The translations under genes were made by a program, and so were the position numbers. 64,000 nt of DNA, taken from NCBI GenBank assembly GCA_943787795.1, contig CALSNU010000001.1, positions 1,024,001 through 1,088,000 of the forward strand. The letters are read 5' to 3'. The notes beneath the pieces are model-generated. The model was not told the origin of the DNA. It did no database searches and worked only from the letters and a program-made list of their open reading frames with translations. Positions 1-64,000 of this stretch are shown one piece after another. The number at the start of each line of letters is the position of its first letter. The stretch's first letter is position 1. Origin of the DNA: an uncultured bacterium (GTDB lineage Bacteria > Planctomycetota > UBA1135 > GCA-002686595).

Positions 1-355
1 GATCATGGGGCGTGAGATGGCGGGGATCAGCGATGAGCTGCGCGCGGCGACGGCGCGGCAGATCTACCTGCCCATGCACGGCTTCACCGAGTCCTTCAAC
101 CTGTCGGTCGCAGCGGCCCTCGTCCTCCAGCGCTGCTTCGACGCCGAGCCGGGGCTCGTCGGCGCCATGGGAGAGGCGGAGCGGAGCGAACTTCGGCTCA
201 AGTGGTTCGCGCGGTTGGCCGGCAAGAACGACGCGAAGCGCGAGGCGTTCGTGAGGATGGCGGAGTCCGGGGTCGCGCCGCTCGAGACCACGCGCCCCGC
301 GAGCGAGAGCCGGACGCCGCGCATCAAGAAGTCGATGAACGGCTACTTCGACTGA
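1..355 (+). CDS. TrmH/SpoU-family RNA 2'-O-methyltransferase (5'-truncated by window edge)
   Basis: SPOUT motifs 'MGREMAGIS' and 'IYLPMHGFTESFNLSVAAALVL'; frame is open to the window start. Confidence 0.85.
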   Translation, partial: IMGREMAGISDELRAATARQIYLPMHGFTESFNLSVAAALVLQRCFDAEPGLVGAMGEAERSELRLKWFARLAGKNDAKREAFVRMAESGVAPLETTRPASESRTPRIKKSMNGYFD

Positions 356-1215
356 GCGCCGCCGAGCTCGGCGAGGACGCGGCGCGCGTTGTCGCGGTCC
401 TGTCGGGCGCGCGGCCCCAGGTCCACGCCGCGGCGCTCGGCCATGAAGGTCGCGGCGCCGCGCATGGCGCGGTCCGTCGAGTCGCCCTGGTCCAGTCGGC
501 CGGCGAGGTCCTGCCTCAGCGCCTTGAAGTACGCGAGCTCCTCGTCGATAGCGTGCAGCGCCGCTGCTCGACCCGTGATGAGGTCGTTGTGTGCAGGAAT
601 CACCTGCTCCACGCTGTGATCCGTGACCAGCTCGCGCAGGCGTCGATTGGCGGCCTCGAAGGGAGCAGCCTCCCAGCGGCAGTAGGGGAGCCCGGGGGAG
701 ACGAGGTAGTCCGCGGTCAGGAGCGCCTTGAGCGCGGGGACGTGGACGACGCTCGTGCAGTTGGAGTGGCCGGGGAGGAACTCGAGCTCGAGGTCGAGGG
801 CGCCGACCCGCACGGTCAGGTGGTCATCGAAGGCGCGGTCCACGGCGGGGTACTGGAAGCCCGCGTCCTCCACGCCGAGCCGCTCATCCACCTTGGCCTT
901 GCCCGCGAGGATGCGCTCCCGGGGGCCGGCCTCCTTGTTCGCGACGGCGCTGGGCGCGATCACCTCCGCGCCCTCGAAGGCCTGCCAGCCTCGAATGTGG
1001 TCGTGGTGGCTGTGGGTGAGCACGACCTTGGTCACGCGGCGCCCGCCGGACTCCAGCGCGCGGCGGAACGCGAGGACCTCCTCGGGGGTGATGCCGGGGT
1101 CAACGGCGCACGCCTCGTCCCCCGAGACGACGCCGATGGAGTTGTAGCCCCAGAGCCCGCAGCGCTGGACCACGAGGCCCTCAGCGCCGGGGGGCGTGTC
1201 CACGAGGAGCGTCAT
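343..1215 (-). CDS. MBL-fold metallo-hydrolase
   Basis: HxHxDH motif 'VLTHSHHDHIRG', 'LPGHS', 'ADYL', 'VIPAHN'; start overlaps the stop of the upstream gene. Confidence 0.88.
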   Translation of the reverse strand: MTLLVDTPPGAEGLVVQRCGLWGYNSIGVVSGDEACAVDPGITPEEVLAFRRALESGGRRVTKVVLTHSHHDHIRGWQAFEGAEVIAPSAVANKEAGPRERILAGKAKVDERLGVEDAGFQYPAVDRAFDDHLTVRVGALDLELEFLPGHSNCTSVVHVPALKALLTADYLVSPGLPYCRWEAAPFEAANRRLRELVTDHSVEQVIPAHNDLITGRAAALHAIDEELAYFKALRQDLAGRLDQGDSTDRAMRGAATFMAERRGVDLGPRARQDRDNARRVLAELGGAQSK

Positions 1216-2261
1216 ACGTTGAAGATGTCCTCACCGTCGTCGGCCTCGTCGTCGTCATCGGGGAGCACCCAGGCCTCTCGCACGGCGTCGAGGACGTGCC
1301 GCTTGATCTCGAGGGGGTCGAGCCGGCTCCAGCCCAGGGCCTTGCCCGCGTGCTCCGCATAGAGGGGGAGGTGCTCGCTGCCGAACCAGAGCTCGGGGGT
1401 GGCTCCGGCCTGGGGTTGGTGCCGCCAGCGCTGCCCATCCCCTCGCGCGCCCTCCTGTTCGTTGAGCAGGCGGGTGAGCGCAGCGAGGTCCGGGCGCGCC
1501 GAGGCGGGCCTCGAGACCACATCAAAGAAGGAGCGGGTCCCCAGGACCAGCCGGGCCGAGGTCCCCTCGGAGCCCGTGCCCAACAGCAGGGCCCGATCGT
1601 GACGCCCCGAGCCGAGGAAGGCGTGACGGCCGGGGTCGAAGGGGGGGGCGCCGGCGCCGTTGAGGGTTGCGCTCCAGACGCCGAGGTCCATGTAGACCAG
1701 GTCGTCATGGAGGGCCGCGCCGAGCGCGGCGCGATCGAGGTGGAGCCGTTCAAGGGCGGAGCGCCAGCGTTTGGGCTCGGCCTCCTCGTCGGCCAGCATC
1801 GTCGCGAGCAGGTCGAGGGCGGCCTCAAGCAGGCCGTCACGGTCCCCGGTCCACCGTCGGCCGAGGTCCTGCAGCGCCATATCCACCGCGAAGGCCGGGT
1901 CCGAGCGCACCTCGAAGAAGTCTCCGCACGCCGCGATCTCGTGCAGCCGCTTGCGGTGGGGAGCGGCGATCTCCGGCCGGGCGAGGGCCAGCAAGGCGCA
2001 GACGCCGTCGGTGTCGTAGTGATTCAGGACCAGGGCCTCGCAGCCCCCAAGGAGCTCCGCGCGGCGAGGCTCGTCGAGGTCGAGGAAGGCGAACGCGATC
2101 TCGGTGGAGAGGTCGCGGCGCAGGTCACGGGGCGTTCGGTTCCCCGGCCAGTGGGCCAGGTGGAGGCCGCCGGCGGGCGCGGCTCCGAAGGAGCCGTCGA
2201 CCATGACCACGGGGCGGTCGCCGACCTTCGAGGGGCCGGCGACGTAGCGGATCGGGAGCAT
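1212..2261 (-). CDS. DUF6687-like hypothetical protein with a DHH-like HxDxDG motif
   Basis: 'LAHWPGNRTP...DLSTEI' and 'NHYDTDGV' motifs; good codon bias; ATGA overlap with the MBL gene. Confidence 0.65.
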   Translation of the reverse strand: MLPIRYVAGPSKVGDRPVVMVDGSFGAAPAGGLHLAHWPGNRTPRDLRRDLSTEIAFAFLDLDEPRRAELLGGCEALVLNHYDTDGVCALLALARPEIAAPHRKRLHEIAACGDFFEVRSDPAFAVDMALQDLGRRWTGDRDGLLEAALDLLATMLADEEAEPKRWRSALERLHLDRAALGAALHDDLVYMDLGVWSATLNGAGAPPFDPGRHAFLGSGRHDRALLLGTGSEGTSARLVLGTRSFFDVVSRPASARPDLAALTRLLNEQEGARGDGQRWRHQPQAGATPELWFGSEHLPLYAEHAGKALGWSRLDPLEIKRHVLDAVREAWVLPDDDDEADDGEDIFNV

Positions 2262-2272
2262 CGGGTTCTCGC

Positions 2273-3964
2273 TCAGGGGCGGCCGTCGCCGCCGTCCTCT
2301 CCGCCCTGCTTCTCCTTCTGGCGCTCCAGCGCGCGCTTGAGGAGCTTGCGGTTGTTCCGCGCATCGCGGAGGGCAATCTTCACGATCTCCTCTTCACCCT
2401 CGGCGAACTCGCCCTTCGCCTGCATCTCAAGGGCCAGCTCCTCGGCCTCGTCGTACATGGCGATGGCCAACTCGGGGCTGCGCTGGAGGCCGTAGTGAAG
2501 GATCACCGCGCCATCGTTGAGGTACTGCGGCTTACGGTCGAGTTCGAGGGCCTTCTGGTAGGCCTCCCATGCTCGCTCGTAGTACTCCATGGGGGTCGTC
2601 TTGGGGTCCTTCGCCTTGGAGCGCCGGACGAAGTCGCCGGCGTCGCGGCTCATGAGCCCGACGTCGTTCCAGAGCAGCGGGTCGCTCCGGTCGGCGACCA
2701 GCCGGACCTCGGCGAGATCGGCGGAGGCGACGAACTTCTGAGAGTCCCAGAGGCGGAAGAGCAGGCGGCCGGGGTAGGCCTTGTTCTGGGGGCTTGAGTT
2801 CACCATCTGAGCGAAGCTCACGGCGTCGGCGTCCGCGTAGCGACGGAACGCACGCCCGGCTTCGATGTCGAACTCCTTGCCGCGGAAGTACTGCGACAGC
2901 CCGATGTACCAGTGGGCATTGGAGTAGGCCGGGAACTTGGAGACGGCACGCTCGAACGAGGCGATGGCCGGCTCGTAGCGCCCCAGGGAATACTGTCCGT
3001 ACCCCAGCCACCAGAGGAGGCCCGCGTCCGAACTGAGGTTCTTACCCCAGCGCTTCTCGAACGCCGCGGCGCCCGCCTTGAGCGCGTCCACGAAGGGTGC
3101 CGCCGTCCCGTCCTTGTCCGCGAGGCTGCTGAAGAGCTGGCCGAAGTCCACCTGGGTGGGGTCCCAGCCCATGGCGGTCGAGTAGGCGGTCGCCGCTTCG
3201 TCCTTCTTCTCGAGGAACAGCAGGCCCACACCCCACTGCAGGTACACGTCGGCCTGCTGCTGAGCGGTCTCCTTCTTGTTCCCCAGGGCCTTCGCCGCCT
3301 CCTGTGCGTCGCGCACTCCCTGCTCGATCGCGCGGGCGCCTGCGGCGCGCGTGGTCTCGTCGCCCATCAGGGCGGCCCCGCGCGCGATGCGGATCTTCGC
3401 TGCGAGGGCTAGGGTGGCTCCGTCGCGGGAAACCTCGAGCGCACGGTCGATGGCCGAGGAGGCGGTCTCCGTGTCTCCCATCCACCGCGAGGAGGCGGCG
3501 AGGGGGAGCCACGCGTCGGGGTAGGCGTCGCCGCCCTTCTCCATGACCTCCTTCAGGTACGCGGCGGCTTCCTGATAGGCGCCGCCCGCCTGGGGGCTGC
3601 TCTGGAGCTCAAGGCGCCGACCGAACTCGTAGCGGGCGATGCCGATGAGGTACTGGACGTCGACCCCGCCGCGCCCCTCGGACTCCAGCTCGATGACCCG
3701 GTCGAACGCCGCGTCGAGCTCACCCTTCGCGATCCGCGCCCGCAGGACCCACACCTCGGTGTCCACATCACCGCCGTTCCTGTCGTTGGCCTCGCGGAAC
3801 GTGGCCAGGGCGGCCTCGACGTTGCCAGCAAGGAGCTCGGCCTTGCCGCGCCGGAGCAGGTCCGCCACGTCATCGACCACGAGGGCAGGTGCCGCCGCAA
3901 GCGGGGGCAGGGGGGCCGTCACGAGGGGGGCGCAGGTGGCCAGGAGGGTGAGTTGAAGCAGCAT
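2273..3964 (-). CDS. Exported tetratricopeptide-repeat protein
   Basis: Signal-peptide-like start MLLQLTLLATCAPL (ATG 3964 chosen inside ORF 2273..4123); several TPR-like helical repeats, e.g. 'WWLGYGQYSLGRYEPAIASFERAVSKFP'. Confidence 0.8.
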   Translation of the reverse strand: MLLQLTLLATCAPLVTAPLPPLAAAPALVVDDVADLLRRGKAELLAGNVEAALATFREANDRNGGDVDTEVWVLRARIAKGELDAAFDRVIELESEGRGGVDVQYLIGIARYEFGRRLELQSSPQAGGAYQEAAAYLKEVMEKGGDAYPDAWLPLAASSRWMGDTETASSAIDRALEVSRDGATLALAAKIRIARGAALMGDETTRAAGARAIEQGVRDAQEAAKALGNKKETAQQQADVYLQWGVGLLFLEKKDEAATAYSTAMGWDPTQVDFGQLFSSLADKDGTAAPFVDALKAGAAAFEKRWGKNLSSDAGLLWWLGYGQYSLGRYEPAIASFERAVSKFPAYSNAHWYIGLSQYFRGKEFDIEAGRAFRRYADADAVSFAQMVNSSPQNKAYPGRLLFRLWDSQKFVASADLAEVRLVADRSDPLLWNDVGLMSRDAGDFVRRSKAKDPKTTPMEYYERAWEAYQKALELDRKPQYLNDGAVILHYGLQRSPELAIAMYDEAEELALEMQAKGEFAEGEEEIVKIALRDARNNRKLLKRALERQKEKQGGEDGGDGRP

Positions 3965-4047
3965 GTCGCCGAAGGCTTGGAAGAGGACGTGGACGGGGCG
4001 CCGTGGGGCGCCCCCGGAATGATGGCCAACTCGGCCCGAAAATGCTC

Positions 4048-6141
4048 TCAGGGTCTGTGGGCCCAAATGGTTCTGGCCTCGATTTCGTCGAGGGAGGCCG
4101 GGCGGACGCCGGTCTCGATCCACTCATCCAATCTTGGAAGGACCTCGGTCCGCAGCCACTCACGGGACGGGGGCCCGATCTCCAGGGCCTTCACGAACCA
4201 GTCGCGGGCCGGCGCCGGGTTGTCCCGGAGCGTCATCTCGAGGATGCCCATGTTCTGATGCGCGTCGCCCCAGGCCTCGTTGAGGTCGAAGCGCTCCCGA
4301 TCGCCCATCGCATCCTGGATCTGGACCGTGCCGTCGGCCACCGCGTCCAGCAGGTAGCGCTCCGCGGCTTCGGCGTCGGTCCGCAGGTAGTAGGTCATGA
4401 TCAGGCCCGTGTCGTTCACCACCCGGACGTCGTTGGGGGTCATGGCTGCCGCGATGCAGTACGCGGCCCAGCTGCGCTCGATGAGCTCCTGGGCGCGGGC
4501 CCTGCTGGCCGCGGCGGCGGCGCGCTCGTCGTCGGACTCTGCGCGGGCGAAGCGCGCGGTCGCGTCCATCTCGCGGAGCACCGCGGCGTCGCGGTTCACG
4601 AAGCCCACGTTGTTCGCGAGGTTGGGGTTCTCCGGTCGGGCGGAGAACATGCGGTCGGCGAGGCGCGCCCCGCGCTCGAGCCCCTCGAGGCTGGTCGGAT
4701 CGGACGTCGCCCGCCGAACGAGGAAGTCGAGACCCGCGAGCGCCGAGGGCAGGCGCTTCGAGCCGTCCGCGCCCGAGAGGAACAGGTCCAGGCCGGCTGC
4801 CTGCCCGCGGCGGGAGGCCTCTGAGCCCAGGGGGCGGAGGTCCTCGGCGGAGAAGAACAACGCCTCGGCGTCCTTGTCCTCCTCCAAACGGTAGAGGCAC
4901 CAGCCGAGCGCCGTTCGGCTGAGGATCTCGTAGTTGATGCAGGCGTCCGTGAAGCCGGGTTCGCGGTCTCGACAGGCCTCGAACAGGCGCTCTGCATCGC
5001 GGAACCCTGCGGCGCCAGCGCCTCTCTCGTCCGCCGAGGTTTCGAATTGGTTGAGCGCCAGATAGAAGGTCTCGAACCCGCTATACCAGAAGCCCAGCGC
5101 GTTCTCGGGGTGGCGCTCCCGGAACGTGGCGTAAGCCCCCAGGATCGCCTCGAAGCGGGCCTGGAGCGCCGCCTCGGCGTCCGCTCCAGCGGCCGTGGCC
5201 TGGGCCTGGGTGAGGTCGCCTAGCTGGCGCACGAAGGCCGTATGGATGCGCTCGTTCTCGGGCAGGATCGCGAGCGCGGTCCGCAGGGTCTGGAGGGCCT
5301 CGGGTCCGCGCTGCTCCCACAGGAACAGGTTCGAGAGCTGCTCGTAACCCCAGGGGTCGGTGGGGGACTCGCCGATGGAGCGCTCGATGGCCCGTCGGGT
5401 CTCGCCGAATAGGCTCGTTCGGAGCTGCAGTGAGCCGGGCGCACCGTCGGAGGCCTGGCGGTGCTCGACGTAGCGGCTGAAGGCGGCCTCGCCCCACGTG
5501 CGAGCGAACGGCTGATCCACGTCCAGCTGTGAGGAGCGTCCGGGGACGGCGTCGATCCAGTTGACCGCCGCCCGCGCGTCGTCGAGGGCCTGCTGGTTCA
5601 GGTTCAGCATCCGGGCAGCGCGACTGGCGCGGAGGGCTGCGCTGACGCCTGCTCCCTGTTCGGCGGCGAGCTCGAAGGTCTCGAGGGCCTCCTCGAAGAG
5701 CGAAGCGTAGCGGGGCGAGGCGCTCGCCGCGGCGAAGGCTGCCCGCCCACGGACCATGAGCATGGCAGCCTTGCGCTCCCGGCCGACGAGGTCGAGCTCG
5801 AGAGCCTCGTCGATGGCGTCCAGCGCGGCGAGGCCCTCACCAGCCTCCAGTCGCTGTCGTGCGGTCCGCTCCCTGTCATCGACGAAGAGCGCGTTGACGA
5901 GGCGACGGGCGGTGGACATGTCTCCGCGGCCGAGCGCCTCCATGGCCTCCTCAAGCCTGGGGTCCTGCTCGCCCCGGATCTCCTGGCCGGGGGAGGGGGT
6001 CGCCGGAGGGAGTGCCGGAGGGAGTACCGGAGGGAGCGCCGGAGGGAGCGCCGGGGCGGCGGTGGCCTCGTGCGCGGCGTGGAAGCCACACAGCGCGAGC
6101 AGCGCTGCAGCGAGGATGGGGGACGAATTGGGCGAGGTCAT
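4048..6141 (-). CDS. Exported TPR-like helical repeat protein
   Basis: Start MTSPNSSPILAAALLALCG (ATG 6141), Pro-rich linker, TPR-like repeats such as 'YEQLSNLFLWEQRGPEALQTLRTALAILPEN'. Confidence 0.75.
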   Translation of the reverse strand: MTSPNSSPILAAALLALCGFHAAHEATAAPALPPALPPVLPPALPPATPSPGQEIRGEQDPRLEEAMEALGRGDMSTARRLVNALFVDDRERTARQRLEAGEGLAALDAIDEALELDLVGRERKAAMLMVRGRAAFAAASASPRYASLFEEALETFELAAEQGAGVSAALRASRAARMLNLNQQALDDARAAVNWIDAVPGRSSQLDVDQPFARTWGEAAFSRYVEHRQASDGAPGSLQLRTSLFGETRRAIERSIGESPTDPWGYEQLSNLFLWEQRGPEALQTLRTALAILPENERIHTAFVRQLGDLTQAQATAAGADAEAALQARFEAILGAYATFRERHPENALGFWYSGFETFYLALNQFETSADERGAGAAGFRDAERLFEACRDREPGFTDACINYEILSRTALGWCLYRLEEDKDAEALFFSAEDLRPLGSEASRRGQAAGLDLFLSGADGSKRLPSALAGLDFLVRRATSDPTSLEGLERGARLADRMFSARPENPNLANNVGFVNRDAAVLREMDATARFARAESDDERAAAAASRARAQELIERSWAAYCIAAAMTPNDVRVVNDTGLIMTYYLRTDAEAAERYLLDAVADGTVQIQDAMGDRERFDLNEAWGDAHQNMGILEMTLRDNPAPARDWFVKALEIGPPSREWLRTEVLPRLDEWIETGVRPASLDEIEARTIWAHRP
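6001..6054 (-). repeat. 12-bp coding tandem repeat (about 4 copies) encoding a PPAL linker
   Basis: Plus strand (GCCGGAGGGAGY)n; translates to PALPPALPPVLPPALPP. Confidence 0.75.
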
Positions 6142-6564
6142 GGGGGCTGGCGAGGTGGCGCGAGCGGGTCGGCGCGGCCGGGGGCGCGGTGAAGCGGGAG
6201 GGGCAGTGAAGCGTGAGGGACAGTGAAGCAGAAGGGGCGGGACGCGGGGAAGCTGGGCGGGGAGCCCCCCGGCAGGGGGCTCCCCGCGCGACCCTCGCCC
6301 ACGCGGCGCCCTGGGCTCCGGGGAGCCTGGCTCGTGGGAGAAGCCCTCGGTCGGTGTCTTGTAGCCCGGGGAGAGCTGAGAGTCACCTGGGTCCAGGGGC
6401 TCTGGCCCCGCTAGACTAAGAACCGCCAGCGGCAGGGGCGCCCCGCCCCGCTGGTTCAAGGTCCGCAATGCCCGGGAAGAACCCCCGGGCCCGGGCGTCC
6501 CACCAGGGCCGCGCGGAGCCCAACCCGCGGCGCCACGGCCCCCTCACCCCGCCCCTCGACCTCG

Positions 6565-9500
6565 ATGCTCGATCGCCGACCGCTCCCCGGAGCCCTCCTC
6601 CTCGCTGCCCTTGGCCTCGGCCTCGTCTCGAGCTGTGACAATCCCACCTGCGTGTTCGTCGACGGCTGCACGGGCTCGAACAGCGGGAACGGCCCTGGGG
6701 GCCTCGGGAACAGCGGAGCGACGTTCCCCGAGGACGGGGCCTTCATGTCGGCGGGAGCGCCGACTCTCGTGGCTGCGGCTCCCCAGATCCAGGACCTCCA
6801 TCCGCGGAGCCCGGTGTTCCTCGAGTTCTCCGAGAGCCTCAGTCCCGATGGCCTCAGCGAGGCCTTCCGGGTCCTCGATGTGGTCTTCCAGCAGGAGGTC
6901 CCGCTTGCACCCGCGGGCCTGGTCGGCAACGGGCGCGTGGTCGCCCTGACCCCCGCCGCTGGGTACCTGCCGGATCGCCAGTACCAGCTTCTCTACAACT
7001 CGGAGGCCAAGATCACTGACCTGAACGGCGAGCGGCTGGTCGTGAACGCCAACGAGGTGCTGCTCGACTTCGCGGTCGTGGACGCGGCGCTCATCCCGGA
7101 GCCGCGCCTGCTGTACTCCTTCCCGCCGGACCTCACGACGCTCCAGGGAGACGCCAGCGAGATCGTGATCGGCTTTGACCGGCGGATGGAGACCTCGACC
7201 TTCAGCGAGGACACCTTCGACGTGCTCATCGATGGGCTCCCCCCCGCCTTTGATCCCGCCCCGGAGGCGCTCCCCCTTGGGGCCTCGGGCCTCGGCTTCG
7301 GAGTGACTCAGGTCTGGCAGTGGATTTCGAAGGACGCGGACGGTCGCGTGGTTCCGCTGGGCGCGGATGTCCGCGTCCAGGTCAAGCTGGCCCAGGGGGC
7401 CGAGGAGCTCACCTCCGAGGAGGGGGATCCGCTCCCGCCCTCCGAGACCGAGTTTCAGACGCTCGGCCTGAGCCTCGCGGCCGACGTGCAGAAGGTGGCC
7501 GGTGCGGGGAGCCCGGATACCTTCAGCGCCGCGGACGTGTTCGGTGGCACGCCGATCGTTGAGGTGTCCCTGAGCCAGCCCGCGCCGAGCGGCGTGACGG
7601 CCGAGGCCTTCCTCTTCGGCACAAGCCCTGACAACGCGGAGCTGCTCAAGGCGACCGCGGTGTCGCTGGACTTCCCGGAGGGCACGTCGGCGCTGACCTT
7701 GACCGCGAGCCAGCTGGGCATGGTCGACAGCCTGGGCGACGCCGAGTTCGCGGACGGTGACTTCGAGTGCGCCGTTCAGCTGCGCCGCTTCGGCTCACCG
7801 ACCGGTGCGCGCTTGTTCGATGCGGACCCGAGCACCGACGTCGCGGACCGGCCCTACTTCGACACTGTGGCGCCCATCCTTCTGGGCCTCGGCGCCGCCG
7901 GTGCGGACGTCTCCAGCTTCCTCGGCGATCTGAGAGACCTCGCCATTGTGGGCAGAGCCAGCGAGCCGGTGGCGTTTGCCTTCGTGGACTCAGGGGGCAG
8001 CGGGACCAACGGCGGGAGCCTGGCGGACCCGCCCCAGACGGCCTTCTCGGGGCCTGTGGACGCCTCGGGAGAGGCGCTGTTCATCACCTCGGCGGTGCCG
8101 CTCGGCGCGGTCAACCCGAGCAGCGGAGGCGTGAACTACGACCTCTCCATCTTCGATCGCGCGGGCAACTCCACGACCGTCGCGGCCTCGGGGACGTTCT
8201 TCCAGCGAGGCGTCATCGGACCCGGCGCGGACCCCACCGGGGGCAGCGTCCAGGTGCGCGTCTACGATCGACGGTCCCTGCGGGGCGTGAACGACATCAC
8301 CGTCTACAGTCACGCCGAGAACGGCGGGGCGGTGAGCTTTGTGGACTCGGACACGACGAGCATCATCGGCCTCGCCGTGGTGAACGGGGCACCGGCGGGC
8401 AACACTGTCATCACAGTCGACGCGCCGGGCTATGACCTGTTCACCTTCCACGGGATCCCGCGCACCTCGCTCGAGGTCCTCCTCGACGTTTCCAGCGAGC
8501 CGGCGGCCGCGGTGCAAGGACAGGTGACCAGCGTCTTCCCGACCGGCAACTTCTCGGGGGCGACCACCAAGGTGGCGGACACCCGCGCGCCACGACTGCT
8601 CCGGCTCAGCGACGTCTCGCTCTGCTCGCCGAACTCCAACGCGACCCTCTTTGAGTGCAACTATGGGCCGGTGCTCATCGAGGGCTCGGAGCTGGGAGCG
8701 ATCTCGTTCCTCGCGACGCAGGACGATCTCCCGCAGCTCTCGTTCAACCCGATCACCTACCTCCGGGGCTACGGCCTGAACGCGCCGCAGCTGCCCGTCG
8801 TCGCCGGGGAGACCGCCCTCGACGTGAACATCGACGCGGGGGATCAGCTCGCCTTCTCTGCGCCGGGGCTGCAGCCCTTCGCGCTGGCTCCCCACGTGCT
8901 GGACGTCTCGGGCCTTGTCAACCTGGGCGCGCCTTCGGAAGCACCGAGCATCACCGCGGAGGCTGTGGCCACCGGGCTCGCCGGCCCGCTGGTCGTCGGC
9001 CGAGCCAACCCCTACCCCCTGGGCGGGGGAGGGACCACGTGGACAGCTCTGGGGGCGGCGACGGGGCTCGCCAACGCCGGAGGGGAGCTGGTTGCGCGAG
9101 GCTCCATTGAGGGGGACCTGCTGCTGCGTGCGGCGGTGAAGGACGTGGCCGGGAATGAGGTGTCGGCGCGCCCGCGGCTCTCTACCAGCGGCAACCAGCT
9201 GTCGCCCATTGACGTGCCGAGGCTGCTCTCACCGAGCCCCGGAGGCAACGCCGGGCCCGCCGCGTTCAACCTCATCATCGAGGACACCCTGCCCGACAGC
9301 GCCGGCGGGGACGGGATCGCCGAGGTCCAGCTCACCTCCAGTACCGGGCGCAAGTGGCGGCTCTGGACGCTCGACTCGTCGGACGCGAGCGGCGACCTGC
9401 TCCTTTCCGCCCCGGATATCGCCGCCGAGGGGGGGACGAGCCTCGCGCCCGGGATCCTGTCTGCGGAGGTCACTCTCTGGGGCTGGAACTTCAATCGGGA

Positions 9501-9579
9501 CGAGTTCCTCTGGAGCGACATCGAGCGGGAGCATGAGCTGGCCGGGTTTGCGGCTGCCGTGACCTTCACGCTCGACTGA
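6565..9579 (+). CDS. Large putative lipoprotein with Ig-like (SbsA/Big_5-type) domains
   Basis: 1004 aa; lipobox-like 'GLVSSC'; Ig-like segments 'VFLEFSESLSPDGL...VVALTPAAGYLPDRQY' and 'IVIGFDRRM'; beta-rich Ser/Gly/Ala/Thr composition. Confidence 0.75.
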   Translation: MLDRRPLPGALLLAALGLGLVSSCDNPTCVFVDGCTGSNSGNGPGGLGNSGATFPEDGAFMSAGAPTLVAAAPQIQDLHPRSPVFLEFSESLSPDGLSEAFRVLDVVFQQEVPLAPAGLVGNGRVVALTPAAGYLPDRQYQLLYNSEAKITDLNGERLVVNANEVLLDFAVVDAALIPEPRLLYSFPPDLTTLQGDASEIVIGFDRRMETSTFSEDTFDVLIDGLPPAFDPAPEALPLGASGLGFGVTQVWQWISKDADGRVVPLGADVRVQVKLAQGAEELTSEEGDPLPPSETEFQTLGLSLAADVQKVAGAGSPDTFSAADVFGGTPIVEVSLSQPAPSGVTAEAFLFGTSPDNAELLKATAVSLDFPEGTSALTLTASQLGMVDSLGDAEFADGDFECAVQLRRFGSPTGARLFDADPSTDVADRPYFDTVAPILLGLGAAGADVSSFLGDLRDLAIVGRASEPVAFAFVDSGGSGTNGGSLADPPQTAFSGPVDASGEALFITSAVPLGAVNPSSGGVNYDLSIFDRAGNSTTVAASGTFFQRGVIGPGADPTGGSVQVRVYDRRSLRGVNDITVYSHAENGGAVSFVDSDTTSIIGLAVVNGAPAGNTVITVDAPGYDLFTFHGIPRTSLEVLLDVSSEPAAAVQGQVTSVFPTGNFSGATTKVADTRAPRLLRLSDVSLCSPNSNATLFECNYGPVLIEGSELGAISFLATQDDLPQLSFNPITYLRGYGLNAPQLPVVAGETALDVNIDAGDQLAFSAPGLQPFALAPHVLDVSGLVNLGAPSEAPSITAEAVATGLAGPLVVGRANPYPLGGGGTTWTALGAATGLANAGGELVARGSIEGDLLLRAAVKDVAGNEVSARPRLSTSGNQLSPIDVPRLLSPSPGGNAGPAAFNLIIEDTLPDSAGGDGIAEVQLTSSTGRKWRLWTLDSSDASGDLLLSAPDIAAEGGTSLAPGILSAEVTLWGWNFNRDEFLWSDIEREHELAGFAAAVTFTLD

Positions 9580-9858
9580 ATCGATCTTCCAGGCCGACTC
9601 GGCGGCGCGAGCGGTCCTCTCTGGCTGTCCCCAGTGGCGGCTCCCGCGGCCCAGCGGAGGCCGTTTGCTGGCCACCGACGGGCCGTCAGGCGGCCCGGGA
9701 GAGGGGGCAGGGAGTGGTCCAGGGGCCGGCCGAGAGCCTCCCCTGGCTGGCCGAGGGTCGGACTTGGCCCAGCCGCCCGGCCGCTCTTGGTCGAACGTGG
9801 CGCCGGAACGGGCACAGGACCCTCGAAATCCCGCGGTCGCTTCCCGTAGCATCTGCCC

Positions 9859-10503
9859 ATGCAGAGCGCGATTCGAACCCTCACCGTTGTTGCGGTCCTC
9901 GTCGGGGGCGGGGCCGCTTGCCAGACCACGCCGACCCTCAGGGGCTCGGGAGTGGAGACCACCTCGATCGGAGATCTGGCCTCGGTCAATCCGGTGGACA
10001 TCGCCGTGCTCCCCATCGAGGTGGCCCCGGGTGCTTCCGAGGCTCCTGTCTCGATGATCCGTGCGTCCTCGGCGAAGGCGCTGGTGCGTCGCAAGTATTC
10101 GCCGCTCGCCATGGACGTCGTGGATGAGACCATCGCCCAGGAGGCCCCGCAGGGGACCCAGGGTGGGGGAGTGCAGGAAGCGAGCTACTCTCCGGGGGCC
10201 CTCGGCGAAGACGCGCTTCTTGAGGTCATCGTGGAGCGCTGGGACATGCCCGATTGGACGGCGCTTCGGTCGATCGACGCGGCGCTCACGGCACGGCTGA
10301 TCGACCCCCGTGACCCGACGGGACCTGTCCTTTGGGAGGCGCGGCTGGACCGTCAGTTCCGCTTCTCGCTGGAGAGCGGGACGGCCAGTAGCACCGACCG
10401 TGACCTCCGCGCCGCCTGTGACGACATCCTGCGGATCTTGATCTCGACCCTCCCCGGGAGGACCCTCGAGCCCGGGTTCGTGGAAGAGCTCACGGGGAAC
10501 TAG
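9859..10503 (+). CDS. Putative lipoprotein (DUF799/GNA1162-like)
   Basis: Lipobox 'GGAAC'; 'DIAVLPI' strand and 'LTARLID...VLWE' typical of this lipoprotein fold. Confidence 0.6.
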   Translation: MQSAIRTLTVVAVLVGGGAACQTTPTLRGSGVETTSIGDLASVNPVDIAVLPIEVAPGASEAPVSMIRASSAKALVRRKYSPLAMDVVDETIAQEAPQGTQGGGVQEASYSPGALGEDALLEVIVERWDMPDWTALRSIDAALTARLIDPRDPTGPVLWEARLDRQFRFSLESGTASSTDRDLRAACDDILRILISTLPGRTLEPGFVEELTGN

Positions 10504-10892
10504 GTCCCAAGATGCGCGCTGGGCTCGCCTCCGGGAGGGCCAAGAGCTTCTCTGGAGGGGACTCTGGGAGAGGCTCCATCCCCGAGGTCTGACCCCCGCC
10601 TCCCCGGAAGAGCATGGGCCCGGTGCTGCCCGTCGCCAGGGGAGCCGGGGCTCACACCGGGGTGGCCCGGCCTGGCTTCTGGCGGAAATGGCGCCTGCGG
10701 AGCCCTTCGGACGACCCAGGGGGCTAAGGTATTCGCCCAAAGAGGCGCGCCAATCCAACTCCGCACCCCGCGACCGCAGTTCTCACCCCCCCGATCGGCG
10801 GGTGAATCTTCGGACGGGGCAAGTCCGCTCTTCTGATCCTCCTCGCCGCCTCTTCGCCGGGATCAGAGAGCACAGCTACAAGCTCTGAACCC

Positions 10893-11162
10893 ATGGCAAT
10901 TGCCACCGATCGAAAGGCCGAGATCATCAAGGAGTTCGCGAATGCGGACGGTGACACCGGCTCCCCCGAGGTCCAGGTCGCGCTCCTCACCGAGGACATC
11001 CGCTGCCTCACCGAGCACCTGAAGGTGCACCGCAAGGACTTCACCTCCCGGCGCGGCCTGCTCGTCAAGGTCGGCCGCCGTACCAAGCTGCTGCGCTACC
11101 TGCGCGATCGCTCCCCTGAGAGCTACGCGCAGCTGATCGGCCGCCTCGGCCTGCGCCGCTGA
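10893..11162 (+). CDS. rpsO: 30S ribosomal protein S15
   Basis: '[13 protein letters not shown]...[16 protein letters not shown]...[10 protein letters not shown]'; 89 aa; upstream of pnp. Confidence 0.99.
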
Positions 11163-11438
11163 TCCTCCCCTCGGACGCCCACATCCTCGATCCAACGTCA
11201 TCCCCTCGAGCGCCCCGTAATCCTGGGCGGCCCAACATTGGTGGGCAGGGGCGGGCAGTGCACTTCGAGGCAGTGGGGATCCGAACCCGGAGGCGTTGCC
11301 GGCACCGGCCGACGCCGTGCGAGCCGCGTCACGTGCGCGGCCCGCTGGCGACCTGAAGATCCTGCTGCAGCCCTTGGGCTGCGCTCTGAATCGATCCGTA
11401 CAACCCACTGTTATTAGCAAGAAAGACACCGAGGCGAG

Positions 11439-13673
11439 ATGAGCCTCACCAACATCATGAGCACGAAACCGACACGAGTCGAAGCAACGATTGCTGGCCG
11501 GAAGCTGACGCTGGAGACGGGCCAGGTGGCCCGCCAGGCCGGCGGCGCAGTGATCGCCACCCTTGGCGACACCCGCTGCTTCGCAGCCGCGACGGCCGGC
11601 AACGCCCGGGACGACATCGACTTCTTCCCCCTGGTCTGCGACTACCGCGAGAAGACCGAGGCGGCGGGCAAGATCCCCGGCGGCTTCTTCAAGCGCGAGG
11701 GACGTCCGACCACCAAGGAGATCCTCACCATGCGTCTGATCGATCGCTCGATCCGGCCCATGTTCGCCGAGGGCTTCAAGGCCGAGGTGCAGGTCATGAC
11801 GAGCGTCATGCAGTACGACGGGGAGAACAACCCCGACGTCGTGGCCATGATCGCCGCCTTCACGGCCATCCGCATCGCCGGAATGCCCTTCGAGACGACC
11901 CTCGGGGCCGTCCGAATCGCCCACATCGACGGCAAGCTCGTCGCCTTCCCCTCCGACACCGACCGTCGTGAGAACAGCCGCCTCGACCTCGTGGTCTCCG
12001 GCCACGAGAACGGCCTCTGCATGGTGGAGTCCTCCGCCAAGGAGCTGACCGAGGAAGAGATGATCGACGCGTTGGCCGAGGCCGAGCGTGTCGTCCAGGA
12101 GATCATCGACCTCGCCAACGAGCTCGTGGATCGCTGCGCGAAGCCGGCCATGGAGTTCACCGCTCCGAGCGTGGACGAGGACCTCAAGGCCCGCGTCTTC
12201 GACTACGAGGGTGACCTCGCTGCGGCCATGAAGACCGACGGCAAGCACGAGCGCGGCTCCGCGATGAACAACGTGAAGAAGGCGGCCGTTGCCGCCCTCA
12301 CGTCCGACTACGACGGGGATGACCTCAAGGGCCACACCAAGACCGTCAAGGAGTTCTTCGGTGACCTGAAGAAGCACTGCGAGCGTTCAGCGATCATCTC
12401 CGGTCGCCGCGTGGACGGCCGTAGCTGGGACGAGATCCGCCAGATCACGGTGGTTCCGAACTTCAACGAGCGTCAGCACGGCTCCGTGCTCTTCACCCGT
12501 GGCGAGACCCAGGCGCTGGTGAGCGCCACCCTCGGCACGCCGGACGACGAGCAGATCATCGACGGCGTGGAGGAGGAGTTCAAAAAGCACTTCTACCTGC
12601 ACTACAACTTCCCGGCGTACTCCGTCGGTGAGACCCGCCGGATCATGGGTCCGGGCCGTCGCGAGATCGGTCACGGCATGCTCGCCGAGCGTTCCCTGAA
12701 CCCGGTCCTCCCGGAGAAGGAGTCGTTCCCCTACACGATCCGCGTTGTCTCTGACATCACCGAGTCCAACGGCTCGTCGTCGATGGCCAGCGTCTGCGGC
12801 GGCTGCCTCTCCATGATGCTCGCCGGCGTCCCGCTGACCCAGCCGGTCGCGGGCATCGCGATGGGCCTCGTGCAGGAAGGCGACAAGAACGCCATCCTGT
12901 CCGACATCCTCGGCTCCGAGGACCACAGCGGTGACATGGACTTCAAGGTGGCCGGTTCCGGCGTCGGGATCACCGCCCTGCAGATGGACATCAAGATCAA
13001 GGGCGTCTCCCGCGGTCTGCTGGAGTCCGCGCTGGAGCAGGCCAAGAAGGGCCGGATTCACATCCTGCGCAAGATGCTCGAGGCCGTCCCGGCCCCGTCG
13101 TCCGAGGTCAGCCGCTTCGCTCCGCGGATGGAGACCATCAAGATTCCGAGCGATCGGATCGGCTTCCTGATCGGCCCTGGCGGCAAGAACATCCGCCAGC
13201 TCCAGGCTGACTACGGCGTCCGGATCTCCATCGTTGACGATGAGGGCCACGTCCAGATCTACGGCACCGACGCCGACAAGACCCTGGCCTGCCGCGATGC
13301 GATCTCGGCGACCATGGAGACCCCGGAGATCGGCTCGAAGTACAAGGGCACGGTCAAGAGCGTGCGCGACTTCGGGGCGTTCATCGAGATCCTCCCGGGC
13401 GTCGAGGCGCTCTGCCATATCTCCGAGCTCGGCGAGGGCTTCATCGAGCAGGTCTCGGATGTGGTCAACGTCGGCGACGAGATCGAGGTCGTGATCATCA
13501 ACGTGGATGATCGCGGGAAGATCAAGGTCTCCCACAAGGCCCTCACCCAGCCCAAGGAAGAGGGCGGTGACGGAGAAGGAGAGAGCGGGGATCGCCCGCG
13601 TCGAGGTGATCGTGAGGATGGCGAGCGTGGTGGTGGAGCCCGCCGTCGTCGCCGCCGCGCCCCGAGCCGGTGA
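11439..13673 (+). CDS. pnp: Polyribonucleotide nucleotidyltransferase (PNPase)
   Basis: '[11 protein letters not shown]...[14 protein letters not shown]', 'FTRGETQ', '[10 protein letters not shown]', 'GDMDFKVAG', KH and S1 domains; alternative start 11457. Confidence 0.99.
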
Positions 13674-14019
13674 TCGCCCCGCCGCCCTCCTGGAGGGCTC
13701 GCGGCTCCCCTGAGCCCGAGCCCCTGGCGGGTTGAGTCCCTGGCCCCGCGACCTGCGGGGTCCATCGGGCCCAAGAATGCGCCCCCATCTCCGGCCATCG
13801 GAGACGGGGGCGCTGCCTTTGGGGCGTGGCGATTCGGGCGGGCTCTGGAGGTTTGACAGGGCCTTATCTTCAGGCAGGCCGGAATCTGAGGGTTTTTGGC
13901 AAGGTAGGCGCGTCGCTGTCGAAGATGCACATGACGGATCCTTAATCTCGGGTCCGTGTCTCGTCCGCGAGCGGACGTTCTAGAATGTCCGCCCGCTGAT
14001 ACGCGCCACCAGTCTCCGG

Positions 14020-14466
14020 TTGTTCCTCCCTTTGAAGCTCCTCTCACTCCTCATCGTGATCCTCGCGGGAATCCCCGCGAGCGCCGAGCCTCTTCTCCAC
14101 GACGCCGAGAGTGAGGCTGCGCTGGCCGTTGGAGGCCGTGACGACGGCCGTGGTACTCCTTACCACGTGAGCAAGGCAGACAACATCTGCGGGCTCGATG
14201 AGCCCCGGCAGCTCACCAACCCGGCCTCGGTGAACTACTCCGCGCTGCTCTCCGCGACCCCGGAGATCAAGAAGATCGCAAAGGACAAGATCGATCCGAC
14301 CTCCTCCGAGGGGATCACTCTGACGGCCAAGGCCCGCTCAAGGGTCCTCAGCGCATGCGAGTCCGTTCGGCAGTCCGGCGGCTACTGCAGCGTCTGGAAG
14401 ACCATCCGGCGCAAGGACAAGAGGGCCGTTCCCGACGTCACGGACGCGGTGAAGCGCCTCCTTTGA
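14020..14466 (+). CDS. Exported hypothetical protein with a weak OmpH/Skp-like C-terminal pattern
   Basis: Signal peptide 'LLSLLIVILAGIPASA'; good codon bias; C-terminus 'ESVRQSGGYCSVW...PDVTDAVKRLL'. Confidence 0.6.
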   Translation: MFLPLKLLSLLIVILAGIPASAEPLLHDAESEAALAVGGRDDGRGTPYHVSKADNICGLDEPRQLTNPASVNYSALLSATPEIKKIAKDKIDPTSSEGITLTAKARSRVLSACESVRQSGGYCSVWKTIRRKDKRAVPDVTDAVKRLL

Positions 14467-14482
14467 CCGGCAGGGCTCGACC

Positions 14483-16168
14483 ATGACTCGCCCCGGGGAA
14501 GGCCCCGTGCGCCCCGATGGTTGCGGCCGTGAGGGAGGGGCTCCGCGGGGGACAGGAAGTGAATGTCCGCGGGCTACCGAGGGGCGCCATGTCCTCCGTC
14601 TTTCCCGACGCGTCGCGGTCGTACCACTCGTTCTCCTGCCGCTCGCGCTGACCTCGTCCTGCCTGGGCGGTGGCGGCGACTCCCTCGAGCGCGATCGAAA
14701 GGCGCAGTCCATGTTCGAGGACCTCCTGACCCGCGGTCAAGACTCACCCGCAGGTATCGAGTCCTTCGACGAGGAGGCCGCCTTCGAGGGCCCCGAGGCG
14801 GCCTATGCCGACGACCCCGTCTCCTCGAGCGCGGGGAACTCGCTGCGCGGATCCGGCGAGAGCGCGGGCGCTGCCGTGTTGCCGCCGCCTGAGGTCATCC
14901 CGCCGACGGATCCGTCCGATCCCGCTGCGGCTGGCGAGCCCGCCCTCACCGCGGCCGCCGAGGGGGAGGAGCTCGAGTTTCTGAGCGGGTTGGTCGACGA
15001 GGACGAGCTTTCCGATCCGCCGCTCAACCCCTACCTCGAGTTCGGGCAGAACATCATCTGGTACGAGCTCCGAGAGGGGGACACCGAGCGGCTGATCATG
15101 AAGCCGTACACCTTCCCAGGCGGGACGGGATCGAAGATCTTCAGCCTCCTCCAAAGCTACGGCGCCTTCCCGCTCTTCGCTGCGGTGAAGGACGGCGCGC
15201 TCCCAGATGGGACCGGGCCACAGCCGGAGGACTCGGTGCTGCTTGATCTGAGGGAGGGCTTCTCCGTGGAGGCCTATTCCGACCCGCGCGCGTCAGGGCT
15301 TCGGGCACCCCAGTCCATCGCGCTCAGCGACGTCCTGTTCGTGACGGCCGCGGCGGATCAGCTGGCCGAGGTCGAGCATTTCATTGACCTGTTCGCGGCC
15401 GAGGTTCGGCAGATCGAGATCGAGGCGAAGATCGTCGAGGTCACGACCCGAGAGTCCCTTGACCTGGGGGTCAAGCCGGTCAATTCCTCGACGCCGATCT
15501 TCGGGTTCCCTAACCCGGGGACCTTCGTCAATCAGATCGACTTCTCCTTCGCCAACAGCACCGACGCCAGCAAGGCGCTCTTTCAGCTGGGGGCCATCTT
15601 CGACGGCGTGACGTTCAACGCGGTGCTCGAGGCGGTGGCCTCGTTCGAGAACGTCTCGATCATCTCTCGACCGAAGGTGGCGGTCCGTGAGGGGGGCCGT
15701 GCGGACATCGTGAACGTGAAACGAATCCCGTTCTACAACGTGACCGCGATCAGCGCGTCGGGCATCCCGACCACCTCCCTGCAGTTCCAGGATGTCGGGG
15801 TGCAGATGTACGTGGTGCCGCGCGTGATCGGCCGAGACACTGTCATCCTCAACATCGACATCGAGGCCTCGCAATCCACCGGTACCGCGGTGAGCTTCAC
15901 GGTGGGGGACTCGGTGATCGCCGTGCCGGAGATCTCCCGCCGCAACGCGAGGACCGTGGTTCGGCTCGAACCCGGCCAGGCCGTGATCCTCGGGGGGCTC
16001 ATCTCCGAGCGGACGGTGACGCGGGAGAGCAAGGTCCCCCTGGTCGGTGACATCCCCGTCCTCGGTGCGCTCTTCCGAAGCAAGCTGACCAGCAAGGAGC
16101 AGACCAACGTCCTGTTCTTCATTCGCCCTCGGATTCTCGAGGGGTCTGATCTGAACAGCCCCTTCTGA
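14483..16168 (+). CDS. Secretin (type II secretion protein D / PilQ family), probable lipoprotein
   Basis: Secretin domain 'QIEIEAKIVEV', 'IISRPKVAVREG', 'ESKVPLVGDIPVLGALFRS...LFFIRPRIL'; lipobox-like 'LTSSC'; true start uncertain. Confidence 0.9.
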   Translation: MTRPGEGPVRPDGCGREGGAPRGTGSECPRATEGRHVLRLSRRVAVVPLVLLPLALTSSCLGGGGDSLERDRKAQSMFEDLLTRGQDSPAGIESFDEEAAFEGPEAAYADDPVSSSAGNSLRGSGESAGAAVLPPPEVIPPTDPSDPAAAGEPALTAAAEGEELEFLSGLVDEDELSDPPLNPYLEFGQNIIWYELREGDTERLIMKPYTFPGGTGSKIFSLLQSYGAFPLFAAVKDGALPDGTGPQPEDSVLLDLREGFSVEAYSDPRASGLRAPQSIALSDVLFVTAAADQLAEVEHFIDLFAAEVRQIEIEAKIVEVTTRESLDLGVKPVNSSTPIFGFPNPGTFVNQIDFSFANSTDASKALFQLGAIFDGVTFNAVLEAVASFENVSIISRPKVAVREGGRADIVNVKRIPFYNVTAISASGIPTTSLQFQDVGVQMYVVPRVIGRDTVILNIDIEASQSTGTAVSFTVGDSVIAVPEISRRNARTVVRLEPGQAVILGGLISERTVTRESKVPLVGDIPVLGALFRSKLTSKEQTNVLFFIRPRILEGSDLNSPF

Positions 16169-16209
16169 GCCCGCGGGGTCGCGGGCTGGCCCCTTGCTTC
16201 CGCTGGTGA

Positions 16210-16307
16210 CTCCGGCTGGGGGCTCCGGCGGGTACTTCGGCTGGGGCTTCGGCTGGGGCTTCGGCTGGGGCTTCGGCTGGGGCTTTCGGCTGGGGCTTCG
16301 GCTGGGG
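16210..16307. repeat. Intergenic 12-bp tandem repeat (CTTCGGCTGGGG), 6 near-perfect plus 2 degenerate copies
   Basis: Read directly: units start at 16235, 16247, 16259, 16271, 16283 (extra T) and 16296; degenerate units at 16210 and 16223. Confidence 0.92.
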
Positions 16308-16477
16308 CTGATTCGCCGCCGGGAGTTCCGTTGGGCGCCCTCGCTGGGCTCGCCACCGGGCCCCTGGCCGGATCTGGAATCCGGGCCTCGGCGGAGGAGC
16401 GGAGTCGAAGTGTCGGGAAGAAGGTGTCCCCCGAGGCGTATGATCTCGTCTGCGCGGCGGCCGGCCCCGCAAGAGCG

Positions 16478-17863
16478 ATGAAGATCTTCAGCAAGAGCCT
16501 CTCCGGGGCACGGGACGCGTGCCAAGGCGCGGCGCTCCTGATGGCGTTCCTGGTGCTGATCGTGATCATCGCGATCGTCTACCAGATCAACACGGTCACG
16601 CTCACCGACGAGCGGATCACCTACAACGAGATCACCAGGGCGCAGATGGACCTGGCGATCGAGTCTGTCCTCCTCCAGACCTACGAGGACCTCGCCGAGG
16701 ACGCCCGCGCGGCCCAGGCCTCCGAGGGGGAGGATCCCGCCGCGGCGGGTGGTGACCCCGGGGCCGCCTCGGAGCCTGGCGAGCCGCCGAGGAACCCCGA
16801 CACGGTCGACTCGCGCATGGACCGCTGGTACACGCCGCAGTCCACGAGCTTCGGTGACATCCAGCTGCGCATCTTCGTCCGCGACGAGAACAGCAAGTAC
16901 AACGTCCTGAACCTGCTCCAGCCGGACGAGCTGATGGCCGAGCAGGCCGTCCAACGCGTGGCGAGGATTCTGGACTATGCCCGCGGTGGTACCTCCGAGG
17001 ACATCTCGAGCGGCGATGCCGAGGAGATGGCGCTCTCCATGCAGTCTTACATGGCGGAGCGTCTGGGATCGGACCAGGTGCCCCAGCCGCGGCTGCTGAC
17101 GACGGACCTCGAGAATGAGCAGCAGTCTGTTCCCTTCACATTCAGCGAGTTTCGAACGCTGCCAGGGTTCGAGGATGTGATGTTCGAGGACTTCTTCGGC
17201 GAAGACGATGAGCGGATCCACGGCATCACGTCTTACCTGACGGTCTTTACCTCCCCGGTGGTCGGCGAGGAGGAAGAGGCCAGCGGCCTGCCTGTGGGCA
17301 ACGGCGGGTGGGGCGTGAACGTCAACACCGCGCCGTTCGCGGTCCTCTCGGGTCTCTTCTCCGGCCGTGAGTTTCCGATCTCCCTCTGGGAGGCCGTGCG
17401 AGACTACAGGAACGAGGCCGAGGACCCCCTCGAAGACGAGGAGGGCGAGGACGGCGTCGAGGACGTTGAACCGGAGCCGATGCTGGACGAGTTCGGGGAG
17501 GAGATCTTCCCCAAGCAGATCTTCGACAGCCTCGATGAGCTGGAGGAGATCTACGACTACGAGGCGCTCAACGAAGCGGAGAAGTCCCTGATCACCGAGG
17601 CGCTCGAGGTCACGAGCGATGTCTTCGAGATCGTGATCGCTGCCCGGATCTCCACCGCCTCCGATGTCAACCAGCGCCTCGAGTTCGAGTCACGGCGCGA
17701 GCAGGAGGAGTACTTTCGATCTGGTGAGCACATCGTCCGCGTGGTGCGGTCGGTGGTCTGGCGTCGCCCGGTGGACGATGACGTGATGATCGTGCCTCTC
17801 GTGAGGTGGGAGGTCCTCGACAACGCCCCGCTCCAGGTGCTCGACTTCCCGGACGAGGAGTGA
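16478..17863 (+). CDS. gspK: Type II secretion system minor pseudopilin GspK-family protein
   Basis: Prepilin-type 'QG-AALLMAFLVLIVIIAIV', 'IFVRDENSKYNVLNL', 'VNVNTAPFAVLSGL', 'LEVTSDVFEI' are GspK hallmarks. Confidence 0.82.
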   Translation: MKIFSKSLSGARDACQGAALLMAFLVLIVIIAIVYQINTVTLTDERITYNEITRAQMDLAIESVLLQTYEDLAEDARAAQASEGEDPAAAGGDPGAASEPGEPPRNPDTVDSRMDRWYTPQSTSFGDIQLRIFVRDENSKYNVLNLLQPDELMAEQAVQRVARILDYARGGTSEDISSGDAEEMALSMQSYMAERLGSDQVPQPRLLTTDLENEQQSVPFTFSEFRTLPGFEDVMFEDFFGEDDERIHGITSYLTVFTSPVVGEEEEASGLPVGNGGWGVNVNTAPFAVLSGLFSGREFPISLWEAVRDYRNEAEDPLEDEEGEDGVEDVEPEPMLDEFGEEIFPKQIFDSLDELEEIYDYEALNEAEKSLITEALEVTSDVFEIVIAARISTASDVNQRLEFESRREQEEYFRSGEHIVRVVRSVVWRRPVDDDVMIVPLVRWEVLDNAPLQVLDFPDEE

Positions 17864-17871
17864 GGGACGGC

Positions 17872-19488
17872 ATGGCGGCAACGAGGGAGCCGATCGATCC
17901 GCTGCGGGTCGAGGTCTTTCACCACCTGTTCGCGGCCGCGGCAGAGGAGATGGGGGTCGCGCTCCAGCGCTCCGCCTTCTCGGTCAACATCAAGGAGCGG
18001 CTCGACTTCTCCTGCGCGATCTTCGGGAGCGACGGGCGCGCTGTGGCTCAGGCCGCTCACCTCCCCGTCCACCTGGGGGCGACGCCGCTCTCCGTGGAGG
18101 CGGTGATCGCCACCCACGACCTCCGGCCAGGGGACATCGCCTTCCAGAACGACCCGTTCGGGGGCGGGACGCACCTCCCGGACATCACCTCGGTGGCCCC
18201 GATCTTCGCCCCCGAGGCGAACGGCCCCGAGGACCGGCCGGCGTTCTACTGCGTCTCCCGTGCCCACCATGCCGACGTTGGAGGAGCCTTCCCGGGATCC
18301 ATGGCGCCGGCGAGGGACGTCCACGGCGAGGGCCTGCGGCTGCCGCCTGTTCGCATGGTTCGGGGGGGGGTCATGGACGAGGACCTGCTCCGGGTCTTCC
18401 TCGCGAACATGCGAGTCCCCGGCGAGCGACGCGCGGACCTCTTCGCGCAGATCGCGGCGAGTCACGCGGGCCAGAACCGGTTGCTGGCGCTGATGGCTGA
18501 ACACGGCCCGGCGGAGCTCGCCGCGAGGGGGCGGGACCTGATCGGTTGGACGGCTGACCTCACCTCTCGGCGACTCGCCCGGCTTCCCGAGGGGAGCTGG
18601 TCCTTTGAGGACGTCCTCGAGGGGGGAGCGGACGGGACCGGAGCGTTCCTTCCTGTTCGGCTCACGGTCACCAGCAGCGGGGGGGGGCTGACCTTCGACT
18701 TCCAGGACAGCGCGCCCCAGGCTCTCGACGGCTCTCCGGTGAACACGACCCGCGCGGTGGCCGTCTCTGCGGTGGTCTATGGCATTCGCCTGCTCATGCC
18801 CGACGGCACCCCGACCAACGCAGGGCTGCTCGAGGGTGTGGAAGTGCTCACGCGGCCGGGGACGGTGGTCGACGCGACGTACCCGGCGCCGGTGGCCGCT
18901 GGGAACGTCGAGACGAGCCAGAGGCTGGTGGACGTCATCCTCGGCGCGTTCGGGGAGATGCTGCCCGGTGAGGTCCCGGCGGCGAGCGCTGGCACCATGA
19001 ACAACCTCTCCTTCGGGGGCGCGCGGCTCGGCGAAGCGGGCGGCTCGTTCACGCACTATGAGACCCACGGTGGAGGGGCGGGCGCGGGGCCGAGGTCGGG
19101 CGGTGCCCACGCGGTCCAGACCCACATGACCAACACCCGCAACACCCCGGTGGAGGCCCTCGAGAACGAGCTGCCTGTGCGGGTGTTGCGGCAGACCGTC
19201 CGTCGCGGAACCGGCGGGACGGGTGCCCGCCCGGGGGGAGACGGGCTGGTGCGACGGCTGGGCTTCCTGACCGATGTCCGGCTGTCCTGGCTGGCCGAGC
19301 GCCAGCGGCGGGCGCCTTTCGGAGTCGACGGCGGCGGCAGCGGCGCCCCTGGGGAGGCCTGGATACGGCGACCGGGCGCGGCGTCGGACACGCGGCTGAC
19401 GCCCAAGGCCGCGCTGGACCTCGAGGCCGGGTCCGAGGTGGAGATCCGGACCCCGGGTGGCGGCGGGCACGGCGAGGCGCATCCTTAG
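17872..19488 (+). CDS. Hydantoinase B / 5-oxoprolinase family protein
   Basis: 'AEEMGVALQRSAFSVNIKERLDFSCAIF', 'NDPFGGGTHLPD', 'HMTNTRNTPVEALE', 'TPGGGG'. Confidence 0.95.
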   Translation: MAATREPIDPLRVEVFHHLFAAAAEEMGVALQRSAFSVNIKERLDFSCAIFGSDGRAVAQAAHLPVHLGATPLSVEAVIATHDLRPGDIAFQNDPFGGGTHLPDITSVAPIFAPEANGPEDRPAFYCVSRAHHADVGGAFPGSMAPARDVHGEGLRLPPVRMVRGGVMDEDLLRVFLANMRVPGERRADLFAQIAASHAGQNRLLALMAEHGPAELAARGRDLIGWTADLTSRRLARLPEGSWSFEDVLEGGADGTGAFLPVRLTVTSSGGGLTFDFQDSAPQALDGSPVNTTRAVAVSAVVYGIRLLMPDGTPTNAGLLEGVEVLTRPGTVVDATYPAPVAAGNVETSQRLVDVILGAFGEMLPGEVPAASAGTMNNLSFGGARLGEAGGSFTHYETHGGGAGAGPRSGGAHAVQTHMTNTRNTPVEALENELPVRVLRQTVRRGTGGTGARPGGDGLVRRLGFLTDVRLSWLAERQRRAPFGVDGGGSGAPGEAWIRRPGAASDTRLTPKAALDLEAGSEVEIRTPGGGGHGEAHP

Positions 19489-19662
19489 GGCCCCTCCGGC
19501 TCTCCTGGGGGGGGGCGATCGGCCCGAGGCCGGTTCACCGGTTCGAGGGGGAGCGGGGAAGGCGGGCCCGCTATCATCTGCGCCGACGTCGCGCGGCATC
19601 CCGCTGCGCGTGTGGCAGCCATCCCTCATTCTCCTCCAGACCGGTCTCTGACCCGACGACCT

Positions 19663-21000
19663 ATGCCTTCTCTCAGTGTGTTCGGAGCCCAGTGGGGCGA
19701 CGAGGGTAAGGGAAAGATCATCGATCTCCTCAGCGACCGCGTTGACGTCGTGGTCCGTTACCAAGGGGGCGCGAACGCGGGCCACACGGTGGTCGTGGAC
19801 GGGGTGAAGTGGGTCCTGCACCTCATCCCCTCGGGCATCCTCCACGAGGGCAAGGTCAACGTGATCGCCACGGGCGTCGCGATTGATCCGATCAAGCTCC
19901 TGGAGGAGATCGACGGCCTCGAGGAGCGCGGCGTGACGGTCGGGCCGGAGCGGCTCAGGATCGCCGCCAACGCCCACGTCATCTTCGAGCAGCACAAGCG
20001 CATCGATGGTCTCTCGGAGCGCTGGAAGGGCGACGGTCGCATTGGCACGACCGGCCGCGGGATCGGACCGGCGTACTCGGACAAGGCCTCCAGGACGGGG
20101 CTTCGGATCTGCGACCTGCTGGACGCCGAGCGCTGTGCTGAACGGCTGAGGGCCAACCTCGCGGAGAAGAACGCGGTGATCAGCAAGGTGCATGGTGAGG
20201 AGTCGCTCGACGTGGAGGCCATCGTGAAGCGCTACGTCGAGGTCGGCGCTCGCCTGGCTCCGTTCGTCGCCGACACCGGGGCTGAGCTGCGACGGGCACA
20301 CCGTGAGGGGCGCCGGATCCTCTTCGAGGGGGCCCAGGGCGTGATGCTCGACATCGACCACGGCACCTACCCGTTCGTGACCTCGTCCAACACCGGCCCG
20401 GGCGGCATCCCCTCCGGGGCTGGCGTGCCGCCGCATGCGGTGGGCCGCTCCATCGGGATCGCGAAGGCCTACTGCACCCGCGTGGGTGAGGGGCCCTTCC
20501 CGAGCGAGATGTTCGGCGAGGCCGCGGACCGACTGCGCGCCGCAGGCCACGAATATGGCACCACGACCGGCCGGCCGCGCCGCGCGGGCTACTTCGACGC
20601 GGTGGCCGTGCGCTACTGCCTCGATCTCGCCGGGGCCGCTGGCTGGATCATGACCAAGCTCGACGTGCTCTCCGGCCTCGGAGACCTCGAGGTCGTCACG
20701 TCTTACCGTGTCGGTGACGAGGAGTTCAGCGAGTACCCCGCGCACCTGCCGACGCTGGACGGGGTCGAGCTCGTGACCGAGACCCTGCCTGGCTGGACCG
20801 AGGACGCAGCCGCGGCTCGGACCTTCGAGGAGCTCCCTGCGGCTGCTCGTAGCTACGTGGAGCGGGTCGAGGAGCTCGTCGCGACGCCCATCGTCATGAT
20901 CTCCGTGGGAGCGGAGCGCGAGGCCGTGATTGACCGTGAGCCGATCTTCGGCGCCGACTGGCCGACGCCGGACCCCACCCCGGAGGGTGCGCTGTCGTGA
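19663..21000 (+). CDS. purA: Adenylosuccinate synthetase
   Basis: 'GAQWGDEGKGKI', 'RYQGGANAGHT', 'IGTTGRGIGPAY', 'EYGTTTGRPRR'. Confidence 0.99.
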   Translation: MPSLSVFGAQWGDEGKGKIIDLLSDRVDVVVRYQGGANAGHTVVVDGVKWVLHLIPSGILHEGKVNVIATGVAIDPIKLLEEIDGLEERGVTVGPERLRIAANAHVIFEQHKRIDGLSERWKGDGRIGTTGRGIGPAYSDKASRTGLRICDLLDAERCAERLRANLAEKNAVISKVHGEESLDVEAIVKRYVEVGARLAPFVADTGAELRRAHREGRRILFEGAQGVMLDIDHGTYPFVTSSNTGPGGIPSGAGVPPHAVGRSIGIAKAYCTRVGEGPFPSEMFGEAADRLRAAGHEYGTTTGRPRRAGYFDAVAVRYCLDLAGAAGWIMTKLDVLSGLGDLEVVTSYRVGDEEFSEYPAHLPTLDGVELVTETLPGWTEDAAAARTFEELPAAARSYVERVEELVATPIVMISVGAEREAVIDREPIFGADWPTPDPTPEGALS

Positions 21001-21866
21001 GCCCGAGGAGCGGAGGGCAGGACGGGGCCACAGGGCCGCCGGCGCCGACGCCTGAGGCTCTCGCGTTCCGAGAGTCGCTGGGGGGGGTCTTTCCTGACCA
21101 CGTCGCCATCATCATGGATGGCAACGGTCGCTGGGCCCAGGAGCGCGGGTGGGTCCGGGTGCGCGGGCACAAGGAGGGCACCGAGTCCGTTCGCGCGATC
21201 ACGACCATCGCCGCAGAGCTGGGGTGCAAGAGCCTGACGCTCTACGCCTTCTCCCGTGAGAACTGGAAGCGCCCCGACTTCGAGGTGGCGACCTTGATGC
21301 GACTGCTTCGGCTCTATCTCCGCCGCGAGCTGCGCACCTTGATGGACAATGGCATCCGCCTGGTCGCCATCGGCCGCCTCTCGGATCTCCCTGAGTACGC
21401 CCAGCGCGCGCTGCGTGAGACGATGGAGCGGACGGCGGGCAACACGGGCATGGTCCTCCGGCTCGCGCTCTCCTACGGCGGGCGGACCGAGGTGGCTGAT
21501 GCCCTGCGGTCCTTCAGCGAGGACGTGGCCGCTGGCCGTCGCCGCCCTGAAGAGATCGATGAGGAGACCCTGCGCGAGTACCTCTACGACCCTGGTACGG
21601 GTGACCCGGACCTGATCATCCGCACCGCGGGTGAGATGCGACTCAGCAACTTCCTCCTCTGGCAGGCGTCCTACGCCGAGTTCTACGTCACCGAGGACTG
21701 CTGGCCCGACTTTCGTCGCCCCCAGTTCGAGGAGGCGCTGCGCGCGTTCGCGGCGCGCAAGCGAAAGTACGGCGGCTTGCTCCCTGGTGCTCTGGCGGAC
21801 AGTGAGTCCGCCGAGGAGATCCTGGAGCCTGAACGCTCCTCCGAGGCGGGCGAGAGGGGAGCATGA
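20997..21866 (+). CDS. uppS: Undecaprenyl diphosphate synthase (isoprenyl transferase)
   Basis: 'HVAIIMDGNGRWA', 'LYAFSRENWKRP', 'DLIIRTAGEMRLSNFLLWQ'. Confidence 0.97.
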   Translation: MSPRSGGQDGATGPPAPTPEALAFRESLGGVFPDHVAIIMDGNGRWAQERGWVRVRGHKEGTESVRAITTIAAELGCKSLTLYAFSRENWKRPDFEVATLMRLLRLYLRRELRTLMDNGIRLVAIGRLSDLPEYAQRALRETMERTAGNTGMVLRLALSYGGRTEVADALRSFSEDVAAGRRRPEEIDEETLREYLYDPGTGDPDLIIRTAGEMRLSNFLLWQASYAEFYVTEDCWPDFRRPQFEEALRAFAARKRKYGGLLPGALADSESAEEILEPERSSEAGERGA

Positions 21867-22777
21867 GCACGCCCGAAGCCAAGACGGCAGCGACCAAGAG
21901 AGCCAAGCTGATCCTCCGGACGAAGGTCGGGGGGACCCTCGCGGTCTCCGTCGCAGGGCTGCTGTGGGCCGCGTCGCTTCCCGCCGGTGTCGCGCTCACG
22001 CTGGGCATGGCGGTGGCCCTGTCCCTGTGGTCGATCGTGGAGGCCGACCGCATGAAGATCTTCGGCGGCCGGCCTGCCTCCGTTGGGGCTGGCGCGGCGC
22101 TGGCCTTCGGGGCCTTCCGCATCTGGGAGTCCTTCGTCGCCCGCGACGTCCTGTCGCTCCCTTCACCCGAACGCGTGTTCGCCGCCGACCTCGGCCTCAC
22201 CTTCGTCACGAGCGGACTCGTGGCGCTCGTCGTGGCAGGGCTCGCTGGCTTCCGATCCCTGGCGGCTCGGCCCAGCGGAGGCGTCGGGCTTCTGTCACTT
22301 GTGTTCCTCGTCGCCCTTCCGCTGCTCGCGCTCGTGCCCATTCGACTCGCGGGTGGTGCCGGTGGCCTGGCGGTCTTCCTCGTCCTGGCGAAGATCGGCG
22401 ATATCGCCGGGTACTACGTCGGGAGTACGATGGGGAAGCGGCACCCCTTCCCGAATCTCAGCCCCGGGAAGACCGTCGCAGGCTGCGTCGCGTCACTCCT
22501 GGTGGGCGTCGCCGCCGGGGCGGGCTTCGTGCTCGCCGGCGCGCTGGACGGCCCGCGCTACGGGATCATGTCGGGGGTCATCCTCGGACTCGTGGTCAAC
22601 GTCACGGCCCAGGCCGGAGATCTCATGGAGAGCGGCTTCAAGCGGCGCGCCCAGGTGAAGGACTCCGGCACCACCTTCGGTCCCTCCGGCGGCATGCTCG
22701 ACCTCGTGGACAGCCTCTTGCTCTCCGCTCCGCTCGTCGCCTTCCTTTGGCCGCTCCTCTTCGAGCTGCCCTCTTGA
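21863..22777 (+). CDS. cdsA: Phosphatidate cytidylyltransferase
   Basis: 'DIAGYYVG...SPGKTVAG', '[18 protein letters not shown]...[10 protein letters not shown]'; follows uppS. Confidence 0.93.
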
Positions 22778-22790
22778 CGCTCCCTGCATC

Positions 22791-23858
22791 TTGCCCGAAC
22801 TCACGATCCCCCTTCGCTCCCATGAGGAAGCGATCCTGGTCCTCGGTCCCTACGACCGTTACGCCCGCCTGCTCCGACAGGATCTCGACATCGAGATCTA
22901 CGCCCGCGCCGGCAACCTTCGCTTGAAGGGGGCCGACAGCGGCATCCGAGCCGCCTCTGAGCGGATCGAGCACCTGCTTGGCAAGGCCCGGAAGGGGCGG
23001 GACATGAGCGTCCGGGAGATCGAGGGCATCCTCTTGGATCGGACACCTGTGACCACGGAGACGGCGACCGTGGGGGGCGAGCGTCGAGGCGCAAGGGACG
23101 CCGGCAGCTCTGGCTCCTCGGCCTCGGGGTCTCGAATGGGAGGAGCGCACCGGCCCGCGGTCGTCCGCTTCCGCCCGCGCCCCGTGGAGCCGCGCAGCGA
23201 GAACCAGCGGCGCTACTTCGAGGCTATCGAGAAGAACGACCTGGTCTTCGGCCTGGGACCTGCGGGGACAGGGAAGACCTACCTCGCGGTTGCCGCGGCG
23301 GTCCAGCGCCTCCGGCGCGGCAAGGTCCGGCGGCTGATCATCACGCGCCCCGTCGTCGAGGCGGGGGAGCACCTTGGATTCCTGCCCGGCGATCTGCAGC
23401 AGAAGCTCAACCCCTACCTGCGGCCGATCTACGACGCCCTGCGCGACATGATCGAACCTGAGGACCTGGCTCGGATGGAGGAGGCGGGCATCATCGAGAT
23501 CGCGCCCCTCGCGTACATGCGCGGGCGAACCCTCTCGAACGCCTTTGTGATCCTCGATGAGGGGCAGAACACCACCGCCTCGCAGATGAAGATGTTCCTG
23601 ACCCGCCTGGGTGAGGGGTCGAGCATGGTGGTCACCGGCGACCCGACGCAGAACGACCTGCCGCGCAGTCAGCGCAGCGGGCTGGTCGATGGGTCACGGC
23701 GGCTCAGGGGATTTGAAGGGGTCGGCTTCATCGAGTTCGACGCCGCCGATGTGGTGCGACACCCGCTGGTGGCGCAGATCGTCCGCGCCTACGACCGTGA
23801 CGGGCGAGATCGGAACGGGGCGCCCGCAGACCTTCCTGCTGAAGGGGCCGAAGGGTGA
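22791..23858 (+). CDS. phoH: PhoH-family ATPase (YbeZ-like)
   Basis: '[13 protein letters not shown]', 'LGFLPGDL', '[10 protein letters not shown]', 'ILDEGQN', 'VVRHPLV'; upstream of ybeY. Confidence 0.95.
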
Positions 23859-24322
23859 CCGAAGGGTCCGTCGCCTGGACGGTCCCGGACGCGCCCGGAG
23901 ACCTCGGTGAGGTGGAGGCGCTCGCCGCGCTCGCGGCAGCGCTCGCGCACGGGGAGGCGCCGGAGCTCCGGGTGGACGTGATCTTCGTCGACGATGCCGC
24001 GCTTGCCCGGCTTCACGGGCAGTTCCTCGGCGACCCGACCCGGACGGACGTGATCACCTTCGATCTGCGGGAGGACGGAGCGCCGGATGAGCACGGGCCG
24101 GACGGGGAGATCTACGTGAGCGTCGAGCGAGCGCGGGAGGTGGCCGCTGGTCGCGGCGTTGAGCCGGCACGAGAGCAGGCTCTCTACGTGGTGCATGGCG
24201 CGCTGCACCTCGTCGGCTTCGACGACCATGACGCGCGTGATCGCGCCCTGATGCGCGCCGCCGAGGCCGCGGTCATGGGGCGCCTCGGCTACGCCGAGGA
24301 CCTCGGCGAGCACGAAGTCTGA
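23855..24322 (+). CDS. ybeY: rRNA maturation RNase YbeY
   Basis: 'TDVITF', 'GEIYVS', '[12 protein letters not shown]'. Confidence 0.95.
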
Positions 24323-24633
24323 GCCACATCTGCGCGCTATCGGAGGGACGCGGGACCCCCTCGCGACGGTTTTCGATCCAAAAAACTACCGGTCTTTCTG
24401 CGGGCTGTGCGCGCATGGATAAGTGCCTTCGAATGGCTTCAGAGGGCGATTCGACGCGCTTCTGGATGAGCACGAGTTGAGATCGAAAGGCGCCTAGCGT
24501 GGCGCTGGGGGAGGAACTGTTGAACGGGCTGGTCTCGTAGCGGTACCTACTACTGACAGAGGACACTTCGAGCCATCGCTCGGCGCCCCGGCGGACCGCC
24601 TGGTGACCTCCTTGAACCTGCACCTCACTCGAA

Positions 24634-25491
24634 TTGACGCCCCAACCCGACCCCACTCCCGAGCCCGAGACGCCCCCTCGGACGTCGAGCAGCAGCGCGA
24701 CTTCCGCGGAAGCCGAGGCTGACCCGCTTGTTGAGATGGTGGACGCACTGTGGGCGGCCTTCCGATCCGAGCCGGGCGACGAGACGCGGAATGCGCTCGT
24801 CGAACACTACCAGCCGCTGATCAAGCAGATCGTTCGGCGGTTCGGAGCCCGACTCCCGCGGACCGTGGATCGCGGAGACCTGCTCACCGCGGGCAACGTG
24901 GGCCTCATCAGCGCAGTGCGCGGGTTCGACCCCGAGCGCGGGGTCCGCTTCGAGTCGTACTGCGAGCTGCGCGTGAAGGGCGCGCTCCTGGATGAGCTCC
25001 GCTCCCAGGACTGGCTGCCGCGTCCGTGGCGCCAGAAGATCGAACAGCAGAAGCGCACGGTGGAGCAGCTGCGGCGTGAGTGGGGGAGGAACCCCAACGA
25101 CAACGAGGTCGCGTCGGCGATGGGGTTCGACCTCGACGTCTACCAGCAGACCTTCGGCGTCGGGCTCCCCGGCACGCCAAGCGGGTCCATGCCCGCTGAC
25201 GACGGCGGCGAAGACGGCGGCACGGCCAGCCCCCTCGACATCGTCCAGGATCCGGGTGTGGACGCGCCGGGCGAACGGCTCTCCCGGGACGAGCTCATGA
25301 AGCTGGTCTCCCAGCGGATGTCCGATCAGGAGCGTCGCATCGTCTACCTGAAGTACTGGGAGGAGCTGCCAATGCGTGAGATCGGCGACCTCACGGGGCT
25401 CTCCGAGTCACGGGTTTGCAAGATCCACACGCGGCTCATCGAGCGTCTGCAGGATCGCTTCCGCGCGCACGAAGCCGACTCGCTGGTCTAG
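24634..25491 (+). CDS. RNA polymerase sigma factor, FliA/WhiG (sigma-28) family
   Basis: 'RNALVEHYQPLI', 'FDPERGVRFESY...VKGALLDELRSQDWLPR', region 4 'YWEELPMREIGDLTGLSESRVCKIH'; start uncertain (TTG 24634 or ATG 24736). Confidence 0.93.
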   Translation: MTPQPDPTPEPETPPRTSSSSATSAEAEADPLVEMVDALWAAFRSEPGDETRNALVEHYQPLIKQIVRRFGARLPRTVDRGDLLTAGNVGLISAVRGFDPERGVRFESYCELRVKGALLDELRSQDWLPRPWRQKIEQQKRTVEQLRREWGRNPNDNEVASAMGFDLDVYQQTFGVGLPGTPSGSMPADDGGEDGGTASPLDIVQDPGVDAPGERLSRDELMKLVSQRMSDQERRIVYLKYWEELPMREIGDLTGLSESRVCKIHTRLIERLQDRFRAHEADSLV

Positions 25492-25510
25492 GCGCGCGCG
25501 GGGTCCGGGG

Positions 25511-25548
25511 GAAAGAGAGAGGGCCCGGCACCTCTCGGCACCGAGCCC
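25511..25548 (-). terminator. Intrinsic terminator on the minus strand
   Basis: Minus strand GGGCUCGGUGCC-GAGA-GGUGCCGGGCCC-UCUCUCUUUC: 12-bp stem whose G-U wobbles pair only in this orientation, GNRA loop, pyrimidine tail. Confidence 0.7.
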
Positions 25549-26150
25549 CCCCAGGACTCCCGATCTCGAGCCACGAAGGCTCTCCGGGAACGCAAATCGA
25601 GCACGATCAGATCGCGTTCGACCCCCTTGCGTCCCGAACGGCGGAAACCGCCGGACCGAGGTGCGTAGGCGACGGAAGGGTCCCTGACCTCCCGACGTCG
25701 CACGACTCCTTATCCTCGACACCCGAACACGCCGTCCCCACGACGGCTCGGGATCCGCTCCTCCTCTCAAGAGACGCCCGTGTCCCCACACGACCGTCTC
25801 CCACATCACATCTCCCCTGACCGAAGCCGTGGGGGGACGCGAGTTCTACGGACCCGTCAGCGCCCTCGCCGCCGTGCTCCAACGAAGAGTCGCCGCTCAG
25901 CCCTGAGGCGTGACGCGGGTGGACCGTCGTGGTGGTGAAGCAAAGCATGGGAGCCGGTGGATCAGGCGGAGCCACCTCGAATCCCACCCCGGCAAAAGGA
26001 AACCGTCCCGGAGCCGGCCGAAGCCGACCCCGGTCCGGAGGGCAGATGAGGAACGGTTGTTCCTATCCGACCCACGGTCCTCAGTCCGAGGCGGGACCTT
26101 TGACGGTCCCGCGGCGCTCCTCGGACGACGATCCCTATGGGTCGGGCGGT

Positions 26151-26227
26151 CGACATTCGGAAACTCGGCTGCCCGCGAGGGGCCCGTGGCTTTGCGTCCC
26201 GGACTTGCGTCCGGTTTGCCTTTGTCG
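26151..26227 (-). promoter_or_regulatory. c-di-GMP-I (GEMM) riboswitch aptamer
   Basis: Minus strand CGACA-AAGGCAAA-CCGGAC-GCAA-GUCCGG-GACGCAAAGCC-ACGG-GCCC-CUCGC-GGGC-AG-CCG-AGUUUCCGAA-UGUCG; matches the GEMM consensus (GGCAAA..GNRA..GGGACGCAAAGC..AG..GUU.CCGA); P1 CGACA/UGUCG. Confidence 0.92.
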
Positions 26228-26247
26228 TGTCGCCGTTGGAGCGCCAC

Positions 26248-26275
26248 AGGATAGCCAGGAAATTGCAATTGGCAA
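26248..26275 (-). promoter_or_regulatory. Putative sigma70-type promoter driving the riboswitch transcript
   Basis: Minus strand TTGCCA-N16-TATCCT in an AT-rich patch; predicted +1 near 26242. Confidence 0.55.
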
Positions 26276-26461
26276 ATGGGGGCGCGGGTTTGGGGGCGGA
26301 AACGTTTTCCAGTCGTCCCCATGTGTCGCGCTAGCATGGGATTACAAACCGATCATGTACGCCGAGCGGCGCGGGGATTGGGGGTCATGCGCAGGCGCAG
26401 CACAATCTCGCGCGCGGCTCTTCTCCGAAGCCGCGCCTCCTCCCTGACGATCTTCCTCCAC

Positions 26462-28258
26462 GTGATCTCACTCTCCAGCCTGAGCCTCGCGGCGGCCGCC
26501 TCTGCGGGCCTCCTTGCCCTGCCGTCTCCCTCGGACATCTCCGCGGCCAGCTTCACGGGTGTCCAGCCGTCGCCGTCGACGCCTTCCTCTCCTTTGAGCC
26601 CTGGCGGCTCGGCTGGCCAGCCGACCCTGCCGGCCCCCGGCGCCCCGCTCGCAAGGGTAGAGCGGCCCCGGCTGGTGGTCCTGCTATCCGTGGATCAGAT
26701 GATCCCTGAGCAGTTCAGCCGGCTGCGTCCTGCCTTCACCGGGGGATTCGCGCGGCTCCTGCAGGAAGGGACGGTCTTCGACGCGGCGACCCTGGACTAC
26801 GTCCGAACGGAGACCGGGGCCGGCCACACGACGTTCTCGACCGGGTGCCTGCCCAGGAGCCACGGGATTGTCGGGAACGGGTTCTTCGACCAGGAGGCCG
26901 GCAGGTTCCGGTACTGCGTCGAGGACCTGGAGGCCGCCTCGATGACCTCCGCAGGTCGAATCGAGGCGCCTGCCACGGGACCCGGGGCGGGCCAGGGACA
27001 GCGCTCTCCTCGAAACCTGGCTCGCCCCACCCTCGGCGAGTACCTCCAGGCCCAGGTCCCGGGCGCCAAAGTGGCGTCGGTCTCGGCCAAGGACCGGGCG
27101 GCCATCGGCATGGGGGGGCGATCGGACGGCGCCGTGCTCTGGTGGGACAAGCTGGGAGCGGGCTTCGTCACCTCGACCTGGTACGCGGACCAGCTCCCCG
27201 ACTGGGTGAATGAGTGGAACGCGACCTGGCTCGAGCGAGCCGGTGGCTGGGAGTGGACTCCGGAGCTCCCCGCTGACGTGGAGCAGCTCGGCACTGCTCC
27301 TGACGAGCGGCCGGGTGAGCGTCCGTTCGGCGCTCGAGGGATCCAGTTGCCCTACACCCTGGGCGACGCCACGAGCGCGGCGCGCCTCGCGGGCGAGGTC
27401 TACCAGACCCCGCTGGTGGACCAGTTCACGGCGCAGATGGGTCGCATGGCCCTGCGTGAGATGGAGCTCGGGATGGACGATGCCACGGACCTGCTCGCCA
27501 TGAGCTTCTCCGGGTGCGACGTGGTCGGCCACGCGTTCGGACCGTACAGCCACGAGGTCACGGACCTGCTGCTGCGCCTGGACCGCGAGCTGGGTTCGTT
27601 CTTCGACGAGCTGGATGAGCGCGTGGGCAAGGGCCGCTGGGTCGCGGCCCTCAGCGCCGATCACGGCGTGCTCCCGCTGCCCGAGTACGTGGCGGATCGC
27701 GGCGAGCCCTCGCGCCGGGTCCCCCTGGCCGAGGCGGGGAGCTTCACGGCCAAGGTGAGCCTCGAGCTCTCCGAGGTGCTGGGGCATCGCGTGCGGATCT
27801 ACCGCCGAGACGGGGGGCTGGTCATGGACCGGCGCGACCTGGGGGCGGCAGGACTCGCGGTCGACGACGCGTGCGACCGCCTGATCGAGGTCGCCCGGGC
27901 GGCCGTGGCCTCCACGGACTGGGTCCAGAGCGCCCACGACTATCGCGCGGTCGCCGCCCTGACGGAGGAGGCCACGGGTGAGGAGATCCTCCTCCGCAAC
28001 ACCTACTTCCCTGGCCGCACCCCGGACGTGGTGCTGCTGAAGGCACCTGGCGTCCTGGTCCCCAGCGGTCTGGGGACGTCCCATGGCTCGCACCACATCT
28101 ACGACCGGCGCGTTCCGCTGGTCTTCATGGGCGCGGGCGTCTCACCCGGGACGCGCAGTGATCGGGTCGGGTCAGAGGACGTCGTGCCCACCCTGCTGAC
28201 CCTCCTGGGGTGCACCCCTGTGGAGGGCCTGGACGGGACGGACCTCGGCCTCCGCTGA
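26462..28258 (+). CDS. Alkaline phosphatase family protein (PafA / nucleotide pyrophosphatase-phosphodiesterase type), exported
   Basis: 'PRLVVLLSVDQM', Thr-nucleophile 'ETGAGHTTFSTG', 'KDRAAI', 'DVVGHAFGP', 'SADHG', 'HGS...YDRRVP'; GTG 26462 start chosen inside ORF 26276..28258. Confidence 0.9.
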   Translation: MISLSSLSLAAAASAGLLALPSPSDISAASFTGVQPSPSTPSSPLSPGGSAGQPTLPAPGAPLARVERPRLVVLLSVDQMIPEQFSRLRPAFTGGFARLLQEGTVFDAATLDYVRTETGAGHTTFSTGCLPRSHGIVGNGFFDQEAGRFRYCVEDLEAASMTSAGRIEAPATGPGAGQGQRSPRNLARPTLGEYLQAQVPGAKVASVSAKDRAAIGMGGRSDGAVLWWDKLGAGFVTSTWYADQLPDWVNEWNATWLERAGGWEWTPELPADVEQLGTAPDERPGERPFGARGIQLPYTLGDATSAARLAGEVYQTPLVDQFTAQMGRMALREMELGMDDATDLLAMSFSGCDVVGHAFGPYSHEVTDLLLRLDRELGSFFDELDERVGKGRWVAALSADHGVLPLPEYVADRGEPSRRVPLAEAGSFTAKVSLELSEVLGHRVRIYRRDGGLVMDRRDLGAAGLAVDDACDRLIEVARAAVASTDWVQSAHDYRAVAALTEEATGEEILLRNTYFPGRTPDVVLLKAPGVLVPSGLGTSHGSHHIYDRRVPLVFMGAGVSPGTRSDRVGSEDVVPTLLTLLGCTPVEGLDGTDLGLR

Positions 28259-28276
28259 GGCCTCAATCGCGGGCGC

Positions 28277-29104
28277 TCAGATGGCCGCGTGGACGGCCAT
28301 GAGCTCGTCAAGCACCGCGGGCATGTGATCGAGCAGCACCATGTTCGGCCCATCCGAAGGGGAGCTGTCAGGGTCGGGGTGCGTCTCCATGAAGAGCCCG
28401 TGGACCTCGCCCGTGGCGACGGCCGCGCGGGCGAGTAGCGGGACCAGGGTGCGGTCGCCGCCGGTTCGGTCGCCGAGGGCGCCGGGACGCTGGACGCTGT
28501 GGGTGGCGTCGAAGATGACGGGGTGACCGGTCTCGCCGAGGTCGCGCAGGCCGGCCATGTCGACCACCAGCCGCCCGTAGCCGAAGGAGGTGCCGCGCTC
28601 GGTCACCATGGCCGCCGGGCCGCCCGAGTCGGTGATCTTCTTGACGACGTTGGCCATATCCCACGGCGCGAGGAATTGCCCCTTCTTGACGTTGACCGGC
28701 TTGCCCGTGCGCGCAGCGGCCACGAGGAGGTCCGTCTGGCGGCAGAGGAAGGCGGGGATCTGGAGGAGGTCGACCACCTCCGCGACGGCCGCGCACTGCT
28801 CGGGGAGGTGGACATCGGTCACCACCGGCACGCCGATCTCGGCCTTGATTTCCGAGAGCCACTTGAGGCCCTCGTCCATCCCCGGCCCGCGGCCACCGCC
28901 GATGCTCGAGCGGTTCGCCTTGTCGAAGCTCGCCTTGAAGATGAAGGGCAGGCCTCGCTCGCTCATCAGGTCCCGGAGGGTCCCGGCGATGTCGAGGGCG
29001 AGCTGGCGTGACTGGAGCACGCAGGGGCCGGCGAGGAAGAAGAGGGGGCCGTTCCCGATGGGCTGGCCGCCGATCTCGAACGCGTGGGGTGCAGGGCGGG
29101 ACAT
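28277..29104 (-). CDS. kdsA: 3-deoxy-8-phosphooctulonate (KDO8P) synthase
   Basis: 'AGPCVLQS', '[12 protein letters not shown]', '[12 protein letters not shown]', 'NVKKGQF', 'FDATHSVQ'. Confidence 0.97.
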
Positions 29105-29163
29105 GTGGGGAACCATAGCGACAGGCGGCGCGGGAGTGGGAGCGGATTCACGGCCCCGGTGGG

Positions 29164-30138
29164 ATGCCTGGCTGGAGTACCCTTCCGGGCGTGGAACGTA
29201 CGACCTTGATCACCGGCGGCAGCGGATTCCTCGGGGCGCACGTGGTCGCCGCAGCGGTGGCGCGCAGCCAGGCCGAGGGCACCCTCGCCGAACCGCTCGG
29301 CCCGCTCGTCGTGGCCCAGTGCCGGAGCTCAGCGCTCCTCGCGCCGCGCTTCTGCTCGCCGCGCGAGGCGGCGCAGTGGATCGAGGCGGACCTCCTCGAG
29401 GGGCTCGCCGGTCTGCTGGAGCGGGTTCAGCCCACGGAGATCGTCCACTGCGCGGCGCTCAGCCGTGCCGCTGACTGCGAGTCGGATCCTGCGGGCGCCC
29501 GCGCATTGAACGCCGAGGTCCCCGGGCAGCTCGCGGCCTGGGCGTCCACCCACGGGGCGCGATTGGTCCATGTGAGCACCGACCTCGTGTTCGGGGCCGA
29601 GGATGCGCCCAGGGGAGGCTTCAGCGAGACCGCGGCCCCAGGTCCGGTCTCCGAGTACGGTCGGACGAAGCTCGAGGGCGAGCGCGCTGTTCTGGAGGCG
29701 CTGCCCACGGCCACCGTCGCGCGGCTCCCGCTGCTGTACGGGAACTCGGCGGGGCGTGGTCTCGGCGCGAGCGACTCGATCCTGGAGCAGGTTGAGCGAG
29801 CCGAGCGACCGCGCCTGTTCGTCGACGAGTGGAGGACGCCGCTCGAGGTCTCGTGCGCAGGGGCAGCCCTCGTGGAGCTGCTCGACTTCGAGGCTCCCGG
29901 TGTGGTCCACCTCGCCGGCCCGGAGCGGGTCTCCCGGTACGAGCTGGGCTTGGCTGTCCTCACGTCCATGGGACTTTCCCTGGAGGAGGCTGAGGCCGAG
30001 TTACAGCCGATCCGCCAGGAGGAGCTAGACGCGGGGGCGCCGCGGCCCAGGGACGTGTCGCTCAACGCCGCTCAGGCAGCCGAGGCCCTCTCCGTGGAGC
30101 TCCCGGGTGTGTCCTCTGGCCTCGCCAGGGCGCACTGA
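29164..30138 (+). CDS. RmlD-like NAD(P)-dependent oxidoreductase (dTDP-4-dehydrorhamnose reductase family)
   Basis: '[10 protein letters not shown]', 'VHVSTDLVF', '[13 protein letters not shown]', 'LFVDEWRTP', 'PRPRDVSL'. Confidence 0.88.
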
Positions 30139-30251
30139 TCTCGTCCCGCCCAGGCGCCTCGAATCTGACGATCCGGCGGCGCGGGTTGACCGGCCCGCGC
30201 CCGTCGGATGCCATGTGCGCGCTCGACCGTCCCCGTCGGGCCCAAACTCCC

Positions 30252-32924
30252 ATGGATCTCTCGACGCGCTACACACCCAAGGACATCGAGGAGCCGCTCT
30301 ACACCAAGTGGAATGACTCCGGCTGCTTTCAACCGCCCGCCGAGGGCGAGGGGAGCGGCAAGCCGTTCACGGTGATGATCCCGCCGCCCAACGTCACCGG
30401 TGTCCTGCACATGGGGCACGCGCTGAACGGGACCGTGCAGGACATCGTGGTGCGCCACCGGCGCAAGTCTGGCTTCGACACCCTCTGGGTGCCGGGGACG
30501 GACCACGCGGGGATCGCGACCCAGGCCGTGGTCGAGAAGCGCATCTACGCCGAGGAGGGCAAGACCCGCGACGACCTCGGCAGGGAGGAGTTCCTGCGCC
30601 GGATCTGGGATTGGAAGGAGGAGCACGGGAACATGATCCTGCGCCAGTTCAAGAGCCTCGGCTGCTCGTGCGACTGGACCCGGACCAAGTTCACCATGGA
30701 CGAGGACATGTCCCTCGCCGTGCGCACGTCCTTCGTCGACCTCTGGGAGAAGGGCCTGATCTACCGCGGCGCCCGCCTCGTCAACTGGGACTGCGTGCTC
30801 CAGACCGCAGTCAGCGACGATGAGATCGAGTACGTCACGAAGAAGGGCAAGCTCTGGCACCTGCGCTACCCGATCACCGGGCGCGAAGGAGAGTTCCTCG
30901 TGGTGGCCACCACGCGGCCCGAGACCATGCTCGGCGATACCGGGGTGGCGGTGCACCCCGACGATGACCGCTACCGCGACCTCGTGGGCAAGACGGTCCA
31001 GCTGCCCTTCGTGGACCGCGAGATCCCCATCGTGGCGGACGACTCGGTGGACCCGGAGTTCGGCTCCGGCGCGGTGAAGATCACTCCCGGCCACGACCCT
31101 GCCGACTACGAGCGCGGCCAGCGGCACAACCTGCCGATCATCAACCTCCTGGAGAAGGACGGGTCCCTCAATGCCAACGGCGGGCCCTTCGCCGGCCAGA
31201 CGCGCGAGAAGGTCCGCAAGGACCTCGTGGCGCAGATGGACGAGATGGGCCTCCTCGGCGAGGTCGAGGACATCACGCACAACGTCTCCACGTCGGACCG
31301 CTCGAAGTCGCCGGTCGAGCCGCTCGTCAGCGAGCAGTGGTTCGTGAAGATGGAGCCGCTCGCGGAGCCGGCCATCGGCGCGCTCAAGAAGGGCGACCTG
31401 CAGTTCCGGCCCGAGCGTTGGGGCAAGGTCTACCTCCACTGGCTCGAGAACGTCCAGGACTGGTGCATCTCGCGCCAGCTCTGGTGGGGGCACCGGATCC
31501 CCGTGTGGTACGACGAGGACGACGTGGCGGTGGCGTCCGTCGACGGGCTCGAGATCGGGGACGCGCACCCCAAGACCGGCAAGCCCATCGTCCGCCAGGA
31601 CCCCGACGTCCTCGACACCTGGGCGTCGTCGTGGCTCTTCCCGATCGCCACCCTGGGCTGGCCGGACAAGGGCGCCTCGGACCTGGCGCGCTTCTACCCG
31701 ACGCAGTTCCTCTCGACCGCCCAGGAGATCATCTACCTGTGGGTCGCGCGCATGGTCATGGCGGGCTATGCCTTCATGCCGGAGCGCCCCGAGGGCGAGC
31801 GGAACCCCTTCTCGACCTGCTACATCCACGCGACCGTGCTCGACGCCAAGGGCAAGCGCATGAGCAAGTCGGCGGGCAACGGCATCGACCCGCTGGACAT
31901 GATCGAGCAGTACGGCGCCGACGCCGTGCGCTTCTCGCTCGTGCTCCTCACCAAGGAGGGGCAGGACGTGCGCCTGGCGCCCGACCGCTTCGAGCAGGGC
32001 AGCCGCTTCTGCAACAAGGTCTGGAACGCGGCGCGCTTCGTGATGCTCAACCTCGCGGGCGACCGCTCGGATGAGCCGTCCACGCGCTTCGAGGACCGGT
32101 GGATCCTGAGCCGCCTCGCGCGGGCCATCGGCGAGGTCTCCTCCGCGCTGGACGAGTACCGCTTCAACGACGCGGCCTCGATGATGTACCGGTTCGTCTG
32201 GAACGACTTCTGCGACTGGTACGTGGAGCTCTCCAAGCACCGGCTCACCGGCGACGACGAGGCCTCGGCCCGGGACGCCCGGACGACCCTCGCCCGGGTC
32301 CTCAAGGACACCCTCGGCCTCCTGCACCCGTTCACCCCGTACATCACCGAGAAGCTCTGGGAGGCGCTCCACGAGACCCTCGGTGAGACGCCGGAGCACA
32401 TGCTCGCCGTCTCTCCCTGGCCCACCGGAGACGGCCTCGCGGTCGACGCCGAGGCCGAGGACGAGATGCAGGCGGTCCAGGACCTGGTGGGGTGCGTCCG
32501 TCAGGTCCGGGCGCTGACCATGGTCGCCGAGCGCCGCCCCCTGCCGGTGATCGCCAACGTGACCCGCGAGGACCTGCGGGCGGTGCTCGAGCGTCACCAG
32601 GGCGCGATCCAATCCCTGGCCTTCCTCGAGTCACTCACCCTCGATAGCGCAGCTCCACGGCCCGAGGCGAGCGCCGTCGCCGTGGCCGGAGGGATCGAGG
32701 CGTACGTGGTGCTCGGAGAGGACGTGGACTTCGACAAGCTCAAGACCGTCCTCGAGGGCCGCGCCGCCAAGGCCGGCAAGGCGCTCATGGGCGCGAAGAA
32801 GAAGCTCGAGAACCCCGGCTTCCTGGCGAAGGCGGACGACGACGTGATCGCCGCAGAGCGGCTGCGCGTCGAGGAGCTGGAGCTCGAGAAGGAGCTCCTC
32901 GAGCGCAACGTCGCTGGCTTCTGA
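30252..32924 (+). CDS. valS: Valine--tRNA ligase
   Basis: 'PPPNVTGVLHMGH', 'DHAGIATQ', 'DWCISRQLWWGHRIP', 'RMSKS', C-terminal coiled coil. Confidence 0.99.
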   Translation: MDLSTRYTPKDIEEPLYTKWNDSGCFQPPAEGEGSGKPFTVMIPPPNVTGVLHMGHALNGTVQDIVVRHRRKSGFDTLWVPGTDHAGIATQAVVEKRIYAEEGKTRDDLGREEFLRRIWDWKEEHGNMILRQFKSLGCSCDWTRTKFTMDEDMSLAVRTSFVDLWEKGLIYRGARLVNWDCVLQTAVSDDEIEYVTKKGKLWHLRYPITGREGEFLVVATTRPETMLGDTGVAVHPDDDRYRDLVGKTVQLPFVDREIPIVADDSVDPEFGSGAVKITPGHDPADYERGQRHNLPIINLLEKDGSLNANGGPFAGQTREKVRKDLVAQMDEMGLLGEVEDITHNVSTSDRSKSPVEPLVSEQWFVKMEPLAEPAIGALKKGDLQFRPERWGKVYLHWLENVQDWCISRQLWWGHRIPVWYDEDDVAVASVDGLEIGDAHPKTGKPIVRQDPDVLDTWASSWLFPIATLGWPDKGASDLARFYPTQFLSTAQEIIYLWVARMVMAGYAFMPERPEGERNPFSTCYIHATVLDAKGKRMSKSAGNGIDPLDMIEQYGADAVRFSLVLLTKEGQDVRLAPDRFEQGSRFCNKVWNAARFVMLNLAGDRSDEPSTRFEDRWILSRLARAIGEVSSALDEYRFNDAASMMYRFVWNDFCDWYVELSKHRLTGDDEASARDARTTLARVLKDTLGLLHPFTPYITEKLWEALHETLGETPEHMLAVSPWPTGDGLAVDAEAEDEMQAVQDLVGCVRQVRALTMVAERRPLPVIANVTREDLRAVLERHQGAIQSLAFLESLTLDSAAPRPEASAVAVAGGIEAYVVLGEDVDFDKLKTVLEGRAAKAGKALMGAKKKLENPGFLAKADDDVIAAERLRVEELELEKELLERNVAGF

Positions 32925-33060
32925 GCCGGCTCGCACGCCTCCTCCTCTTGGGGGGGGGCGTGCCGCCAGGCGGCGCCCTGCGGGATAGAGCGGGCTACAG
33001 CGGGGCGCCGGACCCGTTGCCGCGGTGGCTGGCCCCTCGCTGGCGGGGCGAGCCGAGCTC

Positions 33061-34422
33061 TCAGGCCAGCGCCACCGCGCGTCGCCGCTCCAGCCACGCA
33101 TTCGACTTGGCCGTGGAGGCGATCCCGAGGAGGTTCCCGGCGTCGTCGCCGAGGGCGGTGAGCGCGCGATGGACGAGGACATACCAGTCCGGCGCGAGCC
33201 CCTTGGTATCCACGAACGGCGCCAGGATCTGCATGGCCTCCTCCGGATTGCCGGCCTCCACCTCGATCTCGGCCGCGAGCAGAGTGCCCGCGAAGGACCA
33301 GGGGCCTCCTGCAGCGGGGAGCGCGGCGCGCGCGCTGTCGAAGCGGCCCTCTGCGAGGTAGAGGCCGCTGATCTTCAGGCGGGACAGCTCGTTGGTGATC
33401 GAGGGGAGGACGGGCTGCGCGAAGTGCTTGCCGTCCGCCGCGATGACCTGTTCAAAGCACCTGTGCGCCTCGACGAGGTTCCCGAGGCCTGTCTGGGCGA
33501 GGCCCTCGACATAGACGAGGTTCGGGTGGCGGTCCGGGGTGAACCGCAGGGAGTCCTGGACGGTGGCGAGCGCCTGGGCGTGGTCGCCGGCCTCTGTCTG
33601 CAGGAGGCCGAGGGCGTAGCCGATGCGCACCATGTTCTCGGCGAAGTGGCCCTCCGGTCGATTCTCGTTGCGCCTCAGGAAGGGGCCGAAGTGGCGCTCT
33701 CCGACGGCGCGGGCCTCCTGGGCCTCTCCATCCTTGATGAGCTGCACCACGAGGTAGCCCGCGATCTCCCCGTCCTCAGGATCGTCCTCGAGGCACATTC
33801 GAAGGAGGCGAGTGTTTCGGTCGTCCTTGCGGAGGCCGGTGCGGTACGCCGGGACGTCGCCGTAGTGGATGAGCGCGGCCCCGACGGCCACCGTGTCACC
33901 CAGCCCGCGGCTGTGGAGCTCGTTGAAGCCGACCGTCAGGGTCTCGTGGACGCGCCTCCTGAAGCGCATCTCGGGGAGGTTCCTGAAGAGCCTGGGGACG
34001 AAGGCAAGCTCACCGAGCTGCCTCGCGCCGGACATGACCTCCTCAGCGTCCGCGTCCATCTCGCTCGCGTTGTAGAGGGGGAGACAGCCCAGGAGGACCC
34101 GCGGGTTACGAGCCGCCTCGAGGAGGTTCTCTCCCATGTTCGGGGCCAGGCGCTCGTCCGCGTCGAGGATCAGGATGTGTGTCCCGGAAGCTCGCTCGAC
34201 GCCCGCGTTCCTCGCCCTCGCAAAGTCGTCGCACCAGGGGAAGTGGATCACGCTCGCGCCCTCGGCCTTGGCGATGGCGACGGTGTCGTCGGTGCTGCCC
34301 GTATCGACCACGATCATCTCGTGGACCACGCCACGTACGGAGCGGAGGCAGTCGGCGATAAAGGCCGCCTCGTTCTTGGCGATCATGCACAGGGAGATGC
34401 GGGGGCGCGTCTTCATGGTCAT
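33061..34422 (-). CDS. GT2-family glycosyltransferase with C-terminal TPR repeats
   Basis: 'ISLCMIAKNEA...IVVDTGSTDDT', 'WCDDFARARN', 'LILDADE', 'VHE'; TPR-like C-terminal half. Confidence 0.9.
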   Translation of the reverse strand: MTMKTRPRISLCMIAKNEAAFIADCLRSVRGVVHEMIVVDTGSTDDTVAIAKAEGASVIHFPWCDDFARARNAGVERASGTHILILDADERLAPNMGENLLEAARNPRVLLGCLPLYNASEMDADAEEVMSGARQLGELAFVPRLFRNLPEMRFRRRVHETLTVGFNELHSRGLGDTVAVGAALIHYGDVPAYRTGLRKDDRNTRLLRMCLEDDPEDGEIAGYLVVQLIKDGEAQEARAVGERHFGPFLRRNENRPEGHFAENMVRIGYALGLLQTEAGDHAQALATVQDSLRFTPDRHPNLVYVEGLAQTGLGNLVEAHRCFEQVIAADGKHFAQPVLPSITNELSRLKISGLYLAEGRFDSARAALPAAGGPWSFAGTLLAAEIEVEAGNPEEAMQILAPFVDTKGLAPDWYVLVHRALTALGDDAGNLLGIASTAKSNAWLERRRAVALA

Positions 34423-34454
34423 AACGTGCCAACGACGGCGACCCGATTCCACGA

Positions 34455-34494
34455 AGAAGCCCCCCCGTCGGCCGTGGGCGACGGGGGGGCTTCT
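34455..34494 (-). terminator. Strong hairpin, probable terminator after the FGE-domain gene
   Basis: Perfect 16-bp inverted repeat AGAAGCCCCCCCGTCG/CGACGGGGGGGCTTCT with an 8-nt loop, 11 nt past the stop at 34506; short U tail on the minus strand. Confidence 0.7.
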
Positions 34495-34505
34495 CGGGGT
34501 CGCGA

Positions 34506-36368
34506 TCAGCGGCGCCAGCCGGACCCGATGGCGCCGTTCTCGACGCGCATGCGGAGGCTGAGCGGGATGATGCGGGACTTCGCCGTGCGGCGGACCTTGG
34601 CGTCGAAGGTCAGGAAGTCATGGGTCTCCTGGACCTTCTCCTTCACGGTCGCGCCCACCCAGACGGTCTTTTGCTCGGCGGAGACCCCGGTGGTCGAGGT
34701 GCGCTTGTTGTCCTTCTGGTCCTGGGCCTTCTTGGTCTTCATGGAGGCGACGTACTCGCCGGTCTCTGCGTCCATGAAGATGATCAGGTTCTCGGTGAGG
34801 TCAATCTGGCGCAGGAGGCGCTGCTCAGGCGTGAGGAGCTCCAGCGGCGTGTCGTCGGAGATCTCGACGGGGGCTTCCTCTTCCCCTGCGGCCTCGTCCT
34901 CGACTTCCTCGGCCTCCTCCTCGGAGGAGATCACCTTGCCCTTGCCTCGGTAGGCCACCAGGTAGTTGCCCGGATCGAGCTTGGGCTCGGCGAAGGGAAT
35001 CGTCGTCGAGAAGTAGCCGAAGAGGACCGGCGCGACCCTGGAGGCGCGGTTCAGCTCGCCGCCGGGGCTCTCAGCCAGTTCATTGCGGGGCACGAAGACG
35101 GCGTATTCATAGCCGTCGACCACCGCGTAGCCCTCGGGGCGGTTGCCGTCGATGTTCTTTGTGGAGTAGCGGTCGATCCCGACCGACTCGGTCGAATCGA
35201 AGGTCTCGCCGCCCTTCCGGGCGCCGGAGTTCCGGATGACGTTGCGCCACACCGCGTCCGCGATGTCGCGCCCGGGCGCCGTGCTCGCCGAGACCCGGAA
35301 GCCGAGCCCATCGGTGGTCTCGGTCCGCGGCGTGGCGCGGCGCGTCGTGACGCGAGCGGCCAGCAGGCCGAACTGGAAGGCACCGCCCATCACCACGCGC
35401 TGGTTTGCGTTCCAGCGGGGAGCGGGCTCAAGGGTCTCCTTGCGGCCGCCAGACTTCTTGACCTTGTACTTGTTCGACTTGAACTTCGGGTAGGCCGTGT
35501 ACTGGCCGGTCGTCCACTCCCAGACGCTGCCGGACTGGTCCATGACGCCGTACGGGCTCGCGCCATCAGGGAAGGATCCGACGTTGAAGAGCTTCCTGCG
35601 GCGACTCTCCTGGGTGTGGGCGCGGCCTTCGGCCTCCCACTCGTTACCCCAGGGGAACCACTGGTCCTTGTTCCCGCGGGCGGAGTGGATCCACTCCTGC
35701 TCGGAGGGGATCCGCATGCCGGCCCACTCGCAGTAGGAGGAGGCGTCGCGGAAGTCCACGAAGACGACAGGTGCAGACTCGAGGCCCTCCGGGATGGACC
35801 ACTCCGAGTCCGCCCAGTTCTCGTCCCACCAGCGCTTCTTCATCCCGTTGTCCCACTTCTTGCGGACGTAGCGCTCGCCGGCGTCCCGAGCGGCCTTGGC
35901 CTTCTCGGCCTCGATGCGGCCGAACTCCGTCTGGGCCGCGAGGATGGCGGGCTCTCCCCAGTGGGTGGGGGGACGGAAGCCGGTGTCCTCGACGAAGGCG
36001 AGGTACTGCTCGTTGGTGACCTCGAACTTCCCCATGTGGAAGGGGAGCACCTTGACGTCGTGCTGCGGGGTCTCGCCGTCCAGTGTCCGCGCGAAGCCCT
36101 GGTAGGCCTCGGTCTGGAGCAACTCCTCGACGGCCTTGGGTTTCGAGCCCACGCGGGTGCTCCCGCCCTTGACCGGGACCGTCCCTGGGGGCGCGACCTT
36201 GGAGGCTTCGACCATGGGGGACGAGTCATCCCCCTTCTTCTTGTCCACAGAGTGGACCGTGAGCGGGTGCCCAAAGGTCGGGGACGTGAGGGTGCAGGCT
36301 GCCAGGCAGACGGTGGCTGCCAGGAAGTGGAGGGTTGTGCGCATCTGGTTCGACGTGGTGGAGGTCAT
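34506..36368 (-). CDS. Exported FGE-sulfatase (SUMF1/EgtB/PvdO) domain protein
   Basis: 'FEVTNEQYLAFV', 'PVVFVDFRDASSYCEWAGMRIPSEQEW..SARG', 'SPYGVMDQSGSVWEW', 'GFRV'; signal peptide; alternative start 36344. Confidence 0.9.
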   Translation of the reverse strand: MTSTTSNQMRTTLHFLAATVCLAACTLTSPTFGHPLTVHSVDKKKGDDSSPMVEASKVAPPGTVPVKGGSTRVGSKPKAVEELLQTEAYQGFARTLDGETPQHDVKVLPFHMGKFEVTNEQYLAFVEDTGFRPPTHWGEPAILAAQTEFGRIEAEKAKAARDAGERYVRKKWDNGMKKRWWDENWADSEWSIPEGLESAPVVFVDFRDASSYCEWAGMRIPSEQEWIHSARGNKDQWFPWGNEWEAEGRAHTQESRRRKLFNVGSFPDGASPYGVMDQSGSVWEWTTGQYTAYPKFKSNKYKVKKSGGRKETLEPAPRWNANQRVVMGGAFQFGLLAARVTTRRATPRTETTDGLGFRVSASTAPGRDIADAVWRNVIRNSGARKGGETFDSTESVGIDRYSTKNIDGNRPEGYAVVDGYEYAVFVPRNELAESPGGELNRASRVAPVLFGYFSTTIPFAEPKLDPGNYLVAYRGKGKVISSEEEAEEVEDEAAGEEEAPVEISDDTPLELLTPEQRLLRQIDLTENLIIFMDAETGEYVASMKTKKAQDQKDNKRTSTTGVSAEQKTVWVGATVKEKVQETHDFLTFDAKVRRTAKSRIIPLSLRMRVENGAIGSGWRR

Positions 36369-36560
36369 GGAGGCCCACCAGGGGTTTCCACGACCTAGCG
36401 ACGGGCGTCGCCGGCGTTTCAGCAACAGACAAAAAAAGGACCGGGAGCGACGCGTCGCTCCCGGAGGAGGGCAAGCAGTTTAGCGGCGGAGGAACGACCT
36501 CACTACCCCCTGGGCTGGATGGACCCGGGAGCCGGCTCTTGGGGGCCCGGTTCCGGCTCC

Positions 36561-37676
36561 TCAGGTGCGAACTGTCGCGGTGTGAGGCGAGCCCGGGGGC
36601 GCCGTTGGCGTCCCCTTGGGCGGGTGGGGGCCATCGGCGCCCCTCTCGGCAGGGACGAGCAGTCCTGCAGCGGCGAGATCGGCCCTCGGCGCCATCAGCC
36701 ACTCATCCCCGTGCACCTCGAGGAGTCTCAGGAACGTATCGATGATGTCAGGCGCGAAGGCTCGACCGGCCTGGGACTCGAAGAAGTCGATGGTCTTCTG
36801 GAGGGACCAGGCGCCCTTGTAGGAGCGACGCGTGGTCAGCGAGTCAAAGACCTCCACGACGCAGAGGATCCGCCCTGGCCGGGAGATCTCCTCACCGCGC
36901 AGGCGGAACGGGTAGCCCAGGCCGTCCCAGCGCTCGTGGTGCTCGACCACGTACTGGACGACACGCTTGAGCTGCGGGTGCTCGCCGAGCCTCTCGGCGC
37001 CGACCAGCGGGTGCCGCTGCATCTCACGCCGCTCGGCGGGGGTCAGGGGACCCTTCTTGGTGAGGAAGCCGAGGTCGTCGAGGAAGATCTTGCCGTAGTC
37101 GTGGGCGATGGCTCCAAGCTCAAGGTGCTCGATGGTCTTCCGGTCGAGCCCGAAGTCCTCGGCCACCATCTTGCAGTACTTGCGCGTCCGCTCTCCGTGC
37201 CCCGCGGTGTACGGGTCCACGCGCTCGATGGACTTGGCCACCAGGCCCGAGAGGATGTCCACGAGGTCCTGGTAGGGGAGCTCCTCGGAACGGAGCCTTT
37301 GCTCTCGGACCGAGCGCTGGATGGTGGCGCCGAGGAGCTCGGGGTCCACCGGCTTCTGGAGGTAGTCCACGGCGCCGACCTTCATGGCCTGGACCGCCGC
37401 TTCGACCCTGGGATAGCCCGTCATGAGCAGGCAGATCGCTTCGGGACGGAGCCGGCGAGTGGCGGCGAGGATCTCCTCGCCCTCGCTCGTCCCGTCAAAG
37501 ACGACGTCGGTGACCACGGCGTCGAAGGGGGAAGTCTCCACCTCGCGGATCGCGGCGGCTGACGTCGAGGCCAGGACCACGTCGAGGCCCTGGGCCGTGA
37601 GCGACGCGCCGAGGACATCGAGGGTGAGCTGCTCGTCGTCGGCCAGCAGGACCTTCAGCGGGGGACTTCCTTCCAT
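36561..37676 (-). CDS. Response regulator with HD-GYP domain (c-di-GMP phosphodiesterase, RpfG-like)
   Basis: REC 'LLADDE...VTDV...MTGY...YLQKP'; 'DPYTAGHGER', 'HDYGKI', 'HHERWDGLGYP'. Confidence 0.93.
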   Translation of the reverse strand: MEGSPPLKVLLADDEQLTLDVLGASLTAQGLDVVLASTSAAAIREVETSPFDAVVTDVVFDGTSEGEEILAATRRLRPEAICLLMTGYPRVEAAVQAMKVGAVDYLQKPVDPELLGATIQRSVREQRLRSEELPYQDLVDILSGLVAKSIERVDPYTAGHGERTRKYCKMVAEDFGLDRKTIEHLELGAIAHDYGKIFLDDLGFLTKKGPLTPAERREMQRHPLVGAERLGEHPQLKRVVQYVVEHHERWDGLGYPFRLRGEEISRPGRILCVVEVFDSLTTRRSYKGAWSLQKTIDFFESQAGRAFAPDIIDTFLRLLEVHGDEWLMAPRADLAAAGLLVPAERGADGPHPPKGTPTAPPGSPHTATVRT

Positions 37677-37752
37677 CGTCCCTTGGATAGCAGTCGAGAG
37701 GTCCCGATGGAAGCGGCTAGGCTCGGGTATCGTCCTACACCAAGCTGATCCC

Positions 37753-38745
37753 ATGACAGGCCCCACTCAACTCACCCTCGAGATCCCCGCCGAGCACAAC
37801 GGCGCCCGCCTCGATGTGGCGCTGGCTGCGCTCGTCCAGGGACAGTCACGGAGCCAGCTCCAGCGCCTGATCAAGGACGGGGGCGTGCAGGTGGCCGGTC
37901 GGGAGATCCGCCGCCCGAACACCCCCGTGGAGGGCGGGGCGCAGGTGGAGCTCACCCTTAGCGGCGATAGGGAGGTCTCCACGGACGTCGGAGGCGCGGC
38001 GATCGTGGAGCTCGAGGTGATCCACGAGGACGAGTCGATCATCGTGATCAACAAGCCCGCGGGGCTCGTGTGCCACCCCAACCCCCGGCAGACCCGCGGG
38101 ACCCTGTCGGACCTCGCGGTGGAGCGCTTCGGGCCGCTGCCCGAGGTGCAGGGCGAGAACCGGCCTGGGATCGTCCACCGCCTCGACCGGCTCACCAGCG
38201 GCGTGATCGTCTTGGGGAGGACGCTCCCGGCGCTCAACGCCCTGAAGAAGCAGTTCAAGGACAGGGAGGTCTCGAAGATGTACCTGGCCCTCGTGCACGG
38301 CGTGCCGCGGTTTGACTCGGAGTGGCGGACCGGGGCCATCGGTGCCTCCCCCAAGAACCCCGAGCGCATGCGCGTGGTCCCCTCGGCGCTGGAGGGCGAA
38401 CTCGTCGAGCGCGGCGAGGCGCGGACGGCCGAGACGCTGATCGAGCGCGTGGAGGAGTTGGGCCCGGCGACCCTGGTCGCCGCGCACCCCAAGACCGGTC
38501 GCACCCACCAGATCCGCGTGCACCTGCAGGAGGCCGGGCTGCCGATCGTGGGGGACCGGGCCTACTCCAACGGCGGTGCCCAGAAGCACCCGCTCCCGAG
38601 GAGCGTGCACGGCATGGAGCGGCCAGCGCTCCACGCCCGGCGCATCACCTTTCGCCACCCCGACACCGGCGAGGATGTGACCTTCGAGGCGCCGCTGCCG
38701 GCGGACATGGACGCGCTCATCGGCGCCCTTCGGGCGGCTCGCTGA
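37753..38745 (+). CDS. rluD: RluA-family pseudouridine synthase (RluD-like, S4 domain)
   Basis: S4 'RLDVALA..SRSQLQRLI', 'INKPAGLVCHP', 'HRLDRLTSG', 'TGRTHQIRVH'. Confidence 0.9.
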   Translation: MTGPTQLTLEIPAEHNGARLDVALAALVQGQSRSQLQRLIKDGGVQVAGREIRRPNTPVEGGAQVELTLSGDREVSTDVGGAAIVELEVIHEDESIIVINKPAGLVCHPNPRQTRGTLSDLAVERFGPLPEVQGENRPGIVHRLDRLTSGVIVLGRTLPALNALKKQFKDREVSKMYLALVHGVPRFDSEWRTGAIGASPKNPERMRVVPSALEGELVERGEARTAETLIERVEELGPATLVAAHPKTGRTHQIRVHLQEAGLPIVGDRAYSNGGAQKHPLPRSVHGMERPALHARRITFRHPDTGEDVTFEAPLPADMDALIGALRAAR

Positions 38746-38915
38746 GGGTCTCCACGGGACTTCCGAAGGTCCTCCAAGGGGCTTCCACGGGGCCTCGCAC
38801 GCGCGGCGCCCAGGCCGTCGCTTCTCCACCGCAGCCCCGCCCGGGAGGGTGCCCTGACGGGGAGGACGCCAGCGAGGCGGTGCCGCGAATCGCGACCCGG
38901 GCTTGTGCCCGCGGT

Positions 38916-38999
38916 CTACTCCCCGGCAGCGACTCCCCGACAGCGACTCTCCGACAGCGACTCTCCGGCAGCGACTCTCCGACAGCTACTCTCCGACAG
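38916..38999. repeat. 14-bp tandem repeat, 6 copies (CKACTCYCCGRCAG)
   Basis: Units at 38916, 38930, 38944, 38958, 38972 and 38986; the last unit contains the stop codon of the minus-strand gene. Confidence 0.9.
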
Positions 39000-41900
39000 G
39001 GTCGAAGCGCAGCCGGGTGCGCGTATCCCTTGAACCCTTCACGGTGACGCGCTTGCGCTCCGTGCGTCCGTCCTGAGCCCTCGCGGTGATGGTGTAGCGA
39101 CCGGGGGGGAGCGGCCCGAACCGCTGCTCTGTGGTGGAGACGCCCTCGCCGAAGGACCTGAAGAGCTCGGTCCCGACGAGCCCGCTGACCTCACGGCCGT
39201 CGCTGTCCACGACCGTCACCTCGGCGCGGACTGGCGTGTCATCCTTCTCCACGGTGCGGACCACAAGGCTGCTCGCCTCATCGACCTCCAGTCGGACCTC
39301 GGTGTCCTGGCCGGCGCTGACGACCACGCCGTCCACGGTCTCGGAGGCCTGCCCATCGCCGCGCGCGGACACCACGTAGGTGCCGGGGTTGACCCTGGAG
39401 TAAGAGAAGCGGCCGTCGCTTCCGCTGCGCACGGTGGAGATCGCGTCCACCGGGCGGCCCGAGGCTTCACGCACGAAGATCGTCGCGCCCGCGAGAGGCT
39501 CACCGTCCTTCCCGACCACCTGGCCGATGACTCGGCCGGGGCTCGAGAGCCGGACATTGACGCCGCCGGTCACGGACGTGGCGTTGACCTCGACGCCCTC
39601 GACCACGGCCACACCAAAGGCGTCTCCGGTGGAGCCACCGCCGCGGCCCCAGCCCCGGCTGCCCACCCGCAGGGCATAGGTGCCGGGGTCCAGGTCATCG
39701 AGCTCGTACCGCCCGTCTGCGTCGGTGGAGGCGGAGCGCGGGTCGAAGCGATTGAAGGAGAACGAGGTGCTCGGCTCCGCGGTCACTCGGATCCCGGCGG
39801 CGGGCCGGCCGTCGGAGTCCGTCACGCGCCCGGAGATGCCGCCCTCGGGGAGCTCGAGGTTCACGCGCTGCTCGCCGCTGCTCGGCACGTCAATGAGGAA
39901 GGCGTTGCGGCGGGACCCGCGCTCGACGGACACCAGATAGGCGCCCGGCCGGTCCAGCTCGATCCTGTAGGCGCCGGCCTGAACGTCCGCGCGCTTGAGG
40001 TTGGCGAAGAGGTCGCCGCCCTCGCGGGCGAAGGTGACGTTGCCGCCGTTGACCGCCACCCCCGCCGCGGGTGACCTCGCCCAGGACAACCACAGGGTCC
40101 CGTGGCTCGGCCCCGAGCTCCACGAAGACCTGGCCGCCGTCCTCGACCTGGACCTCCTGGCTGAGGTTCTGGGCCATGAGCTCGAAGAACGCGCTCTCGT
40201 CGCGGGCGCCCTCGAACGTCTTGAACATCTCGCGCTCCCCAGGGGACGCGTTCACGGTCCACTTACCCGGGGGGACGGTCTCGAAGGTGAAGCTCCCGGT
40301 GGAGTCGGTGGTCGCCGTCTCGGCGCCTCCGAACATGGCCATCGGGCCGCCTCCCTGGGCGTAGGTCACGCGCCGCCCGGCCCAGGGGCTGCCCTCTGCG
40401 TCGCGCACGATGCCGCTGATCCTCCCGCCGCGACGGAGCTCCAGCACCAGTCCTTCCGACACCTCGCCGGCGACCACGTCGATGCTGGCGGGCTCCGACT
40501 TGGCCCACCCCTCGCCGGAGGCCTCGAAGGTCTGGGCTCCGGGCTGCATGTCTTCGATCTCGAACGTCCCGTCCTCGCCGGAGGTCACGCCTTGCTCACG
40601 ACGGCCCCAGCCGCCGAAGCCGCCGCCGGCCTGGGCGCGGGCCACCGTGGCGCCCGCGACAGGGGCGCCGCCCGGGCCCACCACGAGGCCACGAACGCTG
40701 CCGCGGCGCTGGAGCGTGAAGCGCGGCTCAGGGCCCGTCTGGGGGACGATGACGGTGCGGGTCTGATCCTCGGGGGCCGTGTAGCCGGACGCCCGGATGG
40801 ACACCTTCCAGGTCCCCGCGCTGAGGCCGGCGACCGAGAAGCGACCGTCCTCCGCCGAGGTGGTCTTTCGAACGCCGTCGCCCGCACCCGAGCGGGAGCT
40901 GTAGCCCTCGCGCGCGGCCCTGATCTCGAAGTCGGTCACGGGGTCGCCGGCATCGTCGATCACCAGGCCGGAGAGGGTCAAGGTCGCCCGGAGGGTGAGC
41001 TCGACCGGCTCGCTCGAGCCGGGTTCGACGTCTTCTGCAATGGCGACCAGCTCGGTCGGCGGAGCGTCATCGCCCATGACCTCCGTTGTGGCCACGACCC
41101 TGACGGCTGACTCGGTCAGCGCGTCGAAGCGGAACCGGCCCTCTCCATCGGCCGTCGTCTCTTTTCGCTCGGGGCCTCGATTGCGGCCCCCCCCAGAAGT
41201 TGCGTCGTCCCTCATCTCCGCCGGAGGAGGCGCGCGCCTGCTCCAGCCGGACCTTCGCCATCGCCGCCGGGGAGCCGTCGGGCATGAGGACTGTGCCAGT
41301 GATCGGACAGGCCGCGCACCATGGTGATGGTCGTCCCGGTGAGCGTCATTCCGTCCTCGACCTCGACTCGCTCGGCGGTCTTGCCGCCCCGCCAGCCGTC
41401 GAGGTTCGCGGCGACGGAGTACTGCCCGGCGGAGAGGCCGAGGAGCTCGAACGCGCCGTCACCGTCGCTGGTCGTCTCCCGCTCGGGGCTCCTTCCGCCG
41501 AACATCATGCCTCGCTGACCTGAGGCCTTGAGCGTGGCGCCGGCGACGGGCATGCCGCCTTCATCGAGTACGCGTCCTGCAATGCGGCCGCCCGCGTTGA
41601 GCATCATCGGGCAGTTCGTTCTCGTGCCAGGGCTGAGGTCGAGTGCCTCGCTCCGCCCTGGCGCGAGAGTGGGGATGTCCACGCTCACGGTCAGGGTGAG
41701 ATCCGGGCGCACGCCGCGGAACTCGAAGGCGAGATCTTCATTCAGCTCGGCCCGACGGTCCGTCCACCCCATCCCGCGTCCGCGGCCGCGGCTCATGGTG
41801 CCGCCCGAGAGGGACACCGTGCCGAAGCTGCCCTCATCGTCGGCCTCCAGCGCGGCACCGCCGGCCTGGACCACGCCGGTGACCCAGGCGCCGAGTTCCG

Positions 41901-42546
41901 GTTGGACGACGACACGATCCACGCCGGCAGCGAGGTCCACCTTGACCGGCTCAGCCAGGAACAGGAAGCGGCCGTCGAGCTGGATCAGCCCTTCGCTCGC
42001 CTCGTTGTCGAAGCGGAGCTCCACCAGGCCCGACGGCGCGGCCTCGGAGACGCTCCAGAGCAGCCGGTCTTCGTCGCTGAACTCAGCGATGGAGCGCAGG
42101 GCCGAGGCGCCAGAAGAGCGCCTGCGGAAGCGCCGACGGACCCCCTCGTCGCGCCAGTTGACATCCTCCGTCTCGACCTCGACCTCCGACCAGCCGATGA
42201 GTCGAAGCTCCTCGTCCATGGGCGCTCCGGCGGGGAGCTGGAGCTCGACGGTGACCACGCGGACGCGGTCGTCCTCCACGTTGGAGCTGGCGCTTAACCC
42301 GCCGAGGTCGATCACCTCGGGGGAGAGCTCCACGCTGGCGCGGGCCGCCTGGTTGCCGCTGAGGTCGGCCAGGGGTTGAGGGGCTCGCTCCGCGCGGTCG
42401 GCGGACGGGCTCGCGGCCCGAGCCACGTTGACGGACTCGTACCCGACGCTGTCCTCGGCGGCGCCTCCCCCGGAGAAAAAGAGGACGGCGGCGATGGCGG
42501 CCACGGCGGCGGCTGCAGCGAGCGCGAGGAGGGCCTTTGTGTTCAT
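38986..42546 (-). CDS. Large carboxypeptidase-regulatory-like (prealbumin-fold) repeat protein, interrupted by 3 apparent +1 frameshifts
   Basis: N-terminal TM/signal MNTKALLALAAAAAV; repeated 'GRVLDEGGMPVAGATL...TSDGDGAFELLGLSAGQYSV' modules across ORFs 41212-42615, 41067-41285, 39890-41215 and 38986-40089; frame restored by deleting one base each at ~41305, 41187-41194 (C8) and 40059-40063 (C5). Confidence 0.8.
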
Positions 42547-42768
42547 CAGTAGCTCGGGGGGCGGATCTGCGACAGATTCGCCGCGGAGGGGGGAGCAGCG
42601 GCAACATTCATGCAAATCCCTGGCGATGCCGCGGGGCGGTGATCCGCATCGATCATGGAGGCAGTCCGGGCTCTGCTCTGTAAGATCTTCGGCCCCGCAT
42701 GCCCTTCAGGTCTCGACCTGGCGCCGGCGCCCGGTCTCCCCCGATGGGCCCGGTCGGACCGGTCCGGC

Positions 42769-42835
42769 CGGTTCGCCTGATCCGCTCGGTTCGCCTGACC
42801 CACCCGGTTCGCCTGACCTACCCGGTCCACCCGGT
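42769..42835. repeat. 18-bp tandem repeat (CGGTTCGCCTGAYCNNCY), 3 copies plus partial units, upstream of the carboxylase gene
   Basis: Units at 42769, 42787 and 42805, then CGGTCCACC-CGGTC. Confidence 0.85.
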
Positions 42836-42872
42836 CGGGCGGGGGCCACGACCCATTCCCACGCCTAGCTTC

Positions 42873-44453
42873 ATGACCACCGAATCCACCGCGAGCATGT
42901 CTGACGCCGCCAAGGACCCCGTCCAGAGACTCCGTGAGGCCCGCGAGCAGAGCCTGGTGGGGGGGGGAGAGAAGCGGATCGCTGCCCAGCACGCCAAGGG
43001 CAAGATGACGGCCCGGGAGCGCATCGACTTCCTCGTGGACGAGGGCTCGTTCATCGAGCTCGACCGGTTCGTGACGCATCGCTGCACGGACTTCGACATG
43101 GACGAGCAGAAGATTCTGGGCGATGGGGTGGTGACCGGGCACGCGAGGATCGACGGCCGCCCCGTCTACCTCTTCAGCCAGGACTTCACCGTCTTCGGCG
43201 GGAGCCTCTCGGAGACCCACGCCGAGAAGATCTGCAAGGTCATGGACCTCGCGCTGAAGGTGGGGGTGCCGGTCATCGGGCTGAACGACTCCGGCGGCGC
43301 GCGCATCCAGGAGGGCGTCCAGAGCCTCGGCGGCTACGCGGAGATCTTCTGGCGCAACACCCAGGCCTCGGGCGTCATCCCGCAGCTCTCTGGCGTGCTC
43401 GGCCCGTGCGCTGGGGGCGCCGTGTACAGCCCCGCGCTGACCGACTTCATCGCCATGGTGGAGGGCAACTCCTACATGCACATCACGGGGCCTGACGTCG
43501 TGAAGACGGTCACCCACGAGGAGGTGACCAGCGAGGACCTGGGCGGCGCCTCGGTCCACAGCGCCAAGTCGGGCGTGGCGCACTTCGCGACCCCCGACGA
43601 CAAGAGCTGCCTCCTCTTGCTCCGCAAGCTCCTCTCGTACCTGCCCCTGAACAACGCCGAGGATCCGCCCTTCGTGCCGACGGAGGACCCCTCGGATCGT
43701 GAGGATCCGGGCCTGGATTCGATCGTCCCCGAGGACCCGCAGAAGCCGTACGACATGCGGCAGGTCCTCGACAAGGTCCTCGATGAGGGGTCCTGGTTCG
43801 AGGTCCAGGAGGGCTGGGCGCAGAACCTGCTGGTGGGCTTCGGCCGGCTCGGCGGCCGCGTCGTCGGCATCGTCGCGAACCAACCCTCGGTGCTCGCGGG
43901 CTGCCTCGACAGTGAGGCCAGCGAGAAGGGCGCCCGCTTCATCCGCTTCTGCGACGCCTTCAACATCCCGATCGTCACCTTCGAGGACGTGCCCGGGTTC
44001 CTGCCGGGGACGGACCAGGAGCACGGCGGCATCATCCGGCGGGGCGCCAAGCTCCTCTACGCCTACTGCGAGGCCTCGGTCCCGCTGCTGACCGTGATCA
44101 CCCGCAAGGCCTATGGCGGCGCCTATGACGTGATGGCTTCAAAGCACATCCGCTCGGACGTCAACATCGCCTGGCCTGGCGCCATGGTGGCGGTGATGGG
44201 GGCGGCTGGGGCTGCCAAGATCATCCACCGGCGCGAGATTCAGGCGGCCGACGACCCCGCGGCGCTCGAGGCGCAGCGGGCCGCAGAGTACGACGAGACG
44301 TTCAACAACCCGTACCGGGCCGCGGCGCGCGGCTTTGTGGATGACGTCATCGAGGCCTCGAAGACGCGTCCTTACCTCATCCGATCGCTGGAGCTGCTCC
44401 GGACGAAGAAGGAGAACCGACCCGTGCGCAAGCACGGCAATATCCCCCTCTGA
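42873..44453 (+). CDS. pccB: Acyl-CoA carboxylase carboxyltransferase subunit beta (PccB/MmdA type)
   Basis: '[13 protein letters not shown]', '[10 protein letters not shown]', '[10 protein letters not shown]', '[16 protein letters not shown]', 'DVPGFLPG', 'RKAYGGAY', 'KHGNIPL'. Confidence 0.92.
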
Positions 44454-44574
44454 TCGACTCTGGCTCCCCTCGGACGGGTTTTCCACGGATCCCCGACCCC
44501 CGTCCACGAGCTCCAGGGCTAACCTCTCGCGCTTGCGCCCCCTCCCTCCGAACCCCGGGGGCCGCACCACCGAC

Positions 44575-44796
44575 ATGGACCTGACTCTTCCGCAGCGCCT
44601 CCAGCAGTCCGTTCAGGGCTCGTTCCACAAGACCGCTCTCCTCCAGAAGCGAGTCCGTGAGCTGATCCGTGGCGCCTCGCCGCTGATCGAGACGCGCGAG
44701 ACCAACCCGATCAAGATCGCCTTCCTGGAGATGGAGCGCGGCCTCATCGAGCTGATCCCGGACGAGGAGAGCCAGGCGCCGCCGACCTCGCTCTGA
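44575..44796 (+). CDS. rpoZ: DNA-directed RNA polymerase subunit omega
   Basis: 73 aa 'GSFHKTALLQKRVRELIRGASPLIET..NPIKIAFLEMERGLI' fits the omega pattern (F.L...A.R.R.L..G..P....P...A..E...G). Confidence 0.8.
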   Translation: MDLTLPQRLQQSVQGSFHKTALLQKRVRELIRGASPLIETRETNPIKIAFLEMERGLIELIPDEESQAPPTSL

Positions 44797-44806
44797 GGTC
44801 GCCACC

Positions 44807-45946
44807 TTGCCGGCCGAGCAGGTGACCTCCGCGTCCCGTCCTCGTCGCCACGACGGGCTCCTCGCCGAGCGCGGTGGATGGCCGGAGTTGCTCTGGATCC
44901 CGGCGCTGCTCTTCGGAGCCATCGCGCGGCTCAGGTCGATGATGTACGCGCGGCGTGCGCGGCCCGTCTTTGAGGTCGGCGCCCCGGTCGTCAGCGTGGG
45001 GAACCTCGCCGCGGGTGGGACGGGCAAGACCCCCATGATCGCCTGGCTCGCCGAGCGGCTCCGCGAGCGCGGGCTCCGGGCGGGCATCGTGTCCCGAGGC
45101 TACGGGGCCGAGGAACGCGGGGGCGTGCAGGCCCCCAACGACGAGGCGCGGATGCTTGCTGAGATGCTCCCCGACGTTCCGCACGTGCAGGATCGAGATC
45201 GGGTCCGCGCGGCGACACAGCTCGTGGACCGCGGCCTCGACGTCATCTTGATGGACGACGGCTTCCAGCACCGCCGGCTCGCGAGGGACGTGGACCTCGT
45301 GCTGATCGACAGCCTGCGCCCGTTCGGTCTGCCGGCTCCCGCGAATGGTGGGTTGCCCGTTGAGGCGCCGATTCCCCGCGGGCTGATGCGTGAGCCGTTG
45401 AGCGCGCTCGGCCGAGCATCTGCGGTGGTGCTGACTCGCGTGGACGCCGTGGACGAGGCGACCCTGGAGCGACTGGAGCGGCGGATCGAGCGGGCCGCGC
45501 CAGGGATGCCGGTGCTCCAGGCGCGGCATGCTCCGGTGGCCTATCGAGAGGCTGGCGATCCGGATCGTACGAGGCACCCGCTGCATCAACTGGAGGGGCT
45601 CGAGGTGGACCTGGTCAGCGGGATCGGGAACCCGGGCGCCTTCGAGGCCACGGCGCGAGGCCTTGGCGTGCGCGTCCACTCGCACCGGCGGTTCCCCGAT
45701 CACCACTCCTTTGCACCGGGGGACCTCGACGGGCTCGGCGTCGAGCGGGCGGTCCTGACCACCGCGAAGGATGCCGCACGCCTGGACGGGCTCCCCGAGG
45801 TGGACGCCCCTGGGCGTCTGCTCATCCTGGAGGTGGAGCTGAACGTCAGCCGGGGCAGGCCCATTCTGGACGCGCTGCTCGACACCCTGCCGCCGACCCA
45901 GAGGGCTCGCGAGCGCGCGTCGATCCACGAGGGCCTCCATGGGTGA
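44807..45946 (+). CDS. lpxK: Tetraacyldisaccharide 4'-kinase
   Basis: 'PVVSVGNLAAGGTGKTP', 'IVSRGYG', 'NDEA', 'ILMDDGFQHRRLARDVD', 'G.MREP', 'FPDHH', 'LTTAKD'. Confidence 0.96.
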   Translation: MPAEQVTSASRPRRHDGLLAERGGWPELLWIPALLFGAIARLRSMMYARRARPVFEVGAPVVSVGNLAAGGTGKTPMIAWLAERLRERGLRAGIVSRGYGAEERGGVQAPNDEARMLAEMLPDVPHVQDRDRVRAATQLVDRGLDVILMDDGFQHRRLARDVDLVLIDSLRPFGLPAPANGGLPVEAPIPRGLMREPLSALGRASAVVLTRVDAVDEATLERLERRIERAAPGMPVLQARHAPVAYREAGDPDRTRHPLHQLEGLEVDLVSGIGNPGAFEATARGLGVRVHSHRRFPDHHSFAPGDLDGLGVERAVLTTAKDAARLDGLPEVDAPGRLLILEVELNVSRGRPILDALLDTLPPTQRARERASIHEGLHG

Positions 45947-47009
45947 GGCGCCTCGATCCGCGGGCTCAACGTCGCCGCTGGAACATGTCCGTCGGTTCGA
46001 TGATCGGCGGCTCCTCACGCAGGAGACCAGCTGGCCTGTGGAGGTCCCGCCGTTCGAAGACGGGCGCTTCCATAGCCCGAAGCACCGAGCCCTGCAGCTG
46101 CTCATGAAGGCGGCGCAGGGGACCGCGCTCCGTCTCCCCGGTCCTCTCCAGCGGGGACTCGTGGCGTCCCTTGCCGGAGCGGGGCGCGCCCTGGACAAGC
46201 GCCACACGCGGGCGGCGGAGGACTACATCAGGGCTGCGCTGCCCCTGGCGACCGACCCCGAGGTCGACCTGCTGGTTGCCCAGGCGTGGAGGCACCTGTT
46301 GCGGATCGCCCTCGTGGCGGTGGGCGTGGACCGTCATGTGATGGGGGGGCGCCTGGGGGACCACTACGAGATCAAGGCCTGTCCCGAGGCGCTCGACGTG
46401 CTCGAGCGACCGGGCGGTGCCATCATGCTGTCCGCCCACGTCGGCTTCTGGGAGGCATGTTGCCCTGCCATTGTCGGGATGGGGTGGGGCCCGTCCTACG
46501 GCGTCGGCAAGGCGCCGCGGAACGACTTCGTGGCCCGCGACCTCGAGCGCGCGAGGGAGAGCCAGGGGATGCGCGTGATCCCCCGACGTGGGGCCATGGC
46601 GGCCGTGCCGGCGGCCGTCCGCGCGGGGGCCTCCGTGGGGATGTTGCTGGACCACCGCCCGCGGAGGAAGCCGATCTACGCGCCGTTCTTCGGGCGGCTG
46701 GCGGCCTGTGATCGGAGCGCCGGCGTCCTCCTCCGGCGGGTCAAGGCGCCGCTCGTGTTCTACGCCTGCTACTCGGCGAAGGGGACGGACGCCCTGGACT
46801 CATGGCGCTTCGAGCTCCGGCTTCCCGCGGTCATCGAGCCCGAGGAGCTCGCAGGGGTTGACCCTGAGTCGATCGCAGCGCGCATCAATTCCGAACTCGA
46901 ACGGCTCATTCTTCATCGACCCGAGGAGGCCTTTTGGCTCCATGACCGCTTCCGGGGGGCCCCCGACAAAGCTCCGGGTGATTCCGAGGACGAATCCCGC
47001 CGCGCCTGA
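45939..47009 (+). CDS. Lipid A biosynthesis late acyltransferase (LpxL/HtrB family)
   Basis: 'LSAHVGFWE', 'MLLDHRP', 'APFFG', 'PEEAFWLHDRFR'; overlaps lpxK. Confidence 0.85.
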   Translation: MGEAPRSAGSTSPLEHVRRFDDRRLLTQETSWPVEVPPFEDGRFHSPKHRALQLLMKAAQGTALRLPGPLQRGLVASLAGAGRALDKRHTRAAEDYIRAALPLATDPEVDLLVAQAWRHLLRIALVAVGVDRHVMGGRLGDHYEIKACPEALDVLERPGGAIMLSAHVGFWEACCPAIVGMGWGPSYGVGKAPRNDFVARDLERARESQGMRVIPRRGAMAAVPAAVRAGASVGMLLDHRPRRKPIYAPFFGRLAACDRSAGVLLRRVKAPLVFYACYSAKGTDALDSWRFELRLPAVIEPEELAGVDPESIAARINSELERLILHRPEEAFWLHDRFRGAPDKAPGDSEDESRRA

Positions 47010-47063
47010 TGACCTTGGCCCCCTCAGCCCGGCAAACTGTGCCGAGCTAGGACCCCGCGAACC

Positions 47064-48050
47064 ATGAGCGAGAGCAAGCACCCCTTCCCGCAGATGCGGG
47101 ACCTCGAGCTGTACGCGCTGGAGGACAGAGAGAGCCTCGTCGAGGTCGGAGACTTCTGCCAGGTTCCCGAGCCCGTGGCGGGCTTTGAAGGCTTCGTGGA
47201 CTCCCTGCCGGACATCTACGCCGGGACGGACTTCAAGAGCCTGGTGGGTCGCATCCTCCGCGCGCGGGTTGCGGGCAAGCCCGTGGTGATGGCCATGGGG
47301 GCCCACGTCCTGAAGGTCGGCCTCGCGCCGCTGATCATCGACCTCATGGAGCGGGGGGTGGTGACCCACGTTGCCCTCAACTCGGCCGGGGCGATCCATG
47401 ACTTCGAGATCGCGACCGCGGGGAAGACCTCCGAACGGGTCGATACCCAGCTCCCTGCGGGCCAGTTTGGGTTTGCGGATGAGACGGGCCTTGGCCTCGC
47501 CGAGGCCGCGCGACGCGGGGCCCGATGTGAGGGGGCGGACGAGCCAGGACTCGGACGGGGGCTCGGTCGGATGCTGCTCGAGCGTGCGCCGGAGCACCTC
47601 GCCCTGAGCGTCCCTGCGACGGCCGTTCGCCTCGGCCTGGGGGTGACCTGTCACCCGTCCATCGGGGCGGACATCGTTCACATGCACCCCGCTTGCGACG
47701 GCGCGGACCTCGGCGCAGCGGCGCTGGCGGACTTCCACCACGTTTGCCGAACCGTGTCGGAGCTGGCGGCGGATCCCGGCTCGGAGGCCGGCGGAGTCTG
47801 GCTCAATGTGGGCTGCGCCGTGATCCTCCCCGAGGTCTTCCTGAAGGCCGTCAGCGTCGCCATCAACCTCGGCGTGGACCTCGCGGCGATGACCACGGGC
47901 AACCTGGACATGATCCGGCAGTACCGCGCAGAGACCAACGTCGTGCGCCGGCCTCCCGGTGACGGCTTCACGCTCGTCGGGCAACACGAGCTGCTCCTCC
48001 CGCTCCTGCGTATGGCGATCATCAGCAAGCTGGAGGGCGGCCGGGTCTGA
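47064..48050 (+). CDS. Conserved hypothetical protein, deoxyhypusine-synthase-like fold (GSU2086-like)
   Basis: 'VVMAMGAHVLKVGLAPLIIDLMERG.VTHVALN.AGAIHDFEIA', 'GADIVHMHP', 'NVGCAVILPEVFLKA', 'GQHELLLP'. Confidence 0.7.
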   Translation: MSESKHPFPQMRDLELYALEDRESLVEVGDFCQVPEPVAGFEGFVDSLPDIYAGTDFKSLVGRILRARVAGKPVVMAMGAHVLKVGLAPLIIDLMERGVVTHVALNSAGAIHDFEIATAGKTSERVDTQLPAGQFGFADETGLGLAEAARRGARCEGADEPGLGRGLGRMLLERAPEHLALSVPATAVRLGLGVTCHPSIGADIVHMHPACDGADLGAAALADFHHVCRTVSELAADPGSEAGGVWLNVGCAVILPEVFLKAVSVAINLGVDLAAMTTGNLDMIRQYRAETNVVRRPPGDGFTLVGQHELLLPLLRMAIISKLEGGRV

Positions 48051-49558
48051 TGATCGAGGCGAACCGACTGAGGGAGTTGCTCGCCAACGAGGGGGCGCCG
48101 CGGGTGGTGATCATCGGCGACCTGATCGTCGACCGTTACATCTCCGGCGACGTGAGTCGGATCTCGCCAGAGGCGCCGATTCCGGTGCTCGCGGCCAGCT
48201 CCTCCGAGCTGCGGCTCGGGGGCGCGGGCAACGTCGCCGCGAACCTGCGCGCCATGGAGGCGGAGGTCATCATTGTCGGTGTCGTGGGTGATGACAGTCA
48301 CGGGTCCTTCCTGCGTCAGCTCTTCGAGGCCGAAGGTATCGGGACAGGCGGCGTGATTAGCGACGGCTCGCGGCCCACCATCGAGAAGACGCGCATGATG
48401 AGCGGCGTCCAGCAGATGCTCCGGGTGGACTGGGAGGACACGCGGCCGATCGATTCGGTGGTCCTCGCGCGGATGCTCGAGGCGATCCCCCGGGAGCTCG
48501 AGGGAGCCGACGCCGTCGTGCTCTCCGACTACGGAAAGGGCACCCTCACCCAGGAGGTCATCGAGCTCGCGATCGCGGAGGCCCAGGCACGGTCGATCCC
48601 GGTGCTCGTGGATCCGAAGGGCGCAGACTTCTCGCGCTACGCTGGCGCGACACTTGTCACGCCCAACCGCAAGGAGGCCGAGCTCGCCCTTGGGCGTGAG
48701 CTCTCTGGCCTGGGCGACCTGCCCGGCGCCGCAGACGAGCTGATCGCGGCCGCCTCCCTGGCACAGGTCGTGATCACGCTGGGCGGCGACGGCATCTACT
48801 TCCGGGCGCGCGACGGCGCGCTCGACGGCAGGATCCCGACACAGGCCCGGGCCGTCTTCGACGTGACCGGCGCGGGGGACACGGTCGTGGCTCACCTGGC
48901 GTTCCACCTCGGCGCCGGGTTGGAGCTCAAGGCCGCCGTGACGCTCGCGAACCACGCGGCGGGGATCGTCGTCGCCAAGCTGGGCACCCACTCGGTCACG
49001 CGCTCGGAGCTGTTCGAGCGGCTCCTCGAGGGGCAGCCCCAGGAGTCCAAGGTGGCGACGGCGGCGTCCTTGAGCGCGCGTCTCGAGGCTTGGCGGCGAG
49101 AGGGCAAGCGGATCGTCTTCACGAACGGCTGCTTCGATGTGCTCCACGCGGGTCACGTCAGCTACCTGCGCTTCGCGCGAGCCAGGGGGGACGTCCTGGT
49201 CGTCGGCGTCAACGATGACGCCAGCGTCGCGCGCCTGAAGGGCCCCGAGAGGCCGGTGAACCCGCTCGCGGATCGCCTCCTGGTCCTTGGCGCGCTCGAG
49301 GTGGTCGACGCGGTCATCGCCTTCGGTGAGGACACGCCCAGGGACCTGGTCGAGTTCGTCTCTCCGGACGTCCTGGTCAAGGGGGAGGACTACGTGGATC
49401 AGCCCGTGGTTGGCCGCGAGTGGGTGGAGTCTCACGGCGGTCAGGTGGTGCTCGCGCCGCTCCTCGAGGGGCGTTCGACCACCGGCATCCTGGGTCGGGC
49501 CGGCGGTGGCTCCGGTCGGACCGGCAGCCTCGACGGGGGCGCGGGCCAGGGCGCTTGA
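48050..49558 (+). CDS. hldE: Bifunctional heptose-7-phosphate kinase / heptose-1-phosphate adenylyltransferase
   Basis: 'RISPEAPIPV', 'LSDYGKG', 'TPNRKE', 'DVTGAGDT', 'VFTNGCFDVLHAGH', 'VKGEDY', 'RSTT'. Confidence 0.97.
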   Translation: MIEANRLRELLANEGAPRVVIIGDLIVDRYISGDVSRISPEAPIPVLAASSSELRLGGAGNVAANLRAMEAEVIIVGVVGDDSHGSFLRQLFEAEGIGTGGVISDGSRPTIEKTRMMSGVQQMLRVDWEDTRPIDSVVLARMLEAIPRELEGADAVVLSDYGKGTLTQEVIELAIAEAQARSIPVLVDPKGADFSRYAGATLVTPNRKEAELALGRELSGLGDLPGAADELIAAASLAQVVITLGGDGIYFRARDGALDGRIPTQARAVFDVTGAGDTVVAHLAFHLGAGLELKAAVTLANHAAGIVVAKLGTHSVTRSELFERLLEGQPQESKVATAASLSARLEAWRREGKRIVFTNGCFDVLHAGHVSYLRFARARGDVLVVGVNDDASVARLKGPERPVNPLADRLLVLGALEVVDAVIAFGEDTPRDLVEFVSPDVLVKGEDYVDQPVVGREWVESHGGQVVLAPLLEGRSTTGILGRAGGGSGRTGSLDGGAGQGA

Positions 49559-49739
49559 GGCGCGCCGGCCCGGCACGGCTCCTCACCAGGGCCGCGAAGA
49601 TCTCCCTCGTCGAGCGCAACGTGGCTCCGTCCTCGGTCGAGATGGCCACACGCGGGCTCAACGCAGTTTGCCGTGCCGTCCTGGCGGCGACTGACCGCCG
49701 GCCCGAGGCGTCCGGACGGAACGCCGGGTCGGGGACTCC

Positions 49740-50537
49740 GTGACCCTCCGCACCATCTGCCTGCTGCTGGCGGGCGCAGCGATCGCCTTCATCGGAGCGG
49801 TCTGCGGGATCGGGGGGGGGCTCTTCGCTGTCCCCATGCTGCACTACCTCTTCAAGCTCGACCTGCGGGCTTCGGTGGCCACAGGGCTCTGCCTTGTTGC
49901 CGCGACGGCCTACTCGTCCACGGCCACCGAGCTCCTGCGGGAGGACAGCTCCATCGACCTGTTGCTGGTGGGCCCTCTCGGCGTCGGAGCGCTCCTGGGG
50001 GCCCAGTTCGGGTTCCGCCTGTCCAGGGGCCTCGGGGAGCGCCGGCTGAAGACCGTCTTCGCCGCCGTCCTTATCGTCGCGGGGGCGCGGATGCTGCTCT
50101 CCGAGGGCATCCCCGCGCTCCCCGGTGACGGCGCCGCCTGGGCACCGGGAGCCAGGGCCTTGATCGCCGCGCTGATCGGCGCTGGCGCGGGCACGGTCGC
50201 CCCCTTGCTCGGGATCGGTGGTGGACTGGTGGTCGTCCCGGCGCTGATGTTCACCATGCCCGAACTCGGCGGACTCGCGGTGCGCGCCGCCGCGCTCGCC
50301 GTCGCCTGCGTGACCTCCGCGCGGTCGCTCCAGCTCTACCGGCGCGAGGGGATCATCCAGCTGTCCCTCGGGCTCCCGATCGCCCTCGGAGCGCTTGGGG
50401 GCGCCTTCGCCGGGGTCCACACGGTGCACCTTCCGGGGATGTCGCAGGTGGGGCAGCGGGTGATGGGGGCCATACTCCTGGTCACGGCGGCCCGCTTCGC
50501 CCGGGACGTTGCGCGGCTTCGCCGTGGCTTGGGGTAG
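49740..50537 (+). CDS. Sulfite exporter TauE/SafE family membrane protein
   Basis: Duplicated 'GIGGG...VP' motifs, about 8 TM segments. Confidence 0.9.
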   Translation: MTLRTICLLLAGAAIAFIGAVCGIGGGLFAVPMLHYLFKLDLRASVATGLCLVAATAYSSTATELLREDSSIDLLLVGPLGVGALLGAQFGFRLSRGLGERRLKTVFAAVLIVAGARMLLSEGIPALPGDGAAWAPGARALIAALIGAGAGTVAPLLGIGGGLVVVPALMFTMPELGGLAVRAAALAVACVTSARSLQLYRREGIIQLSLGLPIALGALGGAFAGVHTVHLPGMSQVGQRVMGAILLVTAARFARDVARLRRGLG

Positions 50538-50548
50538 GCTCTCCAGCC

Positions 50549-50761
50549 GTGTTTGAACGCAGGATCATTGGCCTCGAAGAGCGCCTCGCCTTCCAGGAGA
50601 ACGAGCTGGAGAAGCTCAACCGAGTCGTGGCCGAGCAGCAGCTCGAGCTGGACGCCGCGGGGAAGGAACTCCGGGAGCTGCGCGCGCGCGTGCGCACCGT
50701 CGGAGGAACCGAGGACTCGGAGGGGCGCACCCTCCAGGACGACCGGCCTCCGCACTACTGA
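50549..50761 (+). CDS. slyX: SlyX family protein
   Basis: 70-aa coiled coil 'RIIGLEERLAFQE..LEKLN.VV..QQ' ending in 'RPPHY'. Confidence 0.9.
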   Translation: MFERRIIGLEERLAFQENELEKLNRVVAEQQLELDAAGKELRELRARVRTVGGTEDSEGRTLQDDRPPHY

Positions 50762-50839
50762 ATCAGCGCCCAGGGCGACCTCCGCGGCGCCCCCAGGCGA
50801 CCGAACCGGCACACTTTCCGGAACACTCCATGGCAGCCA

Positions 50840-53045
50840 GTGACTCGCAAGGCGGCACGACGACCGTCCGGGGGCCCAGGGCCTCCCGCGCCACCCGTTG
50901 GCGCGCGGGGGGTGCTCGTGCTCGTTCATCTCCTCGCGGCCATCCATATCGCGCATTGGATGTCCACAGGGCGCACGGTCTCTCCGCTCGAGCCGTCCGA
51001 GGCCATGGAGTTCGCCAAGTACTCGGTGGTGAACGCGGGGCTGATCTTCTTCGCCATCACCATCCTCTCGACTCTGATCCTCGGGCGCTGGTTCTGCGGA
51101 TGGGCCTGCCACCTGGTGGCCCTTCAGGACCTCTCCCGCGCCTTCCTGATCCGGATCGGCCTGCGCCCACGACCGCTGCGGTCCCGGTGGATGGCGTTGA
51201 TGCCCATCGTGGCGGCCGGGTACATGTTCCTGTGGCCGGTGGTCTATCGCGTCTGGATCGGTGACCCCCTTCGAGGTCACGGGGGTCGAGATGACGCGTG
51301 AGGGCTTCTGGGACACCTTCCCAGCCTGGTGGCCGGCGGTGTTCACCTTCGTGCTGTGCGGTTTCGTGGCGGTCTACTTCCTCGGCGCCAAGGGCTTCTG
51401 CACCTACGCCTGCCCCTACGGCGCGGTCTTCGGGCTCGCCGACAGGTTGAGCCCCGGGCGAATCCGGGTCACGGACGACTGCGTGCAGTGCGGCCATTGC
51501 ACGGCCACCTGCACCTCCAACGTGGACATCTCGCGAGAGGTCCACGACTACGGGATGGTGGTGGATCCGGGCTGCATGAAGTGCATGGACTGCGTCTCTG
51601 TTTGCCCGGAGAACGCGCTGCACTTCGGCTTGGGGAAGCCCGCGATCCTCGCGCGCAAGCGGGAGGACGCTCGCCCGCCCCGGCCAAGGCTCCCGCTGGT
51701 CGAGGAGGCGACGGCGGCCCTGGCCTTCGGCTTCGGGTACTTCGCGATCCGAGGCTTCTACCAGGAGCGCGGGTTCCTCCTCTCGGTGGGCATCGCGGCG
51801 GTCTTTGCCTTCCTGGTCGTGACGGCGGTGCGCCTCATCCGCCGCCGCGACGTGCGGATCCCGGGCGCGGTGCTCAAGGAGGGCGGGAAGCTGCGGCCCC
51901 TGGCCGTGGCCCTGGGTGGTGGAACCCTGGTGCTCACCGCCTCGGCGGTGCCCTTTGGGCTCGTGCCTGAGGTCAACACCTGGAGGGCCAACCGGGCCTG
52001 GCTTGAGCTCGAGGATGCCCGCGCGCGCTGGTTCGAGCCCGGGAGGGCGTCCCTCAGCGAAGCGGAGCTGGCTTCGGCGGGCCGGCTGCTGGAGAGCGCG
52101 GGCACGATCCGCGCCCGCTCCGGTGTGCGGTCCCTGCAGAACACCCATGCGCCTCGCCTGGGGGAGCCTCTTTGTGGGGGACATCCAGAGCTTCGAGCAG
52201 CGCCTCTCGGAGGCCTTGCTCTTCGGGCGCGCGGGGGTCGGGCTGAAGACGCTCGCGGCGGACCAGATGCGAGCGCGGGGGCGATCTCGCTCGCGCCGAG
52301 GTGGCGTACCGCGCCGTGCTCGAGGAGGTCCCCGAGCACGTCCCGGCGGTGGTCCGTCTGGCGGAGCTGCTCGGTCCAATCGGAGCGCCCTGGAGGACGC
52401 GCTCGAGGTGGTCGAGACCGGCCTCCTCGTGGCGCCGGATTCGCCGCCGCTGCTCGCTCCCAGCGGGGGACCTTCCGGCTCATCGCCGGGGACCCCGACG
52501 GTGCGGTCGAGGACCTCCGGGCGGCGATCGAGCTGAACCCCGAGTTCATCGAGGCCAGGATTCGCCTGTCGGAGCTCTTCGCCCAGTCGCAGCGCCTCGA
52601 GGAGGCCCGCGAGGTGATCGAGGGAGGCCTGGCGGTTCTCCCGGATGCGCCCCCTCTGGTCGCCCAGCGCGGGGTCCTGCGCCTCTTTGCTGGGGATCCC
52701 GACGGCGCGATCGCCGACCTGCGGAGCGCCCTGGAGATGAACCCGGGGCTCGCGTCCGCCAGGGACCGGCTGTGGCGCGTGCTCATGGAGCTCAATCGTG
52801 GCCAGGAGAGCGCCCAGGTGATCCGTGATGGTCTCCTGCTCGACGGGGCCCCTGTGGTCCTGCGGGCTCACCTCGCCCAGGTCCTGTTCATGACCGGCGA
52901 CCGGGACGGGGCGGCCGCGGAGGCGCGGCGGCTCGCCGCCTTGGCGGGGGACAACGCGGCGCTCCTGCAAGTGGCCCGCGAGGTGCTCCGCGCGTCAGGC
53001 TTCGCCGCAGAGGCGGACCAGATCGTGCCCCAGAGCGGCCGCTGA
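50840..53045 (+). CDS. Membrane 4Fe-4S binding protein (NapH/MauN-like polyferredoxin) fused to TPR repeats, interrupted by multiple frameshifts
   Basis: 'GRWFCGWACH', 'FCTYACPYG', 'CVQCGHCTATC', 'CMKCMDCVSVCP'; C-terminal TPRs; reading frame broken at ~51265 and several times in 52144-52460. Confidence 0.82.
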
Positions 53046-53120
53046 GGGCGGTGAGTCTGGACCCGAGCGACGGGCTTGCTTGAGCCATCATCGCGCGGAG
53101 CGTTGAAGGATCGTCCCACG

Positions 53121-53193
53121 GCGCTGTGCCTCCGGCGTTGGGCCTCCGGCGCGGTGCCTCCGGGCCGTTGGGCCCCCGGCGCTGGGCCCCCCG
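53121..53193. repeat. Degenerate ~14-bp tandem repeat (GCGYTGGGCCYCCG), about 5 copies, between convergent genes
   Basis: Units at 53121, 53135, 53149, ~53164 and 53179. Confidence 0.6.
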
Positions 53194-53409
53194 GCGCCGC
53201 GGCTGCATCGCGGCTGCCCCGCCGCGCTGGCCCCCGCCGCGCGGGCGCTGCCGAGCTAGCACCCGCCGCGCCATGAGCAGGGGGCGCTGGGGCCGGCGCG
53301 CTAGAACCGGGGCGGCGCCGGCTCCTCGGCCGAACGGGCTCGCTCCCGCCAAGCCACCGCCCACCTCTGCACCGGTGCCCAGCGCCAGCGGCGCGGCGAC
53401 CGTACGGGC

Positions 53410-54723
53410 TCAGGCGTACACGCCTCGGGCGGCCTCGGCCTCGGACACGCGACGCACCGCCAGGATGTGCGTGGCTGCCCGGAGGGTGCAGTCGAACTCG
53501 TCCTGGATCTCTCGGACCCCTTCCCATGCTTCGCGCATGTAGCGGCGCAGGCGGGCGGCCACGACCTCCTCCATCCAGGCGTAGCCCGTCCGGTTCTGGA
53601 TCCACTCGAAGTAGGCGAGGACCGCGCCGCCGCCGTTGGCGAGGATGTCCGGCACCACGGGGATCTCTCTCCGGATCAGGATCTTGTCTGCGCGGGGGCT
53701 GACGGGGCCGTGGGCCCCCTCGAGGATCATGCGCGCCTGGACAAACTCGGCGTTGCGAGAGTGGACGGCCATCGAGATGGCGCAGGGGGCCAGGACATCG
53801 CAGGGGAGCCGGAGGAACTCCTCCTCTGTCACCACGGTGGCCGTCCCAGTGGCCTCATCGGGGAGCCGGCCATGTGCGTGGCGGTGCTTCAGGAGCGCCG
53901 GGACGTCGAGGCCATTGGGGTCGTGGAGCGCGATGTGGACGTCGGAGAGCCCGACGACCTTGTGCCCTTCCTCGTGGAGGATCCGGGCCAGGTTACCGCC
54001 CACGACGCCCGCACCCTGGATGACCACGGAGAGGCCCCCGACGGGCCCGAGCCCGAAGTGGGCGGAGGCGAGGCGCAGGATCACGTGCAGCCCCCGGGCC
54101 ACGGCGTCCTCCTGATTGGCACTGCCGCCCATCTCCGGGGGCTTGCCGCTCACCGCCGAGTTGGCGGCGCCGTCCGTGTGCCCGGCCAGGGTGTCGAGCG
54201 CCCAGGCCATGAGGTCTGTGTCATCGGCGAACTCCGGCGTCAGCACGTCCCGGTCGGGGCCGAGGGTCCCGATCAGGTTGGCGGTCCAGCGGCGGACGGC
54301 GCGCTCGAGCTCGGAGTGGCTGAGCTGGCTGCGGTCCGCGGCGATCCCACCAGCGGCCCCGCCGAACGGGATGCCGAGGAGCGCGCACTTCCAGGTCATC
54401 CAGGCCGCGAGGGCGCGCAGCTCGGTGAGCTTGAGGTTGCCGTCCACGCGGAGCGGGCCGTGGAAGGGGCCGAGCCCCGCGTTGTGCTGGATCCGGTAGC
54501 CATCGAACAGCTGGATCGAGCCGTCGTCCATCTGGACGGGCACCGACACCGCGATCTCGCGGTCGGACTTGCGGAGGATCTTGTACTCCTGCTCGTCGAG
54601 GCCAATCCGGCGGGCGGCCTCGTCGAAGTTGGCCATCATCGTCCGGAAGGGCGTCTCCTCGTCGAGCTGGGGCGTGCTCGGAAACCCACCCTCGTGGAGC
54701 TCGGCGTCTTGCTCTGAAGCCAT
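53410..54723 (-). CDS. Glu/Leu/Phe/Val dehydrogenase homologue lacking catalytic lysines (probable regulatory subunit)
   Basis: Full GDH fold ('GYRIQHN', 'MTWKC', 'QGAGVVG', 'VPDILANGGG...YFEWIQN') but GPFHGPLR replaces GPxKGGIR and FGGAAGG replaces FGGGKGG. Confidence 0.85.
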   Translation of the reverse strand: MASEQDAELHEGGFPSTPQLDEETPFRTMMANFDEAARRIGLDEQEYKILRKSDREIAVSVPVQMDDGSIQLFDGYRIQHNAGLGPFHGPLRVDGNLKLTELRALAAWMTWKCALLGIPFGGAAGGIAADRSQLSHSELERAVRRWTANLIGTLGPDRDVLTPEFADDTDLMAWALDTLAGHTDGAANSAVSGKPPEMGGSANQEDAVARGLHVILRLASAHFGLGPVGGLSVVIQGAGVVGGNLARILHEEGHKVVGLSDVHIALHDPNGLDVPALLKHRHAHGRLPDEATGTATVVTEEEFLRLPCDVLAPCAISMAVHSRNAEFVQARMILEGAHGPVSPRADKILIRREIPVVPDILANGGGAVLAYFEWIQNRTGYAWMEEVVAARLRRYMREAWEGVREIQDEFDCTLRAATHILAVRRVSEAEAARGVYA

Positions 54724-54730
54724 GGCGCGA

Positions 54731-56017
<1,287 letters not shown>

Positions 56018-56253
56018 GGACGCAGGCGGATCGGAGGACGCTTGGCGGCTCACGACCCTTTGATGGGGAGAGGTCCTGATCGGGAGGGGATCAGCCGGTG
56101 GCGGGTGCGTGCAAGACGACGCCCGCGTGAACGGCTCAGTGCCATTCGAGCGATCGGCCACCGGCCGTGGAACCCTATACCGAAGAAATTGAGCGGCCCT
56201 CGATATGGGAGTTCCGGTTGACGAGCCGTGCCCTGTCCGGCTCCGATGCACGG

Positions 56254-57123
56254 ATGGCCTCTCGCCCCGACCCCGACCGACTCGCTGCCGACCTCCGGGT
56301 GGTCGGCCAGGACGGCGCGCCGGCCGCCGGGGCTGTGGGGGGCTGGTCTCGCGAGGGGATCCTGGAGGCTCTGTTGGCGGAGCCCACCGACACCTGGCGG
56401 ACCATTCCTGGGCGGGTCACGTTTCCCTGGCGCCAGGGAAACGCCGATCCGGGCGGCCGTGGCTTCGTCATCAAGCGCTTTGACACCGCCAGGGGCCTCC
56501 GGGGGCGGTGGGCCGCGGATCCTGCGAGGCGGGAGTTCGAGGCCCTCAGGCGCCTCCGAGACCTAGGGCTCCCGGTCCCCGAGCCGGTCCTCCACGCCCA
56601 GAGCGCCAGCCTGGGCCGGTCCATGTTGATCATGGATGAGGTGCGCCACACTCGCTCCCTTCGTCAGGCCATCGCTGCCGACGACGACCCGCTGGCGAGG
56701 GCTCACGCCGAGGGCGTCCGCCTGGCGGCCCTGGTTGGGGAGCTCCACGGGTCGGGCTGGTACCACCGTGATCTCTATCTCCAGCACGTGGTGCAGCGTG
56801 AAGGCGACGGTGCGCTCGTCCTCCTGGACCTTGGTCGGGCACGACACCAGCGGCAGCCGAGGCCGCGGTGGTTCCACAAGGACCTCGCCGCCCTGCACGT
56901 GTCCGCCGGTGCGGACTATCGAGACGCGCTGCTGGGCGCGCTGCTGCCCGAGTATTTCAGGGCGCGCCAGCTGCCGGTGGCGGACCTGGCCGCCTGGGAG
57001 CGGGCCATCCTGCGCCGCTCAGCGCGGGTCGGCGCCCGGATCCCCCGGCATGGGGACCCGGGCACCCGTGAGGGGGAGACCGTGGAGGGCGAGGTCGATG
57101 GCCGCTTCCTCTCCGGCGGCTGA
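56254..57123 (+). CDS. Lipopolysaccharide kinase (Kdo/WaaP/InaA family)
   Basis: 'FVIKR', '[20 protein letters not shown]', '[16 protein letters not shown]', 'LLDLGR', 'KDLAAL'. Confidence 0.85.
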
Positions 57124-57125
57124 GG

Positions 57126-57920
57126 TCACTGGGCGGGCTGGAGGGGGCGGACCCAGATGTTCCGGAACGCGATCGGGTTCCCGTGGTCCTGCAGCTGAAT
57201 CGGCCCGGTCGGGCCGTGGGCCGAGTACTTGGCGAGCGCCCGGTGCCCGGTGGCGCCGTCCATGGCCCTGCCGTGGTGGACGCAGAGGCCGTTGTGGAAC
57301 ACGGTGGCCATGGCAGGGGACTGCAGCTCGCCGTCGTCGGTGAAGCGGGGCGCCTGGAAGCAGATGTCATAGGTCTGCCACTCACCGGCGGGGCGGCAGG
57401 CGTTCACCATCGGAGGCTCCTGGCCGTAGAGGGCGGCGGTCATCCCGTCGGGGTAGGTCTGGTTCTCGAAGCAGTCGAGGACCTGGATCTCGTAGCGCCC
57501 GAAGAAGAAGACCCCGGAGTTCCCTCGGCCCTGGCCCCCCGGGCCCTTGGCGTCGCCGTAGGTCGGGGCCTTCCACTCGAGGTGCAGCTGGCAGTCCCCG
57601 AACTGCTCCTTGGAGCGGATAGCGCCCTTGCCGTTGATCACCATCGCGCCGTCCTCGAGCTTCCAGGGGCCGCCGGTCCAGCTGTCCGTCGAGGTCCCGT
57701 CGAACAGGACGACCGCGTCGCTGGGCGCCGTCGAGGCGACCCCGGCGGCCCCCGGGGTCACCACCTTCGGCTGCGGGCGGAGCCCGTCGTGGACGTGCCA
57801 CCGGGTGCCGGGCAGCACCGGGGTGTCCTGGTAGCCGAGCATGTCGTCCTGGCTCTGGATGGCGAAGAAGGTCGTCGCCGAGGCGAGGAGAGCTGTGAGG
57901 GCCTTGGAGCAGTGCAGCAT
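57126..57920 (-). CDS. DUF1080 domain protein (3-keto-disaccharide hydrolase family), exported
   Basis: 'PSDAVVLFDG', 'FGDCQLHLEW', 'GQGRGNSGVFF.GRYEIQVLD', 'GEWQTYDI', 'LQDHGNPIAFRNIW'. Confidence 0.93.
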   Translation of the reverse strand: MLHCSKALTALLASATTFFAIQSQDDMLGYQDTPVLPGTRWHVHDGLRPQPKVVTPGAAGVASTAPSDAVVLFDGTSTDSWTGGPWKLEDGAMVINGKGAIRSKEQFGDCQLHLEWKAPTYGDAKGPGGQGRGNSGVFFFGRYEIQVLDCFENQTYPDGMTAALYGQEPPMVNACRPAGEWQTYDICFQAPRFTDDGELQSPAMATVFHNGLCVHHGRAMDGATGHRALAKYSAHGPTGPIQLQDHGNPIAFRNIWVRPLQPAQ

Positions 57921-58056
57921 CGGAGGGGGTTGCTGGAGGGTGTTGAATCCTGGGGGAGTGAACCGCAGGCGGAATGGGTCTGGCCTATCCTCTGCAACGC
58001 GCCAGCTTCCGCAAGGCGCAGCTTCCAAGGACTCCAGCGACGCGACACGACCACCC

Positions 58057-58911
58057 ATGACCCAGGCAAGCTCCCACGCCCCCTCCTCCGCGGGCTCCGT
58101 GGCCGACCAGTTCCCCAGCGACGTCCCCGTCGAGCCCGGGCTGGTCTCCATGACCCGCGACGGCGACCTCGTTCGGCTCCGCCTCGAGCGCCCCGAGGTC
58201 ATGAATTGCCTGTCGTTCCCGACGCTGCGGCGCTTCCGGACGCTCCTCGAGGAGCTCAGGGGGGACCTCTCCATCCGCTGCATCCTGATCTCGGGCGCGG
58301 GGGAGCGGGCCTTCTGCGCTGGCGCGGATCTCAAGGAGCGCAAGACCATGCCCGCGGAGCGGGTGCCGGACTTCGTGCGCAACATCCGTGGGCTCATGGA
58401 CGACGTGGCGTCCATGCCGCAGCCGACCGTGGCGGTGGTCCAGGGCTTCGCGTTCGGGGGCGGGACGGAGCTCATGCTGGCCTGTGACCTCCGCGTCGCG
58501 GCCGAGGAGGCCATGTTTGGCCTGACCGAGACCACGCTGGCCATCATCCCTGGCGCAGGTGGGACCCAGCGCTTGCCCCGCCTCATCGGCGCCAGTCGAG
58601 CCAAGGACCTGATCCTCACTGGGCGCAAGATCGGGGCTGCAGAGGCCGAGCAGATCGGTCTGGTGAACCGGGTGGCGCCGCGCGAGTCACTGGACGAGGC
58701 CGCCCTGGAGCTCGCCGAGACGATCGCCGCCAACGGCCCCGTCGCGGTCCGTGCGGCCAAGGAGGCCATCGACGTCGGGACGGAGGCGCCGATCGGTGAA
58801 GGCCTCGAGATCGAGGCGCTCTGCTACCAGAAGGTCCTCCCGACGACGGACCGCCTCGAGGCGCTCGCGGCCTTCGCGGAGAAGCGCAAGCCGCAGTACA
58901 AGGGGTCATGA
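58057..58911 (+). CDS. Enoyl-CoA hydratase/isomerase (methylglutaconyl-CoA hydratase-like)
   Basis: 'AFCAGADLKER', 'AFGGGTELMLACDLR', 'GLTETTLAIIPGAGGTQRLPRLIG', 'AFAEKRKP'. Confidence 0.92.
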   Translation: MTQASSHAPSSAGSVADQFPSDVPVEPGLVSMTRDGDLVRLRLERPEVMNCLSFPTLRRFRTLLEELRGDLSIRCILISGAGERAFCAGADLKERKTMPAERVPDFVRNIRGLMDDVASMPQPTVAVVQGFAFGGGTELMLACDLRVAAEEAMFGLTETTLAIIPGAGGTQRLPRLIGASRAKDLILTGRKIGAAEAEQIGLVNRVAPRESLDEAALELAETIAANGPVAVRAAKEAIDVGTEAPIGEGLEIEALCYQKVLPTTDRLEALAAFAEKRKPQYKGS

Positions 58912-59134
58912 GCGGGAGGCGGCTCCGGCGCCGGGCCCTCCGAGCGCGGTACGCCTGAGCCCGCAGGGCTGGAGCGCCGGGGGCCTCCTCTGCACGGCGG
59001 ACCTTCCGAGCGCAGCCCGGCCTCTGAGCGCAGGGGGCTTCCCGGGCGCAGTGGGACTCCGAAGCCGCTGTGGGGCCCCGAAGCAGCAATGGGGCTCCCA
59101 AGCCGAGGGGCCTGACCGCCTCGTCCGTGGCGAG

Positions 59135-59620
59135 TCAGCTGGGGTCCGAGGAGGTGGGGGGGCCGGGCTCTTCTCCGGTCCACTCCTTCATCCGGTCCTG
59201 GTACCAGTCCTCGGTGGCCCGGGCGATGGCGTCGACCTGGTCGGCGGGGTGGACCTCGCCTCCTTCGCGGGAGCCGGGGCAGGTGGCGTTCACCTCCTCG
59301 GTCCACACCTTGCGGTCCAGGTTGATGTCCCAGAAGGGCCAGGTACGGCATTGAACGGGCCGGACCGCGTAGACGGTGCAGCGGCCCGAGTCGTCGAGGA
59401 ACTGGCACTTGCCGAGGCCGGGGAGCAGCGTGATCCAGCCGTCTTCCACCCGGACCTGGGTGCGGACGAACTCGACGGGGTCCATCTCCAGGTGACGCGC
59501 CATGGCGGTCACCTCCTCCTCCCGCAGGTAGACGTGGCTGTATTCGCCCCTGCTCTTGCAGCAGTTCCCGCAGGCGGTGCAGGAGAACGGTAGGCCCTCT
59601 TCGTACCAGCGCTCGCTCAT
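59135..59620 (-). CDS. YkgJ-family cysteine-cluster (CxxCxxCC) protein
   Basis: 'FSCTACGNCC', 'CQFL...CTVYAVRPVQCRTWPFW', 'CPG'. Confidence 0.92.
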   Translation of the reverse strand: MSERWYEEGLPFSCTACGNCCKSRGEYSHVYLREEEVTAMARHLEMDPVEFVRTQVRVEDGWITLLPGLGKCQFLDDSGRCTVYAVRPVQCRTWPFWDINLDRKVWTEEVNATCPGSREGGEVHPADQVDAIARATEDWYQDRMKEWTGEEPGPPTSSDPS

Positions 59621-59838
59621 GCGGGAGACTCTAGATCGTGACTCAGGGTGGCGCAAGTATCTGTTTTAAATGGCCTTAGGTGCTGGGCCTGGTGCGGCGT
59701 GTGCGATTTTCGAACGCTAAGTTGGAGACCCGACATGGCGTGTGCGGTATCGCTCTGCGGCGCGCTGGCCCCCATGCCCAGCCCTTGCCCCGCTGCCAGC
59801 GCGCTCTTTGCCCCGCCGCCAGCGCCTACTGCCCACCA

Positions 59839-61896
<2,058 letters not shown>

Positions 61897-61918
61897 GCCG
61901 AGCGCGAAGTCCGACACC

Positions 61919-64000
61919 ATGTCAGAGACGGATCCCAACGCGGAGGACGAGTCACTCGTCGAGCTGGACCCCTCCCAGGCGGAGGCGTTCCTGGAGCGCA
62001 CGCGGTCCGCGGGTGACGATGAGCCCGCTCCGCCGGCGGTCCCGGGATTCGAGATCCTCGGGGTCCTCGGCCGGGGCGCGACTGGCGTGGTGTACCGCGC
62101 CAGGCAGGAGGCGGTGGATCGGGATGTCGCCCTGAAGGCGCTCCATCCCGAACTGGTCACGAGCTCCCGAGCGGTCAAGCGCCTCAAGCGGGAGGCGCGC
62201 CTCGCGGCGAGGCTGGCGCACCCGAGCATTATCTCCGCCATCGACATGGGCGAGGTCGACGGGGTCTGGTGGTACGCCATGGAGCTGGTGGAGGGGATCT
62301 CCCTCGGCCGCCGCATCGCCGAACGCGGCTCCCTCACGGAGCGTGAGGTCCTGCGGCTGTTCAGTCCGCTCTGCGACGCCCTCCAGCACGCCCATGAGGT
62401 GGGGGTGGTCCACCGCGACATCAAGCCCGCGAACATCCTCATCGATGGGCGCGGCCGTGCGCGGCTCGTCGACCTGGGCCTGGCGGTGGGGCAGAACGAC
62501 CCGGCGATCACTCGCACCGGGGCGACCCTCGGCACGCCCCACTACATCAGCCCCGAGCAGGCCAAGGACCCGGGACAGGCCGACATTCGAAGTGACCTCT
62601 GGTCCATCGGGGCCACCATGTACCACGCGGTCTGTGGGCGCCCGCCGTTCCAGAGAGGCGGAGAGGGCAGCGGCGGCGTGGCGGAGATCCTGGCCCGGGT
62701 GCTTCACGATCCCGTCGAGGATCCGCGGGCCCATACGCCGTCTCTCTCGCGCGACTTCTCGCTGCTGCTTCGCAAGTGCCTGACCCGGGATCCCGGCCAG
62801 CGCTATCAAGAGCCCTGGGAGCTGGTCGCTGACATCGAGCTACTCCGAGAGCGGCGCCGACTCGACCTGCGGGGGAGCCGTCTGGATCCTTACGCCTCGA
62901 GGCGGCCCAGCTGGCTCGGCGGGGCCCTCGTGGGCGCCGCCGGCGCGGCCGCAGTGGCGCTGACCTGGGCGATGACGGAGAGGCCCTGGGAGGCCCCGTT
63001 GGAGCAGGTCGCTCCCCAGTACGGCGCCGTCCTCGAGGACTGGCCCGAGCTGCTCGCGATCCGCGATGGCTTCCGCTCTTCCAGCCTGACCCTCGCGGCG
63101 GCCCTCGCTGACCTGGACGCTCTCGGCCCCGAGGACTTCACCGGGAACGGTCGCATCCTCCGGGACCAGCTCGTGGTGGACCTGAAGAGAGCCCTCGCGG
63201 AGGCGGTGTCCGGATGCCTCGTGACCGCCGCGTCGGATGTGGACCAGGCCATTCAGGGGCGCGAGTTCGACCGCGCCGCCCGGGCCTGCGGAGGGGGGCT
63301 CGACCAACGACTCCGGGGTGCCACAGGCTTCCTCGCGCTCGAACAGCTGCCGGCTGGAGCGGCCCGGCTAGGGGCGGAGGAGTGGCGTCGATCCCGGTCG
63401 GATCGGGTCCGAGAGGAGCGCCGCAGGGCGCGGGACACGGCGGCTGCTGCCCTGCGTCTCGCGTATCCCGAACGGGTGCGGGGTCGCATCGCGCGCTTGC
63501 TGAAGGAGCGCCGCTGGGCCGACGCTGACGCGTTCCTTGGCCGGACCGACGCGGAGTCGTGGCTGCGGCTCGAGGGCGTCGACCTCGACCTGCGGGGGCT
63601 CGATGCCACCGAGCGGCTGGAGGTGGCGTCCGAGATCGACTCGCTGCTCCGGAGTGACCGGTCCAACGTCCGCTATCGCATGGCCGAGGCGGTCGACGAG
63701 ATCACGGACTTCGTCGATGCCGAGTACCAGGCGGCGCTCAACGAGATTGAGGACGGGCTGGTGACGGGGCCTCGCTCCGTGGTGGACGGGCTCAACGACG
63801 CCCTCTCGGCCAAGGCGGCCACCCTGGGCCTCGATGCCGATCAGCTGACGGAGGAGTTCCGGGCGCCCTTCCTGAGCCACATCAACGAGGTGCGCGGCGC
63901 GCTCTCGGTGGCCGAAGCGGTGCGCCGTGAAGAGCTCGCCTCCATGGCCCTGGATGAGCTGGAGGCGGAGCTCGGTCCGCTCCGCAAGGAGCGCAACTAC
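61919..64000 (+). CDS. Serine/threonine protein kinase with TM segment (3'-truncated by window edge)
   Basis: Translated by hand from ATG 61919: 'LGRGATGVVY', 'VALK', 'HRDIKPANIL', 'DLGLA', 'GTPHYISPEQ', 'DLWSIG'; absent from the ORF track because it has no stop in the window. Confidence 0.93.
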   Translation, partial: MSETDPNAEDESLVELDPSQAEAFLERTRSAGDDEPAPPAVPGFEILGVLGRGATGVVYRARQEAVDRDVALKALHPELVTSSRAVKRLKREARLAARLAHPSIISAIDMGEVDGVWWYAMELVEGISLGRRIAERGSLTEREVLRLFSPLCDALQHAHEVGVVHRDIKPANILIDGRGRARLVDLGLAVGQNDPAITRTGATLGTPHYISPEQAKDPGQADIRSDLWSIGATMYHAVCGRPPFQRGGEGSGGVAEILARVLHDPVEDPRAHTPSLSRDFSLLLRKCLTRDPGQRYQEPWELVADIELLRERRRLDLRGSRLDPYASRRPSWLGGALVGAAGAAAVALTWAMTERPWEAPLEQVAPQYGAVLEDWPELLAIRDGFRSSSLTLAAALADLDALGPEDFTGNGRILRDQLVVDLKRALAEAVSGCLVTAASDVDQAIQGREFDRAARACGGGLDQRLRGATGFLALEQLPAGAARLGAEEWRRSRSDRVREERRRARDTAAAALRLAYPERVRGRIARLLKERRWADADAFLGRTDAESWLRLEGVDLDLRGLDATERLEVASEIDSLLRSDRSNVRYRMAEAVDEITDFVDAEYQAALNEIEDGLVTGPRSVVDGLNDALSAKAATLGLDADQLTEEFRAPFLSHINEVRGALSVAEAVRREELASMALDELEAELGPLRKERNY

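Follow-up and report, generated by a model that had tools for sequence, protein, structure and literature searches.

A c-di-GMP-I riboswitch heads a structured, probably translated RNA with a repeated hairpin array in one family of Planctomycetota

Introduction

Which product does a c-di-GMP riboswitch control when no recognizable protein gene follows it? The question arises in the window analysed here, a stretch of 64,000 nucleotides from an uncultured planctomycete, in which a minus-strand unit of ~730 nt lies between a sigma-factor gene and a phosphodiesterase/alkaline-phosphatase-type gene. The initial annotation, made from the window alone, regarded the unit as a structured non-coding RNA and proposed that the regulated product is the RNA itself. 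We compared the unit with its homologues; all coordinates refer to the window. In the literature, apart from the motif lists in supplements of large screens, we found no description of this RNA.

Homologues and distribution

A DNA search gave matches in 33 of 36 genomes of the family and, outside it, just aptamer-sized or short pieces. Homologues were taken from these matches, from sigma-gene loci in genomes and metagenomes, and from regions cut out behind the sigma gene, for 120 of the 150 matches listed. This yielded 133 elements carrying two or more loop hairpins, of which 112 were unique; they form 68 clusters at 75% identity. Related sequences are not independent, and clustering lessens the effect of kinship without abolishing it. 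A covariance model of the 3' domain was positive in 29 of 41 family genomes, in one of 109 other genomes of the order and in one of 147 non-family genomes of a phylum sample, the latter two being marginal, and it detected a single copy in the window's own genome. Genus g53 lacks the RNA beside the sigma gene in 8 of 8 cases, and genome-wide in the four genomes searched. Judged from these searches, the RNA is real and conserved across one Planctomycetota family.

Transcription unit and aptamer

The unit (26242-25511, minus strand) comprises a promoter, a c-di-GMP-I aptamer and a terminator, and its boundaries are supported by comparison of the homologues. The promoter (26275-26248) has the -35 box TTGCCA, a 16-nt spacer and the -10 box TATCCT, with the conserved spacer motif TGC(A/G)A(T/C)TTC at 26267-26259. 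It is the sole sigma-70-like site within 3 kb (0.1 in shuffles). A strict pattern recovered the three-part motif in 40 of the 68 cluster representatives, and it also precedes versions without the aptamer. At the other end, an intrinsic terminator hairpin with a GAGA loop and a pyrimidine tail (25548-25511) ends 20 nt before the stop codon of the convergent sigma gene; with this type of tail, it was missed by a simple terminator scanner. Promoter and terminator had both been proposed in the initial annotation, and both were recovered in the sequence. Folding of the whole unit gave z = -3.87 (20 shuffles), and that of the 3' domain did not discriminate between the strands (-2.9 vs. -3.1).

The aptamer (26229-26155) scores above the gathering thresholds of two Rfam covariance models, c-di-GMP-I-GGC (RF03167; 68.6 bits, threshold 59) and c-di-GMP-I (RF01051; 65.7 bits, threshold 35), which confirms the earlier assignment of the 5' domain. 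It is the only c-di-GMP-I aptamer of its genome. In the alignment, equivalents of G20, A47 and C92 are present by eye (GGCAAA, GCAAAG, CCGA), at what we take to be the corresponding positions of the window's aptamer. The A47 equivalent departs from the G of the GGC-variant consensus. The three residues are among those named for the ligand pocket of the c-di-GMP-I riboswitch (PMC9049102). The aptamer presumably binds its ligand. The six GGDEF matches in the genome show only that c-di-GMP can be produced.

Apart from the aptamer, Rfam gave no match to an RNA family in the 64-kb window and nothing credible in the unit at E values up to 10. This outcome had been predicted, and it leaves the rest of the unit outside any Rfam family. 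An SAH riboswitch was rejected (19.1 bits vs. a threshold of 37, E 0.65), the shared GAGCGC word being GGGGC in most homologues; symR, Ms_IGR-2 and sX5 were weak matches well under threshold. A tmRNA was also dismissed: ARAGORN detected neither tRNA nor tmRNA in the 64-kb window, so that the tRNA-like domain is absent, and the C-termini of the ORFs are unconserved, i.e., there is no conserved tag.

Shorter versions of about 380-590 nt keep the promoter, the AUG, the array and the terminator and lack the aptamer (genera g54, g10, g18, g61, g70, g65, and g78); Rfam found no aptamer in L201, L235, L270, L274, or L304. Since some lineages have the array without the aptamer, the array is the core of the RNA and the riboswitch an optional module. 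The aptamer-less set includes three of the five flagellin-less lineages that retain the RNA (g54, g10, g18), plus flagellated lineages, and a tie between aptamer loss and flagellin loss is suggestive only.

Leader switch

The 5' switch strand (26242-26229) consists of GCUCC (26242-26238) and GGCGAC (26234-26229) and begins at the predicted +1 near 26243-26242. The latter segment, GGCGAC/GAUGAC, has two competing partners, one right after the aptamer and the other 25 nt further. Pairing with the near partner (26154-26149) extends P1 of the aptamer and would represent the ligand-bound state. The far partner, GUCGUC-CGA-GGAGC (26129-26116), pairs with both 5' segments, presumably in the ligand-free state, and this helix is incompatible with both the near helix and the nested stem behind it. 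In the near helix, 92% of cells are paired and two of six pairs have changed on both sides. The far helix, scored on 25 sequences (14 from the window's own genus), is paired in 97.5% of 275 cells, with 16 double changes vs. 5.8 in shuffles. The two leader folds are 4.5 kcal/mol apart. Comparison of the homologues thus supports two mutually exclusive, covarying helices, i.e., a two-state switch.

A 9-bp stem, GCUCCAACG/CGUUGGAGC, had previously been proposed to close this domain. It was found to be a feature of the window only, as among 15 homologues of the same genus no sequence offers a 9/9 partner or any partner at that place. The 5' GCUCC has its conserved partner at 26120-26116 (GGAGC). 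For this 5-bp helix alone, covariation did not reach significance across 49 clusters (p 0.06), with partners picked by a regular expression and some of them wrong.

The expression platform (26145-26003) contains the nested stems (26145-26067), a hairpin (26063-26050), a pyrimidine tract and a further hairpin (26033-26008). A U-rich tail behind the leader hairpin occurs in the window and a few homologues only; as it is not general, intrinsic termination in the leader is unlikely. Rho was found in 5 of 5 genomes. Given the rare U-tail and the presence of Rho, we infer that regulation acts at the AUG or via Rho rather than by intrinsic termination. The C-rich Rho-loading signal near the AUG is modest (C/G about 1.5-1.7). 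In one subgroup (at least 12 of 71), the helix GCGAACGCC:GGCGUUCGC surrounds the AUG. A candidate 'VRPY' arrest motif was rejected: its nucleotides (GTTCGCCCC) are invariant and complement GCGAACGCC, which precedes the AUG, and several homologues have the word in another frame.

The aptamer fold, the ligand-contact positions, the switchable P1 and the location 5' of an AUG are those of c-di-GMP-I riboswitches (RF01051/RF03167). Unlike the usual member, this one is followed not by a protein gene but by a structured RNA whose ORF is unconstrained, and it is optional in the family. The output of a c-di-GMP riboswitch would here be an RNA instead of a protein, which is new.

Hairpin array

The 3' half repeats a unit of a purine linker and a long hairpin with a UGGGGA hexaloop (two to three hairpins), followed by a multibranch domain and the terminator. 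Hairpin 1 (25800-25771; loop UGGGGA, 25788-25783) is followed by the Shine-Dalgarno-like linker GAGGAGGAG (25766-25758), hairpin 2 (25752-25722; loop UGGGGA, 25740-25735), the linker AAGGAG (25713-25706) and hairpin 3 (25703-25661), whose loop is CAGGGA in the window (25686-25681) and UGGGGA in most homologues. The terminal multibranch domain (25660-25557) includes a hairpin at 25653-25639, a hairpin with the stop codon in its loop, a hairpin at 25582-25568, and a CUCGG/UCGGG closure. A fourth G-run lies within it as the bulge CGCAAGGGGG (about 25631-25621). Elements have two to seven sites, with a mode of four.

The initial annotation had listed many of these stems. They were located on the minus strand, including the nested stems, the cUUCGg hairpin at 26033-26008 and the twin GGGGA hairpins; the inventory was incomplete in that it overlooked the third loop, the fourth G-run, the GGAGGAG/AAGGAG linkers and the open frame described below.

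Covariation was scored on 36 of 60 extracted core segments, segments of another register or subtype being left out. In the array, 77% of 1117 cells are paired, with 169 double changes vs. 75 in shuffled alignments. Slid controls gave 30-49%, a favoured comparison because the hand-set structure came from the same sequences that were scored. Helices 2 and 4 show many double changes and four to six pair types, and the G-U changes agree with the minus strand, as had been proposed. Unguided RNAalifold on the gappy alignment returned seven pairs, three of them outside the hand-set model. The hexaloop is constant and its closing pair covaries: among 127 loops, 84 are GUGGGGAC, 16 are UUGGGGAA and 27 have others. 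By covariation, a conserved structure beyond the aptamer, as suspected earlier, is thus supported in the array as well as in the leader.

Constant loops on freely covarying stems in variable number are a hallmark of multi-site sequestering RNAs such as CsrB and RsmZ. This RNA resembles CsrB/CsrC and RsmX/Y/Z in its GGA-containing repeats in loops and linkers, their variable copy number, and its own promoter and terminator. It differs from them by the UGGGGA loop (the Csr/Rsm loop consensus is ANGGAN), by the lack of CsrA in the searched genomes, by a reading frame from end to end, and by the leading riboswitch.

Open reading frame

A frame of 113 codons (25948-25607, minus strand) runs from an AUG across the entire array to a UGA in the loop of the last hairpin. 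The AUG lies in an A-rich CC-AUG context that matches the genes of this genome, in which CCC-AUG, the context found here, is the commonest. By crude gene calls, its starts typically follow CC, and ~9% have a Shine-Dalgarno-like word despite a canonical 16S tail.

In each cluster, the AUG was chosen by a context score blind to ORF length, which gave a candidate in 66 of 68. The frame crosses the last loop without meeting a stop in 58 of the 66 clusters, vs. 27 and 26 for the other two frames, and upstream stops number 14 vs. 79 and 81 in 6292 codons. In 56 of 66 clusters, this frame meets its first stop within an interval of 35-115 nt ahead of the terminator tail, and the other frames do so in 6 and 14; the interval was picked after viewing an earlier count, and all 66 clusters were included in the final one. 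Relative to the last G-run motif, the stop tracks the AUG in all three frames (21/9/12, with seven clusters dropped and three AUGs replaced). Close relatives with a frameshift terminate at a neighbouring stop. About 10 of 66 clusters violate the frame rule; some are wrong AUG picks, and L180 is the one genuine break. Net length changes are divisible by three in 12 of 19 cases in the ORF vs. 11 of 32 in the leader; single 3n gaps (41/215 vs. 23/195) derive from pairwise-alignment counts that are too noisy.

The peptide behaves differently from its frame. Its dN/dS is 0.75-1.44 vs. 0.02-0.07 for the sigma gene (nine non-independent pairs), and Met1 is the only invariant residue among 52 homologues. 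None of the 52 peptides matched Pfam, the best neighbour in a protein atlas (0.81; query a frame-correct stretch shifted by three codons) was not significant, and the exact sequence is absent from called proteins. Mean GC1/2/3 of the frame is 0.68/0.66/0.71 over the 52 homologues, in line with the earlier remark that ORFs here lack the strong GC3 bias of the flanking genes, and its codon use is unbiased.

Hence, comparison supports selection on the open frame and on the position of its stop, and a peptide free of selection. As the AUG-to-stop frame is kept by selection, the RNA is very probably translated, and it probably codes for nothing functional. The term non-coding therefore no longer applies in its strict sense, an AUG-to-stop frame over the 3' domain being maintained by selection. 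A conserved ORF in place of conserved base pairs had been named as an outcome that would speak against a structured RNA; the frame and its stop proved to be conserved, the amino acids are unconstrained, and the base pairs covary. The suggestion that the RNA itself is the regulated product is supported, as are the covarying structure, the lack of amino-acid selection and the lack of an Rfam family.

The conserved AUG, open frame and stop, and the fact that riboswitches usually precede ORFs, could also mean an ordinary riboswitch-controlled small-protein gene, in which a disordered peptide matters by length or composition and the hairpins just stabilise the mRNA. We consider this very improbable, given the dN/dS of about 1, tolerated frameshifts, a length of 55-165 codons among homologues, array motifs spread over all three frames (33/37/32), and no match in Pfam, the atlas or the called proteins.

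The comparison thus offers a clear example in which selection acts on being translated and leaves the product free, over 55-165 codons and with a stop codon pinned to RNA structure whatever the frame. This blurs the coding/non-coding divide on which gene callers and ncRNA screens are built.

Model of function

The reading we prefer, tentatively and with slightly less than even confidence, is a multi-site sponge whose sites are reset or protected by ribosome transit, with c-di-GMP gating translation. The RNA would carry four to five repeated sites, made up of UGGGGA hexaloops whose stems vary, purine linkers and a single G-run bulge, and this array would titrate a putative partner, most likely a protein that binds RNA and is not CsrA. 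With the sites embedded in a sacrificial reading frame, ribosomes would initiate at the AUG, unfold each hairpin and leave just beyond the last site. Because a crossing ribosome would melt all sites and be released behind the last, translation could strip or refold them, or it could protect a transcript of this length and structure against Rho and decay, with the peptide as a by-product. In most lineages, the upstream riboswitch would toggle the leader folds, probably setting access to the AUG. Control at the AUG, the sponge function and a protein as the partner are what these patterns suggest. In a related but more doubtful version, the RNA would represent a new class of regulatory RNA, a decoy swept by ribosomes: translation would erase the function of the array, and translational silence (imposed by c-di-GMP or starvation) would activate titration of a global RNA-binding regulator that replaces CsrA in this family.

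CsrA was absent from all 61 genomes searched (controls positive), with no match at E 10 in the window's own genome, and Csr/Rsm Rfam models did not match the RNA at E up to 10. CsrA was therefore rejected as the partner, which would have to be another factor. RRM proteins were dismissed as well, being equally frequent in genomes without the RNA. UGGGGA hairpins show no enrichment across the genome (2.7% vs. 2.1-2.9% with control hexamers) and no clear excess near starts (14 vs. 3-14), so that a set of mRNA targets is not visible. In flagellin leaders, inspected by eye, the hairpin is absent. The constant UGGGGA loop may serve as bait for the factor that regulates this family post-transcriptionally, a widespread group of mostly uncultured planctomycetes without CsrA. 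What is new is the architecture; if the sponge model is true, the logic resembles that of CsrB, and the novelty resides in the gating.

The array could instead act by base pairing, as a translation-gated sponge for C-rich sRNAs or antisense to C-rich mRNA starts. UGGGGA complements UCCCCA-UG, the genome's starts are CC-AUG with Shine-Dalgarno use of 9%, and the fourth motif is frequently AUGGGGA. RosA of Bacillus subtilis is described as binding C-rich sRNAs through single-stranded GGGG regions (PMC8216469). As portrayed there, it shares with this RNA multiple single-stranded G-rich regions and a small ribosome-associated ORF, and it differs in its length of about 229 nt, in an ORF of 7 codons and in having C-rich sRNAs as known partners (PMC8216469); the present RNA has long covarying stems, 55-165 codons over all sites, and no partner found. 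An intergenic scan for C-rich partner RNAs returned many unspecific C-rich stretches and no distinct C-rich-loop RNA, an outcome too unspecific to speak for or against such a partner. TCCCC is found ahead of 15 of 1316 starts, roughly twice the rate at internal AUGs, an enrichment below that of other NNCCC words, and a long-stemmed hexaloop whose first and last bases do not vary suits readout by a protein better. We regard base pairing as rather unlikely.

Only a little less probable, and likewise unlikely, is an action of the array on the ribosome (a pause or hold by linkers and strong hairpins, as sensor or store) or on itself, four G-runs forming a G-quartet core that ribosomes melt. Of 52 ORFs, 48 contain linkers perfectly complementary to the anti-Shine-Dalgarno sequence (GGAGGAG/AAGGAG), in a genome whose anti-Shine-Dalgarno is canonical but little used, and the modal G-run count is four. 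The linkers, however, have no start codon at a usable distance downstream, the site number ranges from two to seven instead of being constant at four, and the third loop of the window has three G.

The RNA also has parallels outside the Csr/Rsm RNAs and RosA. In leader-peptide attenuators and tmRNA, ribosome movement matters, and the stop codon of tmRNA lies within a hairpin; unlike these, the present RNA has no downstream gene, no conserved regulatory codons or tag, and no tRNA-like domain. SgrS, RNAIII and SR1 are dual-function RNAs. As in such RNAs, one transcript would be both translated and regulatory; their peptides or proteins function, and here the peptide is unselected. The Campylobacter flaA mRNA is presented as a further translated and regulatory RNA (PMC4894983).

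Sigma-factor link and genomic context

The convergent neighbour (24634-25491, plus strand) encodes a FliA/WhiG-type sigma factor with sigma-70 regions 2-4. At distant homologous sigma loci of Planctomycetota, the sigma gene itself carries a c-di-GMP-I aptamer in its 5' leader in 17 of 56 cases (observed at L057, most of L060-L070, L072, L080, L092, L095, and L104). Family-like loci have it upstream in none and convergent in 50 of 72. A connection of c-di-GMP with the sigma factor therefore looks old and phylum-wide, and the RNA may have acquired its aptamer locally. In Streptomyces, c-di-GMP controls WhiG, which resembles this riboswitch-sigma link.

Both arrangements also favour an antisense-acting riboswitch, with read-through into the convergent sigma gene or interference with it, and c-di-GMP riboswitches are given as the class most frequently found antisense (PMC9943018). 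We judge this quite improbable: a strong terminator closes the unit ahead of the sigma gene, insertions that place the unit 1.3-16 kb away leave it intact (G011, G008, G178, G162, G020), aptamer-less versions persist, and the array and its frame are left unexplained.

The stretch is present in 20 sequencing runs from 8 studies, 14 of them recorded as RNA. Contigs from four RNA runs (four studies) gave pieces spanning 25448 to 26294, and two of these runs have no coverage elsewhere in 9 kb; the runs were selected by this very stretch, and depth cannot rank genes. One contig, from 25448 to 25674, crosses the terminator ahead of the sigma gene. As the contigs carry neither strand nor ends, they show presence in RNA libraries only, and DNA carry-over is possible.

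The gene order phoH-ybeY-sigma (22791-25491) is found at 68 of 71 family-like loci vs. 1 of 49 distant ones. In the family genomes G087 and G142, a single in-frame stop interrupts the match to the sigma gene (TAG, TGA). A flagellum-specific role was rejected, since the RNA is retained in flagellin-less genera (flagellin in 0 of 5 genomes of g54 and 0 of 3 of g10). Flagellin is missing from 18 of 174 family genomes, several of which still have a FliA/WhiG-type sigma factor. In the window's own genome, a flagellar locus (L032:4068-11455, G000:C7) contains three tandem flagellins, then fliD, fliS, fliO and fliP; CsrA was not found there. The only other strong match to the promoter motif in this genome precedes a prepilin-like operon (L353:13300-16677; G000:C1 about 800300-803680, plus strand), whose prepilin-like genes bear N-methylation motifs. 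Co-regulation of the RNA and type IV pili is possible.
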